64,000 nt of DNA from Nitrospirota bacterium. Its GTDB lineage: Bacteria; Nitrospirota; UBA9217. The notes below the pieces were generated by a model. That model worked only from the letters and a program-made list of their open reading frames with translations, was not told where the DNA came from and did no database searches. Location of the stretch: positions 352,001 through 416,000 of the forward strand of contig CAWBNQ010000005.1 in NCBI GenBank assembly GCA_963790205.1, written 5' to 3'. This document shows, in pieces, positions 1-64,000 of this stretch (positions within the stretch are counted from its first letter, which is position 1; the number at the start of each line of letters is the position of its first letter). A program made the translations under genes and the position numbers.

Positions 1-257
1 CGGGGATCCGGTGTTGCGGTCAGATCTTTTGGACTGATCTTCGCTCCCAGTCTTCGTCTTCGCTCTTCGGCAGGCAATTGTGAAATTTCGTTTTCACCGG
101 CCACCCATTGGGCGCCCTTGGTCTGTATGGCGGCTTGAACCTTTCCTAACTCAGCTTCATCCGCATAAAGGGTGACCGGCTGAAACGCGCCGATGAGAAC
201 AATAGCAGCCGTCAACAGTACATAGGGGAACCGCACAAACTTTCCAGCAGTTTTCAT
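1..257 (-). CDS. Secreted protein, 5' part only (runs off the window); possibly a papain-like C1 peptidase precursor
   Basis: ATG at 257 with AGGAGG RBS. Hand translation MKTAGKFVRFPYVLLTAAIVLIGAFQPVTLYADEAELGKVQAAIQTKGAQWVAGETKISQLPAEERRRRLG shows a signal peptide plus a segment resembling prokaryotic C1A prodomains. Confidence 0.5.
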   Translation of the reverse strand, partial: MKTAGKFVRFPYVLLTAAIVLIGAFQPVTLYADEAELGKVQAAIQTKGAQWVAGENEISQLPAEERRRRLGAKISPKDLTATPDP

Positions 258-340
258 AGATTACCCTCCTGATTTTGCTTCGCCCAACGAAACAATTTCT
301 TTCATACAACATACAATAGTATTACCATTTTCAAATAATA

Positions 341-370
341 TTGTCAATAACTATAAATAGTGGTTGACAA
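341..370. promoter_or_regulatory. Imperfect palindrome with outward-facing TTGACA boxes; possible promoter or operator
   Basis: ttgtcaa-ta-actat-aa-atagt-gg-ttgacaa in an AT-rich intergenic region upstream of the 257 ORF. Confidence 0.35.
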
Positions 371-609
371 CGTTTGTTGAGACGTCTTGTCAGGCAGGTA
401 TAGCACGATCAGGGGAAAGCTTTAGGGACATTGATGCGTGACGAGCACCGGGCCTATCCCGCCCGCCTTTCATCCTTCCCTCTCTGCTCAGGAGCAGGCT
501 CTGCGGATATAGGGCTGATCTTCTGACGAGGCGGGAATACGATGAGCGCCGAACAGGCAAGGTTAAAATTTCAGGATTGCGGATTGATAATGAATGAATC
601 AAATTTCGA

Positions 610-1128
610 TCATGGCTTGACTTGCTCAACAAATCTTCCCTGATATTTCGCATGACCGTCGCACTCTTCGAATATGAATTGGCAGATCCTGGTGCCGGGA
701 TACAGGGCTAAGGGCGCGTGTCCTAAATTCACGATTTCCAGGACCTGATGGTTGGAGATGCCCGGATGCATGAATCCGGCTGTAACATGAACAGCCAGCC
801 CAAAACGCGCGAACCTGCTTCTCCCTTCGAGCCGGCCGGATATATTATCGGCAAGGGTAATTTTTTCCTTCGTGATGCCCAATATCATCTCGCCCGGTTT
901 TATGACGATGGAATCGCCGTTCTTAACGTGGACATTTTTCGTTATGTCCTGGAACAGAGAATCGTTTTTGACATGGTAGATCTTTGAACGTTTTTTAAAG
1001 ACCCTGAAATCATTGCCCAGGGTAAGATCGATTGAACCGGGCCCGATCTGCGATTTGTCGAGTGGTTCGATTTTGATCTTTTTATTTTTTAGAGCCTTCC
1101 CGATTTCTTTCCCGATCAGCACGCTCAT
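610..1128 (-). CDS. dcd: dCTP deaminase
   Basis: GPGSIDLTLG, EGRSRFARFGL, AGFMHPG, LEIVNLG and RICQFIF motifs; C-terminal KYQGRF. Confidence 0.9.
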   Translation of the reverse strand: MSVLIGKEIGKALKNKKIKIEPLDKSQIGPGSIDLTLGNDFRVFKKRSKIYHVKNDSLFQDITKNVHVKNGDSIVIKPGEMILGITKEKITLADNISGRLEGRSRFARFGLAVHVTAGFMHPGISNHQVLEIVNLGHAPLALYPGTRICQFIFEECDGHAKYQGRFVEQVKP

Positions 1129-1189
1129 TGTTAGATGCCTTTCAATTCATTTTTTCCCGATGATTGGAATATTCTTCTCAAGAGTCTAT

Positions 1190-1220
1190 AGAGCCTATAG
1201 GGTCACGTCTTGTTATTTGA
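1190..1220. repeat. Left inverted repeat flanking the RAYT gene (REP-like)
   Basis: agagcctatagggtcacgtcttgttatttga is the reverse complement of 2110-2140 with 3 mismatches; it contains the RAYT stop codon. Confidence 0.85.
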
Positions 1221-2075
1221 TATTTGTTCTTGAGCACTCACCAACCTGCTGACGGTTGCATAGTTCAATCTCAGATGATCCGCGAGCTCTCTCTGAAGAT
1301 ACCCATGGCGTTCTACCGCATCGGCTATGCGCCGGTCCCGCTTGCGCTTATTCCGTAAAATGTCTTCCGAAAACAGCTTTTCCAGGGCCGGCCTCTTCAG
1401 GTATTTTTGACTCCGGGTGATCTCGGACACCTCTTTATGCTTCCTGAGATGATCTATAAAGCGGTCTGCAAAATCTTCTTCTCCGAGTATCGTCTGGCCC
1501 CGCACGTCGGTCCAGACGGATTGTTTGCCGATCCCCCATTTGACGAACTGCCGGTATTCTTGCTCCGCCTTGCCCCGCTTCCCGCTGAATTGGCCCAATA
1601 CCCAGTCTGTGGTGAGGCACGGATGGGGCTTTGCTCTGCCCGCCGTAGCCAGGTAGCTGGACCAGCGATACTCCTCCGGCATCTCAACCATCTTGGCCCG
1701 CACAGGATTCAGGACCACATACCGGCAAACCTCAAGGAGATGGCTGTCCTTCTGGATGAGGATGGCTTTGTATCGTCCCTGGAACAGGTAACCGGTCCTG
1801 CCATGCCAATTGTTAAAGAGCTGCGTGTAGACGCCGTTCAGCTGTCTCATGCCGATGGATAGATTGCCGTCCGGGGTCTCGATGAGGAGGTGGTAATGGT
1901 TGGTCATGAGACAATAAGCGTGGCAGATCCAGTTGTAGCGTTTGCCGGCATGCTGGAGGGTATTGAGGAAGTTCAAGCGGTCCTGCTCGTCCTTGAAGAC
2001 GGGCTTCTTTTCGTTCCCGCGGGAGGTGACGTGGTAAACAGCACCGGGATACTCTATGCGAAGGGGACGGGCCAT
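1203..2075 (-). CDS. REP-associated tyrosine (Y1/HUH) transposase with C-terminal HTH
   Basis: MARPLRIEYPGAVYHVTSRGN, HUH motif in MTNHYHLL, LFQGRYKA, YVVLNPVRA, YRWSS; C-terminal HTH QRELADHLRLNYATVSR. Confidence 0.92.
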   Translation of the reverse strand: MARPLRIEYPGAVYHVTSRGNEKKPVFKDEQDRLNFLNTLQHAGKRYNWICHAYCLMTNHYHLLIETPDGNLSIGMRQLNGVYTQLFNNWHGRTGYLFQGRYKAILIQKDSHLLEVCRYVVLNPVRAKMVEMPEEYRWSSYLATAGRAKPHPCLTTDWVLGQFSGKRGKAEQEYRQFVKWGIGKQSVWTDVRGQTILGEEDFADRFIDHLRKHKEVSEITRSQKYLKRPALEKLFSEDILRNKRKRDRRIADAVERHGYLQRELADHLRLNYATVSRLVSAQEQISNNKT

Positions 2076-2109
2076 AATGCCGCGACGATATCACAGCGCA
2101 ACGCAATTG

Positions 2110-2156
2110 TCAAGTTACAAGACGTGACCCTATAGGTTCTTGACCCTATAGGTTCT
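2110..2156. repeat. Right inverted repeat of the RAYT gene plus a tandem 16-bp duplication
   Basis: tcaagttacaagacgtgaccctataggttct; tgaccctataggttct occurs twice in tandem (2125-2140, 2141-2156). Confidence 0.85.
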
Positions 2157-2261
2157 AAGAGTATTGTTCGCTAGGTATCAACGTTATATATGGGTAGAGC
2201 ATGAGGTTAGATTTCCCCAATAAAGCTATAGAGAAAATCTTTATCAAGACTACCCAAAATA

Positions 2262-2320
2262 GAAACCTCCTGCTAAGAATTAGTTTATGACGGAACTAAA
2301 TTCAAGAACAGGAGGTTCCT
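2262..2320 (+). promoter_or_regulatory. Hairpin sequestering the IS110 transposase RBS
   Basis: aacctcctg pairs with caggaggtt (contains the AGGAGG RBS); inner arm gaattagttt / gaactaaattc. Confidence 0.55.
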
Positions 2321-3628
2321 ATGAACTATGTAAATGATATCAGACTTGAGCAGTTTCTTCAACTGAAGAAAGAGATTCGCGGCTCTGAGAAGCATTTGAT
2401 CGTCGGCATTGACGCGGCCAAGGAGAAGCACAATGCTTTTTTTGGTACGGCACGCGGAAAAACGCTGGTTAAGAATCTGGTCTTTGACAACACGCTTGAA
2501 GGCTTTCAAAAGCTGCTCGCATACGTCGAGCGAATCAAAGTTCAATTCAGCCTGACCACGGTGGTCTTCGGCATCGAGCCGACGGGTAACTATCACAAGC
2601 CCCTGGCTGAACATCTGATCAAGTGTGGGCACCTGGTCGTTCTCGTGGGAGGCGTCGCGGTCAAGAACAACCGGCAGCTTTTGGACGGCCGCTGGGACAA
2701 GCATGACGTCAAGGACGCGGCAAATGTCGCCGATCTCATAGCCCAGGGGAAGTGCCTGTTCTACGAGTATCCCCTGATGACGCTGCGGAACGTGCGTATC
2801 ATTATCGCACTCAAACGGCGCTTGAAGCGAAGGGAACACGGCATGAGCGTATGCATTCGCAATCACATCATAGCGCAGTATTTCCCGGAACTGGACCAAC
2901 ACTACGGCCCCTCGGAAGTCTTGGCGGTAGTGAGGGAATGCCTCGACCCCTCGGAGATTGCCGGCATGGAATACGATACCTTCTGCCGCACCGTCGCGCC
3001 GGGCAAGATGACGCTGGCAAAGGGCCGTCGGGTGGAAACGATCTGGAGGGCCGCGGTTGATTCCATCGGCTGCACGATGGGAGAAGCGGCATCTTTCGAA
3101 GCTCAAGTCATGGTGGACAGCCTGAAGCAGATCAGGCAGACCATCAAGTCGGTGGAAGAAAAGCTCGAAGATGCCTGCATGGAATTTCCGGAGTACACCT
3201 ACTTGCTGAGCATTCCGGGGTTCGGACCGGATGTCTCCTCAAAGGTGCTAGGGGCCATCGGCAATCCGCACCGGTTTACGAACGCAAAGCAGGTATTGAA
3301 AATGGCGGGACTCGACCTGTGCGCGGACCGAAGCGGCAAGAAGTCCAACAGCGCGATACCGGTCATCTCCAAGCAAGGCAAGGCCGATCTCCGCTACGGG
3401 CTCTATCAGGCGGCATTTATCGCCTCGCTCAAGAACAAGGACTTCATCGCCTACTTTACGAACAAGCTCAAGGGCCGGGCGAAGGAGAAAGGCATTGTCA
3501 CAAAGATGCGGGTCAAGCTGGCCGCGAAGCTCCTGATTATCGCCTGGACGCTGATGAAGAAGAAAGAATGCTTTGATCCAAAATACCTCAAACAGGTGGA
3601 TCAGGACGCGCAAAAAAAGGCGGCATGA
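2321..3628 (+). CDS. IS110-family recombinase/transposase (DEDD RuvC-like plus Tnp20 domain)
   Basis: IVGIDAAK, FGIEPTGNY and KHDVKDA give the DEDD residues; LLSIPGFG, DRSGK (catalytic Ser region), ISKQGKADLRYGLY. Confidence 0.95.
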   Translation: MNYVNDIRLEQFLQLKKEIRGSEKHLIVGIDAAKEKHNAFFGTARGKTLVKNLVFDNTLEGFQKLLAYVERIKVQFSLTTVVFGIEPTGNYHKPLAEHLIKCGHLVVLVGGVAVKNNRQLLDGRWDKHDVKDAANVADLIAQGKCLFYEYPLMTLRNVRIIIALKRRLKRREHGMSVCIRNHIIAQYFPELDQHYGPSEVLAVVRECLDPSEIAGMEYDTFCRTVAPGKMTLAKGRRVETIWRAAVDSIGCTMGEAASFEAQVMVDSLKQIRQTIKSVEEKLEDACMEFPEYTYLLSIPGFGPDVSSKVLGAIGNPHRFTNAKQVLKMAGLDLCADRSGKKSNSAIPVISKQGKADLRYGLYQAAFIASLKNKDFIAYFTNKLKGRAKEKGIVTKMRVKLAAKLLIIAWTLMKKKECFDPKYLKQVDQDAQKKAA

Positions 3629-3652
3629 TCCGTGAATCATAAAAAAACGATT

Positions 3653-3833
3653 TCGGCGAGAGAGCCCGGGACACAACGTTGAGGCTAGACCTCGCTGGGG
3701 ACAATATAGGGCCTCTCGTTTGAACGATAGAATCTGGATAAGGTATTCTGGGCGGCCAAACTGAAAGCGCGGCACGCCGAATAGGTCATAACGATTAGAG
3801 TTATCGTTCGTCTGGATGCGAGAGCCTCGCCGA
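3653..3833 (+). ncRNA. Putative bridge/seek RNA of the IS110 element
   Basis: Closing stem tcggcgag/ctcgccga. Arm 1 (3661-3716) has an internal loop carrying caacgtt and ggggaca, which match the left flank and the reverse complement of the right flank. Arm 2 (3722-3809) has stems gaacgatag/ttatcgttc and an internal loop. Confidence 0.7.
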
Positions 3834-4081
3834 TAAAAGCGCTGACGGCAGGAATGCCGAAAAGAGAACTGCGTCCTCAGTTGATGCTGAAAATTACCCT
3901 ATTGAAACTTATGCAAAATTAAGAAGCTCTTGACAGAAGCAATATAGTATGTCCCCTATGTTCTTATTACGGCCTTCCAATAGTAATAATATTTAAGCTG
4001 TTCTCCGAGCCACTCGATTTTGACCATAATGGTCGCTTTTTTAGCCCGAATGGTGGTAGTAGAAAGGAAAGGCCCTCCCCC

Positions 4082-4915
4082 TTAATATCCGAGTGCTTTG
4101 ATGCATCCTTCCTGAACCCCGGAATCGCACGCGTTCCTGTAATCCGACATGGCATGCGTCTCATCGCCCAGTTTAAGATAGAGGTTCCCGCGATTTAAAT
4201 AAGCCGTTCCGATACTCCTGTTCAGTTGAAGTGTCTTATTGAAATCATCCAGCGCCCTGCCGTATTGACCAAGGAGGACGTATGTACAACCGCGGTCTTG
4301 ATACGCCCAAGGATCATCAGGATTCAGCGAAATGGCCTTATTGAAATCGTCTACGGACTTGTCAAGCAAGCCGACCTTGCCGTAATCGATTCCCCGCCTG
4401 ATATACGCATTATTCGCAAACGGTTTTAAAAGAATCGCCGTGGTGTAGTCCCCGATCGCCCTGTCAAACTCTCCCTTTTGGTCAAAAACGCGACCGCGAT
4501 TATTATAGGCCTCGTAATAAGAAGGCTTCAAGGCAATCGCCCGATCATAGTCTGAGATTGCCTTATCGAGCTGCCCCATTCTGTAAAAAATAAAACCTCT
4601 ATTATCGTATGAAGACGCATTCTCCGGGTCGATCGTTACTGCCGTCTGGAATTCCTCCAGGGACTCGCGCAGGAGCCCCGCGGCTAAATAAGCGTCTCCG
4701 AGGTTAAAATGAGGTCTGATCGCGTGGGGACTTTTTTTTACCATATCCTTCCAAAAACTTATATCATCCCTGTAAATATCGTTTCTCATGTTAGTCGCGA
4801 ATGAAAACAAAATTATAATCGCCGTGGCGAGCGCGCCCCCCGCACGAAACTTACGCCCGGGCACGGGAGGGCGGCACCCTCCCATTTGTGGTATTTCGTC
4901 ACTGTTCGTAAGCAT
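4082..4915 (-). CDS. TPR-repeat protein with N-terminal TM segment (resembles the C-terminal half of TMTC-like proteins)
   Basis: Multiple 34-aa repeats AYNNRG..KAI.DY..AI.L.P; RNDIYRDDISFWKDMVKKSP after a hydrophobic helix. Confidence 0.8.
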   Translation of the reverse strand: MLTNSDEIPQMGGCRPPVPGRKFRAGGALATAIIILFSFATNMRNDIYRDDISFWKDMVKKSPHAIRPHFNLGDAYLAAGLLRESLEEFQTAVTIDPENASSYDNRGFIFYRMGQLDKAISDYDRAIALKPSYYEAYNNRGRVFDQKGEFDRAIGDYTTAILLKPFANNAYIRRGIDYGKVGLLDKSVDDFNKAISLNPDDPWAYQDRGCTYVLLGQYGRALDDFNKTLQLNRSIGTAYLNRGNLYLKLGDETHAMSDYRNACDSGVQEGCIKALGY

Positions 4916-5100
4916 TCGGCCGTTCTGTTTTACTGATCTGCTGACTCTTAACTATAGCATCGCTCAATTTTTTTGCTTAAACTGTCGTTGGCATTGCATA
5001 GTCTGATAATCTAATTGAGCAATGATCATACCAGGCCACTCACAGCATCTGGACGAATATATGCTTGATGTCCTGAATTGTCAACCACAACAGTGATCCC

Positions 5101-6519
5101 TGTCAACCCAAAGTTAAAATGTCCTATTCTTACCAAAGCAAAAATGTCCGGTTTTATGATGTTGCCTGAATCTCTGTTCTTGCTTTGACCATTGCCCTTG
5201 CTGGGGACTTCCAAGGATGTGATGCAGACGGCTTCCATGATCTTAGGGGTTTTGATTTCTCGGCCGACTTCTTTCCCTGTATGGGTCGTGCGATGATTTC
5301 TTGATACTTCAGACTCTGGCCGTTATGGATTATGCGCATGGTTCCGTCGGTTCTCTTTTCCACCGTCACCTTCTTAGCTCGGATATTGCTCTTGATCTGG
5401 TAAAGCTTCTTGTTGTGGGCGATCGTAAAGTCGTTCCGTAATGCTCGGTCGGTCTTGATCGAGAGAATCGTGTCAAGCGCCCTCTTATTCGCGACGGGTC
5501 GATGAAAGTCAGCTTTCTGTGCCGCTTCCTTGGCGTACTTCCTGTTGAACTCGGGGAGATAGCCATCCAGGAACGTGTTGCCTTCCCCTCTATTCGTCAC
5601 CCCGGCCAGCCGCATCTCGTTGACGACCCGATCCTGAAAGGTTCCGAACAGCCGCTCGATGCGTCCTTTGGCCTGGGGGGAATAAGCATGGATGACCTCG
5701 ACGCCAAGCTCTGCCAGGCTCTTCTCGAAATGGCTCATCGGTCGAATGTCGTTTAGCTCCTCTTCGATGCTCTGCTTTGCCGTGGCCTTGTACGTTGAGT
5801 GCCTGTCCAGATAGACGCTCTGGGGCAGCCCGTAGAGCCTGATATAACGCTTGAAACCATCCATGGCCGGCAGTGTTCCCTCATACTCATAAAAACGGGC
5901 ATGCACGGTGCCGGTGGCATCATCCACGTAACCCATGAGAACACACCAGGGGCCGCGGCCCTCGAACCAGTCGTGATGGGACCCGTCCATCTGGATCATC
6001 TCACCCCGGTGGGCCTTTCGTTCGCGCCACTGACGGTGTGGTCTCTTCTTGCGACTCTTGTAGGGGATATGCTCCTCTTGAAACCATCCCCGGAGCGTCT
6101 CGTCGCTGACCTTGATCTTGTGAAACGTTACAAGCTTCTCGCTGGCATGGGTGGGACCGAATTTCTTGTATATGTCCCGGCAGAGCGTGACGGCCTTGTC
6201 CTTTATCTTGTCGCCAATCCGATTATGCGACCTCTTCCCTCGGGACTTGTGGCAAATGCCGGCCTCTCCCTCCAATCGGACGCTTCTGGCAATTCTTCTT
6301 ACCTGCCGATCCGTTAATCCGAGTATTTTTGCTGCCTGATCCTGAGTTATCGCTTTTTCTATCGCCTGCCGAATAACGTGAAGCCGGTTCACTTCCTTTT
6401 GACTCATTATGATCTTGTCCTCTTCCGCCATCTTGCCCTCCCGGTACGGTTGGGCATTGTAGCTTAGAATAGGACATTTTAACTTTGGCGAAATAGGACA
6501 TTATCACTTTGGGAGGACA
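5101..6519 (-). mobile_element. IS1202-family (ISNCY) insertion sequence, 1419 bp, TGT...ACA ends, 16-bp target duplication
   Basis: Direct repeat ccacaacagtgatccc at 5085-5100 and 6520-6535; each end has two ~19-bp caaagttaaaatgtcctatt-like sites in inverted orientation. Confidence 0.92.
5154..6431 (-). CDS. ISNCY/IS1202-type DDE transposase
   Basis: N-terminal HTH; GEMIQMDGSHHDW, YVDDAT, YLDRHS, AYSPQAKGRIERLFGTFQDR. Confidence 0.95.
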   Translation of the reverse strand: MAEEDKIIMSQKEVNRLHVIRQAIEKAITQDQAAKILGLTDRQVRRIARSVRLEGEAGICHKSRGKRSHNRIGDKIKDKAVTLCRDIYKKFGPTHASEKLVTFHKIKVSDETLRGWFQEEHIPYKSRKKRPHRQWRERKAHRGEMIQMDGSHHDWFEGRGPWCVLMGYVDDATGTVHARFYEYEGTLPAMDGFKRYIRLYGLPQSVYLDRHSTYKATAKQSIEEELNDIRPMSHFEKSLAELGVEVIHAYSPQAKGRIERLFGTFQDRVVNEMRLAGVTNRGEGNTFLDGYLPEFNRKYAKEAAQKADFHRPVANKRALDTILSIKTDRALRNDFTIAHNKKLYQIKSNIRAKKVTVEKRTDGTMRIIHNGQSLKYQEIIARPIQGKKSAEKSKPLRSWKPSASHPWKSPARAMVKARTEIQATS

Positions 6520-6924
6520 CCACAACAGTGATCCCTGCCATACGCGCCGTGGCTTCGTCGGGCGAAGTTTATCTCAGCCCGAAGATAACGGGCATCGTTC
6601 TGGGGGATATGATCAAGCACGCGGCCAAAAGCGAGAACATCGGGAGTACAAGCCTCACGTCGAGGGAACTCGCGGCCCTGCAGCTTTTTGCCGAGGGGAG
6701 AAACACGAAGGAGATCGCGTCCCTCCTCACGTGCAGTGTCAAATCGGCGGAATACTATCGAAAACAAATCATGAAAAAACTCTGCACCGACAATATCGCT
6801 GATCTTATAAAGTTCGTCATCCGTGAAGGATTGGTCCCGCTATAAGCGGCACTGCTCACCGGAAAACCATATCATAAAATCGGGATTTTCATCGTTTAGC
6901 ATCTGCGGGGCTAGCGCCTGAAAT

Positions 6925-8133
6925 CTACTCGTAGCGAAGCGCCTGGATCGGGTCCTGGAGCGCGGCTTTGCGCGCCGGGTAGACGCCGAAGAACACGCCG
7001 ACAGCGGCGGAAAAGAAAAAGGCCATGAGGATCGACCAGGCCGAGACGCTCGTGGGCAGCACGTCCACGAACACGGGGATGATGAGCGACAGACCCACGC
7101 CGACGAGGATGCCGATAATCCCTCCCGCGCCGGAGAGCGTCATGGCCTCGATCATGAACTGGGCCATGATATCCCGGTTCCTCGCGCCGAGGGCCTTCCT
7201 GATGCCGATCTCGCGCGTCCGCTCCCGGACCGAGACGAGCATGATGTTCATGATGCCGATGCCGCCCACCAGGAGCGAGATGCCCGCGATGCCTCCAAGC
7301 ACCGCGGTCAACACGCCGAGAATGGTATTCATGGTCGCGAGCATGGCCCCTTGGGTCTGGATCGTGAAGTCTTCCTTGTGCGCGTGACGCCTGATGAGGA
7401 TGTCCTTGATCTGGGCAATGGCGCGGTCAACGTCCTCTGCCCGCGGCGTTGACGCGAGGATCTCGAACAGGCCGTCGGTGTCGAAAAGCTCCTGGCCGCT
7501 GGTCACCGGAATGAACACCACGTCGTCGATGTCCCAGCCAAGGCTGGTCCCTTTCTTCATCATCACGCCGATAACGCGGTAGCGCGCATCCGAAAGCAGG
7601 ACGGCTTTCCCGAGCGGATTTTCATCGCCGAAGAGCTCGTCCTTGACCGTTCTCCCGAGGACGACCACTTTGGATTTTCCGTCCACGTCCCCTTGCGATA
7701 CAAAAGATCCCGTATCGACAAAAAGGTTGCGCACGCGCTCGAACTCGTTTGTCGTGCCGATAATGGAGGTGTCGCGGCTGCGGTTCTCGTACTTGACCTT
7801 GCCCGTGCCGAACACGATCGGGACCGCGTCGGTCAGGAGCCAGGCGCGCCGTCGAAGGGCGAGTGAATCGTCATAGGAGAGCTTGCGCACGGTGCCGGCT
7901 GACGGAGGGTGGAAGCCCCCGCTGGTGCTTGTTTTCCCGGGCGTGATGACCAGAAGGTTCGTGCCCATGCCGGTGAGCTCTTTGGTAATGTAGACCCGCG
8001 CCCCCTCCCCGATGGACACGAGAAGGATCACGGCCATGACGCCGATGATGACGCCCAGCATGGTGAGCCCGGAGCGGACCTTGTTCGATAGAATGGCCTC
8101 GAAAGCGACCCTGAAGGTTTCAAAAAAGTTCAT
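6925..8133 (-). CDS. MacB/FtsX-type ABC transporter permease
   Basis: RSGLTMLGVIIGV, GGIGIMNIMLVSVRERTREIGIRKALGA, FGVYPARKAA. Confidence 0.92.
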   Translation of the reverse strand: MNFFETFRVAFEAILSNKVRSGLTMLGVIIGVMAVILLVSIGEGARVYITKELTGMGTNLLVITPGKTSTSGGFHPPSAGTVRKLSYDDSLALRRRAWLLTDAVPIVFGTGKVKYENRSRDTSIIGTTNEFERVRNLFVDTGSFVSQGDVDGKSKVVVLGRTVKDELFGDENPLGKAVLLSDARYRVIGVMMKKGTSLGWDIDDVVFIPVTSGQELFDTDGLFEILASTPRAEDVDRAIAQIKDILIRRHAHKEDFTIQTQGAMLATMNTILGVLTAVLGGIAGISLLVGGIGIMNIMLVSVRERTREIGIRKALGARNRDIMAQFMIEAMTLSGAGGIIGILVGVGLSLIIPVFVDVLPTSVSAWSILMAFFFSAAVGVFFGVYPARKAALQDPIQALRYE

Positions 8134-8807
8134 AGGACTGCCTTATCGCTGACGATCCTGCCGTCCTTCAGGTTGATGATCCTCTTGCACCGGGCCGCCA
8201 CGTCCTTATCGTGCGTCACAATGATGATCGTGACCCCCTGTTGGTTGAGCCCGGCCAGGATGTTCAGTATCTCTTCTCCCGAATGGCTGTCGAGGTTGCC
8301 CGTGGGCTCGTCCGCGAGCAGCAGCGGCGGATTATTCACCAGCGCCCGGGCTATGGCCACGCGCTGCTGCTGGCCCCCGGAAAGCTCCGTGGGTTTGTGC
8401 TGCATGCGGTTGGCGAGCCCCACTCTCTCCAATAACGGGGCGGCGCGCTCTTTGCGCTGGCGGGCCGGGACCCCGCTGTAGATGAGCGGGACTTCGACGT
8501 TCTTGAGCGCGGAAAACCGGGGGAGCAGGTTGAAGGTCTGGAACACAAACCCGATCTTCACGTTCCTGATCGATGCGAGCTCATCGTCCGTCATGGCGCT
8601 GATCTCGCGTTGTTCGAACAGGTATTTGCCGCTTGTGGGCCGGTCGAGACAGCCGATGATGTTCATGAGAGTCGATTTACCGGAACCGGAAGGCCCCATG
8701 ATGGCGATGAGTTCCCCCTTCTGTACGGTAAGGGAGACCTGCGAGAGGACGGTGAACTCCACTTCGCCCATATGGTAGTTCTTGGTTATGTCGGTAAGGT
8801 CGATCAT
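8130..8807 (-). CDS. MacB/LolD-type ABC ATP-binding protein
   Basis: GPSGSGKST, LSGGQQQRVAIARAL, LADEPTGNLD. Confidence 0.95.
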   Translation of the reverse strand: MIDLTDITKNYHMGEVEFTVLSQVSLTVQKGELIAIMGPSGSGKSTLMNIIGCLDRPTSGKYLFEQREISAMTDDELASIRNVKIGFVFQTFNLLPRFSALKNVEVPLIYSGVPARQRKERAAPLLERVGLANRMQHKPTELSGGQQQRVAIARALVNNPPLLLADEPTGNLDSHSGEEILNILAGLNQQGVTIIIVTHDKDVAARCKRIINLKDGRIVSDKAVL

Positions 8808-8819
8808 GACTTAATAACA

Positions 8820-8896
8820 GTTGGAGCACGAGTCAGGAGTTAAAAGCAGAAAGTTAAAATTTTTTACTCCGAACTGCGAACTCAGAACTCCGGACT
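8820..8896. repeat. Heptamer-periodic inverted repeat (REP-like)
   Basis: ggagcacgagtcaggagt ... actccgaactgcgaactcagaactccggact; 7-nt period in two opposed arms. Confidence 0.6.
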
Positions 8897-10004
8897 ACTG
8901 TTCTATCTTCACCTTCGCCCCGTTCTTCAAACCCTCGACCTCGGGCGTCGTTATGACGTATTCTCCCGCGGACAGGCCTTTTGTGATCTGTGTAAAGCTC
9001 CAGTTCGTCTCACCGATCTCTACCGGCCTGAGCCTGGCTTGCGCCGGATCTCCTGGCTGGACCGTTTTCCCCTCCGCGACATACACCTGTTTTTTGCCGT
9101 CGCGTTCGACGATTGACTGGGAGGGCACCGAAAGAACGTTCTCCAGGGTCGTAATGAGGATTTCAACATCGGCGGACATGCCCGGCTTCATCCGGGCGTC
9201 TCTCTTGTTGAAATAGATCCACACGTCGGCGGTGCGGGTCTCGAGCTTTCCCCCGCTCACGATCGGCGATATTCTCCTGACCGTGCCCTGGAACTTCTCT
9301 CCCGGGAAGGCGTCGACGGTGATCGTTACGGGCTGGCCCAGCCTGAGCCGTCCCACATCCACCTCGTCGATCGTGGCGAGCACATAGATCCGGTCGGGGT
9401 TTACAATGGTGACGATCTGTTTGCCCGGCAGGAGGAGTTCTCCGACCTCGGTATACTTCTTCGCGATAACGCCGTCAAAGGGCGCTTTTATGACGGAATA
9501 GTTCCGCGTGACGCCCGCATCAGCCGCCGCCGCCAGATACTGCGACTTCGCCACTTCATAGGCCCTGCGGGACGCGTCGAGGTCCTGTTGGGCGACCATG
9601 CCTTTATTGAACAGGTCTTCTGTCCGTTTCAGGTTTTTTTCCGTTTCCTCGAACGTGGCCCTGCTTTGAGCCAGGGTACTCTCGCTCTGGACCGATTCCT
9701 CGGTCAGGTCGAGTTGGGCGATGAGCGCCCCCGCCTTGACGACGTCGCCCTCCTTGACCGGGAGCTTGACGATCCTGCCCGTGCGCTGGGCAGATAAGGT
9801 GACCTCGGTTTCGGATTTTATCGTGGACGTGGTCGTAGCGTTCACGACAACGCGAAGCTCGCCGGGTTTAAGTTCCAATGCCTTGACAAGAACCGGTTTT
9901 TTCCCGGTCAGGGTAAAGAGAAGAGCGACGGAGGCAAGTACTGCGATCAACAACAATGATTTTTTTTTCGTCATGAACGGCATGCGATTATCCACCTTTT
10001 TCAA
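8895..10004 (-). CDS. MacA-like membrane fusion (periplasmic adaptor) protein
   Basis: N-terminal TM; GRIVKLPVKEGDVVKAG and IKAPFDGVI lipoyl halves, coiled coil, MKPGMSA. Confidence 0.9.
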   Translation of the reverse strand: MKKVDNRMPFMTKKKSLLLIAVLASVALLFTLTGKKPVLVKALELKPGELRVVVNATTTSTIKSETEVTLSAQRTGRIVKLPVKEGDVVKAGALIAQLDLTEESVQSESTLAQSRATFEETEKNLKRTEDLFNKGMVAQQDLDASRRAYEVAKSQYLAAAADAGVTRNYSVIKAPFDGVIAKKYTEVGELLLPGKQIVTIVNPDRIYVLATIDEVDVGRLRLGQPVTITVDAFPGEKFQGTVRRISPIVSGGKLETRTADVWIYFNKRDARMKPGMSADVEILITTLENVLSVPSQSIVERDGKKQVYVAEGKTVQPGDPAQARLRPVEIGETNWSFTQITKGLSAGEYVITTPEVEGLKNGAKVKIEQ

Positions 10005-10447
10005 CCGTTCCCAGAGGCATCTTCAAGCCGTTCTTTGATGTTTTTCATGAAGCCGCGTGCAACCTCTCCGAGCTGCTCGGCCACCACGATGTCCTGCAAA
10101 AAACTGAAATGTCCGATGACATGGCCTTCGATACGATAGGTGATTTCCGTTTCTTCTTTTGAGATCGTGCGCAGGGCAACGGAGCCGGACGCCTTGATGT
10201 GTTCTCCGGACGCCACCCACGAGAGCTTTTCCATTTCCCTGATCTCGGTCGTATGCGTTTTCATCTCGAGGGTGCGGGTGAAGGGGCCCAGCGAGAACCT
10301 GACCGTCCAGACGGAGTCCAGGTCATTGATGATCTTGACGCCCTTGCAGCCGGGGAACAGGCACCCCACCTCGCGCCGGTCCGTCATGAACGACCAGACG
10401 TATTCGATCGGAAGTTTTACGGTAAAGACGACTTGTTTCGAGGGCAC
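10001..10447 (-). CDS. SRPBCC/CoxG-like ligand-binding protein
   Basis: PIEYVWSFMTD...VGCLFPGC pattern, 148 aa, C-terminal helix; GGAGG RBS before GTG. Confidence 0.75.
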   Translation of the reverse strand: MPSKQVVFTVKLPIEYVWSFMTDRREVGCLFPGCKGVKIINDLDSVWTVRFSLGPFTRTLEMKTHTTEIREMEKLSWVASGEHIKASGSVALRTISKEETEITYRIEGHVIGHFSFLQDIVVAEQLGEVARGFMKNIKERLEDASGNG

Positions 10448-10536
10448 TGGTCAACCTCCTGGAATGACGGCCGTTCGCGTCTCTCATGAAGACTGGGGGA
10501 GGCGCGGTTCGTTCTTCAGCCGTCGTCTCTCGTCCG

Positions 10537-11844
10537 TCATCGCTCTCCGCTCCCCATTGCCTTGAGCAATCTCGCCACGCTCAACTGGTAGTCATACTGA
10601 GCCTGGACATACTCGGTTTCCGCCTGAACAGCTGAAAGCTGCGCGTCCGTAACTTCGATATAAGGTCCGATGCCGGCCTCGTACCTGCCTTGCGCGAGTT
10701 CGAGGCTCTCTCTCGCTTTTTGCAAAGAGCTGTCCATAACCTCGATGCGCGCCTGCGAACCTTCCATGTCGGCATAGGACTGGTTGACCTCAAGGAGGAT
10801 GGATTGTCGCAGGGCGTCCCGCTGCATTTCGAGGGCCAACAGATTTGCCCGTGCTTCATTGACCCGTCCTCTGGTCAGCCCGCCTTGAAATAACGGGACC
10901 GACAGCTGAACGCCGGCATTCCAGCTGTTTTGAATATCGCCTACCAGGGGGGCGCCATTGAACGATCCCAGGTCCTGGGTCCCGTTCGCCCAGTTGTAAG
11001 CGCCGTTTGCCGACAGCGTGGGAAGATAATTCGATTCTTCCGCCCGAACCCTGACCCTGGCCGCCTCAATGTCTGCATCCGCCTTCGACAGCTCAGGACG
11101 GTTTTTGAGCGCATCGTCCTGCGCTTTTTCCAGTGAAGGCATTTCTCGGGGAGGAGGGAATGTGTCGTCGATCTCGATCGCCTGTCGCGGGTCGGCCCCC
11201 ATGGCGTTGTTCAAGGCTATGGTCTTTATGCGGACGCTGTTGTTCGCGTTGATCAGGCCCAGCCGGGCGTTATTCACATCCACTTCGGCCCGGGTTACAT
11301 CGAACCTCGGTTTGGAGCCGGCCCTGAAGAACGCCTGCGCCTGTTTCAGATGGCTTTCGGTCTGCTCGACCGTTTTTTGCTCGACCAGAACGAGCTTATT
11401 GGCCTGCAACAGCGCAAAATACGCCTGTTTGACATTCAGGATGGCCTCCTGGACGATGCGTTCAAGGTCCTGTTGTGATGAACGGGTGCCCCACCGGGCG
11501 GCATCGAGGGCATTGCCGGTCTTCCCGAAATCATAAAGCAACTGATTGACCGAGAGCGTTGTCGTATAACCCTTCGTCGTGTTTTCGCCGAAGGCGCCTC
11601 CCAGGGAACGGCTCTCGGAATACCCCGTGCTTGCGCTGACCTGGGGGAAATAGGGGGAAGCGGCCTGCGTCTCACGTCCGTATCCGGCATTCACGTTCCA
11701 TTGAGCGGCCTTGATGGCAGACTGGTTCTTGAGCGCCAGGTCCACGCATTCGAGCAAGGTGAGCTTAGTCCCGGCGTGGGCCGGACAGAATGCGCCGGTG
11801 CAGGCCAGCAGGATCATTACGATGACCGATATGCGCATCAGCAT
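10537..11844 (-). CDS. TolC-family outer membrane efflux protein
   Basis: Signal peptide; LNVKQAYFALL, ALKNRPEL, GVQLSVPLFQG, AQGRYEAG. Confidence 0.92.
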   Translation of the reverse strand: MLMRISVIVMILLACTGAFCPAHAGTKLTLLECVDLALKNQSAIKAAQWNVNAGYGRETQAASPYFPQVSASTGYSESRSLGGAFGENTTKGYTTTLSVNQLLYDFGKTGNALDAARWGTRSSQQDLERIVQEAILNVKQAYFALLQANKLVLVEQKTVEQTESHLKQAQAFFRAGSKPRFDVTRAEVDVNNARLGLINANNSVRIKTIALNNAMGADPRQAIEIDDTFPPPREMPSLEKAQDDALKNRPELSKADADIEAARVRVRAEESNYLPTLSANGAYNWANGTQDLGSFNGAPLVGDIQNSWNAGVQLSVPLFQGGLTRGRVNEARANLLALEMQRDALRQSILLEVNQSYADMEGSQARIEVMDSSLQKARESLELAQGRYEAGIGPYIEVTDAQLSAVQAETEYVQAQYDYQLSVARLLKAMGSGER

Positions 11845-11927
11845 GCCTCGCTTGTATTATATCACAGTGTCATTTCAGGCCTGAAGGTTATGCTTGCATT
11901 TTGAAGGAGGGTATTGTATAAATTTTC

Positions 11928-12830
11928 ATGCGCATTCCGTTCAAGTCCGCCGACCTTCTTTCGCTGTCTTTTCTCGGACTCCTCAGTATTCTTACGATTT
12001 TTTTCATCCCCTCGCTCCCTTCATGGGGCAAGCTCCTAACAACCTATTATCTTCTTGCTGCAGCGATCACAGCGCTTGCAGTGTACCGGAAGCGGACAGC
12101 ATTGGTAAAATCGGGCCTCTATCTCCATACCGCCCTGACGGTCATAACGATCCTGATGGTCTTTAACAGTCTCGGAGACCTCATTCCCGGCATACGGTCC
12201 CGTACTTTCGACGACGTTCTCATCAGGATCGACCATGCGCTCTTCGGTGTGAACCCCACGATATGGATCGAATGGATGATCAGCCCCCCGCTGACTGCTC
12301 TCCTCCAGTGCGCCTACATCAGCTATTACTTCATACCGGTCTCGCTCGGCGTCGTCCTCATCGCCAAAGGCAAGCACGACGAGTTCGAAGACGCCCTCTT
12401 CGGCATTGTGCTCTGTTTCTACCTCTCCTACATCGGCTATCTGCTCGTGCCGGCCGTGGGGCCCCGGTTTACCCTCGACCACCTGCAGACAACGGGCCTG
12501 CAGGCCGGCCCGTTCATTCAAAAGATCCAGGCGGTCCTGAACGGCCTGGAGCATAACAAGACCGATGCCTTCCCGAGCGGCCACACGGCCGTCGCGCTCA
12601 TGACGCTTTACTATGCATGGAAAAAGAAAGAAAAGGTCCTTTCAGCGGTCCTTCTTCCCGTTGCTCTTGGACTGATTATTTCAACGGTATATCTCAGGTA
12701 TCACTATGGCATCGATGTGCTCGCGGGAATTGCGTTGACCGCCTTGACGATTTATCTGGCCCCAAAAATGTCCACGTGGTTCTCACGCGCATCCGGTCAC
12801 CCGCGCGACCAGCGTCATTACGCCCCCTGA
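11928..12830 (+). CDS. PAP2-superfamily membrane enzyme, Aur1/inositol-phosphorylceramide-synthase-like
   Basis: Multi-TM; LLVPAVGPRF, DAFPSGHTA and STVYLRYHYGIDV motifs. Confidence 0.8.
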   Translation: MRIPFKSADLLSLSFLGLLSILTIFFIPSLPSWGKLLTTYYLLAAAITALAVYRKRTALVKSGLYLHTALTVITILMVFNSLGDLIPGIRSRTFDDVLIRIDHALFGVNPTIWIEWMISPPLTALLQCAYISYYFIPVSLGVVLIAKGKHDEFEDALFGIVLCFYLSYIGYLLVPAVGPRFTLDHLQTTGLQAGPFIQKIQAVLNGLEHNKTDAFPSGHTAVALMTLYYAWKKKEKVLSAVLLPVALGLIISTVYLRYHYGIDVLAGIALTALTIYLAPKMSTWFSRASGHPRDQRHYAP

Positions 12831-13373
12831 CACGAGCGGTATCACGAGATTGTCGTTAAGAGGAAGCGGCAGCAGCTCAACCCCGGCGGCGGCAATCACT
12901 CCAAAGAGGATGACGAGGGGGGCAACGGTTATTCCGACCAGGGGAAGGAGAAGACCGGCGGATACGGCTGCAGCGACGAACGCAAGGCTTCCCTCCAGGC
13001 TTTTATTCCCGATTTTCGTCCTTCCGTAACGCTCGCCGATCGTGGTCGCGGCTACGTCTCCAAAGGCCAAAAAACAGACGGCGGCTGCGGCAATATCCAT
13101 GCGGTACAGATAGAGTGACAGTCCGATGCCGAGGACATAGGGCCCTGTGCCGGTGAGCCTGTGCTCCTCGTTCGGGCGTATGAAGCTGCTGAACTTCGTG
13201 AGGACGATCCGGTTCATCGATGGAACATTCAGGCGTATCAGGTCAAGCGTTAAAACGAGGAGGAATAACCCCGCATAGAAGAGGAGCGCCTGGTCCCTGG
13301 TGAGAACAAAATAAAGCGACAGAAGGCCGAGGCCTCCCGCGAGATGGTAAACTTTACGACCGATATGTTTCAT
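12783..13373 (-). CDS. CTP-dependent lipid kinase (dolichol/phytol/Dgk1-like)
   Basis: RKVYHL, FGDVAATTIGERYG, KSLEGSLAF and LNDNLVIP motifs. Confidence 0.8.
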   Translation of the reverse strand: MKHIGRKVYHLAGGLGLLSLYFVLTRDQALLFYAGLFLLVLTLDLIRLNVPSMNRIVLTKFSSFIRPNEEHRLTGTGPYVLGIGLSLYLYRMDIAAAAVCFLAFGDVAATTIGERYGRTKIGNKSLEGSLAFVAAAVSAGLLLPLVGITVAPLVILFGVIAAAGVELLPLPLNDNLVIPLVSGGVMTLVARVTGCA

Positions 13374-13421
13374 AGGATAAAATCCTGAATTCAATATCTA
13401 AGTTCGTGAAAACAAAATTCA

Positions 13422-13595
13422 GCCACGAAGGCTCTAAGACTCAAAGAGAACATGAAGAGTTAAGGCATTTTACAAACAGGTAGTATTGGATGAATTTCTT
13501 CGTGTCTTCGCCTGCACCCAGCGGTTACGAGTGGTATCGTAGCCTGCTCTTGGGAAGACGCGGCCATAAACGAGTGCAGGGTGTGTCTTTGTGGC
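13422..13595. repeat. Octamer-periodic REP-like inverted repeat with a nested ~73-bp insert
   Basis: gccacgaaggctctaagactcaaag versus cttcgtgtcttcg[insert 13510-13582]tgtctttgtggc. Confidence 0.65.
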
Positions 13596-13648
13596 GCGCT
13601 TGGTTCCGGCTTGCCCGGTTTGGACGCGGCGCTTGGGATTCCGGATTT

Positions 13649-14765
13649 TCATGAAATGTTCTTCTCGTATATCCGGTATTTTTTGTAAAGCTTCCCGCCC
13701 ATAAGCTCGCACCCTTTGCGCATCGGGGCATTGTCCTCCAGGACCCAGGACATCTCAGCGCGCTCATAGCCCTTGCGCATGGCCGCTTTGAACGACTCGA
13801 GATAGAGCAGCCCCTCGATCCCTTTTTTCCGGTACTCTTCCTTGACGCCCATGGTCAGCACGCGAATATCGGATATTTTCCTCGAATACCAGAGAAATTT
13901 TACTAGCTCGACGGGGCCGAGCCGGCCGTTGATCCTCTTCAGGACCTGGTTATAATCAGGCACGGCCATGAAGAACCCGGCGGGACTGCCGGCCACTTCG
14001 GCCATGATGAGCAACTCCGGCACGATCAGCGGCTTCAACCGTTTCGCCATGGAATTCTATTTCCTCATCCGTCATGGGCACGAAACCCCAGTTGTGGCCC
14101 CACGCGGAATTATAGATGTCCTTTACCGCTTCCAGCTCTTTGCGAAAATTCTTCATACTGGCCGGACGCACGACGAGCCCCGGAACGCGCGCCTTAATGG
14201 CTGATGCCAGCTTTTCAAGCCTCGGCGCCGAAGAAACGTTTTTGATGATGGATATATAGGCAAAGAGGTCCTTGGCCTTGACGAGACCGCACTTTTCCAT
14301 ATAATCGAGGTAATAGGCGGGGGTGTACGTCATCATGATCATGGGCGGAGAATCGAAACCTTCGAGCAGAAAGCCGCATTCGTCGTTCGTCGAGGGGTTC
14401 ACGGGCCCCCGCATGGTCTCAAGAGCGCGTTCCTTGAGCCAGGCCGCGGCCGCGTTCAGCAGGTCACGCGCGATCTCAATATCGGGAAGACATTCGAAAA
14501 ACCCGAAAAAGCCGGCCTGCTCGTTATGGATGTTGATGTGGTTCCGGTCCACGATGGCCGCGATCCTGCCGACGGCCTCGCCGTTCCTGCGGGCGAGAAA
14601 ATAAGCGGCTTCCGCGTGATGAAAAAAAGGGTTCTTTTCGCCCAGGATGAACTTCATTTCGCTGATGAGCGGCGGGACCCAGTTCGGGTTTCCCCGGTAT
14701 ACCTTCCAGGGAAAGCGGATGAATTGTTCCAGGCCTGTTTTATCCAGAACGCGCTCGACGTTCAT
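13649..14765 (-). CDS. cerS: GNAT-type bacterial ceramide synthase (bCerS/YghO-like), +1 frameshift near 14051
   Basis: FIRFPWKVYRGNPNWVPPL, GFFGFFEC, MRGPVNPSTNDECG, NWGFVP then in another frame MAKRL...PDYNQ...EMSWVLEDN. Removing one base in gaattccatg joins the two ORFs. Adjacent to spt. Confidence 0.75.
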
Positions 14766-14768
14766 TCC

Positions 14769-15959
14769 CTACCCTTGCTGCGCGGCGACGCCGAGCTTCT
14801 TGTCCGCCTTCTCAATGATCGTCAGCACCCGGTCGAGCATTTCGTCCGTGTGGGTCGCCATGTAGCTTGTCCGTATGAGGCAGCGGCCGGGCTGCGTTGC
14901 GGGCGGGACCACGGGGTTTACGAAGACCCCGTCGTCGCTCAGGATCTTCCACATCATGAACGCCCGTTCCATCTCGCCCATGAACAGGGGAATGATGGGC
15001 GTCTCGGAAACTCCGGTGTCGAACCCCATCTGTTTGAAGGCCTTCATCATTTTATGAGTATTATGCCACAGGCGTTCCCTGCGCTCCGGCTCCTGGTCAA
15101 TGACATCAAGGGCTGCGATGACCGAAGCCACCGAGGCCGGCGGCGGGCTCGCGGAAAAAATGAGCGGCCGCGAGGTGTGTTTTATGTAGTGGATCACGTC
15201 CTCGTCCGCCGCGACAAAGCCGCCGATGGACGCCATGGACTTGCTGTAGGTGCCCATGATGATGTCCACTTCTTTTTCGAGGCCGAAGTGCTCGGCGGTC
15301 CCGCGGCCGGTCTTGCCCAGAACGCCTACGCCATGCGCATCGTCCACCATCAGCCGTGCGCCGTATTTCTTGCAGATCTTTACGATGTCGGGCAGCGGTG
15401 CGATGTCCCCTTCCATGCTGTACACGCCGTCCACGACCACGAGTTTGGCGCGGTTCCCGCATTCCTTCAGGACGAAATCGAGACTGCCCATGTCGTTGTG
15501 CTTGAATTTTTTGACCTCGGCAAAGGACAACCGGCAGGCATCGATGATGCTGGCATGGTCAAGCTTGTCGATCACGACCACATCGTCTTTGCCCGCGATC
15601 GAGGAGATGATGCCGAGGTTGGTCTGGTAGCCCGTTGAGAAGGTCAGCGCTCCGTCTTTCCGGAAAAATGCAGCGAGTTTTTCTTCAAGCTTGACATGGA
15701 TATCCAGAGTGCCGTTCAGAAACCGGGAACCGGCGCAGCCGCTGCCGTATTTCTTTATCGCCGCGATGGCCGCTTCCTTGACCTTCGGGTGGCTGGTAAG
15801 GCCGAGGTAATTGTTCGACCCGAGCATGATCATCTTTTTCCCTTCGACGACCACCTCCGGGTTCTGTTCCGATTCCATAACACGGAAATACGGGTAAAAT
15901 CCCGCAGCCATCACCTCTTTTGCTGCCGTATATTTCTTGCATTTCTCAAAAAGATCCAC
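14769..15959 (-). CDS. spt: Serine palmitoyltransferase (AOS family PLP enzyme)
   Basis: FYPYFR, LGSNNYLGL, GSRFLNGT, DHASII, DDAHG, GTYSKS (PLP Lys); context with bCerS-like gene favours Spt over BioF or Kbl. Confidence 0.8.
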   Translation of the reverse strand: MDLFEKCKKYTAAKEVMAAGFYPYFRVMESEQNPEVVVEGKKMIMLGSNNYLGLTSHPKVKEAAIAAIKKYGSGCAGSRFLNGTLDIHVKLEEKLAAFFRKDGALTFSTGYQTNLGIISSIAGKDDVVVIDKLDHASIIDACRLSFAEVKKFKHNDMGSLDFVLKECGNRAKLVVVDGVYSMEGDIAPLPDIVKICKKYGARLMVDDAHGVGVLGKTGRGTAEHFGLEKEVDIIMGTYSKSMASIGGFVAADEDVIHYIKHTSRPLIFSASPPPASVASVIAALDVIDQEPERRERLWHNTHKMMKAFKQMGFDTGVSETPIIPLFMGEMERAFMMWKILSDDGVFVNPVVPPATQPGRCLIRTSYMATHTDEMLDRVLTIIEKADKKLGVAAQQG

Positions 15960-16058
15960 TGTTCTTTCCCCTCCGTGTCGTTATAGTATACTGTGGCATG
16001 ATACGCGATCCCGACTAATTACTCAGGTTGGCTTGACCTGAGCAGTTCGGATTCCTTA

Positions 16059-17057
16059 TCACAACCAGTTGTTATCGCGGTACCACTGCCATGTGATTTC
16101 AAGCCCTCTCCGCAGCGGATATTCGTGTCGGAAGCCGAGTTCGTTTTCCGTCCTAGAGAGGTCGCAGATCCAGTACTTCTGCGCCGCCTCCCGCACCTTT
16201 TGCCTGTTCGTAAGCGCGGGCCTGGACGTGAACAGGCCGCCGAATTCCGAAGCAAGGCCCATCAGGTACGCCACAGCGTACGGTATCTTTATCGTGCGCG
16301 CCTTCACGCCGCCCGTCGAGAGCAGCGCTTCCTTGAATTCCGACCAGGAATAGGACCGGTTCTCGGCGACAAAATAAATACTGCCGCTCTTCGTTTCGTT
16401 CTCCCCGACGAGGAGCATGACCGTTGCCAGGTCCCCGACATAACAAGGGTTGATGTACCGCTCGCCGCCCGCGAGCTCGATCGTGAACCCTCGGCCGGCC
16501 CAGCGGAAAAGTTCGAACATATCACGGTCACGGGGACCGTAGACCGCTGAAGGACGCACGATGGCGACGGGAAATATATCTTTATACTTGAGCGACTCCT
16601 CCTCGGCAAGAAGTTTGCTTCTGCCGTAATCCGTTATGGGACGCGGGGCCTCAGTGGCCATGACCGGCTTCCCGTCCGGACTCGGCCCTGCCGCAGCAAG
16701 ACTGGACACCAGTACGAACTTTTTAATGCCGGGATTGTGTTGGGCGCAGGCCTCCAGAAGGTTCCCGGTGCCGGCATGGTTTACGGCATAATAATCACGC
16801 GCATGTCTTGCCTTCGTAAGTCCTGCAGCGTGAAAAACAACTGAAACGTCACGGACCGCGGAACCGAGTGATTCGGGTCGGACGCAATCTCCCTGCGCAA
16901 TGCGTACCTTCAGTCCCGTCAGCCATTGGAGCCGGGCGGGGTCCCTCACGAGACAGGTAACGTCATAACCCTTGCGGAGAAGCAGTTCCACGAGGTGACT
17001 TCCGATGAAACCGGTGCCCCCGGTGACCAGCGCTCTTTGTGATTCTGTCCGCTCCAT
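16059..17057 (-). CDS. NAD-dependent epimerase/extended SDR; candidate ceramide or 3-ketosphinganine reductase
   Basis: VTGGTGFIG, VSSLAA, YGRSK, VRPSAVYGP; directly upstream of spt. Confidence 0.8.
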   Translation of the reverse strand: MERTESQRALVTGGTGFIGSHLVELLLRKGYDVTCLVRDPARLQWLTGLKVRIAQGDCVRPESLGSAVRDVSVVFHAAGLTKARHARDYYAVNHAGTGNLLEACAQHNPGIKKFVLVSSLAAAGPSPDGKPVMATEAPRPITDYGRSKLLAEEESLKYKDIFPVAIVRPSAVYGPRDRDMFELFRWAGRGFTIELAGGERYINPCYVGDLATVMLLVGENETKSGSIYFVAENRSYSWSEFKEALLSTGGVKARTIKIPYAVAYLMGLASEFGGLFTSRPALTNRQKVREAAQKYWICDLSRTENELGFRHEYPLRRGLEITWQWYRDNNWL

Positions 17058-17149
17058 CTTCTCCGTGAATGTGATGAATTTATTCCGGTAGTTTAGACAA
17101 AGTAGACAGGATTGTCAAGGTATTCGGTGGCCGGCCTGAACTTTCATAC

Positions 17150-18130
17150 TTACCGGGAATTTTTAACATTGACAGGCAGACTGCATGCCGAGCTCAAGTC
17201 GCACCTGTCGCACTCAAGCTGGATCGTGCTGTGTTCGATTTTGAACTTGTCCGCGAGCAGCGCCCTGATCCGGTCGAGGACGTCCTTACTGCCGCTGACG
17301 AGTTGATCTTCGATGAGCACATGGCCGCTCATGGCGTAAACGCCGGACGTAATGGTCCAGACATGGATATGATAGGCCTCACGCACGCCCCTGATCTTCT
17401 GGATTTCCGCGGATATTGTTTCAATATCGATGTGGGCGGGCACGGATTCGAGGAGGATGCTCACCGACTCCTTGACCAGCGTCCAAGCCCCATAAACGAT
17501 CACCAGCGAGATCAGGATGCTGAGGAGCGGATCGATGAGGTACCATCCGGTATACAGTATGATGCCGCCCCCGATCACGACGCCGACGGAGGAGAGGGCG
17601 TCCCCGAGGATATGCAGGTAGGCGCCGCGTATGTTCAGGCTGGCATGGCTGTGCTTCATGAGAACAAAAGCGCCGATAATGTTGGCGACCAGACCGATCA
17701 TCGCGACAATCAGCATTAGCTTACCCGCCACCGGCCGGGGATGAATGATCCGCAAATAGGCCTCATACACGATGTAGAGCGATACGACGACGAGGACGAT
17801 GCCGTTGATCAACGCGGCCAGTATCTCGAGACGGTAGAAACCGAAGGTCCGTCTGTCCGTTGCCGGCATGGAAGCGAATGTCATGGCAAAAAACGAAAGC
17901 AGGAGTGCAAGGTTGTCCGTGAACATATGGCCGGCGTCCGAAAGCAGCGCGAGACTGTTCGATAAAATACCGCCGATCACCTCGACGACCATCATGATAA
18001 CGGTAATTGACAGCGCGATCAGTAGGTCCCGTTTTCCGTTCCCCTGCCCCCTCCCGGCATGAGCATGGTCGTGACCGTGATGATCGTGATCATGATGGCT
18101 ATGTTCCTCAAGCCTTTGTGGTGCGGACAT
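17150..18130 (-). CDS. czcD: Cation diffusion facilitator (CzcD/ZitB-like)
   Basis: His-rich N-terminus; SLALLSDAGHM, TFGFYRLEILAA, NIRGAYLHILGD, HIHVW, HSTIQ. Confidence 0.9.
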   Translation of the reverse strand: MSAPQRLEEHSHHDHDHHGHDHAHAGRGQGNGKRDLLIALSITVIMMVVEVIGGILSNSLALLSDAGHMFTDNLALLLSFFAMTFASMPATDRRTFGFYRLEILAALINGIVLVVVSLYIVYEAYLRIIHPRPVAGKLMLIVAMIGLVANIIGAFVLMKHSHASLNIRGAYLHILGDALSSVGVVIGGGIILYTGWYLIDPLLSILISLVIVYGAWTLVKESVSILLESVPAHIDIETISAEIQKIRGVREAYHIHVWTITSGVYAMSGHVLIEDQLVSGSKDVLDRIRALLADKFKIEHSTIQLECDRCDLSSACSLPVNVKNSR

Positions 18131-18147
18131 ACAACGCGATACTCCTC

Positions 18148-18966
18148 TTAACGTGGTTTCCAGAAATTCAGTTCTGTCACCGAATTGATCGCCCCGAGCT
18201 CCGCGGCATACCCGTAAAAAGCGAGGAGTCCTTTTTGCTCTTCATCGCCGAGATTGTAGCTGAATGAAGTCCAGTAATCGATGAGGACCTGCGCGGGAAT
18301 GCCGAACCGATCGGCGTGAACTCGGGCCAGTTCCGGGATGTTCTCCAAGCCATAAGACTTCGATAATTCAAGTATATCATAAAGCACCACGAGGTCCTTA
18401 TCGATATTTTTTTTGTAGTTCAACTGCCAAAGGGCAAAAACGAAGGGCAGGCCCGTGAAATCGTGCCAAAGCGCACCCAGATCGTACACATAGGGATGGG
18501 TCGGCGTGGCCTTGAGTTTGAGCGCCAGGTCTCCTATGAAAAGGGCCGCGTCCGCCCGGGCAAAGGGGTCCTCTTTGCCCTGTTCGAACATGACATAGTT
18601 GGGATGAACATCCTGCCGCTGTTCAAGCAGTATCCGCAGCAAAACGAGAGAGGTCGCCGACGCCGTCGTAAGAGCGATTGTTTTTTTTTCGAGTTCAACG
18701 ATGGGCACACGGCTCTGAAGGATGATGCTCATGACCCTGTTTCTCGACGTAATGGACAGGCCCGGCAGAAGAAGGTATCGCCCCGCATTCACGGCGTATT
18801 CTATGGACGACGACGGCGAGACGTCTATCTTGCCCTCGGAGAGAAGGCGATTCAGCTCCGTGGGGACGCCTTCCACAAGCCTGAATGGAAAGGCCGTTTT
18901 CCCCGTGACGATCCCCGCATGGGGAGGGAAACAGTTGGAATAGATGATATGACCGAGTGTGAGCAT
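18148..18966 (-). CDS. mqnA: Chorismate dehydratase (futalosine menaquinone pathway)
   Basis: LGHIIYSNCFP, GVPTELN, SATSLVLL, LFIGDLAL, DLGALWHDFTGLPFVFALW. Confidence 0.85.
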   Translation of the reverse strand: MLTLGHIIYSNCFPPHAGIVTGKTAFPFRLVEGVPTELNRLLSEGKIDVSPSSSIEYAVNAGRYLLLPGLSITSRNRVMSIILQSRVPIVELEKKTIALTTASATSLVLLRILLEQRQDVHPNYVMFEQGKEDPFARADAALFIGDLALKLKATPTHPYVYDLGALWHDFTGLPFVFALWQLNYKKNIDKDLVVLYDILELSKSYGLENIPELARVHADRFGIPAQVLIDYWTSFSYNLGDEEQKGLLAFYGYAAELGAINSVTELNFWKPR

Positions 18967-18977
18967 GTTCGTTAATT

Positions 18978-19217
18978 TCAAATGCTGAGATCCAAATGCC
19001 AAATCAAGTTTAAATGGCCCAATGCCACACCTGCACGTTCATTATTCGCTCTTTGACTTTCCTTATGAATGAGCTTATCTTCCGAAAATTTGACTGCTTC
19101 ATTCTCCTTGGGCGCCGCATCATAAGCGTCCTGGATCGTATATACCCTGTTCCCGGCGGATACCGTGTTGACGCTCAGCATAAGCATCAGACAGCTCATG
19201 AGGAATTGATTTTTCAT
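18978..19217 (-). pseudogene. Truncated secreted protein, probably a TolC-family N-terminus
   Basis: ATGA-coupled to the TetR stop; signal peptide then YTIQDAYDAA..ENEAV, ends after ~79 aa. Confidence 0.5.
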
Positions 19218-19915
19218 CGTAACGAACCTCTCGCGGAATGAAGGGGTTTGGTCCCTTTCCCGAGACACAGGCCGTCAAAGAACATATCCGTGACAAATTT
19301 GCCGAACCCTTGTGCGTTTAAATTCAGCTTTTTTCCGGTGATATATTCGGCGATCGGTCTCATGATAAAGCTGTGAATGACCATGCCGACAAGGCTGAGG
19401 ATCGCCTGGGCAGGATCGAGCTTTTTCAGTTCTCCGCTCTTCATACCCTCTTTCAGGATGTTCGCGAGCTTGTCATAGCCATGGGTAAAGAAATTGTCCG
19501 CAATCCATTTGCAGTTTTCGCTGCAGGCCGCAAACTCCATGGACATGATCTTTCTGAGTTCCTCGTTGGAATGCTGGAAGCGGATAAATTCTTCCAAATA
19601 CCTCTGGATCTTCGCCCTGGCCGTTGCCGGCGATCTGAAGATCTCATGTTCCCAGATGTGGTCGAACGCGTTAAAAGAATCGGCCAAAACCGCCCGGTAG
19701 AGCTCCCCCTTGTCTTTGAAGTGATAATAAATCATGGCGTTATTGACGCGCGCGACTTCGGCAACTTCCCGCGTTGAGGCCCCCTCGAACCCGTACCGTG
19801 CGAACACGTTCCTCGCCGCAGCCAGGATCACCGCACGGGTGGCCAGATCAGGTCTTGCAGGTTTCGGACGCCTGCCGATGATCGCTTTTTTCAGTTTGCG
19901 TTTTTTCCCCATCAT
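19214..19915 (-). CDS. TetR/AcrR-family regulator
   Basis: ILAAARNVFARYGFEGASTREVAEVARVNNAMIYYHFKDK. Confidence 0.92.
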   Translation of the reverse strand: MMGKKRKLKKAIIGRRPKPARPDLATRAVILAAARNVFARYGFEGASTREVAEVARVNNAMIYYHFKDKGELYRAVLADSFNAFDHIWEHEIFRSPATARAKIQRYLEEFIRFQHSNEELRKIMSMEFAACSENCKWIADNFFTHGYDKLANILKEGMKSGELKKLDPAQAILSLVGMVIHSFIMRPIAEYITGKKLNLNAQGFGKFVTDMFFDGLCLGKGTKPLHSARGSLR

Positions 19916-19920
19916 CAGAT

Positions 19921-19940
19921 TTAATCAATCGGTTAGTTAA
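19921..19940. promoter_or_regulatory. Probable TetR operator
   Basis: Imperfect palindrome ttaatcaatcggttagttaa just upstream of the TetR start; TTGACA on the minus strand at 19976-19981. Confidence 0.55.
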
Positions 19941-20210
19941 TTAATGCTGCTCAGAATACCTCACAGGGCATTTGCTGTCAAGTTGATTTTACTCATCGGG
20001 TCCGGGGTCACCTAAAGCATTAAAGCTTTTTCCGTCCGCTACTTCTTCTGATTGAAAATTGCCCTCGAAAGGATCCGGGGAAAGAATGTCAGGGCATGAA
20101 ATGAATCATCTTCGAGCGGCATTGAGAAGGGGGGGGTGCATGAACAGGTCTGAACAAGTTTGTGTCAGAAACCTTCAAAGGCGGCTATCAAAGGCTGTAT
20201 CGAGACCGGT

Positions 20211-20618
20211 CTAATTTTTTTGCCGTGCAAGATCTTCAAAATTGGTTTTCTTCAGGGTGTCCGTGAATTTGGCCTGCGCCGCGGCCCATACGGAACTCAC
20301 CGGACAATTTTTAGAAAAACTGCATTTTTTTTTGTCTGCAAGGCAGACATTGATGCATATTTTCCCCTCTATCGCTTCGAGCACCTCGAGCAGGGTTATG
20401 TCCCGCGCCTGTTTGGCAAGAGAAAAACCGCCCTTTACGCCCCGGTAGGAGCGTACGATCCTCGCTTTGACCAGTTTTTGGAGTATCTTGGCCAGAAAAC
20501 TCCTTGGTATTTTGTATTCGTCCGAAATTTCAGTGACAAAGCTGATTTTTTTAAAAGGCTGGCGGGCCAGATACAAGACACTGCGTATTCCGTAATCACC
20601 CTGTCGAGTAATCTGCAT
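20211..20618 (-). CDS. Rrf2-family regulator with 3 conserved Cys
   Basis: TRQGDYG, IPRSFLAKILQKL, SYRGVKGGF, EVLEAIEG, C-x6-C-x5-C. Confidence 0.92.
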   Translation of the reverse strand: MQITRQGDYGIRSVLYLARQPFKKISFVTEISDEYKIPRSFLAKILQKLVKARIVRSYRGVKGGFSLAKQARDITLLEVLEAIEGKICINVCLADKKKCSFSKNCPVSSVWAAAQAKFTDTLKKTNFEDLARQKN

Positions 20619-20824
20619 GATATTTACTATATCAAACCTGCCGTTCTTGTCAAGCTAAACGATGGAATTATTCATGAGCGCGCGTTCGTCGACCTGAACA
20701 GGTGTATTCGTCCGGTATTTTGTGGTACAATAAACACCGAAGGATGCATACCTGCAATATCATGCAGGGAGGCAAAGTTGAAATTAAGCCGGGATCCCCG
20801 CTCACGGCCGGTCACCGTCATGTC

Positions 20825-21379
20825 ATGGGTGTAATTCGAGATCCGATACCAGTAAAGCTCTTTACCGGCATGCTCTCTCCGGAACCAGCGCTCCTCGTTG
20901 ACTGCGTCGGCTTGCTCTGTGCAGCTTACGGACCGCTCGATTACGAGAGTGATGTCATGCCTTGGGACACAACGGATTATTACCGCAACGAGATGGGAAC
21001 TGCGATCTGTCGAAAATTCATTTTTTTTAAAGAACTGGTAGATCCCGGGGTATTGGCTGCAGTGAAAAAATTCACCAACGGCATCGAGGAACGGTATTCC
21101 CTGAGAATGCCGTCCGGCATTCGCCGCCGGATAAACCTGGACCCCGGTTACATTACCGAAGCCAAGGTCGTGCTTGCATCAACCAAAGATTTCTCCCACC
21201 GCGTGTATATCGGGGGGAATATCTATGGGGAAGTGACCCTTCGATACAGCAGCAAGGAGCGGAGCTTTACTGCCTGCGACCATACTTATTTCGATTTCAG
21301 AACGGATACCTACAGGCTTCTGTTCAACACGGCGAGGGACATGCTCCGTGAAGGACTGAACCAGATGCGGGAGAGATGA
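20825..21379 (+). CDS. DUF4416-like protein
   Basis: TDYYRNEMG, RRINLDPGY, VLASTKDFSHRVYIG. Confidence 0.75.
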   Translation: MGVIRDPIPVKLFTGMLSPEPALLVDCVGLLCAAYGPLDYESDVMPWDTTDYYRNEMGTAICRKFIFFKELVDPGVLAAVKKFTNGIEERYSLRMPSGIRRRINLDPGYITEAKVVLASTKDFSHRVYIGGNIYGEVTLRYSSKERSFTACDHTYFDFRTDTYRLLFNTARDMLREGLNQMRER

Positions 21380-21405
21380 GCGAGGGTTAAGCAGCCCGGC
21401 AGTCT

Positions 21406-21930
21406 TCAAGCCGTTGCTGAAGCTGCCGAGGGGGTTTGTTTCTGCGGTAGAGACGCTTCGGTGATAAATGCTTTCGAGGCTTTCACGGTGTCCGGCGGAA
21501 GAAACTCATGTACCGGTAGATGGATCCGATCAAAAGGATGGATGTCTCGCTCAAAAAAACTGATGTGTAGTTTATCCCACGTGATAAATTCCTTTACGGA
21601 CTGCCGGATCTGCTCATGAACCATCATTTCGATGACTTCAAGGCTGACCTTGCCGCTGTTCACTAAAAGACCCCCGAGCGGTGTATCGTACCTCTGCTTC
21701 TGAAGCTTGAGCGTTGCGAGGAGTTCCGCCTCGGTAAGAACCCCTTGTTCAACGAGCAGATCGCCGATGGCGCGCGAATAGGGGGAAAATGCCTGGAGGA
21801 TACTGCCGTCCCGAAAAACCATGCTCCCTATATTGTTGCCGGACTCGAGCACAAGTTCGCCTGTTCGCGCCTTCAGGCCGATAAGAAGTAAAATATCCTG
21901 CAAGATAAGTTCTGAAAATTCACATTTCAT
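21406..21930 (-). CDS. DUF4388 (PATAN-like) domain protein
   Basis: LQDILLLI..RTGEL, IGDLLVEQG, LGGLLV. Confidence 0.7.
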   Translation of the reverse strand: MKCEFSELILQDILLLIGLKARTGELVLESGNNIGSMVFRDGSILQAFSPYSRAIGDLLVEQGVLTEAELLATLKLQKQRYDTPLGGLLVNSGKVSLEVIEMMVHEQIRQSVKEFITWDKLHISFFERDIHPFDRIHLPVHEFLPPDTVKASKAFITEASLPQKQTPSAASATA

Positions 21931-22229
21931 AATGATGATTTATTTAACCACAAAAAGATAATGATGTCAAAGGAGAAAATGTCCAGTTTGCGGAATTATT
22001 AATCGCAGAACGACGTTGATTTCAACGGCGCGAACACGGAAATAGGTCTCTTGTTCACGTTCGCGCTTGCCGGCGACGCGGATATTTCCCTCCAGATCAC
22101 GACCACGGCCGACCGTATCGGCAGAAAAAAGATGCCTATCCTAGGCGTGGTAAAAAAGAACGGCCTCTGGGAAGAGGCCGTTCTTTATCATGCATATAGT
22201 ACGTTGAGAGAAAATGTGGAAGGGCAGCC

Positions 22230-22697
22230 TCAGTCGATCTGCTCCACGAGGTAGTTCTGCGGGCCCAGCTGCTTGATCTGGTCTAACTGGGCCTCTATCC
22301 AGTCGATGTGATCTTCTTCCTCTTTCAGGATAGACTCGAAAAGCTCACGCGTACCGTTGTCCCCCACCTCGACCGCCGCCCGGACGCTCTCGTTGTAGCC
22401 TTTGATGGCCCCTTCCTCGGCGCCCCGGTCGTTTTCGTGCATCTTCGGCACTTCGGCTCCTATAAACATTTTCTTCAGGTCGCTCACGATGGGGCGGCCT
22501 TCGAGGAACAGAATGCGGGTGATGAGCTTTTCAGCGTGCTTCATCTCGTCGATGGCCCGTTTCTGGATCGCCTTGTGCAGCTTTTCGTAATTCCAGTTGT
22601 CGCACATCTCCGCGTGGACCATGTACTGGTTGATGGCGGTCAGCTCCTCGGCCAGCCGCGCGTTCAGGTGCTCGATGATCTTTTCGTTCCCCTTCAT
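22230..22697 (-). CDS. bfr: Bacterioferritin
   Basis: MKG, ELTAINQY, IDEMKHAE, RILFLEG, EEEDHIDW ferroxidase motifs. Confidence 0.95.
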   Translation of the reverse strand: MKGNEKIIEHLNARLAEELTAINQYMVHAEMCDNWNYEKLHKAIQKRAIDEMKHAEKLITRILFLEGRPIVSDLKKMFIGAEVPKMHENDRGAEEGAIKGYNESVRAAVEVGDNGTRELFESILKEEEDHIDWIEAQLDQIKQLGPQNYLVEQID

Positions 22698-22769
22698 AAC
22701 TAGGACCTCCCGTGATATATGGTGAACCGATGCATACGCATGAACTCGTATCGCAATTGGTTTTATAGA

Positions 22770-22797
22770 ATTGTAGCAGGCTTCCCGTCGATGTCAA
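22770..22797 (-). promoter_or_regulatory. Sigma70-type promoter of bfr
   Basis: TTGACA-16 nt-TACAAT on the minus strand. Confidence 0.55.
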
Positions 22798-22827
22798 GCA
22801 TAGGACGGATTTTCTTCAATAACTTCA

Positions 22828-23172
22828 TTAGTGCTTTGAGTGTTTTTTCAAGGGTACTGAACGTTCTGATTTCTTTCCGTTCTGCTTTTTCATTTTATCG
22901 ATATACTTCTGGGGGTCTTTTTTGAATGCTTCCGCGCAATCCGGGCAGCAGAAGCGATATGTTCTGCCTTTAAATTCGTATGTGATTTTCGTGTCTTTGT
23001 CTATCTCCTCGCCGCTCACCGGACAGACATCGGTCGCTGGAGATGCCGCCTTCTCTTCGTTATGCTCATGGGCAGTCACGAGATTGCCGCTTGTAGAGAA
23101 TGCGAAAGACGCTCCCGACCCAATGACAAACAGGGACAATAAAATTACTGCGGTTGCTGTTTTTCTGAACAT
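22828..23172 (-). CDS. Secreted YHS/TRASH metal-binding protein
   Basis: Signal peptide; CPVSG...YRFCCPDC...FKKDPQKY. Confidence 0.8.
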   Translation of the reverse strand: MFRKTATAVILLSLFVIGSGASFAFSTSGNLVTAHEHNEEKAASPATDVCPVSGEEIDKDTKITYEFKGRTYRFCCPDCAEAFKKDPQKYIDKMKKQNGKKSERSVPLKKHSKH

Positions 23173-23185
23173 ATTCTTCCTCCGT

Positions 23186-23386
23186 TTATTTCGAAAAATC
23201 CGAAATCCCCAAAATAGATGGCCTATTCGCGGTCCTTACGCATGAAAGCGAGAGGGGCGCCTTTCTTGACCCCGATCTCCTCCCCGACGAGCACGCCCTG
23301 TCCATAAGTCCTCGCTTGAGCGGACCGAGCGACCCGATTCGCGTGATTTTCCCTTTTCCACCGACCTTCAGCATTGCCAGATTCAT
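23186..23386 (-). pseudogene. feoA: FeoA pseudogene
   Basis: LKRGLMD continues in another frame as GVLVGEEIGVKKGAPL then lacks the GDPIE segment and stops: frameshift plus internal deletion. Confidence 0.7.
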
Positions 23387-23637
23387 TGTTCAATCCTCAG
23401 TACCATGATTTTCATTGCCATACCCCGGCCGAGGGCGATCCTGGACTCATCGACTCTGATCAGGATCGAGTCCTCGCCTTCGTCGTTCAACATCTCGACC
23501 ATCTTCTCCGTCCGCAGCCCGATATCCTCAATGTGACAGAGTTGGCTGCTTCTGCCGGCGTCGGGAGTGCATTTGTCCCCGCGTAGTTCGAGGACTTCAC
23601 CCCGATCTCCATTTGTTAATAAGCCCAATGGCGCCAT
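23383..23637 (-). CDS. feoA: Ferrous iron transport protein A
   Basis: IEDIGLR, SRIALGRGMAMKIMV. Confidence 0.85.
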   Translation of the reverse strand: MAPLGLLTNGDRGEVLELRGDKCTPDAGRSSQLCHIEDIGLRTEKMVEMLNDEGEDSILIRVDESRIALGRGMAMKIMVLRIEQ

Positions 23638-23651
23638 GCTTGTTTACCCCC

Positions 23652-24431
23652 TTAAAATCTTTTCGTGACACCGGCGAGATAGGTAATATCGGTTTCCGGC
23701 TTGTTCAATCCGGCTTTTACGCCAGCGTCTAAATCGAAGCTCTCGGTGATCGAATAGATGATGCCGCCGAGCGAAAAGGCCGGAGCAATATTTGACCTCT
23801 TGTCAGAATTCCTCTCCATGCCGATATTTGCGACCGCCTTGAGGTCTTTAACAACCTCCGCTTGCGAAGCAAGAGAAACATGCCAAATCTCCTTCCGGTT
23901 GGCGTCTTCGTCGGCCTCGAGCTTGTACTCATTCCGGATATAACCTACATTGAAATGAAATGCCCAGGGCGCCATGTCCTTTGTCGTGATGAAAAACGCG
24001 CTGTACGACGTCCTCCCGTTACCGAAACCCTGCTCTTCATCTCCCGGGGGCAGGGTGACGCCGGGTTTCACCGCAAAGCTCAAACCGTCTTTTTCGTAGA
24101 ATCTCCATTTGAGCTGGAGCGATACATCGGAGATTCCGCGTTCAGTCGTCGTACCGCCGGTCAGCTTAAGTTCTCTGCTCTCAAAGGGAACGCCGAGGAC
24201 GAAGTCCACGGTCTCGCTTATCCCGTAGGACAACACCGGTATCGTGGGAAACACCAGGGTGTTCGTCGTGCTTCCGTCTTCATTGTCATGTCCATACTCC
24301 CCGGCGAATTCGAGCTGCGCTTTTCCTTTTCCCTGGGTCCCGGTGTCATCAGTGATCAACGGATGCGCGGCAAAGGCTGTTCCAGCGGTTAGCAGCGTCA
24401 CGACTACCGGCCAAAAAAGCCGTTTAAGCAT
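23652..24431 (-). CDS. Outer membrane beta-barrel transporter (MetA-pathway/porin-like)
   Basis: Signal peptide, AHPLITDDTGT, alternating beta strands, terminal Phe. Confidence 0.75.
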   Translation of the reverse strand: MLKRLFWPVVVTLLTAGTAFAAHPLITDDTGTQGKGKAQLEFAGEYGHDNEDGSTTNTLVFPTIPVLSYGISETVDFVLGVPFESRELKLTGGTTTERGISDVSLQLKWRFYEKDGLSFAVKPGVTLPPGDEEQGFGNGRTSYSAFFITTKDMAPWAFHFNVGYIRNEYKLEADEDANRKEIWHVSLASQAEVVKDLKAVANIGMERNSDKRSNIAPAFSLGGIIYSITESFDLDAGVKAGLNKPETDITYLAGVTKRF

Positions 24432-24456
24432 TTTTCTTTATTTCCCCGCCTAATAT

Positions 24457-24475
24457 GATATTGATAATCAATTTC
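24457..24475. promoter_or_regulatory. Fur box
   Basis: gatattgataatcaatttc matches 16/19 of GATAATGATAATCATTATC, 26 bp upstream of the porin gene. Confidence 0.8.
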
Positions 24476-24535
24476 ATCTTATGGAGCAAAATATGGGCGC
24501 GTTGTAACGCGCCCTGTTACCATTTACAAATCTGT

Positions 24536-25243
24536 TTACACTTTTTTTACAAATATTTCTTTCGTAATATCTTTGTCCACGGCAACCATGGTCTCGCCGA
24601 GCTGGATCACGTAGGAGGGTCTCTTCTGGTGCAGTTTGACCACACTGCCGGGCACCACTCCCATGGCCGAAAGACGATCGAGGCGCGAATGCGACTCGGG
24701 CGTGATGAATACGATCTTCGCCATATCTCCGGGCATCAGATCGGCGAGCGGCGCCACGAGGGGTTTCATCTCCTGCTTGAACATGGCGCAACATTCTCCA
24801 CGCGGGATCGGCTTGCCGTCCGGTGAATTCGGCGGGTGGCCAAGCAGGGTGCAGACGCTGTCCGTAACCTCGGGAGAAAGGATATGCTCGAATTTGCAGG
24901 CCTCCGCTTCGGCGCCGTCCAGGGCAAAGAGATCATAAAAAAGACGGAGAGAAAGTCGATGCCTGCGGACCAGCTCCCGGGCGCGTTTCTCTCCTTTCGG
25001 GAGCAGCTCCACGGCCTGTCCCTTGGCGTTGATCCACCGGCTTTTAGACAATTCCTTCAAAATATCCTCGCATCCCTTCATGGCGCAGCTTTGAAGGATC
25101 TGGTCCCACGTCAGCGTCCCCTCTTCTCTCAAGGTCCACATGATCTCAAGAAGCTCGTCTTCTTTTTCTATTTCCGGCAGAACGCACAGCGCCGGGTGGC
25201 CCGCTTTTCCTTCAACAGTTTCCAGTCTTTTATGTTCTGACAT
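24536..25243 (-). CDS. DtxR/MntR-like metal-dependent regulator with C-terminal FeoA domain
   Basis: VRRHRL, EACKFEH, LGHPPNSPDGKPIP, RLSAMGVVPG. Confidence 0.85.
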   Translation of the reverse strand: MSEHKRLETVEGKAGHPALCVLPEIEKEDELLEIMWTLREEGTLTWDQILQSCAMKGCEDILKELSKSRWINAKGQAVELLPKGEKRARELVRRHRLSLRLFYDLFALDGAEAEACKFEHILSPEVTDSVCTLLGHPPNSPDGKPIPRGECCAMFKQEMKPLVAPLADLMPGDMAKIVFITPESHSRLDRLSAMGVVPGSVVKLHQKRPSYVIQLGETMVAVDKDITKEIFVKKV

Positions 25244-25357
25244 TGTTTCTCCTCTTTTTTATATCGATGAACGACGGGCGATCGCTCGCCCTGCTTGCCC
25301 GGACGATGGACGATCGGATTTGTCGTCACTCGTCCCTCGTCTACCGTCTCTCCGGCT

Positions 25358-27341
25358 TTACAGCGCCACTTTCAGCGTCCTCAGCACCCAGTTCAGAACG
25401 CCACCCACGGCGAAAGCAAAAGGGAAGATGAACGCCACCATATACAAGGCGACCTTCATGCCTTGTTCCTTTACCATCATGAAAAAGTTCGCGATGCAGG
25501 GAACGAACAGGGTTATCACTACCAGACTTACGACGGTTTGGATCGGGTCGAGCATCCCCTGTTTCTGCATCACGAACAGACCGGCGGCGCCGTAATCCCT
25601 GCGCAAAAACCCGATCACGAAGGCTTCGGCGGCCTTGCTCGGGAGGCCCAGACACGCCTACGACCAGCGGGTCGGTCAGCCTTTGTATATATTCGAGCGC
25701 GCCGACCTTGTGCCCCACGAAGAGGATGAACGTTCCCAGGATGAAGAGCGGTACCGCTTCCTTCAAATACCACTCCACCCGCGCAAGGGTCTTTACCAGG
25801 ATATTCGTAAGCTGCGGCACCCGGATAGGTGGCAGCTCAAGAACGAAATCGGACGGCTCGCCGGGGATTACCTTGGCTCCAAGATACCCCACGAGCAGCA
25901 TGACCAGGACCACCGTCCCGATCCATATGGCCGTCGCAAAACCGGAGATGCCGGACACCATGCCGAGCACGACGCCGAGCTGCGCGGAACACGGCACGCC
26001 GAGCGCCAGGAGCAGCGTCACAAGCATCCGTTCCTTTTTGGTCTCAAGGATCCGCGTGGTGAGCGTGGCCATGGTGTCGCAGCCCAAGCCGAGAATCATC
26101 GGCAGCACTGCCTTTCCGTTCAGCCCCATGATCTTGAAGGTTTTGTTCACCATGACCGCGAGCCTCGGCAAATAGCCCGAATCCTCCAGGATGCCGAAGG
26201 CAATGAAAAAGAACCCGACGATCGGCAGCACGATTGCGATGGAATACGTGAGCGCCATGGTGATCAGGCCGTAGTCCCCTACCAGGAGATCATGGATGAA
26301 CGGCACGGGAAAGACGAAATCCACGATCTTCGTGCTCCAGGGGTTCAGGTATCCGCCGAATACCGTCTTCTCTAAAAAGTTGACTGCTGTCCCCGCCCCG
26401 AGAACGCCTACGAACTGATAGACAAGATAAAGCACCACGAGGAGGACCGGCAGGCCGTAGACCGGGTGCATGGACCAGCGGCCGAGATGATGCGCGATCG
26501 TGGAACGTTTCCCTGCTTCATGACGGCTCATGACCTGCGCAAGGATCTCGTCGGCTTTTTTCATTCTGCGCTGGTTGATGAGATAGCCGAGAGAGTTATT
26601 AAATTTGGCCTGGACTTCCTGGCGGATTTTTTCAATCCCCGCTATCACATGGTCCTGCAGATTGGCATGGAGCCATCCTTTGAGGCTTTCGTCGCCGGCG
26701 AGAATCATGAGAGCTAGCGCACGCCGGGAAATATACGCCTCCGGAAGATAAGCTGCAATGTCTCTCACGCCCCCCTCGATCGCGTCCTCATATCTCACGC
26801 CGACCTCGGACCGGCGCGGGTGCTGAATGCCTTTCAATAATTTATCGATTCCGCTCCTCCGGATTGCCACGGTCTTGACCACTTCTATGCCGAGAATGTG
26901 AGAGAGCTTTTCCTGGTCAATGAGGATACCGCGGCTTTTTGCTTCATCATCCATGTTGAGGTCGAGAATGAACGGCACTTCCATTTCCGCAAGCTGGAGC
27001 GTGATCAACAGGCCGCGGCGCAAGTTCTTGGTGTCGGCCACCTGCACAACGACGCCGGCCCGGTCGGTAAGCAACATGTCCCTCGTCACTTTTTCATCTT
27101 CGGACATGGGCACCAGGCTGTTCACTCCGGGGGTATCAATTACGAGGCTGCGTATTTTGTTCAACATGGCATTCCCGTACGTCACCTCAACCGTGGTGCC
27201 CGGATAGTTGGATACCGTAACATATTTCCCCGTCAGCAGGCCGAAGAGCGCGCTCTTCCCGACATTGGGATTTCCGATCAACAGGACTTTGTTCAAGTCC
27301 CCGTGTTTGTCTGTGATGTCTTTGCCGCTGTGGTCGTGCAT
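25358..27341 (-). CDS. feoB: Ferrous iron transporter B, +1 frameshift near 25652
   Basis: GNPNVGKS, NYPGTTV, DTPG, NMDD, LEDSGYLPR, PCSAQL; C-terminus IGFLRRDYGAAG...LFVPCIA lies in another frame. Confidence 0.92.
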
Positions 27342-27376
27342 TTTTCCCCGATTCTCCCCTTCACCGTTTCTTCAAC

Positions 27377-27823
27377 TCATTTGTCTTTTTTCTTCTCCTG
27401 GCAGCCGCCGCAAAGACCGTAGAGCTCCAGCTTGTGGTTCTGCACCTGGAATCTGTTTTTTTTGGCGACATCCTGCTGGAGCTGCTCGATGCGTTCGTTC
27501 TCGAATTCGATGATCCTGCCGCACTTCGTGCAGATCAGGTGGTCGTGGTGCCCGTCGGTCGCACGGTACTCATAGCGTGTAAATCCATCCTCGAACCGCC
27601 GTTCTTCAGCCATGCCTGCGCCGGCCAGCAGTTTCAGGGTCCGGTATACCGTAGCAAACCCGATGCCGGGATATGCTTTTTTCACGCGGGCATATAGTTC
27701 TTCCGCGCTCAGATGGCGGCCTGCTTCTACAAACACCTGGAGGATGTTGTCTCGCTGGGTCGTCGATTTGAGCCCTTGGCCCGCAAGGTAGTCCGATAGC
27801 TGTTCAGCGGCGTTCTTTCGCAT
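27377..27823 (-). CDS. fur: Ferric uptake regulator
   Basis: STTQR, HLSAEELY, ATVYRTL, HHDHLICTKCG, CGGC. Confidence 0.93.
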   Translation of the reverse strand: MRKNAAEQLSDYLAGQGLKSTTQRDNILQVFVEAGRHLSAEELYARVKKAYPGIGFATVYRTLKLLAGAGMAEERRFEDGFTRYEYRATDGHHDHLICTKCGRIIEFENERIEQLQQDVAKKNRFQVQNHKLELYGLCGGCQEKKKDK

Positions 27824-27829
27824 AATTTG

Positions 27830-27852
27830 ATATTGAAAACCATTTTCAATAT
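27830..27852. promoter_or_regulatory. Fur box / autoregulatory operator
   Basis: Perfect inverted repeat atattgaaaa-cca-ttttcaatat between the fur ATG and a TTGACA...TATAAG promoter at 27860-27889. Confidence 0.8.
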
Positions 27853-27903
27853 GAGACTCCTTATACCATGGTGTACCGCGGGCTGTCAAGATGTTTTTAT
27901 CTG

Positions 27904-27938
27904 AAAAAAATGAAGGCCACTCGAAAAAGAGCGGCCTT
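27904..27938 (-). terminator. Intrinsic terminator
   Basis: aaggccgctc-loop-gagtggcctt followed by a T-run on the minus strand. Confidence 0.55.
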
Positions 27939-27958
27939 CATCGCATCAGAACCATTTG

Positions 27959-28170
27959 CTATGCGCTAACTAGAAATCTACCTGTTTGTCTCTTTCCTGG
28001 TTCCTCAGCAGGCGCCCGGAAGCAGATCCCTTGGCATAGACTCTTGACAATGCCCTGGATCGCCGTGACAACGGCCTCGTTCGAGCCTGGGTCGGCCGCT
28101 GTCACAGCCGTGGAAGGGACGGTACCAGCAGAGACAGAACAAGAACGATAATCACACGCTGTTTGAACAT
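27959..28170 (-). pseudogene. Remnant of a secreted protein gene
   Basis: GAGG RBS, MFKQRVIIVLVLSLLVPS, then in another frame TAVTAADPGSNEAVVTAIQGIVK; frameshifted and truncated. Confidence 0.4.
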
Positions 28171-28200
28171 GTCTTGATCCTCTCGGCGCATCACCACCTG

Positions 28201-29175
28201 TTATTTGCCGCCGAACTTTACAACGTCCCCTTCTTTGAAGCCAATGCCGGAAGTGATTACTGCCAACGACATGTCGGCCCTGTCTCCGATGTCATTTTTT
28301 TGAATAAGGACCTGTCCTACTTTATCCTCTGTTGTTCCTATTTTAATGTGCGTGTCAGGATCGATGATATCTTCGCCTACCCGATACACGTCAAGCCTGT
28401 CCCCGATTTTCAGGCCGGTCTTTTCCCCGGCGTTGATATAGACCTGTTTGCCGGAGACTTTTGCGATCTTGCCTTTCCACGGCTGACTTTCCAGTTGTTT
28501 CATCATGTTGACCATGGCTTTGGTGAGGGCGTCCCGCAGCGCGCCGTCACGCAGATCGGTATCATAAGCCGCTTTGGTCCCCATGCCGAGAACCGATCCC
28601 ACCTTTTTTTCATAAATCCCTTCTCCGGAATCAGCCATCAGTTGAACGCCGGTCGAAGTATCGACAATCCGATAATCGACACCGACCCTGGCAATCTGCT
28701 TTTTGCCCTTACTGACAAGGTAATCGTATCCCTCTTCCGTCTCGGAATAAGAAGTTATCGACCCAGTCACGATCGCATTCAGGCCCAAAATCTGGCCCAT
28801 TTTTGCGGCCGTGTCGGGATTGATCGCTCCTGTCGCGCCCATGCGCTGCTGTTCGAGGATCGATTCCATGTCCTGCTGGGGAATAACGATAAACCGTCCC
28901 GTTTTTTGCAGGATCGTGCCGAGAATATCAGCCGCAGCCTCCCCGACGCCAAGCACCCTCGAAGGAGTTTTGTTCTGGAAATTCACAACACCGACCCGGA
29001 GTTTCGGCCCCTTGTAATCCGAGGTATCGCTCGCTGTTGCCAGTTCCTTTGACGTACCGGTCAGGGTAGTGTCGTCCTTCACCGCCCCCGAAGTAGTAGG
29101 TGAGCAACTGCTTACAAGCAATGCCAGCACTCCCAAACACACACACATACTCATGAACCGTTTCCACGTACTCAT
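28201..29175 (-). CDS. CsgG/HfaB-family lipoprotein with FlgT-like C-terminal domain
   Basis: Lipobox-like VSSC; RVGVVNFQN, ILEQQRMG, AAKMGQILG, VDYRIVDTSTG, VYINAG...LKIGD, IIDPDT. Confidence 0.8.
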   Translation of the reverse strand: MSTWKRFMSMCVCLGVLALLVSSCSPTTSGAVKDDTTLTGTSKELATASDTSDYKGPKLRVGVVNFQNKTPSRVLGVGEAAADILGTILQKTGRFIVIPQQDMESILEQQRMGATGAINPDTAAKMGQILGLNAIVTGSITSYSETEEGYDYLVSKGKKQIARVGVDYRIVDTSTGVQLMADSGEGIYEKKVGSVLGMGTKAAYDTDLRDGALRDALTKAMVNMMKQLESQPWKGKIAKVSGKQVYINAGEKTGLKIGDRLDVYRVGEDIIDPDTHIKIGTTEDKVGQVLIQKNDIGDRADMSLAVITSGIGFKEGDVVKFGGK

Positions 29176-29216
29176 GCTCTTATCCTCCTTGGTGGTTAGT
29201 AATTTTGTTAATACCG

Positions 29217-30584
29217 TTAATCCTTCTTCTCCGGCATCATCAACTCCTTAAAATCTTTCGCTTCCATGTATCCGGACGGGATCTCAAAGAGAGACGCCTC
29301 GGGCCGATTGAGCACGACGTGTTTAAGCTCCGTGGTCATCTTGAAGGCGTCATTCTCCGTCTCGGTTTTAATGGTCATGCCTCCGAGATCCCTGGCATTC
29401 CATATAAACCCTTCGGAGACCTTACCGTCCGTATAAATGATGCGGACCTTGAATTTGTCCGTCGGATGGCCATCGATCGTTTCGTTCCCCACTTTGGTCT
29501 TTTCGATCTTCGGCTCATCTCCTTTTTCTTTCTCTGTCTCCGGCTCGGCCATATATCTCTTTTTGTCAGGATAAAGCGTATACCTTATCTGTTTATCACC
29601 CCGGCTTATCACGACCATCCTGCTCAGTTCAGGCTGCATTCCCTGCTGGCCCTTGGCCATCCTGGACAAGTCCATGTCGGACCTGAATTTTTCTCCGGCT
29701 TTCGCGATCGATGCTTCCATGACGCTGGTATCGTTCTTGCCCTTGTTGACGGTCGTCGAAACCATGAGTGCCGAAAAATCCCTTTTCCCGAATTCCATAT
29801 GGCCGAAGGAAGGTGGCTCAGGGGCCTTGACAGCGGGCGCCCCGAACGTGGGCATCGGTGCTGCGGCAGCGGTGCCCGGCCCCCAGCCCAAATTGTCCGT
29901 CACCCGTCTTGCCAACTCCGTGGATTCGTAATCCAGATGTTTTCCGATGGCCTTCATAAAAAGCTTGGAGCCCAGTTCCACGGCGAAAGACTTGCCAACA
30001 TTGTCAGTGCCCGACATCGTGCTCCCGATCGTCACCCACGGCGCTTCCTTGTCCCGCGAGTCCGAGACCCTCGCAAGAGCACTGGCGGCGATCCCTGCGT
30101 TCCCAGACATCCTCACCTCGTCACGCACACCGAGCCCCCGCGCCCATACGGTCTGCCCCGTTTGCGTGTCGACCAGGTGGAATTTGCCGCGCACTTTCTT
30201 TACGCTTAAAATGCCCGTGGTCGTTTCATCGAAATCCATGAGGGTCCCGTACAGGACGCCCTCCACGCCAAGCGTCTCGCCAAGCTTCTGGGCAGTCGTC
30301 ATGTCCAGCTGTCCTCCGAGGTTGATCCCCATCTGATCCCGAAGGATCTGGTCCGTTTCTTTCATGTCTTTGACTACATACGATCGGCGCTCCAACGCCT
30401 CCGCCATCTTTTGCCTTACGATATTAGGACCGTCCACATCGGTGGTGTCGTTCTTCATGGGAAGAACAGCGACCCGTTTGAGCGGATTGCCCGGATCGTA
30501 GGGGAGCGGCGGGTGGGGTAGATTGCAGCCCGCAAAGAAGAAGAGCAATGCAAGCACTGCGGAATACTTGATCAACTTCACCAT
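29217..30584 (-). CDS. Lipoprotein, GNA1162/DUF799-like N-domain fused to DUF4412-like C-domain
   Basis: Lipobox FAGC; RVAVLPMKN, KLGETLGVEGVLYG; KVGNETIDGHPTDKF and SLFEIPSGY. Confidence 0.7.
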   Translation of the reverse strand: MVKLIKYSAVLALLFFFAGCNLPHPPLPYDPGNPLKRVAVLPMKNDTTDVDGPNIVRQKMAEALERRSYVVKDMKETDQILRDQMGINLGGQLDMTTAQKLGETLGVEGVLYGTLMDFDETTTGILSVKKVRGKFHLVDTQTGQTVWARGLGVRDEVRMSGNAGIAASALARVSDSRDKEAPWVTIGSTMSGTDNVGKSFAVELGSKLFMKAIGKHLDYESTELARRVTDNLGWGPGTAAAAPMPTFGAPAVKAPEPPSFGHMEFGKRDFSALMVSTTVNKGKNDTSVMEASIAKAGEKFRSDMDLSRMAKGQQGMQPELSRMVVISRGDKQIRYTLYPDKKRYMAEPETEKEKGDEPKIEKTKVGNETIDGHPTDKFKVRIIYTDGKVSEGFIWNARDLGGMTIKTETENDAFKMTTELKHVVLNRPEASLFEIPSGYMEAKDFKELMMPEKKD

Positions 30585-30789
30585 CGTGCACTCCTTGTAT
30601 TGGGCAGAATGACCTGGGCTGGGAATATTCTACGGTGCTCTATCCTGAGTTGAATAGGATACCTTACATAAATCGGGAATGGCTGTCAAGCTCTCTCATC
30701 AGAAAAAACGGAACGGAATGATCAGGCGCTTCCTCAAAGAGAATACGCTTCGACGACCCCCGGCAAAAGAGCCGGTTTCAGCCCCAGTC

Positions 30790-31085
30790 CCCTGGCGTTA
30801 ATCACAGTCCCGTTGCACTGCCGCCTTTAAAGTCCACGGTGGCCCCGGTTTGAGGGGCGGGTTGAGGCGGCGACGGCGCGGTCTTGATCGGCACTGACTT
30901 CTTCTCGGGCTGAGCAGAAGCAAGTTTGAAGGATTCGTTGAAATAATCGGGGTTTCACATTATCATAAACCACATCATAAACTACGGCGTGCTCACCATC
31001 AAGCACCCGGAAACTGGCGTCGGCGGTCCCGGAGAGCATTCCGGAAAAAACAACTATGAAAGGAAAAGAGCCGTTTTATTCTCAT
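30790..31085 (-). pseudogene. Degenerate secreted-protein remnant
   Basis: MRIKRLF, frameshift, hydrophobic stretch and ADASFRVLDGEHAVVYD; no long open frame. Confidence 0.3.
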
Positions 31086-31091
31086 GGCATT

Positions 31092-31126
31092 AAAAAAGCC
31101 CGCCCCGGACTGAAAGAGGGCGGGCA
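31092..31126 (-). terminator. Intrinsic terminator
   Basis: gcccgccc...gggcgggc hairpin followed by tttttt on the minus strand. Confidence 0.65.
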
Positions 31127-31138
31127 TGATCGGGCTTG

Positions 31139-31270
31139 TTAAAACTTCAATTGGTCCTTGAATGCGCGAATCGCGAGCAAGGCATCAGCGCACGATACGG
31201 AGTCGCCTGGCCTGAACTCACCCGTCGCTTTACCGGCCTCACGATAGCCCCTCGTCGTAGCGGTCATGGC
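31139..31270 (-). pseudogene. Orphan C-terminal fragment, SLH-like
   Basis: TTRGY...TGEFRPGDSVSCADALLAIR resembles the end of an S-layer homology repeat; no convincing 5' part. Confidence 0.4.
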
Positions 31271-31328
31271 GGCGTTGGGCGGGAAGATCGTTCTCGTCCC
31301 CTCTTGTGTCCTGATGCCTCCGGAACGA

Positions 31329-32177
31329 TCAGTCGACGAGGACGATGACCCTGCACTTTTCAAGCATGTTAAAATTCTGTGTTGCGCTCTGCAGGGCGGC
31401 GGCGTCTGCATTGGAAATCACCATGTCGATACGACCGTCGCCGGATACCCTGAGCGCCTTCACCATGAGGGGCTTGTCGGTAACCCGTGGATTGGTCTGG
31501 GCCGAGGCCGGGTCCTTCAGATACCCTACCATGCCTTCGCGTACGGCCCAATCCCTGTTGGTCCAGGCTGAGCCGTAGACTTCTTTGCCGTCTTCATTCA
31601 GGATCTTGGGCGCCATTGCCGGCCTGACACCGAGTCCGCGCGCGTCTACGATCAGGCCGGTATAGATCTGGCCCGTGGCCGCTGATGCGGCGCCAACAGG
31701 CGGTACCGGCGGCGTTGTCTGCCCCTTCGGTAAAAGAGCATCAGCCAGAGCGCCGGTGAGCTTCATTCCCACGGTGACTTCAACGGAACCATCGGACATG
31801 TATTTTTTATTCATAATCATGGCGCCCTGGATAAAGCCACTCACCTCGGTTTTGATAACGTCGCTGGTGACCATGAAGTTCTCTACGGTGGTGGTTGAAT
31901 CTACCCGCACTCCTTTTACCGCCTCAAGCAGGTTTCGATAGGCCACCGCCTGCGCCGCGCGTTCAGTCATGGCGCGCGCCTGGGCGGCGTTCGCGGACTG
32001 GGCCGGCGGAGCCCCGACGCCGACCGCGGTAATCACGTTCGTGGTCCAGTCAACCGTTCCCGTGCTGCCGACGGGATTCACTACATCAGTAACCGTGCCG
32101 GCAAGCTGCGCCTGGGCACTGGCGGCGAGCATGAGAACTGCCATAACAACTGCAACAAATCCCGCTTTCCGAAACAT
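31329..32177 (-). CDS. LPP20-like periplasmic protein
   Basis: Signal peptide; RAAQAVAYRNLLEAVKGVRVDS, YTGLIVDARGL...PAMAPKI. Confidence 0.75.
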   Translation of the reverse strand: MFRKAGFVAVVMAVLMLAASAQAQLAGTVTDVVNPVGSTGTVDWTTNVITAVGVGAPPAQSANAAQARAMTERAAQAVAYRNLLEAVKGVRVDSTTTVENFMVTSDVIKTEVSGFIQGAMIMNKKYMSDGSVEVTVGMKLTGALADALLPKGQTTPPVPPVGAASAATGQIYTGLIVDARGLGVRPAMAPKILNEDGKEVYGSAWTNRDWAVREGMVGYLKDPASAQTNPRVTDKPLMVKALRVSGDGRIDMVISNADAAALQSATQNFNMLEKCRVIVLVD

Positions 32178-32533
32178 AATGTCCCTCCGTGTGATTAAGG
32201 TTATTTATCAGGTTAAGTTTCGCTTTGATACCATTTGTCATTATTTCGACGCTCGCATCCCCTGGAAGCATGATTCCATCGAAAAATTTTTTTTGACTAT
32301 TTCATAGAAGACCTTCTAAGGCAAGGTAATATTCCATTTATGGATCGCGAGGTCGGGCGAAATACGATTGTAAAAACAGGCGGGGATAATTTGCCTGAAA
32401 ACGTATGAAACTATACCCGGGGAAGCCCCTGTTGTCAAGGAAAGCGGCATATCCGGCCAGTGGCTGCTCCGGGAAAAAATATTTTCTTTATATCCCTGTC
32501 ATGAGACCCGGATGTGTAAAGACGGGAAAGGGA

Positions 32534-33256
32534 CTAGACTGCCCGTGCAATCGTAAGGGCCGTGACCCGGGAAGCGCCGGCGTCCTTGAGCACTCTGGCA
32601 CACTCGTTCATGGTCGCGCCCGTGGTGAATACATCATCGATGAGCAGGACGTCCCGGCCCTTCAGTTCCGCCGGTTTCCTGAGCGCAAAAGCGCCCGCGA
32701 CGTTTTTTATCCGTTCTGCTCCCGACAACTCCACCTGAGGCCTCGTTGGACGGACTCTTTTGAGATTATCGAACGAGAGCGGTAGTGAAAAGGTTTTGCT
32801 TATACCATCAGCAAGAATAAGCGCCTGGTTGAACCCTCTCTGTCTGAGGCGGGACGTATGGAGCGGCACGGGAATGATGCAATTAATATCTCCGACAGGG
32901 CGGATGTTTTCCGCCATCCATGCGGCCAGCGGTTTGCCCAGCGCTCGGCAGGGCCGGTACTTGAACTGGTGGATCGCCTCGCGGAGCGGCCCCTCAAAAT
33001 AGCCGATTGACAAAGCCTGGTCGAAGACCGGAGGCGCCTGCCTGCATGCCAGGCAGTGATGGGAAGGGCTCTGTGCTAATGCCTCCGGAGATTCAAAGGG
33101 TTTTCCACAGAGGGGGCAGACCGGGTCGTCTATGAATGAAAAATCAGACCAGCAGGAAGAACAGAAAAAAGGGACAGCGGAATCGGCAACGGAAGAGTTG
33201 CAGTAGGAGCAGGAAGTGGGGAGAAAAAGATCGAGGATGCGGTGAAAGAAGCTCAT
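32534..33256 (-). CDS. comF: ComF-family amidophosphoribosyltransferase-like protein
   Basis: N-terminal CxxC pairs; PVPLH, RGFNQA, LIDDVFTTGAT. Confidence 0.92.
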   Translation of the reverse strand: MSFFHRILDLFLPTSCSYCNSSVADSAVPFFCSSCWSDFSFIDDPVCPLCGKPFESPEALAQSPSHHCLACRQAPPVFDQALSIGYFEGPLREAIHQFKYRPCRALGKPLAAWMAENIRPVGDINCIIPVPLHTSRLRQRGFNQALILADGISKTFSLPLSFDNLKRVRPTRPQVELSGAERIKNVAGAFALRKPAELKGRDVLLIDDVFTTGATMNECARVLKDAGASRVTALTIARAV

Positions 33257-33304
33257 ATTGTCTCGAAATCCCAAATAACAAATATGTTCAAAGTCGAAAT
33301 TCTA

Positions 33305-33436
33305 ACAGGCTGTCGAAAAATCCCGTCAGGTGTCATTGCGAGGGGCGTTTTTGCGGCGCGGCAATCTGTCTGATTTTTTCAAAAACCGAGGTCGTTTCGT
33401 TCGCAAAGACGGCCGACATATTTTTCAGCAACCTGT
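33305..33436. mobile_element. MITE-like 132-bp element
   Basis: Terminal inverted repeats acaggctgtcgaaaaa / tttttcagcaacctgt (13/16) enclosing a tgtcattgcgag...gcaatct REP-like motif. Confidence 0.6.
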
Positions 33437-33447
33437 CAGTGCTTGCC

Positions 33448-34986
33448 TCAAACGATGAGGCTTCTCCCCGTCATCTCTCGCGGTTTTTCTATTCCAAGAA
33501 GATCAAGCACGGTAGGCGCCACGTCGGCAAGAAGGCCGCCGTCTCTCAGTTTGACCTTCTCGCCCACGACGATGAAGGGCACGGGATCGGTGGTATGTGC
33601 TGTATGAGGCTGGCCGGTCGCGGAATCAGCCATCATTTCGAGGTTGCCGTGGTCCGCGGTGATGAGCACACGAGCCCCCCCTTCCTGTGCGGCGCGAAGC
33701 ACCCGTCCGAGGCACTCGTCCAGGACTTCCACTGCCTTGACCGCGGCCTCAAGGATGCCCGTATGGCCGACCATGTCGGGGTTGGCGTAATTGGCGAGAA
33801 TGAAACCATACTGGCGGGATACTATATGTTTGACCAGCAGATCGGTGATCTCCCGCGCGCTCATTTCCGGTTTTTTATCATAGGTAGCTACATCTCGCGG
33901 AGAAGGGACAAGCTCTCGGTCTTCGAGCGGGAACGGAGACTCTTCTCCGCCGTTGAAGAAGAACGTGACATGGGCATATTTCTCGGTTTCAGCGATGCGA
34001 AGCTGCCGTATTCCCTGTGAGCTCAAGATCTCACCGAGAATATGGGTGAGCCGTATCGGCGCAAAAGCGACCGGCAGGTCGAAGGTATCATCATAGGCCG
34101 TGAGGCAGATGAAGGACGAGAGCATGGGCACCAGGCGGCGCTTGAAGCCTTCAAAGCCCGGGTCGGTGAGTGCCCGGGTGATTTCACGGGCGCGGTCCGA
34201 GCGGAAATTGCAGAAAATGACGGCGTCGTTATCTTTGATCGTTGCGAGGGGCCGGTTGGTCTTCGGATCCAGGATGACCGTCGGCAGCACGAATTCATCG
34301 GTCCTGCGGTTTTCGTAACTCTGCCTGACCGCGTCGATGGCGGTATATTTTCTGATCCCCTCGCCCGCGACGAGGGCCTCGTACGCCTTCTGGACCCGCT
34401 CCCATCTCTTGTCCCGGTCCATGGCATAGTAGCGCCCCGAGACCGTTGCGATCCTTCCGATACCTATGGTGACAAGATAGTCTTCAAGCCTGGCGATGTA
34501 TTCAAGGGCGCTCGATGGCGGCGTGTCCCTGCCGTCCAGAAAAGCATGGAAAAAAACTCTCGTTAACCCATGGGCTTTGGCCATGTCAAACATCGCAAAA
34601 AGGTGGTCAAGCCTGCTGTGTACGCCGCCGTCCGAGAGCAGCCCCATGAGATGGAGCGCCTCTCCTGACTTTTTTACAGACTCCATGGCCGAGACCAAAA
34701 CCGGATTTTTAAAGAACTCCCCTTCCCTGATGGCTTTGCTGATGCGTGTTGAATCCTGATACACCACCCTGCCGGCCCCGAGATTCAAGTGGCCCACCTC
34801 GGAGTTCCCCATCTGGCCGTCGGGCAGACCGACCGCCTCGCCTGAAGCCCGAAGTTCCGTGTTCGGGCATTCTTTGATAAGGCTGTCGTAAACCGGCGCG
34901 TGTGCCGCGGCAATGGCATTCCCTTCTTTATTCCTGTTGATGCCCCATCCGTCCAGGACAACCAGCACTACGGGCATATTCGACAT
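33448..34986 (-). CDS. gpmI: 2,3-BPG-independent phosphoglycerate mutase
   Basis: [49 protein letters not shown]. Confidence 0.97.
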
Positions 34987-35009
34987 TCAGACTCCTCGGT
35001 GAAAAAATA

Positions 35010-35135
35010 TAAAATTTCAAATATCAAATCACACATAATATCGAAATTCCAAATCCTCATTTTCTAAACTGTTTTGAATTTCGCAATGGGAATTTGGTAT
35101 TTATTTGAGATTTGATGCTTGGGATTTATAATTTG
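35010..35135. repeat. AT-rich heptamer-periodic inverted repeat
   Basis: aaatttcaaatatcaaat...aaattccaaat opposed to gaatttggtattt...gatttgatgcttgggattt. Confidence 0.6.
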
Positions 35136-35140
35136 TCGTA

Positions 35141-36448
35141 TCAGCAGGGTTTCTCGAGATTCACCCCGAAGGTGTTCCACTTGCCGCAGTTCGGGCACCG
35201 GCCGGACCACGCGGTTGTCCTCAACTCGCAGTTCCCGCACACATAGGGTATAATGATCTGTTTTTTGAAACCGAGCGCCTTTTTAAATTCCGAAGCAGCC
35301 AGCCCCAGGGAGCCCCTGCGCAGGTAGATGTTCCCGAGCAGCTTGTGCACGTCGGGAAATTCCTTGTCTCCCCAGTCCACGGAGGAGAGAATGTCGAATG
35401 CCTCGTCGACCATCTCGAGACGGTAGAAAAGTTTGCCGAGGAAAAATTTGAGCGATATGTCCTGGGGCCTCCAGGTGACGGCTTGTTTATACAGTTCGAT
35501 GGCCTTCCCCGGCTCGCCCTGCCTGAGATAGAGGTCTTCGAGACGGTGCAGGAGCAGAAGCGACAAGGTCATCTTATAGGCTTTTTCCCAGAGCTCAGCC
35601 GCTTCTTTCACCTTGTTTTCCTCGAAATACACCTCTCCCAGCCCCAGGTACGCGGGGATAAAATCCTTGTCGAGCTTGATCACGCCGCGGAATATCTTTT
35701 TTGCCCGTTCCATGTCCCCCGCCTCGAGGAGTGAACGACCGAATTCATACTTGAACCCGACGAGTTTGCGGTGCTCGACCTCCTGCTCCGCCGGTGAGAG
35801 AGGATTTGTCAGCAATTGGCGCTGCGTTTCGTAGAGCTCCTGCCAGTGGTTGAGCCGTTGATAAAGGTCGCGCATCCTGATAAGAGCCGTCAGGTTGGAG
35901 GAATCCTTGGCGAGGATCTCCTGGTATACCTTCAGGGCGTCATCGTAGCGCTTTGCTTCTTCATAGTCGGCGGCGAGTGAAAACATGACTTCCTGATTGT
36001 TGCTGTCAAGGCTCAGGGCCTTCTGATGGAGCAGGATGGCCTCTTGAGGGTTCTTCTCGCGCAACTGACTGATGCCCATGCGCAGGAGCGTATCCACATG
36101 GTTGGGATCAATGGCGAGCACTTTCTGGAAGAAGCTGGTCGCTTCGGGATTGCGCTTTGCGAGCAGGGAGTTGAGCCCTTTGGTGTACAGTTCCTGGATG
36201 CGGGACCGCTTTTTCTGTTCACGCTGCACCCTGAGGCCGCGCAGAAGTCGTTTAACATCGCGCAACAGGTACATGATGAGGATAATCCCGGCGCCGATAG
36301 ACAGTGAAATGAGGAAAAATGCCGATTTGGAGATATCATAGGATTTGGACGGGAGAAGGGTGACCGTAATAGTTCCCGGGTTGAACTCGTGCAAAGCGAA
36401 TAGCATCAGAAGAAGCACCAGAAACATTATCGTGACGAAGAATCTCAT
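35141..36448 (-). CDS. LapB/YciM-like TPR protein with LapA-like N-terminus and C-terminal rubredoxin motif
   Basis: Two TM helices, TPR repeats, YVCGNC...WSGRCPNCGKWNT. Confidence 0.8.
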   Translation of the reverse strand: MRFFVTIMFLVLLLMLFALHEFNPGTITVTLLPSKSYDISKSAFFLISLSIGAGIILIMYLLRDVKRLLRGLRVQREQKKRSRIQELYTKGLNSLLAKRNPEATSFFQKVLAIDPNHVDTLLRMGISQLREKNPQEAILLHQKALSLDSNNQEVMFSLAADYEEAKRYDDALKVYQEILAKDSSNLTALIRMRDLYQRLNHWQELYETQRQLLTNPLSPAEQEVEHRKLVGFKYEFGRSLLEAGDMERAKKIFRGVIKLDKDFIPAYLGLGEVYFEENKVKEAAELWEKAYKMTLSLLLLHRLEDLYLRQGEPGKAIELYKQAVTWRPQDISLKFFLGKLFYRLEMVDEAFDILSSVDWGDKEFPDVHKLLGNIYLRRGSLGLAASEFKKALGFKKQIIIPYVCGNCELRTTAWSGRCPNCGKWNTFGVNLEKPC

Positions 36449-36509
36449 CCGCGGCCCTCTCTTTTAACAGTTCAAACGGTTTAAACAGCTTAAACGCTGT
36501 TTATTGAAA

Positions 36510-36980
36510 TTAATAATGATAGGTCTTCCCTTTGATGATCGTAAATGCCCGGTAGAGCTGCTCAAGGAGCACGAGCCTGGCCATTTCGTGCGTGAACGTC
36601 CAACGGGACAGGGCAACGGTCTTGTGCGAGCGGGCGATAACCTCCTCGTCGAGCCCCATGGCCCCGCCGATGATGAAAATTATTTCCCGCACACCCGACT
36701 CCAGCGTATTGTTTAATAATGCGGCAAATTCGTGGGAGGTGAACCCCTCTCCCCGCTCATCAAGACTGATCAGATAAGCCCCGGCGGGAACCGTTTTGAA
36801 GATTCTTTCCGCTTCCTTTTTCCGGATCAAGGGCGCATCCCTCAAATCCTGTATTTTCTCTTCTTTCAGCTCTTTGATTGACGCATCCGCATAGGGCCTG
36901 AGGTACCGGAGGTACTTTTCAATACCTCCCTGGATGAACCGTTCCTTTGTCTTTCCCATGCAGAGTATGGTCAGCCTCAT
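36510..36980 (-). CDS. rlmH: 23S rRNA m3Psi1915 methyltransferase
   Basis: LDERG, FIIGGAMGL, TFTHEMARLVLLEQLYRA, YH. Confidence 0.95.
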   Translation of the reverse strand: MRLTILCMGKTKERFIQGGIEKYLRYLRPYADASIKELKEEKIQDLRDAPLIRKKEAERIFKTVPAGAYLISLDERGEGFTSHEFAALLNNTLESGVREIIFIIGGAMGLDEEVIARSHKTVALSRWTFTHEMARLVLLEQLYRAFTIIKGKTYHY

Positions 36981-37354
36981 GGGAAAACGCTCTGCAGCGC
37001 CCGGGGCCGGCCGGTAAACGGCACCCTGACCGCCTCACCCCAGAGCTTATCCAGAGCATAGTGGAGCCTCGTCTGTTCGTCAAAGATGTGCACCACCACG
37101 TCCCCATAGTCCATCAGCACCCAGCTCGAATCCATCCGGCCCTCGATATGGGATGGGTGCACGCCGGTCTTGGCCAGCGTCTGGCCTATCCAGTCTGAAA
37201 TAGCGGATACCTGCGTGATATTGCTCCCGGAGCAGATCACGAAATAGTCCGTAATATAGGTGAGCCTGCGAAGGTCGAGAATCAGGATGTCGAAGGCTTT
37301 TTTATTGTCCGCAGCCTCGGCCGAGAGCAGAGCTGTTTCCAGTGCACTAAGCAT
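36977..37354 (-). CDS. rsfS: Ribosome silencing factor
   Basis: KKAFDI, TDYFVICSG, WVLMDYGDVVVHIF, YALDKLW. Confidence 0.95.
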   Translation of the reverse strand: MLSALETALLSAEAADNKKAFDILILDLRRLTYITDYFVICSGSNITQVSAISDWIGQTLAKTGVHPSHIEGRMDSSWVLMDYGDVVVHIFDEQTRLHYALDKLWGEAVRVPFTGRPRALQSVFP

Positions 37355-38006
37355 ACAATTTGTTTTCAATTATATAGTGTTCCACCGTTTCAGGCAAGTG
37401 GTATTTGATGGTCCGTGCCTGCCGTATGCGCGTACGAATGTCGGTGGACGATATGTCGTAGAGGGAGATCCGCTCGAGATAGACCTTGCGGTCATCGGAC
37501 TGCATCACGACCTGCGCCGTCTCCTGCCGGTCCAAGGCCGCAAGGTCCCGGGCCGACTCCTTCATGAAGACGATCCTGGCGAGGTCGGCAAAGGAATACC
37601 CAGGCCTCGACAAAACAACAAAAAAGCAGAGCGTGAGCAGCCGTTTCCAGTCCTTCCAGGACTGGATGTCCAGGAACGAATCGAGCCCGGTGATGAAATA
37701 CAGTTCCACACCCGGATGCTGCGGAAGGAGGGCCTCGATGGTGTCGATGGTGTAGGACTTCCCTCCTCGTTTTACCTCGATGTCGGAAACCTTGAAATGG
37801 TTGTTACCGCTAATGGCGAGACGGACCATCTCCATCCGCTGTACGGCAGAGGGCATGTCTTCTTCCTGTTTATGCGGAGGGAGAAAGGATGGAATGAACA
37901 GGACCCGGTCCAGTTTCAACCGGTCACGCACCTCTTCGGCAGCGGCCAGGTGGCCGTAATGGATGGGATTGAACGTTCCGCCGATGATTCCGAGTCGTTG
38001 TGGCAA
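37347..38006 (-). CDS. nadD: Nicotinate-nucleotide adenylyltransferase
   Basis: GGTFNPIHYGH, PPHK, SYTIDT, ISSTDIR; TTG start with GGAGG RBS at 38011-38015. Confidence 0.95.
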   Translation of the reverse strand: MPQRLGIIGGTFNPIHYGHLAAAEEVRDRLKLDRVLFIPSFLPPHKQEEDMPSAVQRMEMVRLAISGNNHFKVSDIEVKRGGKSYTIDTIEALLPQHPGVELYFITGLDSFLDIQSWKDWKRLLTLCFFVVLSRPGYSFADLARIVFMKESARDLAALDRQETAQVVMQSDDRKVYLERISLYDISSTDIRTRIRQARTIKYHLPETVEHYIIENKLYA

Positions 38007-38067
38007 GCTACCTCCGATAGTATTCCGGCCGACGGACCGAGGGAAAATCACCGACTGAAATGTTTTT

Positions 38068-38138
38068 ATTCCGCATTCCGCCTGTGCCCAGCATTTACGA
38101 GCGCTTTGCGCGAGTGCAGGGTAAATTCCGAAATCCGC
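38068..38138. repeat. attccgc heptamer run with nested 43-bp insert
   Basis: attccgcattcc[gcctgtgcccagc...cgagtgcagggt]aaattccgaaatccgc. Confidence 0.6.
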
Positions 38139-38139
38139 G

Positions 38140-39396
38140 TTATCTTCTGATCTGCCCGTTCCCGAAGACGATGAACTTGGTGGAGGTAAGTTCCTCCAGC
38201 CCCATGGGGCCGCGCGCGTGGATCCTCGTGGTGGAGATGCCGATTTCCGCGCCGAGACCGAACTCAAAGCCGTCGTTGAGCCGCGTGGATGCGTTCACGA
38301 ACACGGCCGAGGCGTCAACCTCGCGTTGAAACCTCAGGGCCTTGGCGTAATCATTGGTGACGATCGCCTCCGAATGCTGCGAACCATGCGTTGCGATATG
38401 CTCCATGGCGTCGTCCATGTTGTCAACCACCTTCACATTCAAGATCAAATCGTTATATTCCGAGTCCCAGTCTTTGTCCGTCGCTGCTTTAACTTCGGGC
38501 ACGATCGCCTTCGTTTTAGCGCAACCCCTTACCTCAACACCCGCTTTCATGAATTTACCGAGCATCGCGGGCAGAAAGGAAGAGGACAGGTCCTTGTGCA
38601 CAAGCATGGTCTCCATGGCATTGCAGGTTCCGGGCCGCTGGACCTTTGCGTTAAAGCAGATCTCTTCGGCCATTCCCGGATCGGCTTTGCAGTCGACATA
38701 GACGTGGCATACGCCCTTGTCGTGCTTGATCACGGGAATGATGGAATTTTCCGATACCATGCGGATAAGCCCCTCGCCGCCCCGGGGAATGATAAGGTCG
38801 ATGAATTGATTGAGCTTGAGCATCTCCATGACGCAGGCGCGGTCCGGGTTCTCGATAAATGAAACCGCTCCTTCCGGGATGCCGGCCTCTGCGCCGGCCC
38901 TCGAGAGCAGTGCGGCAATCGCGGTATTTGAATGTACGGCCTCGGACCCCCCGCGCAGCAGCACCCCGTTCCCGGATTTCAGGCAAAGGGCCGCCGAATC
39001 AGCGGTCACGTTCGGCCGTGATTCGTAGATAATCCCGATGAGCCCGATGGGAACGCGCATTCTGCCGACCTGCATGCCGTTCGGCCTGCGCCACATTTTG
39101 AGCACTTCACCAACGGGATCGGGCAATGCCGCCACTTCCCGCAGCCCGTCGGCCATGGCCTTGATCCTGTCCGGATTCAGGGTCAGCCGGTCGATCATGG
39201 CCTTTGACAACCCCTTTTGCTCTGCCGTTATGATGTCCTTTTTGTTCTCGGCGACGAGTTTACCGGTTTCCTTCTCAAGGCCGGCAGCCATTTTGAAAAG
39301 CGCATTATTTTTTATCTCCGTTGAGAGGTTCGCGAGCGCCCTCGATGCGGCCTTGGCCTTCTTTGCCTTGTCGAAAACATATTGTTTGATATCCAT
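38140..39396 (-). CDS. proA: Gamma-glutamyl phosphate reductase
   Basis: IYESRPNVT, IPRGG, CNAMETML, VNASTRLNDG, STTRIHARGP. Confidence 0.97.
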   Translation of the reverse strand: MDIKQYVFDKAKKAKAASRALANLSTEIKNNALFKMAAGLEKETGKLVAENKKDIITAEQKGLSKAMIDRLTLNPDRIKAMADGLREVAALPDPVGEVLKMWRRPNGMQVGRMRVPIGLIGIIYESRPNVTADSAALCLKSGNGVLLRGGSEAVHSNTAIAALLSRAGAEAGIPEGAVSFIENPDRACVMEMLKLNQFIDLIIPRGGEGLIRMVSENSIIPVIKHDKGVCHVYVDCKADPGMAEEICFNAKVQRPGTCNAMETMLVHKDLSSSFLPAMLGKFMKAGVEVRGCAKTKAIVPEVKAATDKDWDSEYNDLILNVKVVDNMDDAMEHIATHGSQHSEAIVTNDYAKALRFQREVDASAVFVNASTRLNDGFEFGLGAEIGISTTRIHARGPMGLEELTSTKFIVFGNGQIRR

Positions 39397-39492
39397 ACGT
39401 CCTCCGCTACAGAAGCTCAATGAATGAAAACTCTCTTTACCCGATTCAGACAAACGAGAGATAAATCATTTGATCGAGCAGAATTGCGCGAG

Positions 39493-40005
39493 CTACTCTT
39501 TTAACAGCTTTTGAACGTTATCCCTCAATTCCTTTTCGCCAGTGATCCCGCCGTAAATAACATTTCTTACTTTTCCGCCGGCATCGATGAGAAACATTGT
39601 AGGTAAAAACCTGACTTGATATTTCTCGCTGGCTTTGCCGTTGCGGTCGCTCAGAACAATGGGCTTGTCCACCTTCAGTTCAGTAAGCAGCGCACTTATC
39701 GTTTCAAAATCCTCTTTGACATCCACCAGCACCACCGTAACGCCTTTTGTTTTCAGTTCATCGACTAAAGAATTGATGAGAGGAAGTTCGTTCCTGCATG
39801 GTATGCACCAGGAAGCAAAAAAACTCAGAACGATGCCGTGACCGTTCTTTTTTCTCGTTGCGCCTACGGCATCACCCAGATAAAAAGTGCTCCCGGAACT
39901 GTCCGGGAGTGAAAACATCGGCGCGCTGTCATTCAGCTTCAGCCCGGCAAGTGCCGGAGACGCTATCAGAAACATCAGGATCACTGCAGTTACAGTTTTT
40001 TTCAT
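39493..40005 (-). CDS. TlpA-family thiol:disulfide oxidoreductase
   Basis: Signal peptide; FFASWCIPCRNELP, LPTMFLID. Confidence 0.88.
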   Translation of the reverse strand: MKKTVTAVILMFLIASPALAGLKLNDSAPMFSLPDSSGSTFYLGDAVGATRKKNGHGIVLSFFASWCIPCRNELPLINSLVDELKTKGVTVVLVDVKEDFETISALLTELKVDKPIVLSDRNGKASEKYQVRFLPTMFLIDAGGKVRNVIYGGITGEKELRDNVQKLLKE

Positions 40006-40039
40006 TTTCAATTTCCCAGTCTTCAAGTTACAACTCACC

Positions 40040-41185
40040 TCATAGTATGACGAGATCATCCCGGTGGATCACCTCATCGTAATCCTTGTGCCCGAGAACA
40101 GATGCTATCTGCGAGGTCTTGAGCCCTTTGATCCGGTCCAGGTCTTCTGAAGAATATTTTACCAGCCCCCTCGCAAAAACCCGGCCTGCACGGTCCACGC
40201 AGGTCACGCACTCTCCTACCTTGAAGGCGCCTTCAACCTTGACCACGCCTCCCGGTAGCAGGCTCTTGCCTTTGTTCATGAGCGCCTCGCGCCCGCCGTC
40301 GTCAACCACGACCTTACCGGCCGCGCTCACCGTGTAGGCGATCCAGTGCTTCCGGCTGTCCTGTTTCTCCGGCCGCGGCAGGAACAGCGTGCCCACTTCT
40401 CTGCCGGCGAAAAGCTCCTGGAGCAGACCTGGCTTCTCTCCGTTTATGATCACCATCGGCGTGCCGTAGGCGCCGACCTTCCTGGCGGTCATGATCTTGG
40501 AGCGCATGCCGCCCGTACCGACCGGCGTCTGCGCGTCTCCTGCCGCGCGCTCCACCTCCGCGGTGATCTTTTCCACGACGGAGACAAGTTCCGCGGACGG
40601 ATCGAGCTTGGGGTCCGCGGTGTACAGGCCGTCGATATCGGACAGGATCACAAGGAGGTCGGCATCGACAAGGTGGACCACCATCCCCGAGAGGTTGTCA
40701 TTGTCGCCGAACTTGATTTCGTCCACGGACACGGTGTCGTTTTCGTTGATGATCGGGACCACGCCGTACTCCAGCAGCGTATGAAGCGTGTTCCGTGCAT
40801 TCAGGAACCGGGTCCGGTTAGAAAGGTCCTCCCGGGTAAGCAGTACCTGGGCGACCTTCCGTCCGTGAGCGCTGAAGGTCTTCTCATACATCCACATGAG
40901 GCCCGACTGGCCTATGGCTGCCGCGGCCTGCTTGAGCGAAAGGGGCATCCCGTTCTTCTTCACGAGACCCAGTTTTGTGAGCCCCGCGGCGATCGCGCCG
41001 GAAGAAACCAGGACCACTTCACGGCCCTGATCAAGAAGCTCGGAAACCTCAGCCGCAAGCCGCCCGATGCGGGCCTCGTCGAGCCCCTTCCCAGACGGCG
41101 CGAGTACCGCGCTTCCCACCTTGATAACGATCCGGTGTCTTTTTGAGAAGAGCGCTTTGCGGTCGAATGTACTGTTTTTTTTCAT
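40040..41185 (-). CDS. proB: Glutamate 5-kinase
   Basis: IKVGS, INENDTV, FGDNDNLS, GTGGMRSK, PUA domain. Confidence 0.97.
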   Translation of the reverse strand: MKKNSTFDRKALFSKRHRIVIKVGSAVLAPSGKGLDEARIGRLAAEVSELLDQGREVVLVSSGAIAAGLTKLGLVKKNGMPLSLKQAAAAIGQSGLMWMYEKTFSAHGRKVAQVLLTREDLSNRTRFLNARNTLHTLLEYGVVPIINENDTVSVDEIKFGDNDNLSGMVVHLVDADLLVILSDIDGLYTADPKLDPSAELVSVVEKITAEVERAAGDAQTPVGTGGMRSKIMTARKVGAYGTPMVIINGEKPGLLQELFAGREVGTLFLPRPEKQDSRKHWIAYTVSAAGKVVVDDGGREALMNKGKSLLPGGVVKVEGAFKVGECVTCVDRAGRVFARGLVKYSSEDLDRIKGLKTSQIASVLGHKDYDEVIHRDDLVIL

Positions 41186-41224
41186 ACTCTGAACCCCGAG
41201 ACGGTCCCTCAGTAACGTATTGAA

Positions 41225-41809
41225 TTACTGCTTACGCCCTGCTTCGTGGCCGATGATCCACTCCACTGCTTCCATCAGGCTGGAAGCGGTAAAATCGGGA
41301 TCAGGCAGGAGTTCCGGACGCTTATTCCCGGGGTCATCAGGCGCGAAACCGCTCGCCACGAGAATGGCATGCGCTCCCGCGCGCTGGGCAAGCTCGACAT
41401 CGCTCCACTTGTCCCCCACCATATAGGAATGCCTGATGTCGATGGCACGTTCCTTCAGCGCCCTGTCGATCAGGCCCGTTTTCGGCTTTCGGCAATCACA
41501 GTCTACAGTATAGTGCGAGTTTCCGGCCTTCGGGTGATGCGGGCAATAATAAACGGCGTCGATGCGGGCGCCTTCGGATTTCAGCATCTCGAAGAGACGC
41601 TCGTGCGCCTCATGGACAAGGGACTCGGGGAAGTATCCCCTGGCCACGCCTGATTGATTGGTCACGAGAACGACCTGAAAGCCCGCCTCGTTCAGACGTC
41701 TGATTGCCGCGCCCGCGCCCGGTATCAGGCGGAGCTTGCTGAGATTGGCAAGGTAGCCGACTTCTTCATTGACCGTGCCGTCCCGGTCGAGAAATACCGC
41801 CTTGTTCAT
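41225..41809 (-). CDS. gmhB: D,D-heptose 1,7-bisphosphate phosphatase
   Basis: FLDRDGT, TNQSG, CPHHP, CDCRKP, MVGDK. Confidence 0.92.
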   Translation of the reverse strand: MNKAVFLDRDGTVNEEVGYLANLSKLRLIPGAGAAIRRLNEAGFQVVLVTNQSGVARGYFPESLVHEAHERLFEMLKSEGARIDAVYYCPHHPKAGNSHYTVDCDCRKPKTGLIDRALKERAIDIRHSYMVGDKWSDVELAQRAGAHAILVASGFAPDDPGNKRPELLPDPDFTASSLMEAVEWIIGHEAGRKQ

Positions 41810-42882
41810 ATCTTGTTTAATAATACCGCTTCCCACTCCTCGTTCTCAACTACTTTCAACTCTATCCTGAGGGCCGCGATGCCGTCGGGTGCGAGGCTCC
41901 TGAGCCGCACAGCGTCTTTTTCCGTGGTGATAATCAGGCCGATCCTTTCATCCGCCGCACGCTGTACGATTGCGGCGAGGTCCGGCCTTGTATAGACATA
42001 ATGGTCGGGGTAGTCAAGCTCCGCCTTTACTTCCGCGCCGAGCGACCGGAGCAGCGACACGAACGATGCCGGCCGCGCGATGCCGGAAAAGGCCAGCACG
42101 GCAGCGCCCTGAAGCGCCGAGAGCGGCTTCGTTTCCCCCGTCATGATGTCGACAAGGTCAGAGGGGACCTGAAAAGAAGTAAAGATTTGCGCTTCTGTGT
42201 TCTGCCTGATCACGCTTTTAAGAGGTCCCAGGTCTTTCACGCGTTCCGTGCCGGTTATGAGGACCGCATGCGCCCGCTGAAGGGCAGAGAGCGGTTCGCG
42301 CAGGATGCCTGCGGGAAATAATTTTCCGCTCCCGAAAGGGTCGATGGCATCAAGCAGCACGATGTCGAGGTCCCGCTGTACCTGCAGATGCTGGAACCCG
42401 TCGTCCAGGATAACGGTATCACTCCCGAACTTCTGAAAAGCGAACAGGGCGGCACGGAACCGGTTGCTGTCCGCGACCACCGGCACCTCAACAAGTTTCG
42501 AGCCGATCAGGACGGGTTCATCACCGCCAGTTCTAGCGTCCACGAGAACCTGTTTCCCGTCCGATACGACAACGAGGGCGGATTCATCGCTTCGTCCGTA
42601 TCCCCTGCTTATGACAACGGGGTGTTTCCTGTTCCTGCACAGCACCCCGGCTATCTGCATGACCGTCGGGGTCTTGCCGGTGCCGCCGAGGGTTATATTT
42701 CCCACGGATATGACGCGTTGCGGCAGTTTCTTTTGCTTGAAAAAAACATGTACATACAATGCGCAACGAAGACGGACCGCCAAGCCATACAATGCCGAAA
42801 GAATGCGCAAAAAGGACCCGATCCAGAGCGAATTCCTTCTGCCATACATCAGGTCTTCAATGTAGCTTTTGTCAGTTCTCAC
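41806..42882 (-). CDS. lpxK: Tetraacyldisaccharide 4'-kinase (start uncertain)
   Basis: SVGNITLGGTGKTP, SRGYG, GDEP, LDDGFQH, TTEKDAV. Confidence 0.95.
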   Translation of the reverse strand: MRTDKSYIEDLMYGRRNSLWIGSFLRILSALYGLAVRLRCALYVHVFFKQKKLPQRVISVGNITLGGTGKTPTVMQIAGVLCRNRKHPVVISRGYGRSDESALVVVSDGKQVLVDARTGGDEPVLIGSKLVEVPVVADSNRFRAALFAFQKFGSDTVILDDGFQHLQVQRDLDIVLLDAIDPFGSGKLFPAGILREPLSALQRAHAVLITGTERVKDLGPLKSVIRQNTEAQIFTSFQVPSDLVDIMTGETKPLSALQGAAVLAFSGIARPASFVSLLRSLGAEVKAELDYPDHYVYTRPDLAAIVQRAADERIGLIITTEKDAVRLRSLAPDGIAALRIELKVVENEEWEAVLLNKI

Positions 42883-44140
42883 CGATAAGCCCGCCGACTG
42901 CGTCAATCGTCCTCTTGGCAGCGCCTGAGTTGGCCTCGATCACGGTAAATGCCCTGTTCCCGATCTGTTGTGAATAATTTTTGTCCGACAAGAGTTTGTC
43001 TGCCTGAACGTAAAGCTCTTGCTTATCTTTTACCAGGATACCTCCGCCCGCCGATATAAGGGCCTCTGATATTTCTTTAAAATTGAACATATAACGGCTG
43101 AAAATTACGGGTTTTTTCATCGCAGCCGGCTCAAGAAGGTTATGGCCTCCGACCTTGACGAGGCTGCCGCCGACAAAGGCGATGTCGCAGATGGCGTAGA
43201 AAGAGCGAAGCTCCCCGATCGTATCGAGAAGGAGAACGTCTTTGATCGCCCCCTTAAGCCGGGTCCTGCGCTGACAGTCGTAGCCTGCCGTGTTGACAAG
43301 ACCCGCGACCTCGTCGAACCGTTCGGGATGCCGGGGAGCGATGATGAGAACCAGCTCGGGGAATTTTTCCCTTAATCGTCTGAACACATCGAGCAGGGCC
43401 GCCTCCTCACCGCGATGAGTACTTCCGGCGGTAATGACTTTGCTGCCGGCGTGCAGGGAGACCGGGCTGGCTTTGAGCGGCTGGATCTTTTGGTCGAATT
43501 TAAGATTTCCCGTGACAATTACCCGGTCTGAAGGAGCGCCGATGTTTTTGACTCTTTCGCCGTCTTCCCCTGACTGCATGCAGAAGAGGCTGACCTGGCC
43601 AAAGACTTGCCTGAAGAAGCTTTTGAATTTCATGTAATTCTTATAGGAAGACCCGGATATTCGTCCGTTGATCACTGCCGAGGGTATGCCGGCACGGGTC
43701 AACTCGCGGAAGAAGTTCGGCCAGAGCTCCGTTTCAGCGACCAGAACGATCACGGGGTTTATCCTCCGGATCACCTTGCGCACGATCCAGGGATAATCAA
43801 AAGGAAAAAAGAACACCGCATCCGCCTCAGGCACGCGCTGGCGCGCCGTGTAATTACCGGTAACGGTGACCGTGGAGAGAATAAGTTTCCTGCCTGGATA
43901 CTTTTTCTTGAGCTCCCTGATGAGCGGGTGGGCGGCCATCACCTCGCCGACGGACACCGCGTGCACCCAGATGGGCCGGGTACCCTGGATCACCCGCTTG
44001 ACTTTCTTGCGCACGCGCCCCAGTTTTTGAGATATACCGCCCCGGTATTTGGGTACGGTGATAAGCTTGAAGAGAATGATAGGCGACAGGAGCACCGTCA
44101 GCAGGACCAGAATTATGTTATAGAGAATATACATGGGCAC
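42872..44140 (-). CDS. waaA: Kdo transferase
   Basis: WVHAVSVGE, ETELWPN, TGNLKFD, PRHPERF, GGHNLLEP. Confidence 0.95.
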   Translation of the reverse strand: MPMYILYNIILVLLTVLLSPIILFKLITVPKYRGGISQKLGRVRKKVKRVIQGTRPIWVHAVSVGEVMAAHPLIRELKKKYPGRKLILSTVTVTGNYTARQRVPEADAVFFFPFDYPWIVRKVIRRINPVIVLVAETELWPNFFRELTRAGIPSAVINGRISGSSYKNYMKFKSFFRQVFGQVSLFCMQSGEDGERVKNIGAPSDRVIVTGNLKFDQKIQPLKASPVSLHAGSKVITAGSTHRGEEAALLDVFRRLREKFPELVLIIAPRHPERFDEVAGLVNTAGYDCQRRTRLKGAIKDVLLLDTIGELRSFYAICDIAFVGGSLVKVGGHNLLEPAAMKKPVIFSRYMFNFKEISEALISAGGGILVKDKQELYVQADKLLSDKNYSQQIGNRAFTVIEANSGAAKRTIDAVGGLIGEN

Positions 44141-44145
44141 GTCCC

Positions 44146-44793
44146 CTAAGAATCTTTCGGAAGAAAATACTCATCAGCCTCTTTCATCACCCGGTTCAGC
44201 GCGTTCGTCAGTTCTTTGCGTTTCAACTCGAGTTCCCCTTCGCTGGTATTGTGCACAAAGATGGGCTCGCCGTAAACGATGACCCCTTTCGTAAACGGAA
44301 AAGGTATCAGATATTTGTCCCAGATCTTCTCCAGTATCCAGTAACGCCTGGCGCTCGTGATAACAGGCACGATCGGCTTGTTCAGTTTTCCCGCCAGGTA
44401 GGCCACCCCCTGCTTTACTTCAAAGACGGGGCCGCGCGGACCATCTACGGCAATGGCGATGTTGCAGCCTTTTCTCAGGCCGTCAACAAGCCCCAAAAGC
44501 GCGCGGTCGCCTTTACGCTTGCTCGATCCCCGGACGACATCAAACCCGAATCTCCTCAGGATGCCAGCCTGGATCTCTCCATCCCGGCTTTCGCTGGCGG
44601 GGATCACGACGCCTGAATTACGGTGGTTATGAAAGAGCAGGAATTGCCTGCCGTGCCAGAAGGCGTAGATAAAATTTTTTCCGTCCGCCTTTAGACGAAG
44701 GGGTATCTCTTTGTTGACAAAACACGGACGAACCGACCTGCTCCAGAGCGAAATCAACGCCCAACCGATCCATGACAACAGCCTGGCTCTCAT
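44146..44793 (-). CDS. DUF374 lysophospholipid-acyltransferase-like protein
   Basis: AFWHGR, SESRDGE, VRGSS, AVDGPRGP, WDKYLIPFPF. Confidence 0.85.
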   Translation of the reverse strand: MRARLLSWIGWALISLWSRSVRPCFVNKEIPLRLKADGKNFIYAFWHGRQFLLFHNHRNSGVVIPASESRDGEIQAGILRRFGFDVVRGSSKRKGDRALLGLVDGLRKGCNIAIAVDGPRGPVFEVKQGVAYLAGKLNKPIVPVITSARRYWILEKIWDKYLIPFPFTKGVIVYGEPIFVHNTSEGELELKRKELTNALNRVMKEADEYFLPKDS

Positions 44794-46538
44794 CGAAGGG
44801 CAACCTTTGCCGGGGGCTCATCCCGGAACTGCTGATCATAGAGGTTCTTGTACTCGCCGCCCATGGCAAGAAGCTCCTCGTGCCTGCCCTGTTCCACGAT
44901 CCTGCCGCCCTTGAGCACAATGATCCGGTCCGCGTTCATGATCGTGGAGAGCCGGTGGGCAATGACGAAGCTCGTCCTGCCCTGCATGAGCGCTTCGAGG
45001 GCGTTCTGCACCTCTCGTTCGGACTCCGTATCGAGCGATGAGGTGGCTTCATCGAGAATAAGGATCGGCGCGTCTTTGAGGAGCGCGCGGGCAATGGCAA
45101 TCCGCTGGCGCTGCCCGCCCGAAAGCTTCACGCCGGATTCACCGATCACGGTATCGTAGCCTTTCGGGAGCGCGCGAATAAAGGCCTCGGCATGCGCGGC
45201 ACGCGCGGCGCGTACCACGTCCTCCAGGGATTTTTCGGCGTTGCCGTATGCTATATTATCCCGGATGGTATCATTAAAGAGGATCGTTTGCTGGGTGACG
45301 ATCGCCGTACAGGAACGAAGCGACTCGATCGTCGCATTTCGGATATCAAGCTCATCGATCAAGATCGCCCCTTCGCTGACATCGTAAAACCGCGGAATGA
45401 GGTTCACGAGCGTCGTCTTTCCGCCTCCGCTCTTCCCGACGATGGCGATGGTCTCGCCTGCGCTGACGGTGAGGTTGATGTTATTCAGAACGTTGTCGTC
45501 TTCGTACTTGAACGAAATGTTCCGGAAGGCAATGGTCTTGAAATTACGCGACACCCCCACGGCATTTCCATTGTCCTTGATCTCCGGCTGGGTGTCGAGG
45601 ACCTCGAAGATCCGTTTGGCCGCTGCGATCCCGTCCTGAACGACATTATTAATGCCGTTCAGGTCCTTCAGCGGGCGATAGAAAAAGACCAGCGCTCCGA
45701 GAAACGAAAAAAAGTCGCCCACGGTCATGATCTTCCAGACGATAATGGCATAGAGGGCATACCAGATGACAAAGGCGGTGCCGACCATGGAGATCATTTC
45801 CATGACCGGGTGGGAAAGCGCGCTCGTCTTGATGGAGCGCATGAGTGAGTTGAACAGGTCCCTGTTCCGGGCGGTAAATCTCCGGCTCTCGTAATCCTCC
45901 ATACTGAAGGCCTTGACGATCCTAACGCCGGAGATAGTCTCGTGCAAATGCATCGTGAGACCGCCGATCTGCTCCTGCATCTGCGTGCTCGCCTTGCGGA
46001 ACCGGCGGCTGAACCGGGAGAATGCGAAGCCGGCAAACGGCAGAACGATGACGGTAAAGAAGGCCAGCTTCCAGTTCAGATAAAAGATGTAGACCGTCAG
46101 CGTCAGCATCGTGCACACGCCCTGCACCAGCGTTGCCGGAGCCCGGGTCAGTGCCCCTTGCACGAGGTTCACATCGTTGACAATGCGGGAAATGATGACG
46201 CCGGTCGGTGTTTTCGTGAAATAGGAAAACGACAGAGAAGTGATATGGGAATAGAGGCGGTCTCGAATGTCATTAACGACCTTCTGACCCACGTACCCCA
46301 TGAAATAGTCGCGGGCGTACCAGGCTCCCCCCTTCAGGATGCTGACGATGATAAGCGCTGGCGGCAGCAGCAGGCCCAGTTTCATGTCATGGCCCATGAT
46401 GACCTTGTCCAGGATCGGTTTGATGAGATAGGTCTGCAGGGCGATCAGGCCGCTCGTGATCAGCATGAATACCGCTGCCCAGACAAGCCGCATCTTGTAC
46501 GGTTTTAGATAGATTAAGAGACGTCTATAAATTTCCAT
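44790..46538 (-). CDS. msbA: Lipid A flippase
   Basis: TM domain plus GKSGGGKT, LSGGQRQR, LDEATS; lies inside the lpx operon. Confidence 0.9.
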   Translation of the reverse strand: MEIYRRLLIYLKPYKMRLVWAAVFMLITSGLIALQTYLIKPILDKVIMGHDMKLGLLLPPALIIVSILKGGAWYARDYFMGYVGQKVVNDIRDRLYSHITSLSFSYFTKTPTGVIISRIVNDVNLVQGALTRAPATLVQGVCTMLTLTVYIFYLNWKLAFFTVIVLPFAGFAFSRFSRRFRKASTQMQEQIGGLTMHLHETISGVRIVKAFSMEDYESRRFTARNRDLFNSLMRSIKTSALSHPVMEMISMVGTAFVIWYALYAIIVWKIMTVGDFFSFLGALVFFYRPLKDLNGINNVVQDGIAAAKRIFEVLDTQPEIKDNGNAVGVSRNFKTIAFRNISFKYEDDNVLNNINLTVSAGETIAIVGKSGGGKTTLVNLIPRFYDVSEGAILIDELDIRNATIESLRSCTAIVTQQTILFNDTIRDNIAYGNAEKSLEDVVRAARAAHAEAFIRALPKGYDTVIGESGVKLSGGQRQRIAIARALLKDAPILILDEATSSLDTESEREVQNALEALMQGRTSFVIAHRLSTIMNADRIIVLKGGRIVEQGRHEELLAMGGEYKNLYDQQFRDEPPAKVALR

Positions 46539-46545
46539 GGTTTTA

Positions 46546-47688
46546 TTATGTCTCGCTCGTCAACAGTTCCATGACCACGGCAGCGGCCCGCGCCGATGCA
46601 CCGGCCTCTCCCAGTTGCGCCCGCACGCAGGCGAGACCGTCGGCCACTTCTTTATAGTAAACAGGATCGCTCAGCATCTTCGTGACAGCGTCCGCCATGT
46701 TCTCAGGCGTTGAATCATCCTGGACCAGCTCGGGAACTATCCGCTTTCCCGCAACGATGTTCACCAAGCCGACATTCTTCACGCCGCGTACGAGCTTGGT
46801 GAGAATAAAGTAATTGAGCGCCGATATGCGGTATGCGATCACCATCGGCAGGGCCATAAGCCCTGTTTCGAGCGTCGCTGTACCGGACGCGACGATGGCC
46901 GCGTCCGACGCCTTGAGGACATCGTACGTCCTTCCCTCGACCATCCGCACCGGAACACCTCCCTGTTCGACAAAGGAGCGGACAACGTCGCGGTCCACGG
47001 TCGGCGCCACGGGAAGGAGGAACTGCAGGTCCTGGAACCGGGACCGGAGGATCCTTGCCGCTTTCAGCATGTCCGGCAGAAGATGGATGATCTCCGATTT
47101 TCTGCTGCCGGGAAGCAGCGCAATGGTGCGCCGCGCGGGTTCGAGACCCAAATCCTGCCTTGCCTGCCCTGGAGTGAGGTGCGATCGAACTACATCCGTA
47201 AGCGGGTGTCCGACGAACCGGACATCAACGCCTGCTTTCTCGTACAGAGGGACCTCGAAAGGAAAAACAACGATCATGGCCTTCACCATTCCGGCAATCG
47301 TCTTGATCCTGCCTTTTCGCCACACCCATACCTGCGGGCTGATGTAATAGAGCACCGGTATGCCGAGCTTCCGGGCGGCCCTCCCCAATCTGATGTTGAA
47401 GTCCGGAAAATCGATCAGAACGAGAATGTCCGGCCGCTCGTCCTTCAGAAACCGTTTCAGTTTTGTAAAAACCCGGTAGATCGCGCCGATATGAGTCAGT
47501 ACTGCCGTGATGCCGACAACGGAGATCTCCGAAGCATCGGCCAGCATCCGGACGCCGGCCTCTCTCATCTGCTTGCTTCCGACGCCGTACAGGGCTATTG
47601 ATGGGTCCTGCTTCCGGATCTCACGCGCGAGGCTCGCGCCGTGAAGGTCGCCGGAGGCTTCGCCGGACATGATCAGGACCTTCTTCAT
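46546..47688 (-). CDS. lpxB: Lipid A disaccharide synthase
   Basis: GEASGDLHG, IDFPDFN, SPQVWVWR, LLPGSR, SGTATLE. Confidence 0.96.
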   Translation of the reverse strand: MKKVLIMSGEASGDLHGASLAREIRKQDPSIALYGVGSKQMREAGVRMLADASEISVVGITAVLTHIGAIYRVFTKLKRFLKDERPDILVLIDFPDFNIRLGRAARKLGIPVLYYISPQVWVWRKGRIKTIAGMVKAMIVVFPFEVPLYEKAGVDVRFVGHPLTDVVRSHLTPGQARQDLGLEPARRTIALLPGSRKSEIIHLLPDMLKAARILRSRFQDLQFLLPVAPTVDRDVVRSFVEQGGVPVRMVEGRTYDVLKASDAAIVASGTATLETGLMALPMVIAYRISALNYFILTKLVRGVKNVGLVNIVAGKRIVPELVQDDSTPENMADAVTKMLSDPVYYKEVADGLACVRAQLGEAGASARAAAVVMELLTSET

Positions 47689-47728
47689 GCTCAAATCAAC
47701 CCCGCATTGTCCATGCCGTCATATTCAT

Positions 47729-48829
47729 TTAGAGCGCCTGCTTAACAGCGTCAGCGACTTCTTGAATCTGCCCTTCCATCAGCTCGGGATACATGGGAAG
47801 CGACAGCACCTCCTGCGCGGCCTTTTCGGCTTGCGGCAGGCTCCCGGCCCTCATGGCGAGGTCTTTGTAGGCAGCCTGGAGATGTAATGGGACGGGATAA
47901 TAGATCATGGACGAGGTTGCATTGCCCGCGTCGAGCTTCTTTTTTACATTGTCCCGGTCCTTGATCCTGATCGTGTACTGGTGGAAAACATGCTTCGTAC
48001 CGTCCTGCTCGGACGGCGTTTTGATTCCGCTGTTGGCAAAATAGTTATTATACAGCAAGGCATTCTTCCCGCGTTTTGCGTTATATTCATCGATATGCCG
48101 AAGTTTGACCCGGAGGACCGCTGCCTGGATCTCGTCCAGCCTGCTGTTGAAGCCTACCTCGTCATGGTAATAACGAACATGGCTCCCGTGGTTTCTGAGG
48201 CTCCGGAGACGTTCGCTCAATTCTGCATCGTCGGTGATCACCATGCCGCCGTCGCCGTATCCCCCGAGGTTCTTGCTCGGGAAAAAACTGAAACAGCCGA
48301 GGTCCCCGAAGGCTCCGGTCTTCTTCCCGCGGAATTCCGCGCCAAAGGACTGGGCGCAATCCTCAATGACCTTGAGGCCGCGCTTGTTCGCAATATGCAT
48401 GAGCCCATCCATGTCCACGGGCTGCCCGTAAAGATGAACGGGGATGATCGCCTTCGTTCTTTTTGTGATCGCCGCTTCTATCCGCGCGATATCCATGTTG
48501 AAGGTAGCGGGATCGATATCCACAAAGACCGGAACAGCGCCGATGTAAGACGCTGCCTCAGCCGTTGCAATGAACGTAAACGGCGTAGTAATGACCTCGT
48601 CACCCCGGCTGACCCCTGCGGCAAGCAGGGCGAGGTGCAGGGCGTCGGTACCGGAAGCTACGGCCACGGCATGCTTCACGCCATGGTACGCCGCCACCTC
48701 CTGTTCGAGCGCCATGCCGTGCGGCCCAAGGATAAAGTGCGAGCTCTGAATCACCCCAAGGACGGCGCTGTTGATCTCTTCTTTGATGGCTTCATACTGA
48801 ATTTTAAGATCTACCATGGGTACCGGCAT
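47729..48829 (-). CDS. gnnB: DegT/DnrJ PLP aminotransferase, GnnB-like
   Basis: SGTDAL, VHLYGQ, EDCAQ, SFFPSKNLG, NSRLDEIQA; between lpxA/lpxI and lpxB. Confidence 0.8.
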   Translation of the reverse strand: MPVPMVDLKIQYEAIKEEINSAVLGVIQSSHFILGPHGMALEQEVAAYHGVKHAVAVASGTDALHLALLAAGVSRGDEVITTPFTFIATAEAASYIGAVPVFVDIDPATFNMDIARIEAAITKRTKAIIPVHLYGQPVDMDGLMHIANKRGLKVIEDCAQSFGAEFRGKKTGAFGDLGCFSFFPSKNLGGYGDGGMVITDDAELSERLRSLRNHGSHVRYYHDEVGFNSRLDEIQAAVLRVKLRHIDEYNAKRGKNALLYNNYFANSGIKTPSEQDGTKHVFHQYTIRIKDRDNVKKKLDAGNATSSMIYYPVPLHLQAAYKDLAMRAGSLPQAEKAAQEVLSLPMYPELMEGQIQEVADAVKQAL

Positions 48830-48902
48830 GCGTAAAAAACTCCCCTCAAATAAATCTAACTTCGAAAAATCTTAGCCAGATATAGCGATCGTCATGCGCC
48901 GT

Positions 48903-49853
48903 TTATTCAACCGCGACGAATCCCGTGACACCTTTGTGGATATTTTCGCTGATCCTTCTCGCAAGAGCCAGCGCCCTCCGCCCTTCGACACCCGAAACAA
49001 GCGGCCGGGTGCCGGTCTGAATGCTCCGCACAAAGGCCCGTATCTCTTCATGCAGGGTATCGCGCCTTTCGGTGGGGATATTGCTCGCGATCAGCTCGGG
49101 GACACCGTTGCCGCCCTTTCGCGAGACAGACGCCTTCTGCGTCTGATAATCGGACACATAAACGCTCTCCTCGTCAAACACTCGAAGCAGGCGCTTTTTT
49201 TCGTCCGATATCCTGCTGGCCGTCACATCGGCAACGCACCCGTTGTGAAAAACAATCCTCGCCGTTGCCAGGTCGATCTCCTTCGTAATGACCGAAGCCC
49301 CTGCGGCGCATACTTCTTTCAGTTCCGACCCGGCGAGATCGGAGACGATATCGAGGTCGTGGATCATCAGGTCGAGCACGACATTCACATCAGTACAGCG
49401 GACCGTAAACGGCGCTGCCCGTTCAGCCGTTATATACCGCGGGGACTTAAGCAGGGCCTTGACCGCGGTGACAGCCGGATTGAACCGCTCGATATGACCG
49501 ATCTGAAGGATCAGGCCCTTTCTGTTCGCGAGGTCGATCAACTCATCAGCCTGCTCCAGGGTAACGGTAATGGGTTTCTCCAGAAGGACGTGGACCCCGT
49601 GCTTCAAAAAACGTTTTGCCACCTGGTGATGATACGCTGTCGGGACAACGATGTTCACCGCATCGACCAGGCCGAGAAGTTGATCCGGTCCTGAGAATGC
49701 CCGCGTGTTCTGTTTCTTCGCGATCAGCGCTGCCCGGGCCGGGTCAGCATCAACAACTCCGACGAGCTCCACCTCGGGGATGCCCGCATATTTCTCGGCA
49801 TGAAATTGTCCGAGATAACCGACGCCGATGACTCCGACCCTGAGGCTCTTCAT
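48903..49853 (-). CDS. gnnA: Gfo/Idh/MocA oxidoreductase, GnnA-like
   Basis: GVGYLG, EKPI, GHIERFNP, DLMIHDLD; operon position. Confidence 0.8.
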   Translation of the reverse strand: MKSLRVGVIGVGYLGQFHAEKYAGIPEVELVGVVDADPARAALIAKKQNTRAFSGPDQLLGLVDAVNIVVPTAYHHQVAKRFLKHGVHVLLEKPITVTLEQADELIDLANRKGLILQIGHIERFNPAVTAVKALLKSPRYITAERAAPFTVRCTDVNVVLDLMIHDLDIVSDLAGSELKEVCAAGASVITKEIDLATARIVFHNGCVADVTASRISDEKKRLLRVFDEESVYVSDYQTQKASVSRKGGNGVPELIASNIPTERRDTLHEEIRAFVRSIQTGTRPLVSGVEGRRALALARRISENIHKGVTGFVAVE

Positions 49854-50671
49854 TCCGTTCCTGCCCGGTCCTCGATCGCCACGATCGCAATTCCGGAATG
49901 GTCAGCAGCCGCGGTAACCGCTTCCCGGTCGAAGATAATGGTCTTTCCCGCTTCAACAGCCAGACAGGAGGCCTTCACCTCGTGCATGGTGTCCATCGTC
50001 TGCATCCCGACGGCGGGAAGATCGAAACGCAGGTCCTGGTGCGGTTTGCAAATCTTCACCACGACAGCGCCTTGACCGCACAAACGGCCGCCGCGACGTA
50101 TGGCCTCATCGGTGCCCTCGATCGCCTCCACGGCGAGCACCGCCTGGTTCTTCACCACAACGGTCTGCCCGATGTCCAGCCTGCCGATCTCCTTGGCCGT
50201 CTCCCAGCCGAATTCAATATCTTTCTTTTCGTCCTTTGACGGCTTTCTCCTGGTCAGCACGCCGGCAGGAGCCAGCAAATTGTCGAGGTAGAGCGTTGAC
50301 TCCCGGACCGTAATTCCTTCGGATTCCAGTTCAGCCGCAACGGCGCGGAGAATAGAGTCGTCTTTTTTGTAAAGCATCTTGGCAAGAAGGGCCGCCGCTC
50401 TGAGGTCCGGCATGCCCCCCTTGAACAAACGGGTCTTTTTGATACCGCCGGCCATTAAAACGTCGTGAACATCCTGTTCCTTGAAGATGGAAATGAGCTT
50501 GCCGAGTTGCCCCACCTTGATCCAGGAGATGGCGTCCACCCACTGTGAAAGCTCGGGAAGGGTTTCTCCCTCGTGGGCCACGGCGATGACCTGCAGTCCC
50601 TTCTCTTTTGCCGCTCGCGCAAATGCGACGGGGAAAGTCCCGTTGCCGGCGATCAAACCGATTTTATTCAT
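49850..50671 (-). CDS. lpxI: UDP-2,3-diacylglucosamine hydrolase LpxI
   Basis: GLIAGNG, DIGQTVV, EAIEGTD, QDLRFDLP. Confidence 0.93.
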   Translation of the reverse strand: MNKIGLIAGNGTFPVAFARAAKEKGLQVIAVAHEGETLPELSQWVDAISWIKVGQLGKLISIFKEQDVHDVLMAGGIKKTRLFKGGMPDLRAAALLAKMLYKKDDSILRAVAAELESEGITVRESTLYLDNLLAPAGVLTRRKPSKDEKKDIEFGWETAKEIGRLDIGQTVVVKNQAVLAVEAIEGTDEAIRRGGRLCGQGAVVVKICKPHQDLRFDLPAVGMQTMDTMHEVKASCLAVEAGKTIIFDREAVTAAADHSGIAIVAIEDRAGTE

Positions 50672-50699
50672 AGTTCACGGTCATCCGTTTTTGGGTGCT

Positions 50700-51497
50700 C
50701 TATCTCGTGATCCCTCGCTTTGAAGTGCGAATGAAATCCACGAGTAAATGTACTTCCGATGAATCCGGGAATTCATCCAGCGCCCGACGGATCGCCTCAT
50801 CCTGCGTCAAGCCGGACCGGAATATGATTTTATAGGCCTTCTTAAGCGTTGCGATGGCGGCATCGCTGAACCCTTTTCTCTTAAGACCGACAAGGTTCAG
50901 ACCATACAGCTGGGCACGGTTGCCGGCTGCGCTGACATAGGGCGGGATGTCGAGGGATACCGCCGATTGTCCGCCGATGATGGAGTAGGGGCCGATCTTC
51001 ACAAACTGGTGCACGGCAACGATCCCTCCGAGAATGGCGTGATCGCCGACTACGATGTGTCCGCCGAGGGCGACCGAATTGGCCATAATGATGTTGTTTC
51101 CCAGTTTGCAGTCGTGGGCAACGTGGGAGTAGGCCATGAAGAAGTTCTTATCGCCGATCTCCGTTTTCCGGTCCTCTTTGGTCGTCGCCCGGTGCACGGT
51201 CGCGCATTCCCTGATGACGTTGTCATTGCCGATGACGAGGTACGTCTCTTCGCCGCGGTATCCGATGTCCTGCGGCGGCGTGCCGATGCTCGAAAAGGAA
51301 TGAATGTGGTTTCTCTCGCCGATCGTGGTCCACCCCTCGACCAATACATGGGAAGCGATCTTCGTATCTTTGCCGATCGCGGCATGTTCGCCGATGACCG
51401 AATAGGGCCCGATCTCCACCCCCTCGGCGATCCGGGCATCCGGATGCACGATAGCTGTCGGATGTATATTCACCTTGTTCTCCAGAATTTTCTGCAT
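50700..51497 (-). CDS. lpxA: UDP-GlcNAc (or GlcNAc3N) acyltransferase
   Basis: IHPTAIV hexapeptide repeats, PQD, HVAHDC, VHQF, GLNLVGLKR. Confidence 0.96.
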   Translation of the reverse strand: MQKILENKVNIHPTAIVHPDARIAEGVEIGPYSVIGEHAAIGKDTKIASHVLVEGWTTIGERNHIHSFSSIGTPPQDIGYRGEETYLVIGNDNVIRECATVHRATTKEDRKTEIGDKNFFMAYSHVAHDCKLGNNIIMANSVALGGHIVVGDHAILGGIVAVHQFVKIGPYSIIGGQSAVSLDIPPYVSAAGNRAQLYGLNLVGLKRKGFSDAAIATLKKAYKIIFRSGLTQDEAIRRALDEFPDSSEVHLLVDFIRTSKRGITR

Positions 51498-51502
51498 ACC
51501 TA

Positions 51503-51943
51503 TTAGTCTTTATCCACGATCATGGCCATCATCTCCGCCTCGGCGACGACCGCCCCGTCCACTTTCGCTTCAGCTTTAAAGCTCTTGACGTTGCCGCGGG
51601 CCCGTATCAATGTCAGTTCAAAGCGCACCTGGTCTCCCGGCAGAACGGGTTTGCGGAATTTGGCTTTATCGATGCTCATGAAATAGAGGACCTTTTTCTT
51701 GACCTCTTCCGCCGGCAAGGACATCAGCGCCATCACTCCGCCAGTCTGTGCCATGGCCTCCAGGAGCAGTACGCCCGGCATGATGGGGTGGCCGGGAAAG
51801 TGTCCTTGGAAAAAGGGCTCGTTGATCGTCACGTTCTTGAGCCCCACAACCCGTTTATCCGCCTCGAATTCGAGGATGCGATCAATCATCAGAAATGGAT
51901 AACGGTGCGGAAGAAAATCCATAACTTCATTAATGCCGAGCAT
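51503..51943 (-). CDS. fabZ: 3-hydroxyacyl-ACP dehydratase
   Basis: [26 protein letters not shown]. Confidence 0.97.
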
Positions 51944-51967
51944 GGTTACTCCCCTCTCTCTTCATTA

Positions 51968-52993
51968 TTATAATGAGGTTTTCTCATTCAATTCCTGGAG
52001 CTTCTTTTCCAGTTTCGTGATTGCCTTCTTGAGCTCCGGCAGTTTCGGCAGGACCGCCTGCACCTTGAGCCAGTCCCTGATCGGCATGGCGTTGAAGCCC
52101 GCGATGATCTGGCCCGCCTCCACGTCTTTGGTGATGACCGCCTTGCCGCCCGCCATGACCCGATCTCCCACGATTGTGTGGTCCGCCACTCCTGCCTGGC
52201 CTCCGAAAATCACGTAGTTCCCGAGCGTGCTGCTTCCGGCGATACCAACCTGGCCGGCGATCAGACAATGCTCGCCGATCGTAACATTGTGGGCGATATG
52301 CACCTGGTTATCGAGCTTGGTCCCCTGCTTTATCAGGGTATTCCCGAGAGTGGCCCGGTCGATTGAACAGTTGGCGCCTATCTCAACATCATCTTCGATG
52401 ATAACGCCGCCCACCTGCGGAATCTTATGATGTTTCCCGCCTTCGGTCACGAAACCGAACCCATCGCTGCCGATCACCGTGCCGGAGTGAATGATGACTC
52501 GCTTGCCCACGGTTATTTTGTGTCCGATGCTTACATTTGCGTAAATGACGGAGTCATCATCGATAACGGAATCCTGTCCCACGAACACCCCGGGATAGAT
52601 CGTGACGCGATTGCCGATCCGCACCTTGTCGGCGAGTACGGCAAAGGGATGAATCGAACAGTCCGTGCCGATCATAACGTCTTTCCCGACGGCGGTCCGG
52701 TCGCTGATGCCCGCAGGGCTGTATGGTTTTACATAAAAGAGCCCGATCGCGCGGGCGAAGGCAAGCCGGGGATTTTTTACCCGCAGCAGCGGCAAGGACA
52801 TATCCGGCGTATCCGTCGGCGCAAGGACCGCCGATGCCCGGGAATGTTCGAGCTCTTTAAGATAGTTCTTCCCCGTGATGAAGGTGATCTGCCCTTCACC
52901 TGCCTCGCGCACTCCCGCTGCGCCCGTAATCTCGGCATCCCCGGACCCCGACAATTCCGCGCCCAGAAGAACCGCCAAATCATTCAGCTTCAT
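51968..52993 (-). CDS. lpxD: UDP-3-O-acylglucosamine N-acyltransferase
   Basis: IGSDGFG, KIPQVG, IDRA, KLDNQVHIAHN. Confidence 0.96.
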   Translation of the reverse strand: MKLNDLAVLLGAELSGSGDAEITGAAGVREAGEGQITFITGKNYLKELEHSRASAVLAPTDTPDMSLPLLRVKNPRLAFARAIGLFYVKPYSPAGISDRTAVGKDVMIGTDCSIHPFAVLADKVRIGNRVTIYPGVFVGQDSVIDDDSVIYANVSIGHKITVGKRVIIHSGTVIGSDGFGFVTEGGKHHKIPQVGGVIIEDDVEIGANCSIDRATLGNTLIKQGTKLDNQVHIAHNVTIGEHCLIAGQVGIAGSSTLGNYVIFGGQAGVADHTIVGDRVMAGGKAVITKDVEAGQIIAGFNAMPIRDWLKVQAVLPKLPELKKAITKLEKKLQELNEKTSL

Positions 52994-53029
52994 GATGATT
53001 CCCCGCCGCCGTAAGGAGCATTCTCCCCG

Positions 53030-53581
53030 CTATTTCTTGACCTCTTCCTTCTTGTCCATCTCGGTAATGAGCTTGTCGGTCAGATCGACGTCCTCATCGG
53101 CATACAGGACCGAGGGGACCTCGGCTTTCGACATAATGTTGATTGTCTTGTTCAAAACCATGGATACCTTTTCCTTTTTTGCGATCTCTTTCAGCACGGA
53201 AACCATCTGCTGGTTGAAGTTGTTCGACAGTTCTTCGTTCTTTTTGCTGATCTCGTTCGTGAATTCGGTACGTTCCTTTTCAAAATCGTTGATTTTGCTG
53301 CTGATAGTCTCTTCTTTTTCCTTTTGCGCCTTGTCGTTCAGCAGCTTCGCCTCTTTCTGTTTTTTGTAATCTTCCTGCAGCTTCTGGATCTCGTTGGCGT
53401 CAACGTCCAGTATCTTCTTGCGGCTCTCAAAGTATTCACGCACGACTGCCTGATACTGTTTGCCGAGCTTCGTTTTGTCAAAAACCGTCTGGGTATCAAC
53501 ATAGGCGATCTTGCCGCTCGATGCCAGTGCGCTTGACGCGATCAGGCCTATTACCGCAACCATCATTAAAATTTTTTTCAT
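53030..53581 (-). CDS. skp: Periplasmic chaperone Skp/OmpH
   Basis: Signal peptide, KIAYVD, coiled coil, DLTDKLI; between bamA and lpxD. Confidence 0.88.
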   Translation of the reverse strand: MKKILMMVAVIGLIASSALASSGKIAYVDTQTVFDKTKLGKQYQAVVREYFESRKKILDVDANEIQKLQEDYKKQKEAKLLNDKAQKEKEETISSKINDFEKERTEFTNEISKKNEELSNNFNQQMVSVLKEIAKKEKVSMVLNKTINIMSKAEVPSVLYADEDVDLTDKLITEMDKKEEVKK

Positions 53582-53626
53582 TGAAGCCTCCTTGTTTTTC
53601 TGTTCATGTAAGTATGTTATCCCGCA

Positions 53627-56021
53627 TCACTGAAACAGCGTGCCGATTGAAAACTCGAACTCGCTTGCCTCGTCGGTAGGTTTTTTATGGATGATATAGC
53701 CCCACTCGAACTGGAGCGGACCGAGCGGCGAAAGCCACCAGAATCCCCAGCCCCAGGCGCTCCTTAAGTCCCGCAGACTTATCCGTGTCGGCTCGTCCGC
53801 CTGCCGGGAGAGGCCGTCGTCAAATGCGCGTCCCATGTCGTAGAAGATTACCCCTTTGAGCCGGGCGGCGGGGACCAGCGGAAAATTGTATTCTAAATTG
53901 AAAACAAGTTCCTTGTTGCCTCCCACACGGTTTCCGAACGGGTCTATGGGGCCCGCAGCGCCGTACCGGAAGCCGCGGACCGTTCCGCTGCCGCCGACAA
54001 AGAACCGTTCGCTGATCGGTATCGGTTTGTCGATCAAAGAACCGACGGAACCGACCCGGCCCCGGGCCATGAGCACCGTGTCCCAGAACATCGGGAAATA
54101 CCACGCCGTATCGGCCACGGACTTGATGAAACTGGGATCGCCCCCGAGCGGGCCTCCGGCGTATTCAACAAATATGGTGTTTCTCGAACCCCTCTTCGGG
54201 TCGAGGTAAAAATCCCGCGAGTCCCGTGTCAGGGACGCGGTGAGCGCGCTCGTGGTAATGAGTGTTCCATAATTGTCGAGCTGTTGCAGCAGCGCGAACG
54301 GCAATGGAGTGACGGTGATATTTTTTGCCTCCGACTGGTCCCAGCCGTAACGGATCGAACCGGAAAGAAATTCATCAAAGCTTTTGCCTGCGCCGAGGGC
54401 GAAACCGTTCGAGTAGAGCATGTAACCGTCGTACTGCTGTTCCTGGCGATAAACATCCACCCTTCCCCATACCGGTTTGTCGAAGAGATAAGGCTCCATA
54501 AAACTGGCCATCAGGACCTTATGCGTGCCGCCCCACTGTGTCTTGAATTTCAGCAGCTGGCCGCGGCCGCCGAGGTTCCCTTGCGTTATTTCGGCTATCC
54601 CCACGAGCTTGTCCACTGAACTGTAGCCGCCGCCCAGGCTCAACGTGCCGGTCATCTTTTCCTTGACCTTGACATTGAGGTCCATAACCGGTTCCTGCAG
54701 CCGGCGCTCAGGCACGATGTCCACCGTCTCGAAAAAGTTAAGGTTGTTGATCCGTTCATAGCTGCGTTTGATCGCTTTTTTGCTGTAAAGATCTCCCTCG
54801 TCCAGCCGCATCTCGCGCCGGATCACCTTGTCCCTGGTCTTGGAATTGCCGGTGATGTTGATCCTGCCGATCGTGATCTCGCCGCCCTCCTGGATGTCGA
54901 TGGTGATGGCGACGGTTTTCGTGCCCTGGTCGATGTTGAAAAGCGGCACCACGCTCGCAAAGGGCCGGGCGAGGCCGTCGTAGCGGTCCATGATCCTGTT
55001 CACATCCTGCCTGAGCACTTCCCTGCTGAAAATATCGCCCTGCTTGAGCTTGATCTCCTTTTCGAGCTCGCTGTCGGAAAGGATCGAGTTGCCCTTGAAG
55101 GTGACCGAGCCGACCCTGAACTGGTCGCCTTCCTTGATATTGATGCCCACGACGAGTTCGTCTTTCACCGTGAGCGGTCGTGAGCTTGCCGTAAACGTAA
55201 CGCTCTTCGTCGGGAAGCCATATCCGGGCGCGCCTCATCACTGTTTTTTGCGTGATGACCGGCTCATCCACCTGCACCTGAATGTAGCCCTTGTTGTAAT
55301 AGAGGTTCCTGATGGTCTCAAGGTCTTCCTTGAGCTCTTCCGTCCGCAGCGTGCCGCTCCGTCCGAGGAATGAAAAGAACCAGTGTTCCTGGGTCTTGAG
55401 CGGCTTCTTGATCTCGTCCGCCGATAAGGCCTTATTGCCGGTGATGACGATCTCCGACAGCTTTACCTTGTCCCCTTCTTCGATATAGAAAATGACATTC
55501 CGGTCGCCGCCCCGCAGCTCCGTGATCACCGGAACGACGACGGCGTCGTAGTAGCCGTCATCCTGGTATTTCAGCCGTATCTTTTCGGCAGTTTCCTGGA
55601 TGAGCTGGATATTAAACGCCGTCCGCGGAAGCAGGGTCATCCCCTCTTTCAGTTTCTCCGTGGACAGCTCGTCATTGCCTTCAAAGGTGATCTCGCGGAT
55701 GAGCGGTTTTTCCTTGACGGAAAAAATGACCTTGAGCCCGTTCTCAAACCCCTCGGTCTTGACCTGGACGTCTTCAAAGTGTCCGAGCTGATACAGCGTC
55801 TTGATGTCATCTTTGATCTGCGCCGGAGAGAAATTTTCTCCTGCTTTGGTTTTTATCTTGGCGAGAATCGTCGCCGTCTCTATCCGTTTGTTGCCTTGAA
55901 TTTCGAGCAGGGTGACCTTAGGTGTCTCTTCGGTTTTTGCAGGTTCTGCCGCTTTGGAAACCGTCTGCAGGGAAAGAAGCATGAGGGCGCACAATCCGGT
56001 AACAACGAGTTGTCTGACCAC
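53627..56021 (-). CDS. bamA: Outer membrane protein assembly factor BamA, +1 frameshift near 55176
   Basis: POTRA repeats (GNKRIE, KTRDKVIRRE) and barrel with VRGF motif and FEFSIG terminus, split over ORFs 54756-56021 and 53627-55168. Confidence 0.93.
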
Positions 56022-56098
56022 TTTTCTTGACGACCTCCGCTATCCTCGACTAAGAACGGATTACTATAGCATTTACAAGATGATGTGTAAACAAAAAT

Positions 56099-57229
56099 TT
56101 ATAAAGCGAGCCTCGCCAGGGCTTCATCTGCAAGCAAAAAACCTCTTTCCGTAAGCCTGATCCGTCCTTTCGATTCCTCGATCAGGCCGGCCTGGATCAG
56201 CGGAGCTGCATTCTTCTCAAGCAGCTGTACCAGACCGGCGCCGAAGACCCGTTCATAGCGCACCCGGTCCACGCCTTGGACCGTCCTGAGGCCGAGCATG
56301 ACCGTTTCGTTCGCGGCCTGCCGGAAGTTCGCGACTTCCCCGTCCTCAACGACAGACAGCCCTGCCTTCATCCGCAGGGAATATTCGCGCACATCGGCAA
56401 TGGCATGATATCTCTTTCCGGAGATAAACGACCACGCGCCGGGACCGAGCCCGAGGTACTCTCCCCGTTCCCAATAGTTCATGTTGTGACGGCACGTAAA
56501 ACCGGGCAGCGAGAAATTCGATATCTCATAACGGCTGTAGCCTGCGCGGCCCAGGTTCCTCACTGCGAGCTCATACAGGGCCGCCGCCTGTTCGTCCCCG
56601 GGCAGCGCAAACCTGCCTGCCTCGGTCTCTCTCCTGAACCGGGAGTTTTCATCGACAGACAGGCTGTATGCCGATACATGCTCGGGCTCAAGGCCCATTA
56701 CTCTCTTCAGCGTCTCGTTCCAGTCATCAGCGGTCTGACCCGGGACGCCGTATATAAGATCCATGCCGATATTGGCAAACCCCGCATTTCTCGCGAGATT
56801 GAAGGCATCAGCGGCCTCCGTGGCGCTGTGAACTCTTCCGAGGACCTTCAGAACATCATCGTTAAAAGACTGAACTCCCAGGCTCAGCCTGTTGACGCCC
56901 GCTTCCCGTAACAGGGTCAGCTGACCGTCTGAAACCGTGCCGGGATTTGCCTCAATCGTACATTCAGCATCCTGGGAAAGATGAAAATGCTTCTGTATGG
57001 CTGCGATGAGCCTCTCCAACTGGCCGGAGGAAAGTGTGGTCGGCGTCCCCCCGCCGATATACACGCTGTCGAATGTCCGGCCATTGAACGCATGCTGATA
57101 GTTTGCGGCCTCGATACGCAGGGCGGCGATATACTCATCTGCCTGCCGGAGAGTATAGGTCGTGGAATAAAAGCCACAGTAGTGGCATTTTCCAGCACAA
57201 AAGGGAACATGTATGTAAAGCGACAACAT
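56099..57229 (-). CDS. hemW: Radical SAM heme chaperone HemW (HemN-like)
   Basis: LYIHVPFCAGKCHYCGF, GGGTPT, YEISN, HNMNYW. Confidence 0.9.
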   Translation of the reverse strand: MLSLYIHVPFCAGKCHYCGFYSTTYTLRQADEYIAALRIEAANYQHAFNGRTFDSVYIGGGTPTTLSSGQLERLIAAIQKHFHLSQDAECTIEANPGTVSDGQLTLLREAGVNRLSLGVQSFNDDVLKVLGRVHSATEAADAFNLARNAGFANIGMDLIYGVPGQTADDWNETLKRVMGLEPEHVSAYSLSVDENSRFRRETEAGRFALPGDEQAAALYELAVRNLGRAGYSRYEISNFSLPGFTCRHNMNYWERGEYLGLGPGAWSFISGKRYHAIADVREYSLRMKAGLSVVEDGEVANFRQAANETVMLGLRTVQGVDRVRYERVFGAGLVQLLEKNAAPLIQAGLIEESKGRIRLTERGFLLADEALARLAL

Positions 57230-57327
57230 ATTGATTTATAATTATATATGCGCGACAAAGATAAAGCAGAACCGGCAACGGTGGGACTAAATGCAACCCC
57301 TATGCCATTGAGGGGAAGACGGGCTCT

Positions 57328-57792
57328 CTATGGTCTCGGGATCGTGATGATGAGCGCAGACTCATCGCAGTCGGGAAACTTGATGCAGTTGAGGCAGTCA
57401 GTCCATATTTTGTGCGGGAGCTCTTTCTTGTCAACGTCGATAAAACCCAATTTTCTGAAAAACCCGTCCTGGTAGGTCAGTACGAAGACCCTCTCGATCC
57501 GAAGATGGGCGGCTTCCGCCAGACAGTGCCTTACCAGTTCGGCGCCGATTCCCTGCTTCATCCTGTCCCGCCGGACTGCAAGCGACCGGATCTCGGCCAG
57601 TCCGTCCCAGCTCACGTGGAGCGCACAGACGCCGATGAGCGCGCTTTTTTCCTCGAACACGTGAAAATCGCGCAAATATTCATAAAGCTCGTTGAGGCTG
57701 CGGGGAAGCATCTGACCCGAGTCGGCAAACTGGTTAACGAGCGACTGGATCGCTTTCACGTCCGTTATGTTCGCCTTTCGTATCATAGGCAA
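57328..57792 (-). CDS. argA: Short-form amino-acid N-acetyltransferase (ArgA-like GNAT)
   Basis: MLPRSLNELYE, AEIRSLAV, LPHKIWTDCLNCIKFPDCDE. Confidence 0.8.
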   Translation of the reverse strand: MPMIRKANITDVKAIQSLVNQFADSGQMLPRSLNELYEYLRDFHVFEEKSALIGVCALHVSWDGLAEIRSLAVRRDRMKQGIGAELVRHCLAEAAHLRIERVFVLTYQDGFFRKLGFIDVDKKELPHKIWTDCLNCIKFPDCDESALIITIPRP

Positions 57793-58179
57793 AAACTACT
57801 ATGTTAAAGCGTCAAAGTCAATAAAAATAAAAAGGTAAAACAATGCCGGCCCATTCGCCGCTCCGCGCTCGTGGTTATGAGAAATGAGACGAAGTCACGT
57901 CACCGAACCCTGGCGGGCACCGGGCGCGCTTCAAACAAAAAAGAATCGCGCAAACAAGGCAATGGCGCTTCGGACGTTCGAATATTTTTCATACTTAGCT
58001 ATTGCTAAGAAAAAATCTTTCTGCTATATTGCCAGTCAAAATTACAATGCAGGTTTCGATTGTGAGGGACCGTGAGGCTGCGGTAGAGAGCAAAAAGGCG
58101 TTTGTGGGCAAACAAATGCATCCACGACCTATGCTTTAATTTGCCGGTATGAACGCCGGGGTTTCAGGGGTAACAATGT

Positions 58180-58845
58180 ATGAATAAGTTCACGTCCAGT
58201 ATAGTATTAATAGTTATCGTTGCTCTATCCGCCGCCGGGTTGGGACTCACGGGATGTTCAAAGCAAAGCGGGAAATTGATACAGATTACGGTTACTCCTG
58301 CTGACACCATCATTCCTGCCGGGACGAATGGTCAATTTGAGGCTTATGCGATCTTTTCCGACGGAACCATGCTGAACTGGACGACGGCGGTAACCTGGAG
58401 CACCTCGAATGACACGGTGGCGACCATCAGCAATTCCCTGGGTTCATACGGTCTTGCGACGGCCCGCAGCTCCACGAGCACAAGCGCAACCGTAAACCCG
58501 ATTATAATTACCGCCACGGACACAGTAAACAACATCTCCGGTGCAGCAACCCTGAGGGTTACCGCTACCCCGTTCGTGTCCATTTCCGTGACTCCAATCA
58601 ACCTACTACTTGTTTCTGCCGGCACAACAACACAGTATCATGCAACAGGAATTTGTGCAGACGGTTCGTCGATTGATTTGACGTCGTTGGCGATTTGGAG
58701 TTCATCGAATGAAGCGGTTGCAACCGTCAACGATACCGGTGGTTCGAACGGTCTCGTCACTGCTGTTGCCGGCGGCACAACGAAGATCACGGCAAGAAGG
58801 CCCTCGGCAGGCGTATCGGGAAATACGTCGTTGTCGGTCCGCTGA
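58180..58845 (+). CDS. Lipoprotein with two Big_2 (Ig-like) domains
   Basis: Lipobox LTGC; two ITVTP...WSSSN..VATV...GLVTA repeats. Confidence 0.85.
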   Translation: MNKFTSSIVLIVIVALSAAGLGLTGCSKQSGKLIQITVTPADTIIPAGTNGQFEAYAIFSDGTMLNWTTAVTWSTSNDTVATISNSLGSYGLATARSSTSTSATVNPIIITATDTVNNISGAATLRVTATPFVSISVTPINLLLVSAGTTTQYHATGICADGSSIDLTSLAIWSSSNEAVATVNDTGGSNGLVTAVAGGTTKITARRPSAGVSGNTSLSVR

Positions 58846-58964
58846 AACAATCGTCAGTTCGCCCGCGCAGCTTGGTATGGGCAACAACTTTTTCACTGCT
58901 CTTCGCGCGCATTCGCCGTGGAGGCTCTGCAGGAGATTTTTCAGGATATCGGGGGTTTTAGATT

Positions 58965-60938
58965 ATGCGTAAGGTTTCTTTTCTCTCGCCATTATGGCTG
59001 CTCTCATTCCTCGTTCTTTCCTCATGCGGCGGACATGGTGGCGGGACCGCCGGACTTTCTCTTCTGTACTCGATCGCGGTAACGCCCGCGGGGAGCGCGG
59101 GGGCTCAGGGCTCGTCGCCGGGGATAGTAATCTCGCCTGGGACGTCGCTTCACTATATTGCGACCGGCGAATATACAGATGGCACGACGCAGGACATTAC
59201 ATCCGAGGTAGCCTGGAGCGTGAACACCCCGGATGCAACCATCAGTAACGATCCGGGATATCGGGGACTTCTTACGGCCTTGAGCACAGGGAGTACAAGC
59301 ACGATAAGGGTAACGGCCACGTTGGATGGTATAACCGGCAGCGCCACCCTGTCCATAAATTCGCCCACAAGTCCTGCACGGGGAAACAGCTGGACAATTA
59401 GATCATTTGGCAACTCTCTTCTTGGCATTGGTCTCGGCGTTGGTTCAAGCGGCACACAGTTCGTGGCAACCGGGCAGGGCGGAATCATTCTCACCTCCCC
59501 CACCGGGACCTTATGGACACACCAGACCTCAGGGACCACGGAATATCTGTGGGACGCAGCGAGCAGCGGAACAAAAAATGTTGTAGTCGGCTCCAATGGA
59601 ACAATCCTCACCTCCTCCACCGGGACCTCATGGACTCCTCAAACCTCGGGCACTTCACACTACCTCTGGAGCGTTGCCTGGTCAGGGGGAACTCAGTTTG
59701 TAGCTGTTGGCGAGGCAGGAACCATCCTCACTTCCGCCGACAACGGAGGAAGTTGGACGCTAAATACCTCAGTAACGGGTACCTTCAGTACTAATAATCT
59801 TAATGGAGTGACATGTGACAATTCTGGCAACTGCGTAGCTGCAGGCCAGAATAACACTCTTCTCTACACCTCCGGTGGAGGCGGAGGAATATGGCAACAG
59901 GGAACTTTGCCGAGCACGATGTCTTCAAAATATCTTTGGGGCGTTGCCTATGGAACCCCCTACTCAATCGGGACTTTTGTAGCAGTGGGCTCAAACGGCA
60001 CGATCCTCTATTCTACAAACGGCACGAATTGGACAAAGATCACCTCGGGCACGTCATTGTATCTTGATCGCGTTACCTGGTCAGGTTCTCAGTTTGTAGC
60101 GGTAGGACAGGACGGCATTATTCTCACCTCTCCTGATGGTAGTACGTGGACTCACCAAACGTCAGACACGAATCAATTCCTCTGGGGCGTTGCCTGGTCC
60201 GGCACGCGGTTCGCTGCAGTGGGTTTGAACGGCGTCATCACTTCGTCCCCGAACGGCGTAACCTGGACAAGAACGTCTTCGGCAACGACAGACAATATAA
60301 ATAGTGTTGCCTGGTCCGGGACGGAGTTTGCGGCAGTTGGCGACGGCGGCACAGTACTCACCTCACCCACAGGATCGGCGTGGACCCTGGAGAGTTCCGG
60401 AACGACGACCAACCTGAACGGCGTCGCCGCATTGGGTACCACACAGGGTCTGCAGTTCGTAGCCGTGGGCAATGGCGGCACCATCATCACCTCGCCTATA
60501 GTGTCTTCGCCTACATGGACAACGCAGACATCAGGGATTTCAAATAGCCTGTACGGTATTGCATCGAACTGGTTCCCCAAGCAGCCGTTGCCCGGATCGC
60601 CTCTGTACGTGGCGGTGGGAGTTGGCGGCACCATCATTACCTCTACCGACGGCGTAAACTGGGCAACGCCTGCACCTCCAGGTTCAGGCACTACAAATAC
60701 CCTGAACGGCATTGCATGGTCCGGAACAGAGTTCGTAGCGGTGGGAGACAGCGGCACCATCATCACTTCAAGCGACAACGGAGCAACTTGGCAGATACCT
60801 ACGTTTGTACCTCCCGCATTAGGGACAAATAACCTGAACAGCATTGCATGGTCCGGAACAGAATTCGTCGCAGCGGTAGCCGATGGCAGCTACCTCACCG
60901 CTGGTTCCGACGGCTCAACGTGGACACAGACGCCATAA
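58965..60938 (+). CDS. Lipoprotein with Ig-like domain and ~12 beta-propeller-type repeats
   Basis: Lipobox LSSC; repeats of L..VAWSGT.FVAVG..GTI.TS.DG..W at ~40-aa period. Confidence 0.8.
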   Translation: MRKVSFLSPLWLLSFLVLSSCGGHGGGTAGLSLLYSIAVTPAGSAGAQGSSPGIVISPGTSLHYIATGEYTDGTTQDITSEVAWSVNTPDATISNDPGYRGLLTALSTGSTSTIRVTATLDGITGSATLSINSPTSPARGNSWTIRSFGNSLLGIGLGVGSSGTQFVATGQGGIILTSPTGTLWTHQTSGTTEYLWDAASSGTKNVVVGSNGTILTSSTGTSWTPQTSGTSHYLWSVAWSGGTQFVAVGEAGTILTSADNGGSWTLNTSVTGTFSTNNLNGVTCDNSGNCVAAGQNNTLLYTSGGGGGIWQQGTLPSTMSSKYLWGVAYGTPYSIGTFVAVGSNGTILYSTNGTNWTKITSGTSLYLDRVTWSGSQFVAVGQDGIILTSPDGSTWTHQTSDTNQFLWGVAWSGTRFAAVGLNGVITSSPNGVTWTRTSSATTDNINSVAWSGTEFAAVGDGGTVLTSPTGSAWTLESSGTTTNLNGVAALGTTQGLQFVAVGNGGTIITSPIVSSPTWTTQTSGISNSLYGIASNWFPKQPLPGSPLYVAVGVGGTIITSTDGVNWATPAPPGSGTTNTLNGIAWSGTEFVAVGDSGTIITSSDNGATWQIPTFVPPALGTNNLNSIAWSGTEFVAAVADGSYLTAGSDGSTWTQTP

Positions 60939-61151
60939 AACGCGGACCAATGATTTTTACATCGCTTATCGCGAAAGTTCCACTGCATTGATCGTTGCGA
61001 CCTCTGCAGCAGCTTATTTTTTTGTCATGTGCGCTCCAAAAGACGTTCCAACCCCCTGACAAAAGTGCTCTTGACTTTAAGAGTCTGATTGGAGTATATT
61101 TTAAACAGGTAAGCGTATTGCAATGCATCTTTGAAGGCGGTTACCAAAAAC

Positions 61152-63593
61152 ATGATGTTTGAAAAATTTACAGAACGCGGAAGAAAAGTAATTGTCTATG
61201 CCCGGGAAGAGGCCGAGCGGCTTCAGAACGATTATCTCGGCACGGAACACATCCTGCTCGGGACGCTCCGGGAGGAAGACGGCATACCGGTCTCGGTGCT
61301 CCGGAAGATGGGCATCGACGTCGACCAGATCCGCATGGAGGTGGAACGAAACCTCCCGTCGAGCGGCAATACCCTCACCTTCGGAGACATTCCCTTCACC
61401 CCCCGCGCAAAGAAAGTCCTCGAGTACGCAGTTGAAGAGGCCCGTCTCCTCGGCCACAATTATATCGGCAGCGAACATCTCCTTTTGGGGCTTATCCGAG
61501 AAGAGGAAGGCATCGGCGGCAAGATCCTCCGCAGCTTCGGCGTGAACCTGCTCGGCTCCCGGCAGCTCGTTATCAACTATCTGCGCCGCGCGGCGACCCA
61601 GGTAAGCGCGAAGAAAAGCCCGACGCCGGCCCTGGACGAGTTCAGCAGGGACCTTACGCTCCTTGCCAAGAGCGGCAAGCTCGACCCGGTCATCGGACGC
61701 GACCAGGAAATAGACCGGCTCCTTCAGATCCTTTCCCGCCGGACCAAGAACAATCCCGTCATCATCGGCGAACCCGGCATCGGCAAGACCGCGATTGTCG
61801 AGGGCCTTGCGCAGCGGATCATCAACAGCGAGGTCCCGGAAAACATTCAGAACCGGCGTGTTGTGTCCCTCGACCTCGGCGCCCTGATCGCGGGCACCAA
61901 GTATCGCGGCCAGTTCGAAGAACGCCTCAAGATCGTGATGAAGGAGATCGTCCAGGCGGACAACATCATCCTCTTCATCGACGAGCTCCATACGCTGGTC
62001 GGAGCAGGCGCCGCCGAAGGGTCCATTGACGCGTCGAGCATGCTCAAGCCCGCCTTGGCGCGCGGCGAGATCCAGTGCATCGGCGCGACCACGCTCGACG
62101 AATTCCGCAAACACATTGAAAAAGACGGCGCTCTCAAACGCCGGTTCCAGCCGATTTACGTGCAGCCGCCGACCCTGGAAGAGACCATCAATATCATCAA
62201 GGGTCTCCGTCCCAAATACGAGTCGCACCATAAGATCAGGATAACCGATGAGGCCGTCATAGCCGCGGCCCGGCTTTCCGACCGCTACATCACGGACCGG
62301 TATCTGCCCGACAAGGCGATCGACGTCATCGACGAGGCAGGCGCCAAGGCAAAGCTCAATCGCTATACCTATCCGGCCGAGATGAAATCGATCGAGAAGA
62401 AGCTTAAAAAGCTCGAGCAGGAGAAGAACCTCTTCTCCCGCATCAAGGACTACGTTCGGGTGGAATCGATCCACGAAGAGGAAGACCGCCTGCGGGAAAC
62501 CCTCAACGGGATACATAAAGACTGGAAAGATACGCAGGAAAAGAACATCCCCGAGGTCGGCGAAGAAGAAGTAGCGGTGATCGTGTCGCATATCACGGGC
62601 ATCCCGCTCGCGCGGCTCGAGGAAAAAGAGGCGTCTCGCCTTCTCCGCATGGAAGATGAGCTGCATAAGCGGATCGTCGGCCAGAACGATGCCATCGCCG
62701 CCGTATCGCGCGCGATCAGGCGTGCACGCGTCGGTCTCAAGACGCGCAAGCAGCCGATCGGCTCGTTCATTTTCCTAGGACCCACCGGCGTAGGGAAAAC
62801 AGAGCTTGCACGGTCGCTCGCCATGTTCCTGTTTGACAGCGAAGATGCTCTTATCCGCGTCGACATGTCGGAGTATATGGAGAAATTCAGCTCCTCACGG
62901 CTTGTTGGATCGCCTCCAGGCTACGTGGGATATGACGACGGCGGGCAGTTGACCGAGAAGATCAGGCGCAGGCCCTATTCGGTGGTGCTCTTCGACGAGA
63001 TCGAAAAAGCCCATCCCGACATCTTCAACATGCTTCTCCAGGTGCTCGATGACGGGTTCATGACCGACAGCTTCGGCAGGAGGGTCGATTTCCGGAACAC
63101 CGTCATTATCATGACATCCAACCTCGGGGCGCGGATGATCGACAAGGATACGGCGCTCGGTTTCCAGAAAGACAGCTCCAAGACGCAGTATGACAAGATG
63201 AAAGACAACGTCACCTCGGAGCTCAAGCGGTCGTTTAACCCCGAGTTCCTGAACCGGATCGACGAAGTGGTCGTATTCCACCCGCTTACCAGGGAGCATC
63301 TCATAAAGATCATCGATATGCTCGTGGAAGAGCTGAACAACCAGATGATGGTGGACCGGAGCATTCATCTCGACGTTATGCAGGAAGTCAAGGAGTGGCT
63401 CATCCAGGAGAACTTCCAGCCCACCTACGGCGCCAGACCCATGCGCCGGGCCGTGCAGAAATATCTTGCAGACCCGCTTTCGGAAGAGATCCTGAGAGGC
63501 AGATTCAAGGACGTTCACAAGGTGCTCGTGACGCTCAAGAACGGAGCTGTCGAGTTTCAGGAAGAAGAGGCCGCTCTGCTGGCCAAAGTCTGA
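61152..63593 (+). CDS. clpC: ATP-dependent Clp protease ATPase ClpC
   Basis: MFEKFTER, Clp N repeats, [16 protein letters not shown], ClpP-binding LGF loop, YGARP. Confidence 0.93.
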
Positions 63594-63614
63594 TACACCG
63601 GAGTTAGCACGAGT

Positions 63615-63659
63615 TACGACGGGAAGCCCTTTTCTGGGGGTCTTGTCGTCTTTTTTTTG
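63615..63659 (+). terminator. Intrinsic terminator after clpC
   Basis: gacgggaagcccc / ggggtcttgtcgtc followed by a T8 run. Confidence 0.7.
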
Positions 63660-63810
63660 TCTTAGGGCAGCTGGCACCTGCGTTTCAGGTTCCACCATGC
63701 ATGCCATTACCGGTCCTCCCGCCTTTTTACCTAAATCAATCTCTTTTCAATTTCCGCCGGGGACAAGGATCAGTAGTAACGAGTATTTCACTCAATCGAG
63801 GCGTCACCTG

Positions 63811-63999
63811 TCATCGTAATCGTTCGACGAACGCCTGCGCAGCGGCGACGGTCTGGACCGGGGCAAACTCTCCATCGAGAAGCATAAAGACGCCCTGCCG
63901 GGAGGACCGGCTGAGCAGCGTTTGGCGATTCTCCTTCAGAAGCGGTTTAAAGGTCATCCCGGCGGGTGCATCATACGATCTGGGTCCCGGGCTGTACTC
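63811..63999 (-). CDS. 3' end of an unidentified gene entering from the right edge
   Basis: Open frame EYSPGPRSYDAPAGMTFKPLLKENRQ...AQAFVERLR-stop by hand translation. Confidence 0.4.
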   Translation of the reverse strand, partial: EYSPGPRSYDAPAGMTFKPLLKENRQTLLSRSSRQGVFMLLDGEFAPVQTVAAAQAFVERLR

Positions 64000-64000
64000 C

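Follow-up and report, generated by a model that had tools for sequence, protein, structure and literature searches.

An IS110 insertion sequence with a predicted right-end bridge RNA in a Nitrospirota genome, and a recurring 23-bp scar at one internal GT

The described systems that most resemble the element reported here are IS621 and ISCro4 (Durrant 2024, PMC11208160; Hiraizumi 2024, PMC11208158; PDB 8wt6 and 9t56). As far as the cited sections describe them, these combine DEDD and Ser catalytic residues with a 2-nt core, a left-then-right guide order, a 9-nt left guide, a split right donor guide, handshake bases at position 7, ATA/TAT positions of a short sub-terminal inverted repeat (sTIR) and a promoter at the circle junction. 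The same features occur in an IS110 element from a Nitrospirota bacterium, located in a 64,000-nucleotide stretch of DNA (the window) of contig CAWBNQ010000005.1, and the guide layout of its RNA matches the IS621 template (supplementary file 7, PMC11208160, the part of that report used here). It differs from IS621 and ISCro4 in carrying its RNA in the right end rather than the left, in its GT core, and in an RNA closing helix that encloses both arms without a separate 5′ stem-loop. Right-end RNA is shared with the IS1111 group (ISEc11, ISKpn4, ISPa11, IS4321/IS5075), and IS4321/IS5075, judging from the title of their report, also target terminal repeats of another mobile element; an sTIR of 7-17 bp, a protein of 330-350 aa and the reversed order of guides, all typical of that group, are absent here. 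By text description, the element is also like the IS110-type 'green' group with a downstream non-coding region (PMC11187229, Fig. 1b), which has a short or no sTIR, a 3′ non-coding region and a long transposase.

Two further comparisons are relevant, as far as the cited parts of these papers go. ISPpu9 (PMC12288879, PMC8450116) has a structured 5′ leader that inhibits translation, resembling a hairpin that we predict over the ribosome-binding site, and work on half-match recognition and partial circles (10.64898/2026.08.31.748434, 10.64898/2026.08.14.744561) describes alternative end sites and recurring internal endpoints, resembling the scar described below. The same parts of the ISPpu9 and half-match/partial-circle papers report circles; a fixed scar left in the chromosome at a duplicated right-donor arm is not described there. 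At the level of titles and abstract openings, the literature contained no paper on the clade of the window element. A preprint (10.64898/2026.10.21.760802) gives in its cited part predicted guides for 32,190 bridge RNAs, and the clade may already be within such large sets.

We conclude with high confidence that the window holds an intact 1,768-bp IS110 insertion sequence at a GT in a REP-associated tyrosine transposase (RAYT)-type end, that the right end of this element carries a predicted bridge RNA of the IS621 type with loops covarying with target and donor, and that RNA-guided recombination through a circle is its likely way of moving. The boundaries, the core, the guide-flank covariation, the empty sites and the intact catalytic residues are directly supported; RNA-guided movement is likely because the bridge-RNA loops covary with both target and donor.

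The element and its recombinase

The element spans 2185-3952 on the plus strand, as do all features below unless stated. Its ends were fixed by aligning the window copy, which is single in the genome, with three identical copies of a sister element (95% aa identity) in the same genome. The left end (2185-2320, 136 nt) is conserved in all parsed relatives and includes a right-donor arm (2185-2189), the −10 box of the predicted circle-junction promoter (2185-2190) and the TAT of the short sTIR (2187-2189). The right-end terminus (3930-3950) carries the −35 box TTGACA (3930-3935), the sTIR ATA (3942-3944) and the left-donor arm (3944-3950). A core GT flanks each side (2183-2184 and 3951-3952); the left copy is supported by empty-site scans and guide layout and would be target-derived by the IS621 model. 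The initial annotation saw no sub-terminal inverted repeats, which holds for repeats of 7-17 bp, the longest perfect end repeat being 5 bp, but fails for a 3-bp ATA/TAT repeat found as TAT in 21/21 left ends and as ATA in 11/26 right ends. ATA at −9 to −7 with TAT at +3 to +5 is described as the short sTIR of the IS110 group.

One relative (L183, G183:C135:4140-4241) is a mini-element of about 100 bp, in which 73 nt from the start of the left end meet the final 27 nt of the right end, sitting between GT cores in the usual target. The window element itself lies in a mobile-element cluster, with an ISNCY-family transposase (profile match) at 5154-6431 on the minus strand, 1.2 kb to its right.

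The gene at 2321-3628 encodes a 435-aa IS110 recombinase (NF033542, 150 bits against a cut-off of 140; PF01548 and PF02371), with a RuvC-like DEDD domain and a Tnp domain containing the catalytic Ser, in agreement with the long recombinase first annotated. In an alignment to 8wt6, D31, E86, D129, D132 and S338 align with IS621 D11, E60, D102, D105 and S241, numbered as in the cited part of Hiraizumi 2024 (PMC11208158). Similarity to IS621 is local only (E 1.6e-17), and the window protein is about 105 aa longer. An AlphaFold model built without an alignment gave a pLDDT of 46 and was set aside. Between the window and sister recombinase genes, 75 codon differences are synonymous and 23 non-synonymous. 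This purifying selection, with the covariation and empty sites reported below, sustains the initial reading of an intact programmable IS110 system with a right-end RNA. The protein family is large (5,346 proteins at E <=1e-20 among 8,000 scored), with named relatives labelled Nitrospirota, Desulfobacterota and others. Among named plasmid records no protein was near the recombinase; the best had below 30% identity, the top full-length match by BLAST ranking being the ISBth13 family (~28%).

Upstream, a predicted hairpin (2259-2322) hides the ribosome-binding site through pairing of 2264-2272 with 2309-2317 (z −5.8). Six of its pairs are kept in 24-25 of 26 relatives, with zero compensatory change; by analogy with the ISPpu9 leader, as the cited part of PMC12288879 describes it, the hairpin may dampen translation. 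An internal promoter search of the element yielded none above chance.

The predicted bridge RNA and its guides

The predicted bridge RNA (3653-3833, ~181 nt) consists of a target arm and a donor arm within a closing helix (3653-3657/3829-3833). Pairs were taken from RNAalifold on a 29-sequence alignment, in which the consensus fold comprises 38 pairs with 98.6% of cells paired; 14 of the 38 changed on both sides, far above slid controls. Folded alone, the window RNA was no better than its shuffles (z −0.37), so support for the structure comes from the alignment. An agag/ctct stem drawn in the initial annotation shows zero compensatory changes, and up to 5 of the 29 sequences break it; ctctc (3714-3718) pairs instead with a 3′ gagag, with two covarying pairs. 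A covariance model matched the window once, at 3645-3836, and Rfam gave zero matches for the RNA. In one RNA run, contigs of relatives extended over 3650-3786, possibly representing DNA. A match of 3702-3709 to the right end at 3940-3947 was without covariation and was dismissed as chance.

Two relatives have unusual RNAs. In L072, a second, stand-alone target-binding arm with different guides (1430-1544, 32 bits) lies just upstream of the full bridge RNA and is possibly a spare or older guide. In L012, a 27%-identical, multi-copy IS110 has a right-end RNA that matches the covariance model weakly (1294-1465, minus strand); the element ends on a Shine-Dalgarno-like sequence before host genes and may target ribosome-binding sites.

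The left target guide (3671-3679) comprises 7 nt plus the core GT and matches 6/9 at the window site, the right target guide (3696-3702) pairs with 3951-3956, and both covary with their targets. Next to the latter lies the target-loop handshake guide (3703-3704), whose first base pairs with donor T3950. Every string and coordinate first quoted is present: 3674-3680 equals 2179-2185, 3697-3703 is the reverse complement of 3950-3956, 3653-3660 is complementary to 3826-3833, and TAT stands at 2185-2187 and 3948-3950. The 7-nt matches on both sides are real, but their seventh bases belong to the element and not to the target, T2185 being the first left-end base and T3950 the donor handshake base.

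Covariation was measured across 87 loci and one genome copy, of which 73 had at least 45% identity; 54 of these had parsable target loops, representing 27 guide types, and the remaining 19, partial or divergent, escaped parsing. Left guides matched their own flanks at 4.89 of 7 positions against 2.93+/-0.28 after shuffling (21 types, 40 sites), and right guides at 3.30 of 4 against 1.59+/-0.24 (26 types, 47 sites). On either side 0/100,000 shuffles reached the observed match, although the relatives are kin and such counts overstate significance and are upper bounds. With one unit per target class, 443/100,000 shuffles did so on the left (6 units) and 0 on the right (9 units). In the sister element, a one-base guide change (A to T) follows the flanks at 2 of 3 sites, and among relatives the target has changed to at least eight other classes, giving at least nine in all. 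The fit is poor on the left side of L083 and L062, and L003 fits in a shifted register. The guide and flank matches are not chance, because guides and flanks change together across relatives; tracking of the flanks by the loops, one of the checks that the initial annotation proposed, is thereby supported.

In the donor arm, position 3744 of the left donor guide (3738-3746) was concordant with donor position 3948 in 29/29 element types (14 T-T, 15 G-G), T3744 covarying with T3948. The right donor guide is discontinuous, as in the IS621 template (3781-3782 and 3788-3792, within 3781-3794), and reads GT-TATAT; it is followed by the donor-loop handshake guide (3793-3794), in which G3793 pairs with target C2182. 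In 22 of 27 types this base forms a pair with position 7 of the target (mean 11.5 and maximum 21 after shuffling), the handshake rule given in the cited part of Hiraizumi 2024 (PMC11208158). Of the five misses, three reflect a shift of the register by one base within a single subclade. The donor equals that of IS621 at 11/14 positions and varies little, so the evidence for donor covariation comes from a single guide position and a single core variant. In that variant element, L069, the left junction core is GA (near 1366) and the right junction core GT, and both the left target guide and the right donor guide of its RNA (2861-3040) read GA. This one element fits top-strand cleavage after the core, with the target core on the left and the donor core on the right.

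Joining the ends in the GT register would rebuild a predicted TTGACA-17-TATATA promoter at the circle junction, known as a consensus match; 19 of the 20 junction types keep the 17-bp spacing. Neither the genome nor loci L001-L255 contained the circle junction. Of 24 listed sequencing runs, 20 had only small shares, and assembled contigs of four runs contained no junction spanning the element. Viral contigs gave 105 matches to the 16-nt junction pattern, 6 of them with an upstream TTGAC and none running into the left end.

Empty sites and RAYT-type targets

A metagenome scan for the two flanks, with a gap of any length allowed between them, returned 58 loci, comprising 21 distinct sites without a gap (GT core), 35 with one unrelated sequence and 2 others; the gap of 5 that a TAT core would give occurred in none. 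Across 64 family genomes, the GT-form empty site occurred 81 times in 31 genomes, against 4 for a reversed control, and the TAT form once, in the window genome, with 0/63 relatives carrying it. G061, a genome that has about 20 insertions, lacks the TAT-type site; of the 22 GT-type matches inspected in it, 16 show by eye the upstream boxes of filled sites. The short-pattern count there is at control level (80 vs 78), so only inspected loci count. The target of these insertions is a degenerate, dispersed repeat of ~130-150 bp with several short conserved boxes and many copies (G061:C3, ~537000-784000; L088-L107), cassette-array-like in appearance.

The left part of the window target (2163-2182; left target proper 2176-2182) is the end of an MPRQARLD-type RAYT-like element, orphan here, and its sequence runs on into GT-CCCC at the 21 empty sites; the right part (3953-3963; right target 3953-3957) is the rest of the RAYT-type end. 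A RAYT tblastn match lies within 300 bp of 13 of the 21 empty sites. At L369, two inverted site copies bracket a single 331-aa gene, which scores 70 bits with the RAYT model, below the cut-off of 80; L370 and L375 are similar, and 7 of 10 fetched regions are orphan ends without such a gene. On the basis of the RAYT matches near empty sites and the inverted pair around the L369 gene, a RAYT-like element supplies the target, through its inverted end and its scattered remnants. Readings as an integron attC, a dif site or a promoter, tried with consensus patterns, were set aside: no complementary upstream box was seen, and the empty sites flank RAYT-like genes as inverted ends. Titles and abstract openings in the literature contained no report of RAYT ends as IS110 targets.

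In the window, the orphan end stands upstream of a different RAYT gene (1203-2075, minus strand; NF047646, 83 bits against a cut-off of 80), at a distance of 90-110 bp; the gene is a neighbor outside the IS110 element. It has 5 more full copies in the genome at 87-99%, which is unusual, RAYTs being described as single-copy, and its upstream end has an 18-bp tandem duplication at ~2126-2156. RAYT-type ends elsewhere (L369-L378, L236, L241) are often followed by short tandem stutters of their terminal 8-10 bases.

Core, group placement and the 23-bp scar

The shared core is GT, not the TAT of the initial annotation. A TAT (or AT) core with the target caacgt-TAT-gtcccc and a circle junction without GT is very improbable, even though both 7-nt matches include the extra base and one exact site of that form exists in the genome. 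This site (G000:C6:42625; 0.005 expected), the single copy found of what had been proposed as the pre-insertion sequence, is a target with 5 extra bases at the core and is best read as a target plus a 5-bp footprint. Against a TAT core, its form is absent from the 58 metagenome matches and the 63 relatives, many relatives terminate in GGAT and not GTAT, and the base after GT varies in the left guide but is invariant in the DNA. The donor loop has GT-TAT, and without GT there is no −10 box at 17 bp. The junction first proposed, caatatag-TAT-atatgg, is not supported. The GT register, in turn, also explains the donor arm, with its T3744/3948 pairing, GT-TATAT guide and handshake base. As for group, an IS1111-group element with decayed sub-terminal repeats is unlikely, though the window element has one IS1111 trait: the longer non-coding region, with the RNA, lies downstream of the gene (324 vs 136 nt). 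No 7-17 bp repeat was found, long sTIRs being absent as in the IS110 group, and the 435-aa protein exceeds the 330-350 aa of IS1111 transposases and falls in the IS110-subgroup range of up to 395-455 aa (cited part of PMC11187229). The bottom-strand-pairing guide stands first (3671-3679 before 3696-3702), the IS110 order in the same source, donor and scaffold resemble IS621, and ISBth13 is among the IS110-type names in the cited portion of the Siddiquee table. Right-end RNA is unlike the usual left-end RNA of the IS110 group, but some IS110-type elements without sTIR carry a 3′ non-coding region (cited part of Siddiquee 2024, PMC11187229), and the combination once called atypical is therefore a published exception. 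The element otherwise has the features of a bridge recombinase system, namely a repeated 2-nt core, an empty site with a single core, a covarying target loop, and a donor loop with handshake.

Remnants of the element gave a further observation. At 2206-2212, an internal GT is followed by a near copy of the right-donor arm, and six exact scars break at this point, each consisting of the left end's first 21 nt between two GTs, with the left target before them and the right target after. These 23-bp scars occupy 6 loci in 5 genomes and three target classes. They came from a left-end pattern search (71 matches in 19/301 genomes; 30 fetched, 29 parsed) that gave 19 complete left ends, one truncated where its contig stops, L183, one other remnant, one 2-nt-longer variant and the 6 scars. 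A second scar search recovered five of the six and none new, and viral contigs gave 0 matches to the scar pattern. At the scar in the window genome (G000 C3:423325), the left target matches the window RNA guide perfectly over 11 nt. Elsewhere in that genome (G000:C6:46362), a left-end remnant stops at the G of the same internal GT and continues into unrelated sequence, with no right target. At title and abstract-start level, the literature held no report of a fixed scar.

The 23-bp scar likely records the element being cut out, judging from these sequences. We lean toward a mechanism in which the clade's second right-donor arm, 21 nt inside the left end, is where the recombinase would excise by half-match recognition and rejoin both chromosome strands, leaving a fixed scar. 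Excision via a half site is the simplest mechanism because for IS621 in vitro it is enough that the donor arm be recognised (10.64898/2026.08.31.748434), and partial circles found in nature have recurring internal endpoints (10.64898/2026.08.14.744561), as the cited parts of both preprints report. That a genuine bridge-RNA insertion sequence left these remnants through host deletion at 2-bp microhomology, or that they reflect mis-assembly, is a weaker though still tenable explanation: the scars are known from assemblies alone, the search pattern detects only remnants of at least 22 nt, and the complete element without its first 23 nt that a re-inserted short circle should leave was absent from the 30 loci, one degenerate fragment aside. 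Such processes fit poorly with 6 of 9 true remnants, spread over those genomes and target classes, breaking at one GT (2206-2207), the only GTTA[TG]AT among the 66 GT in the element, and with all six rejoining exactly to the right target; for mis-assembly, a k-mer chimera is impossible from a 2 bp overlap. If excision by the recombinase at the second arm is correct, the scar would make natural cut-outs countable and would give a handle on cut-out versus copy-out in a right-end, naturally reprogrammed system riding on RAYT ends.

The life cycle that we propose would start with the right and left ends joining at GT into a circle, which would build TTGACA-17-TATATA. One transcript would span the left end, the gene and the RNA; the hairpin would damp translation, and the RNA would be processed out of the transcript. 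The target loop would pair with the bottom-strand left target and the top-strand right target, and the donor loop with the circle junction. After top-strand exchange, the handshake bases would pair crosswise, and insertion would add one GT. Excision may sometimes use the second right-donor arm, producing the scar.

The window element thus provides a fully decoded, predicted bridge-RNA system far from the few characterised ones (<30% protein identity). Its relatives form a natural panel of reprogrammed guides, with target, donor and handshake pairing conserved despite the RNA being at the other end, and RAYT element ends join the list of repeats exploited by IS110 elements. Tool builders gain one candidate orthologue to add to thousands of others. 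Its mechanism was in essence already known; what is new here is the recurring scar at one internal GT. Work from 2025-2026 is divided over whether IS110 elements leave the donor site, post-excision junctions being detected in one paper (PMC13626964) and the donor site kept in others (10.1101/2025.10.25.684509, 10.64898/2026.08.31.748434), according to their cited parts. If made by the recombinase, the scar would bear on this choice between cut-out and copy-out and would be a readable record of excision in a family whose precise excision is otherwise invisible in genomes.
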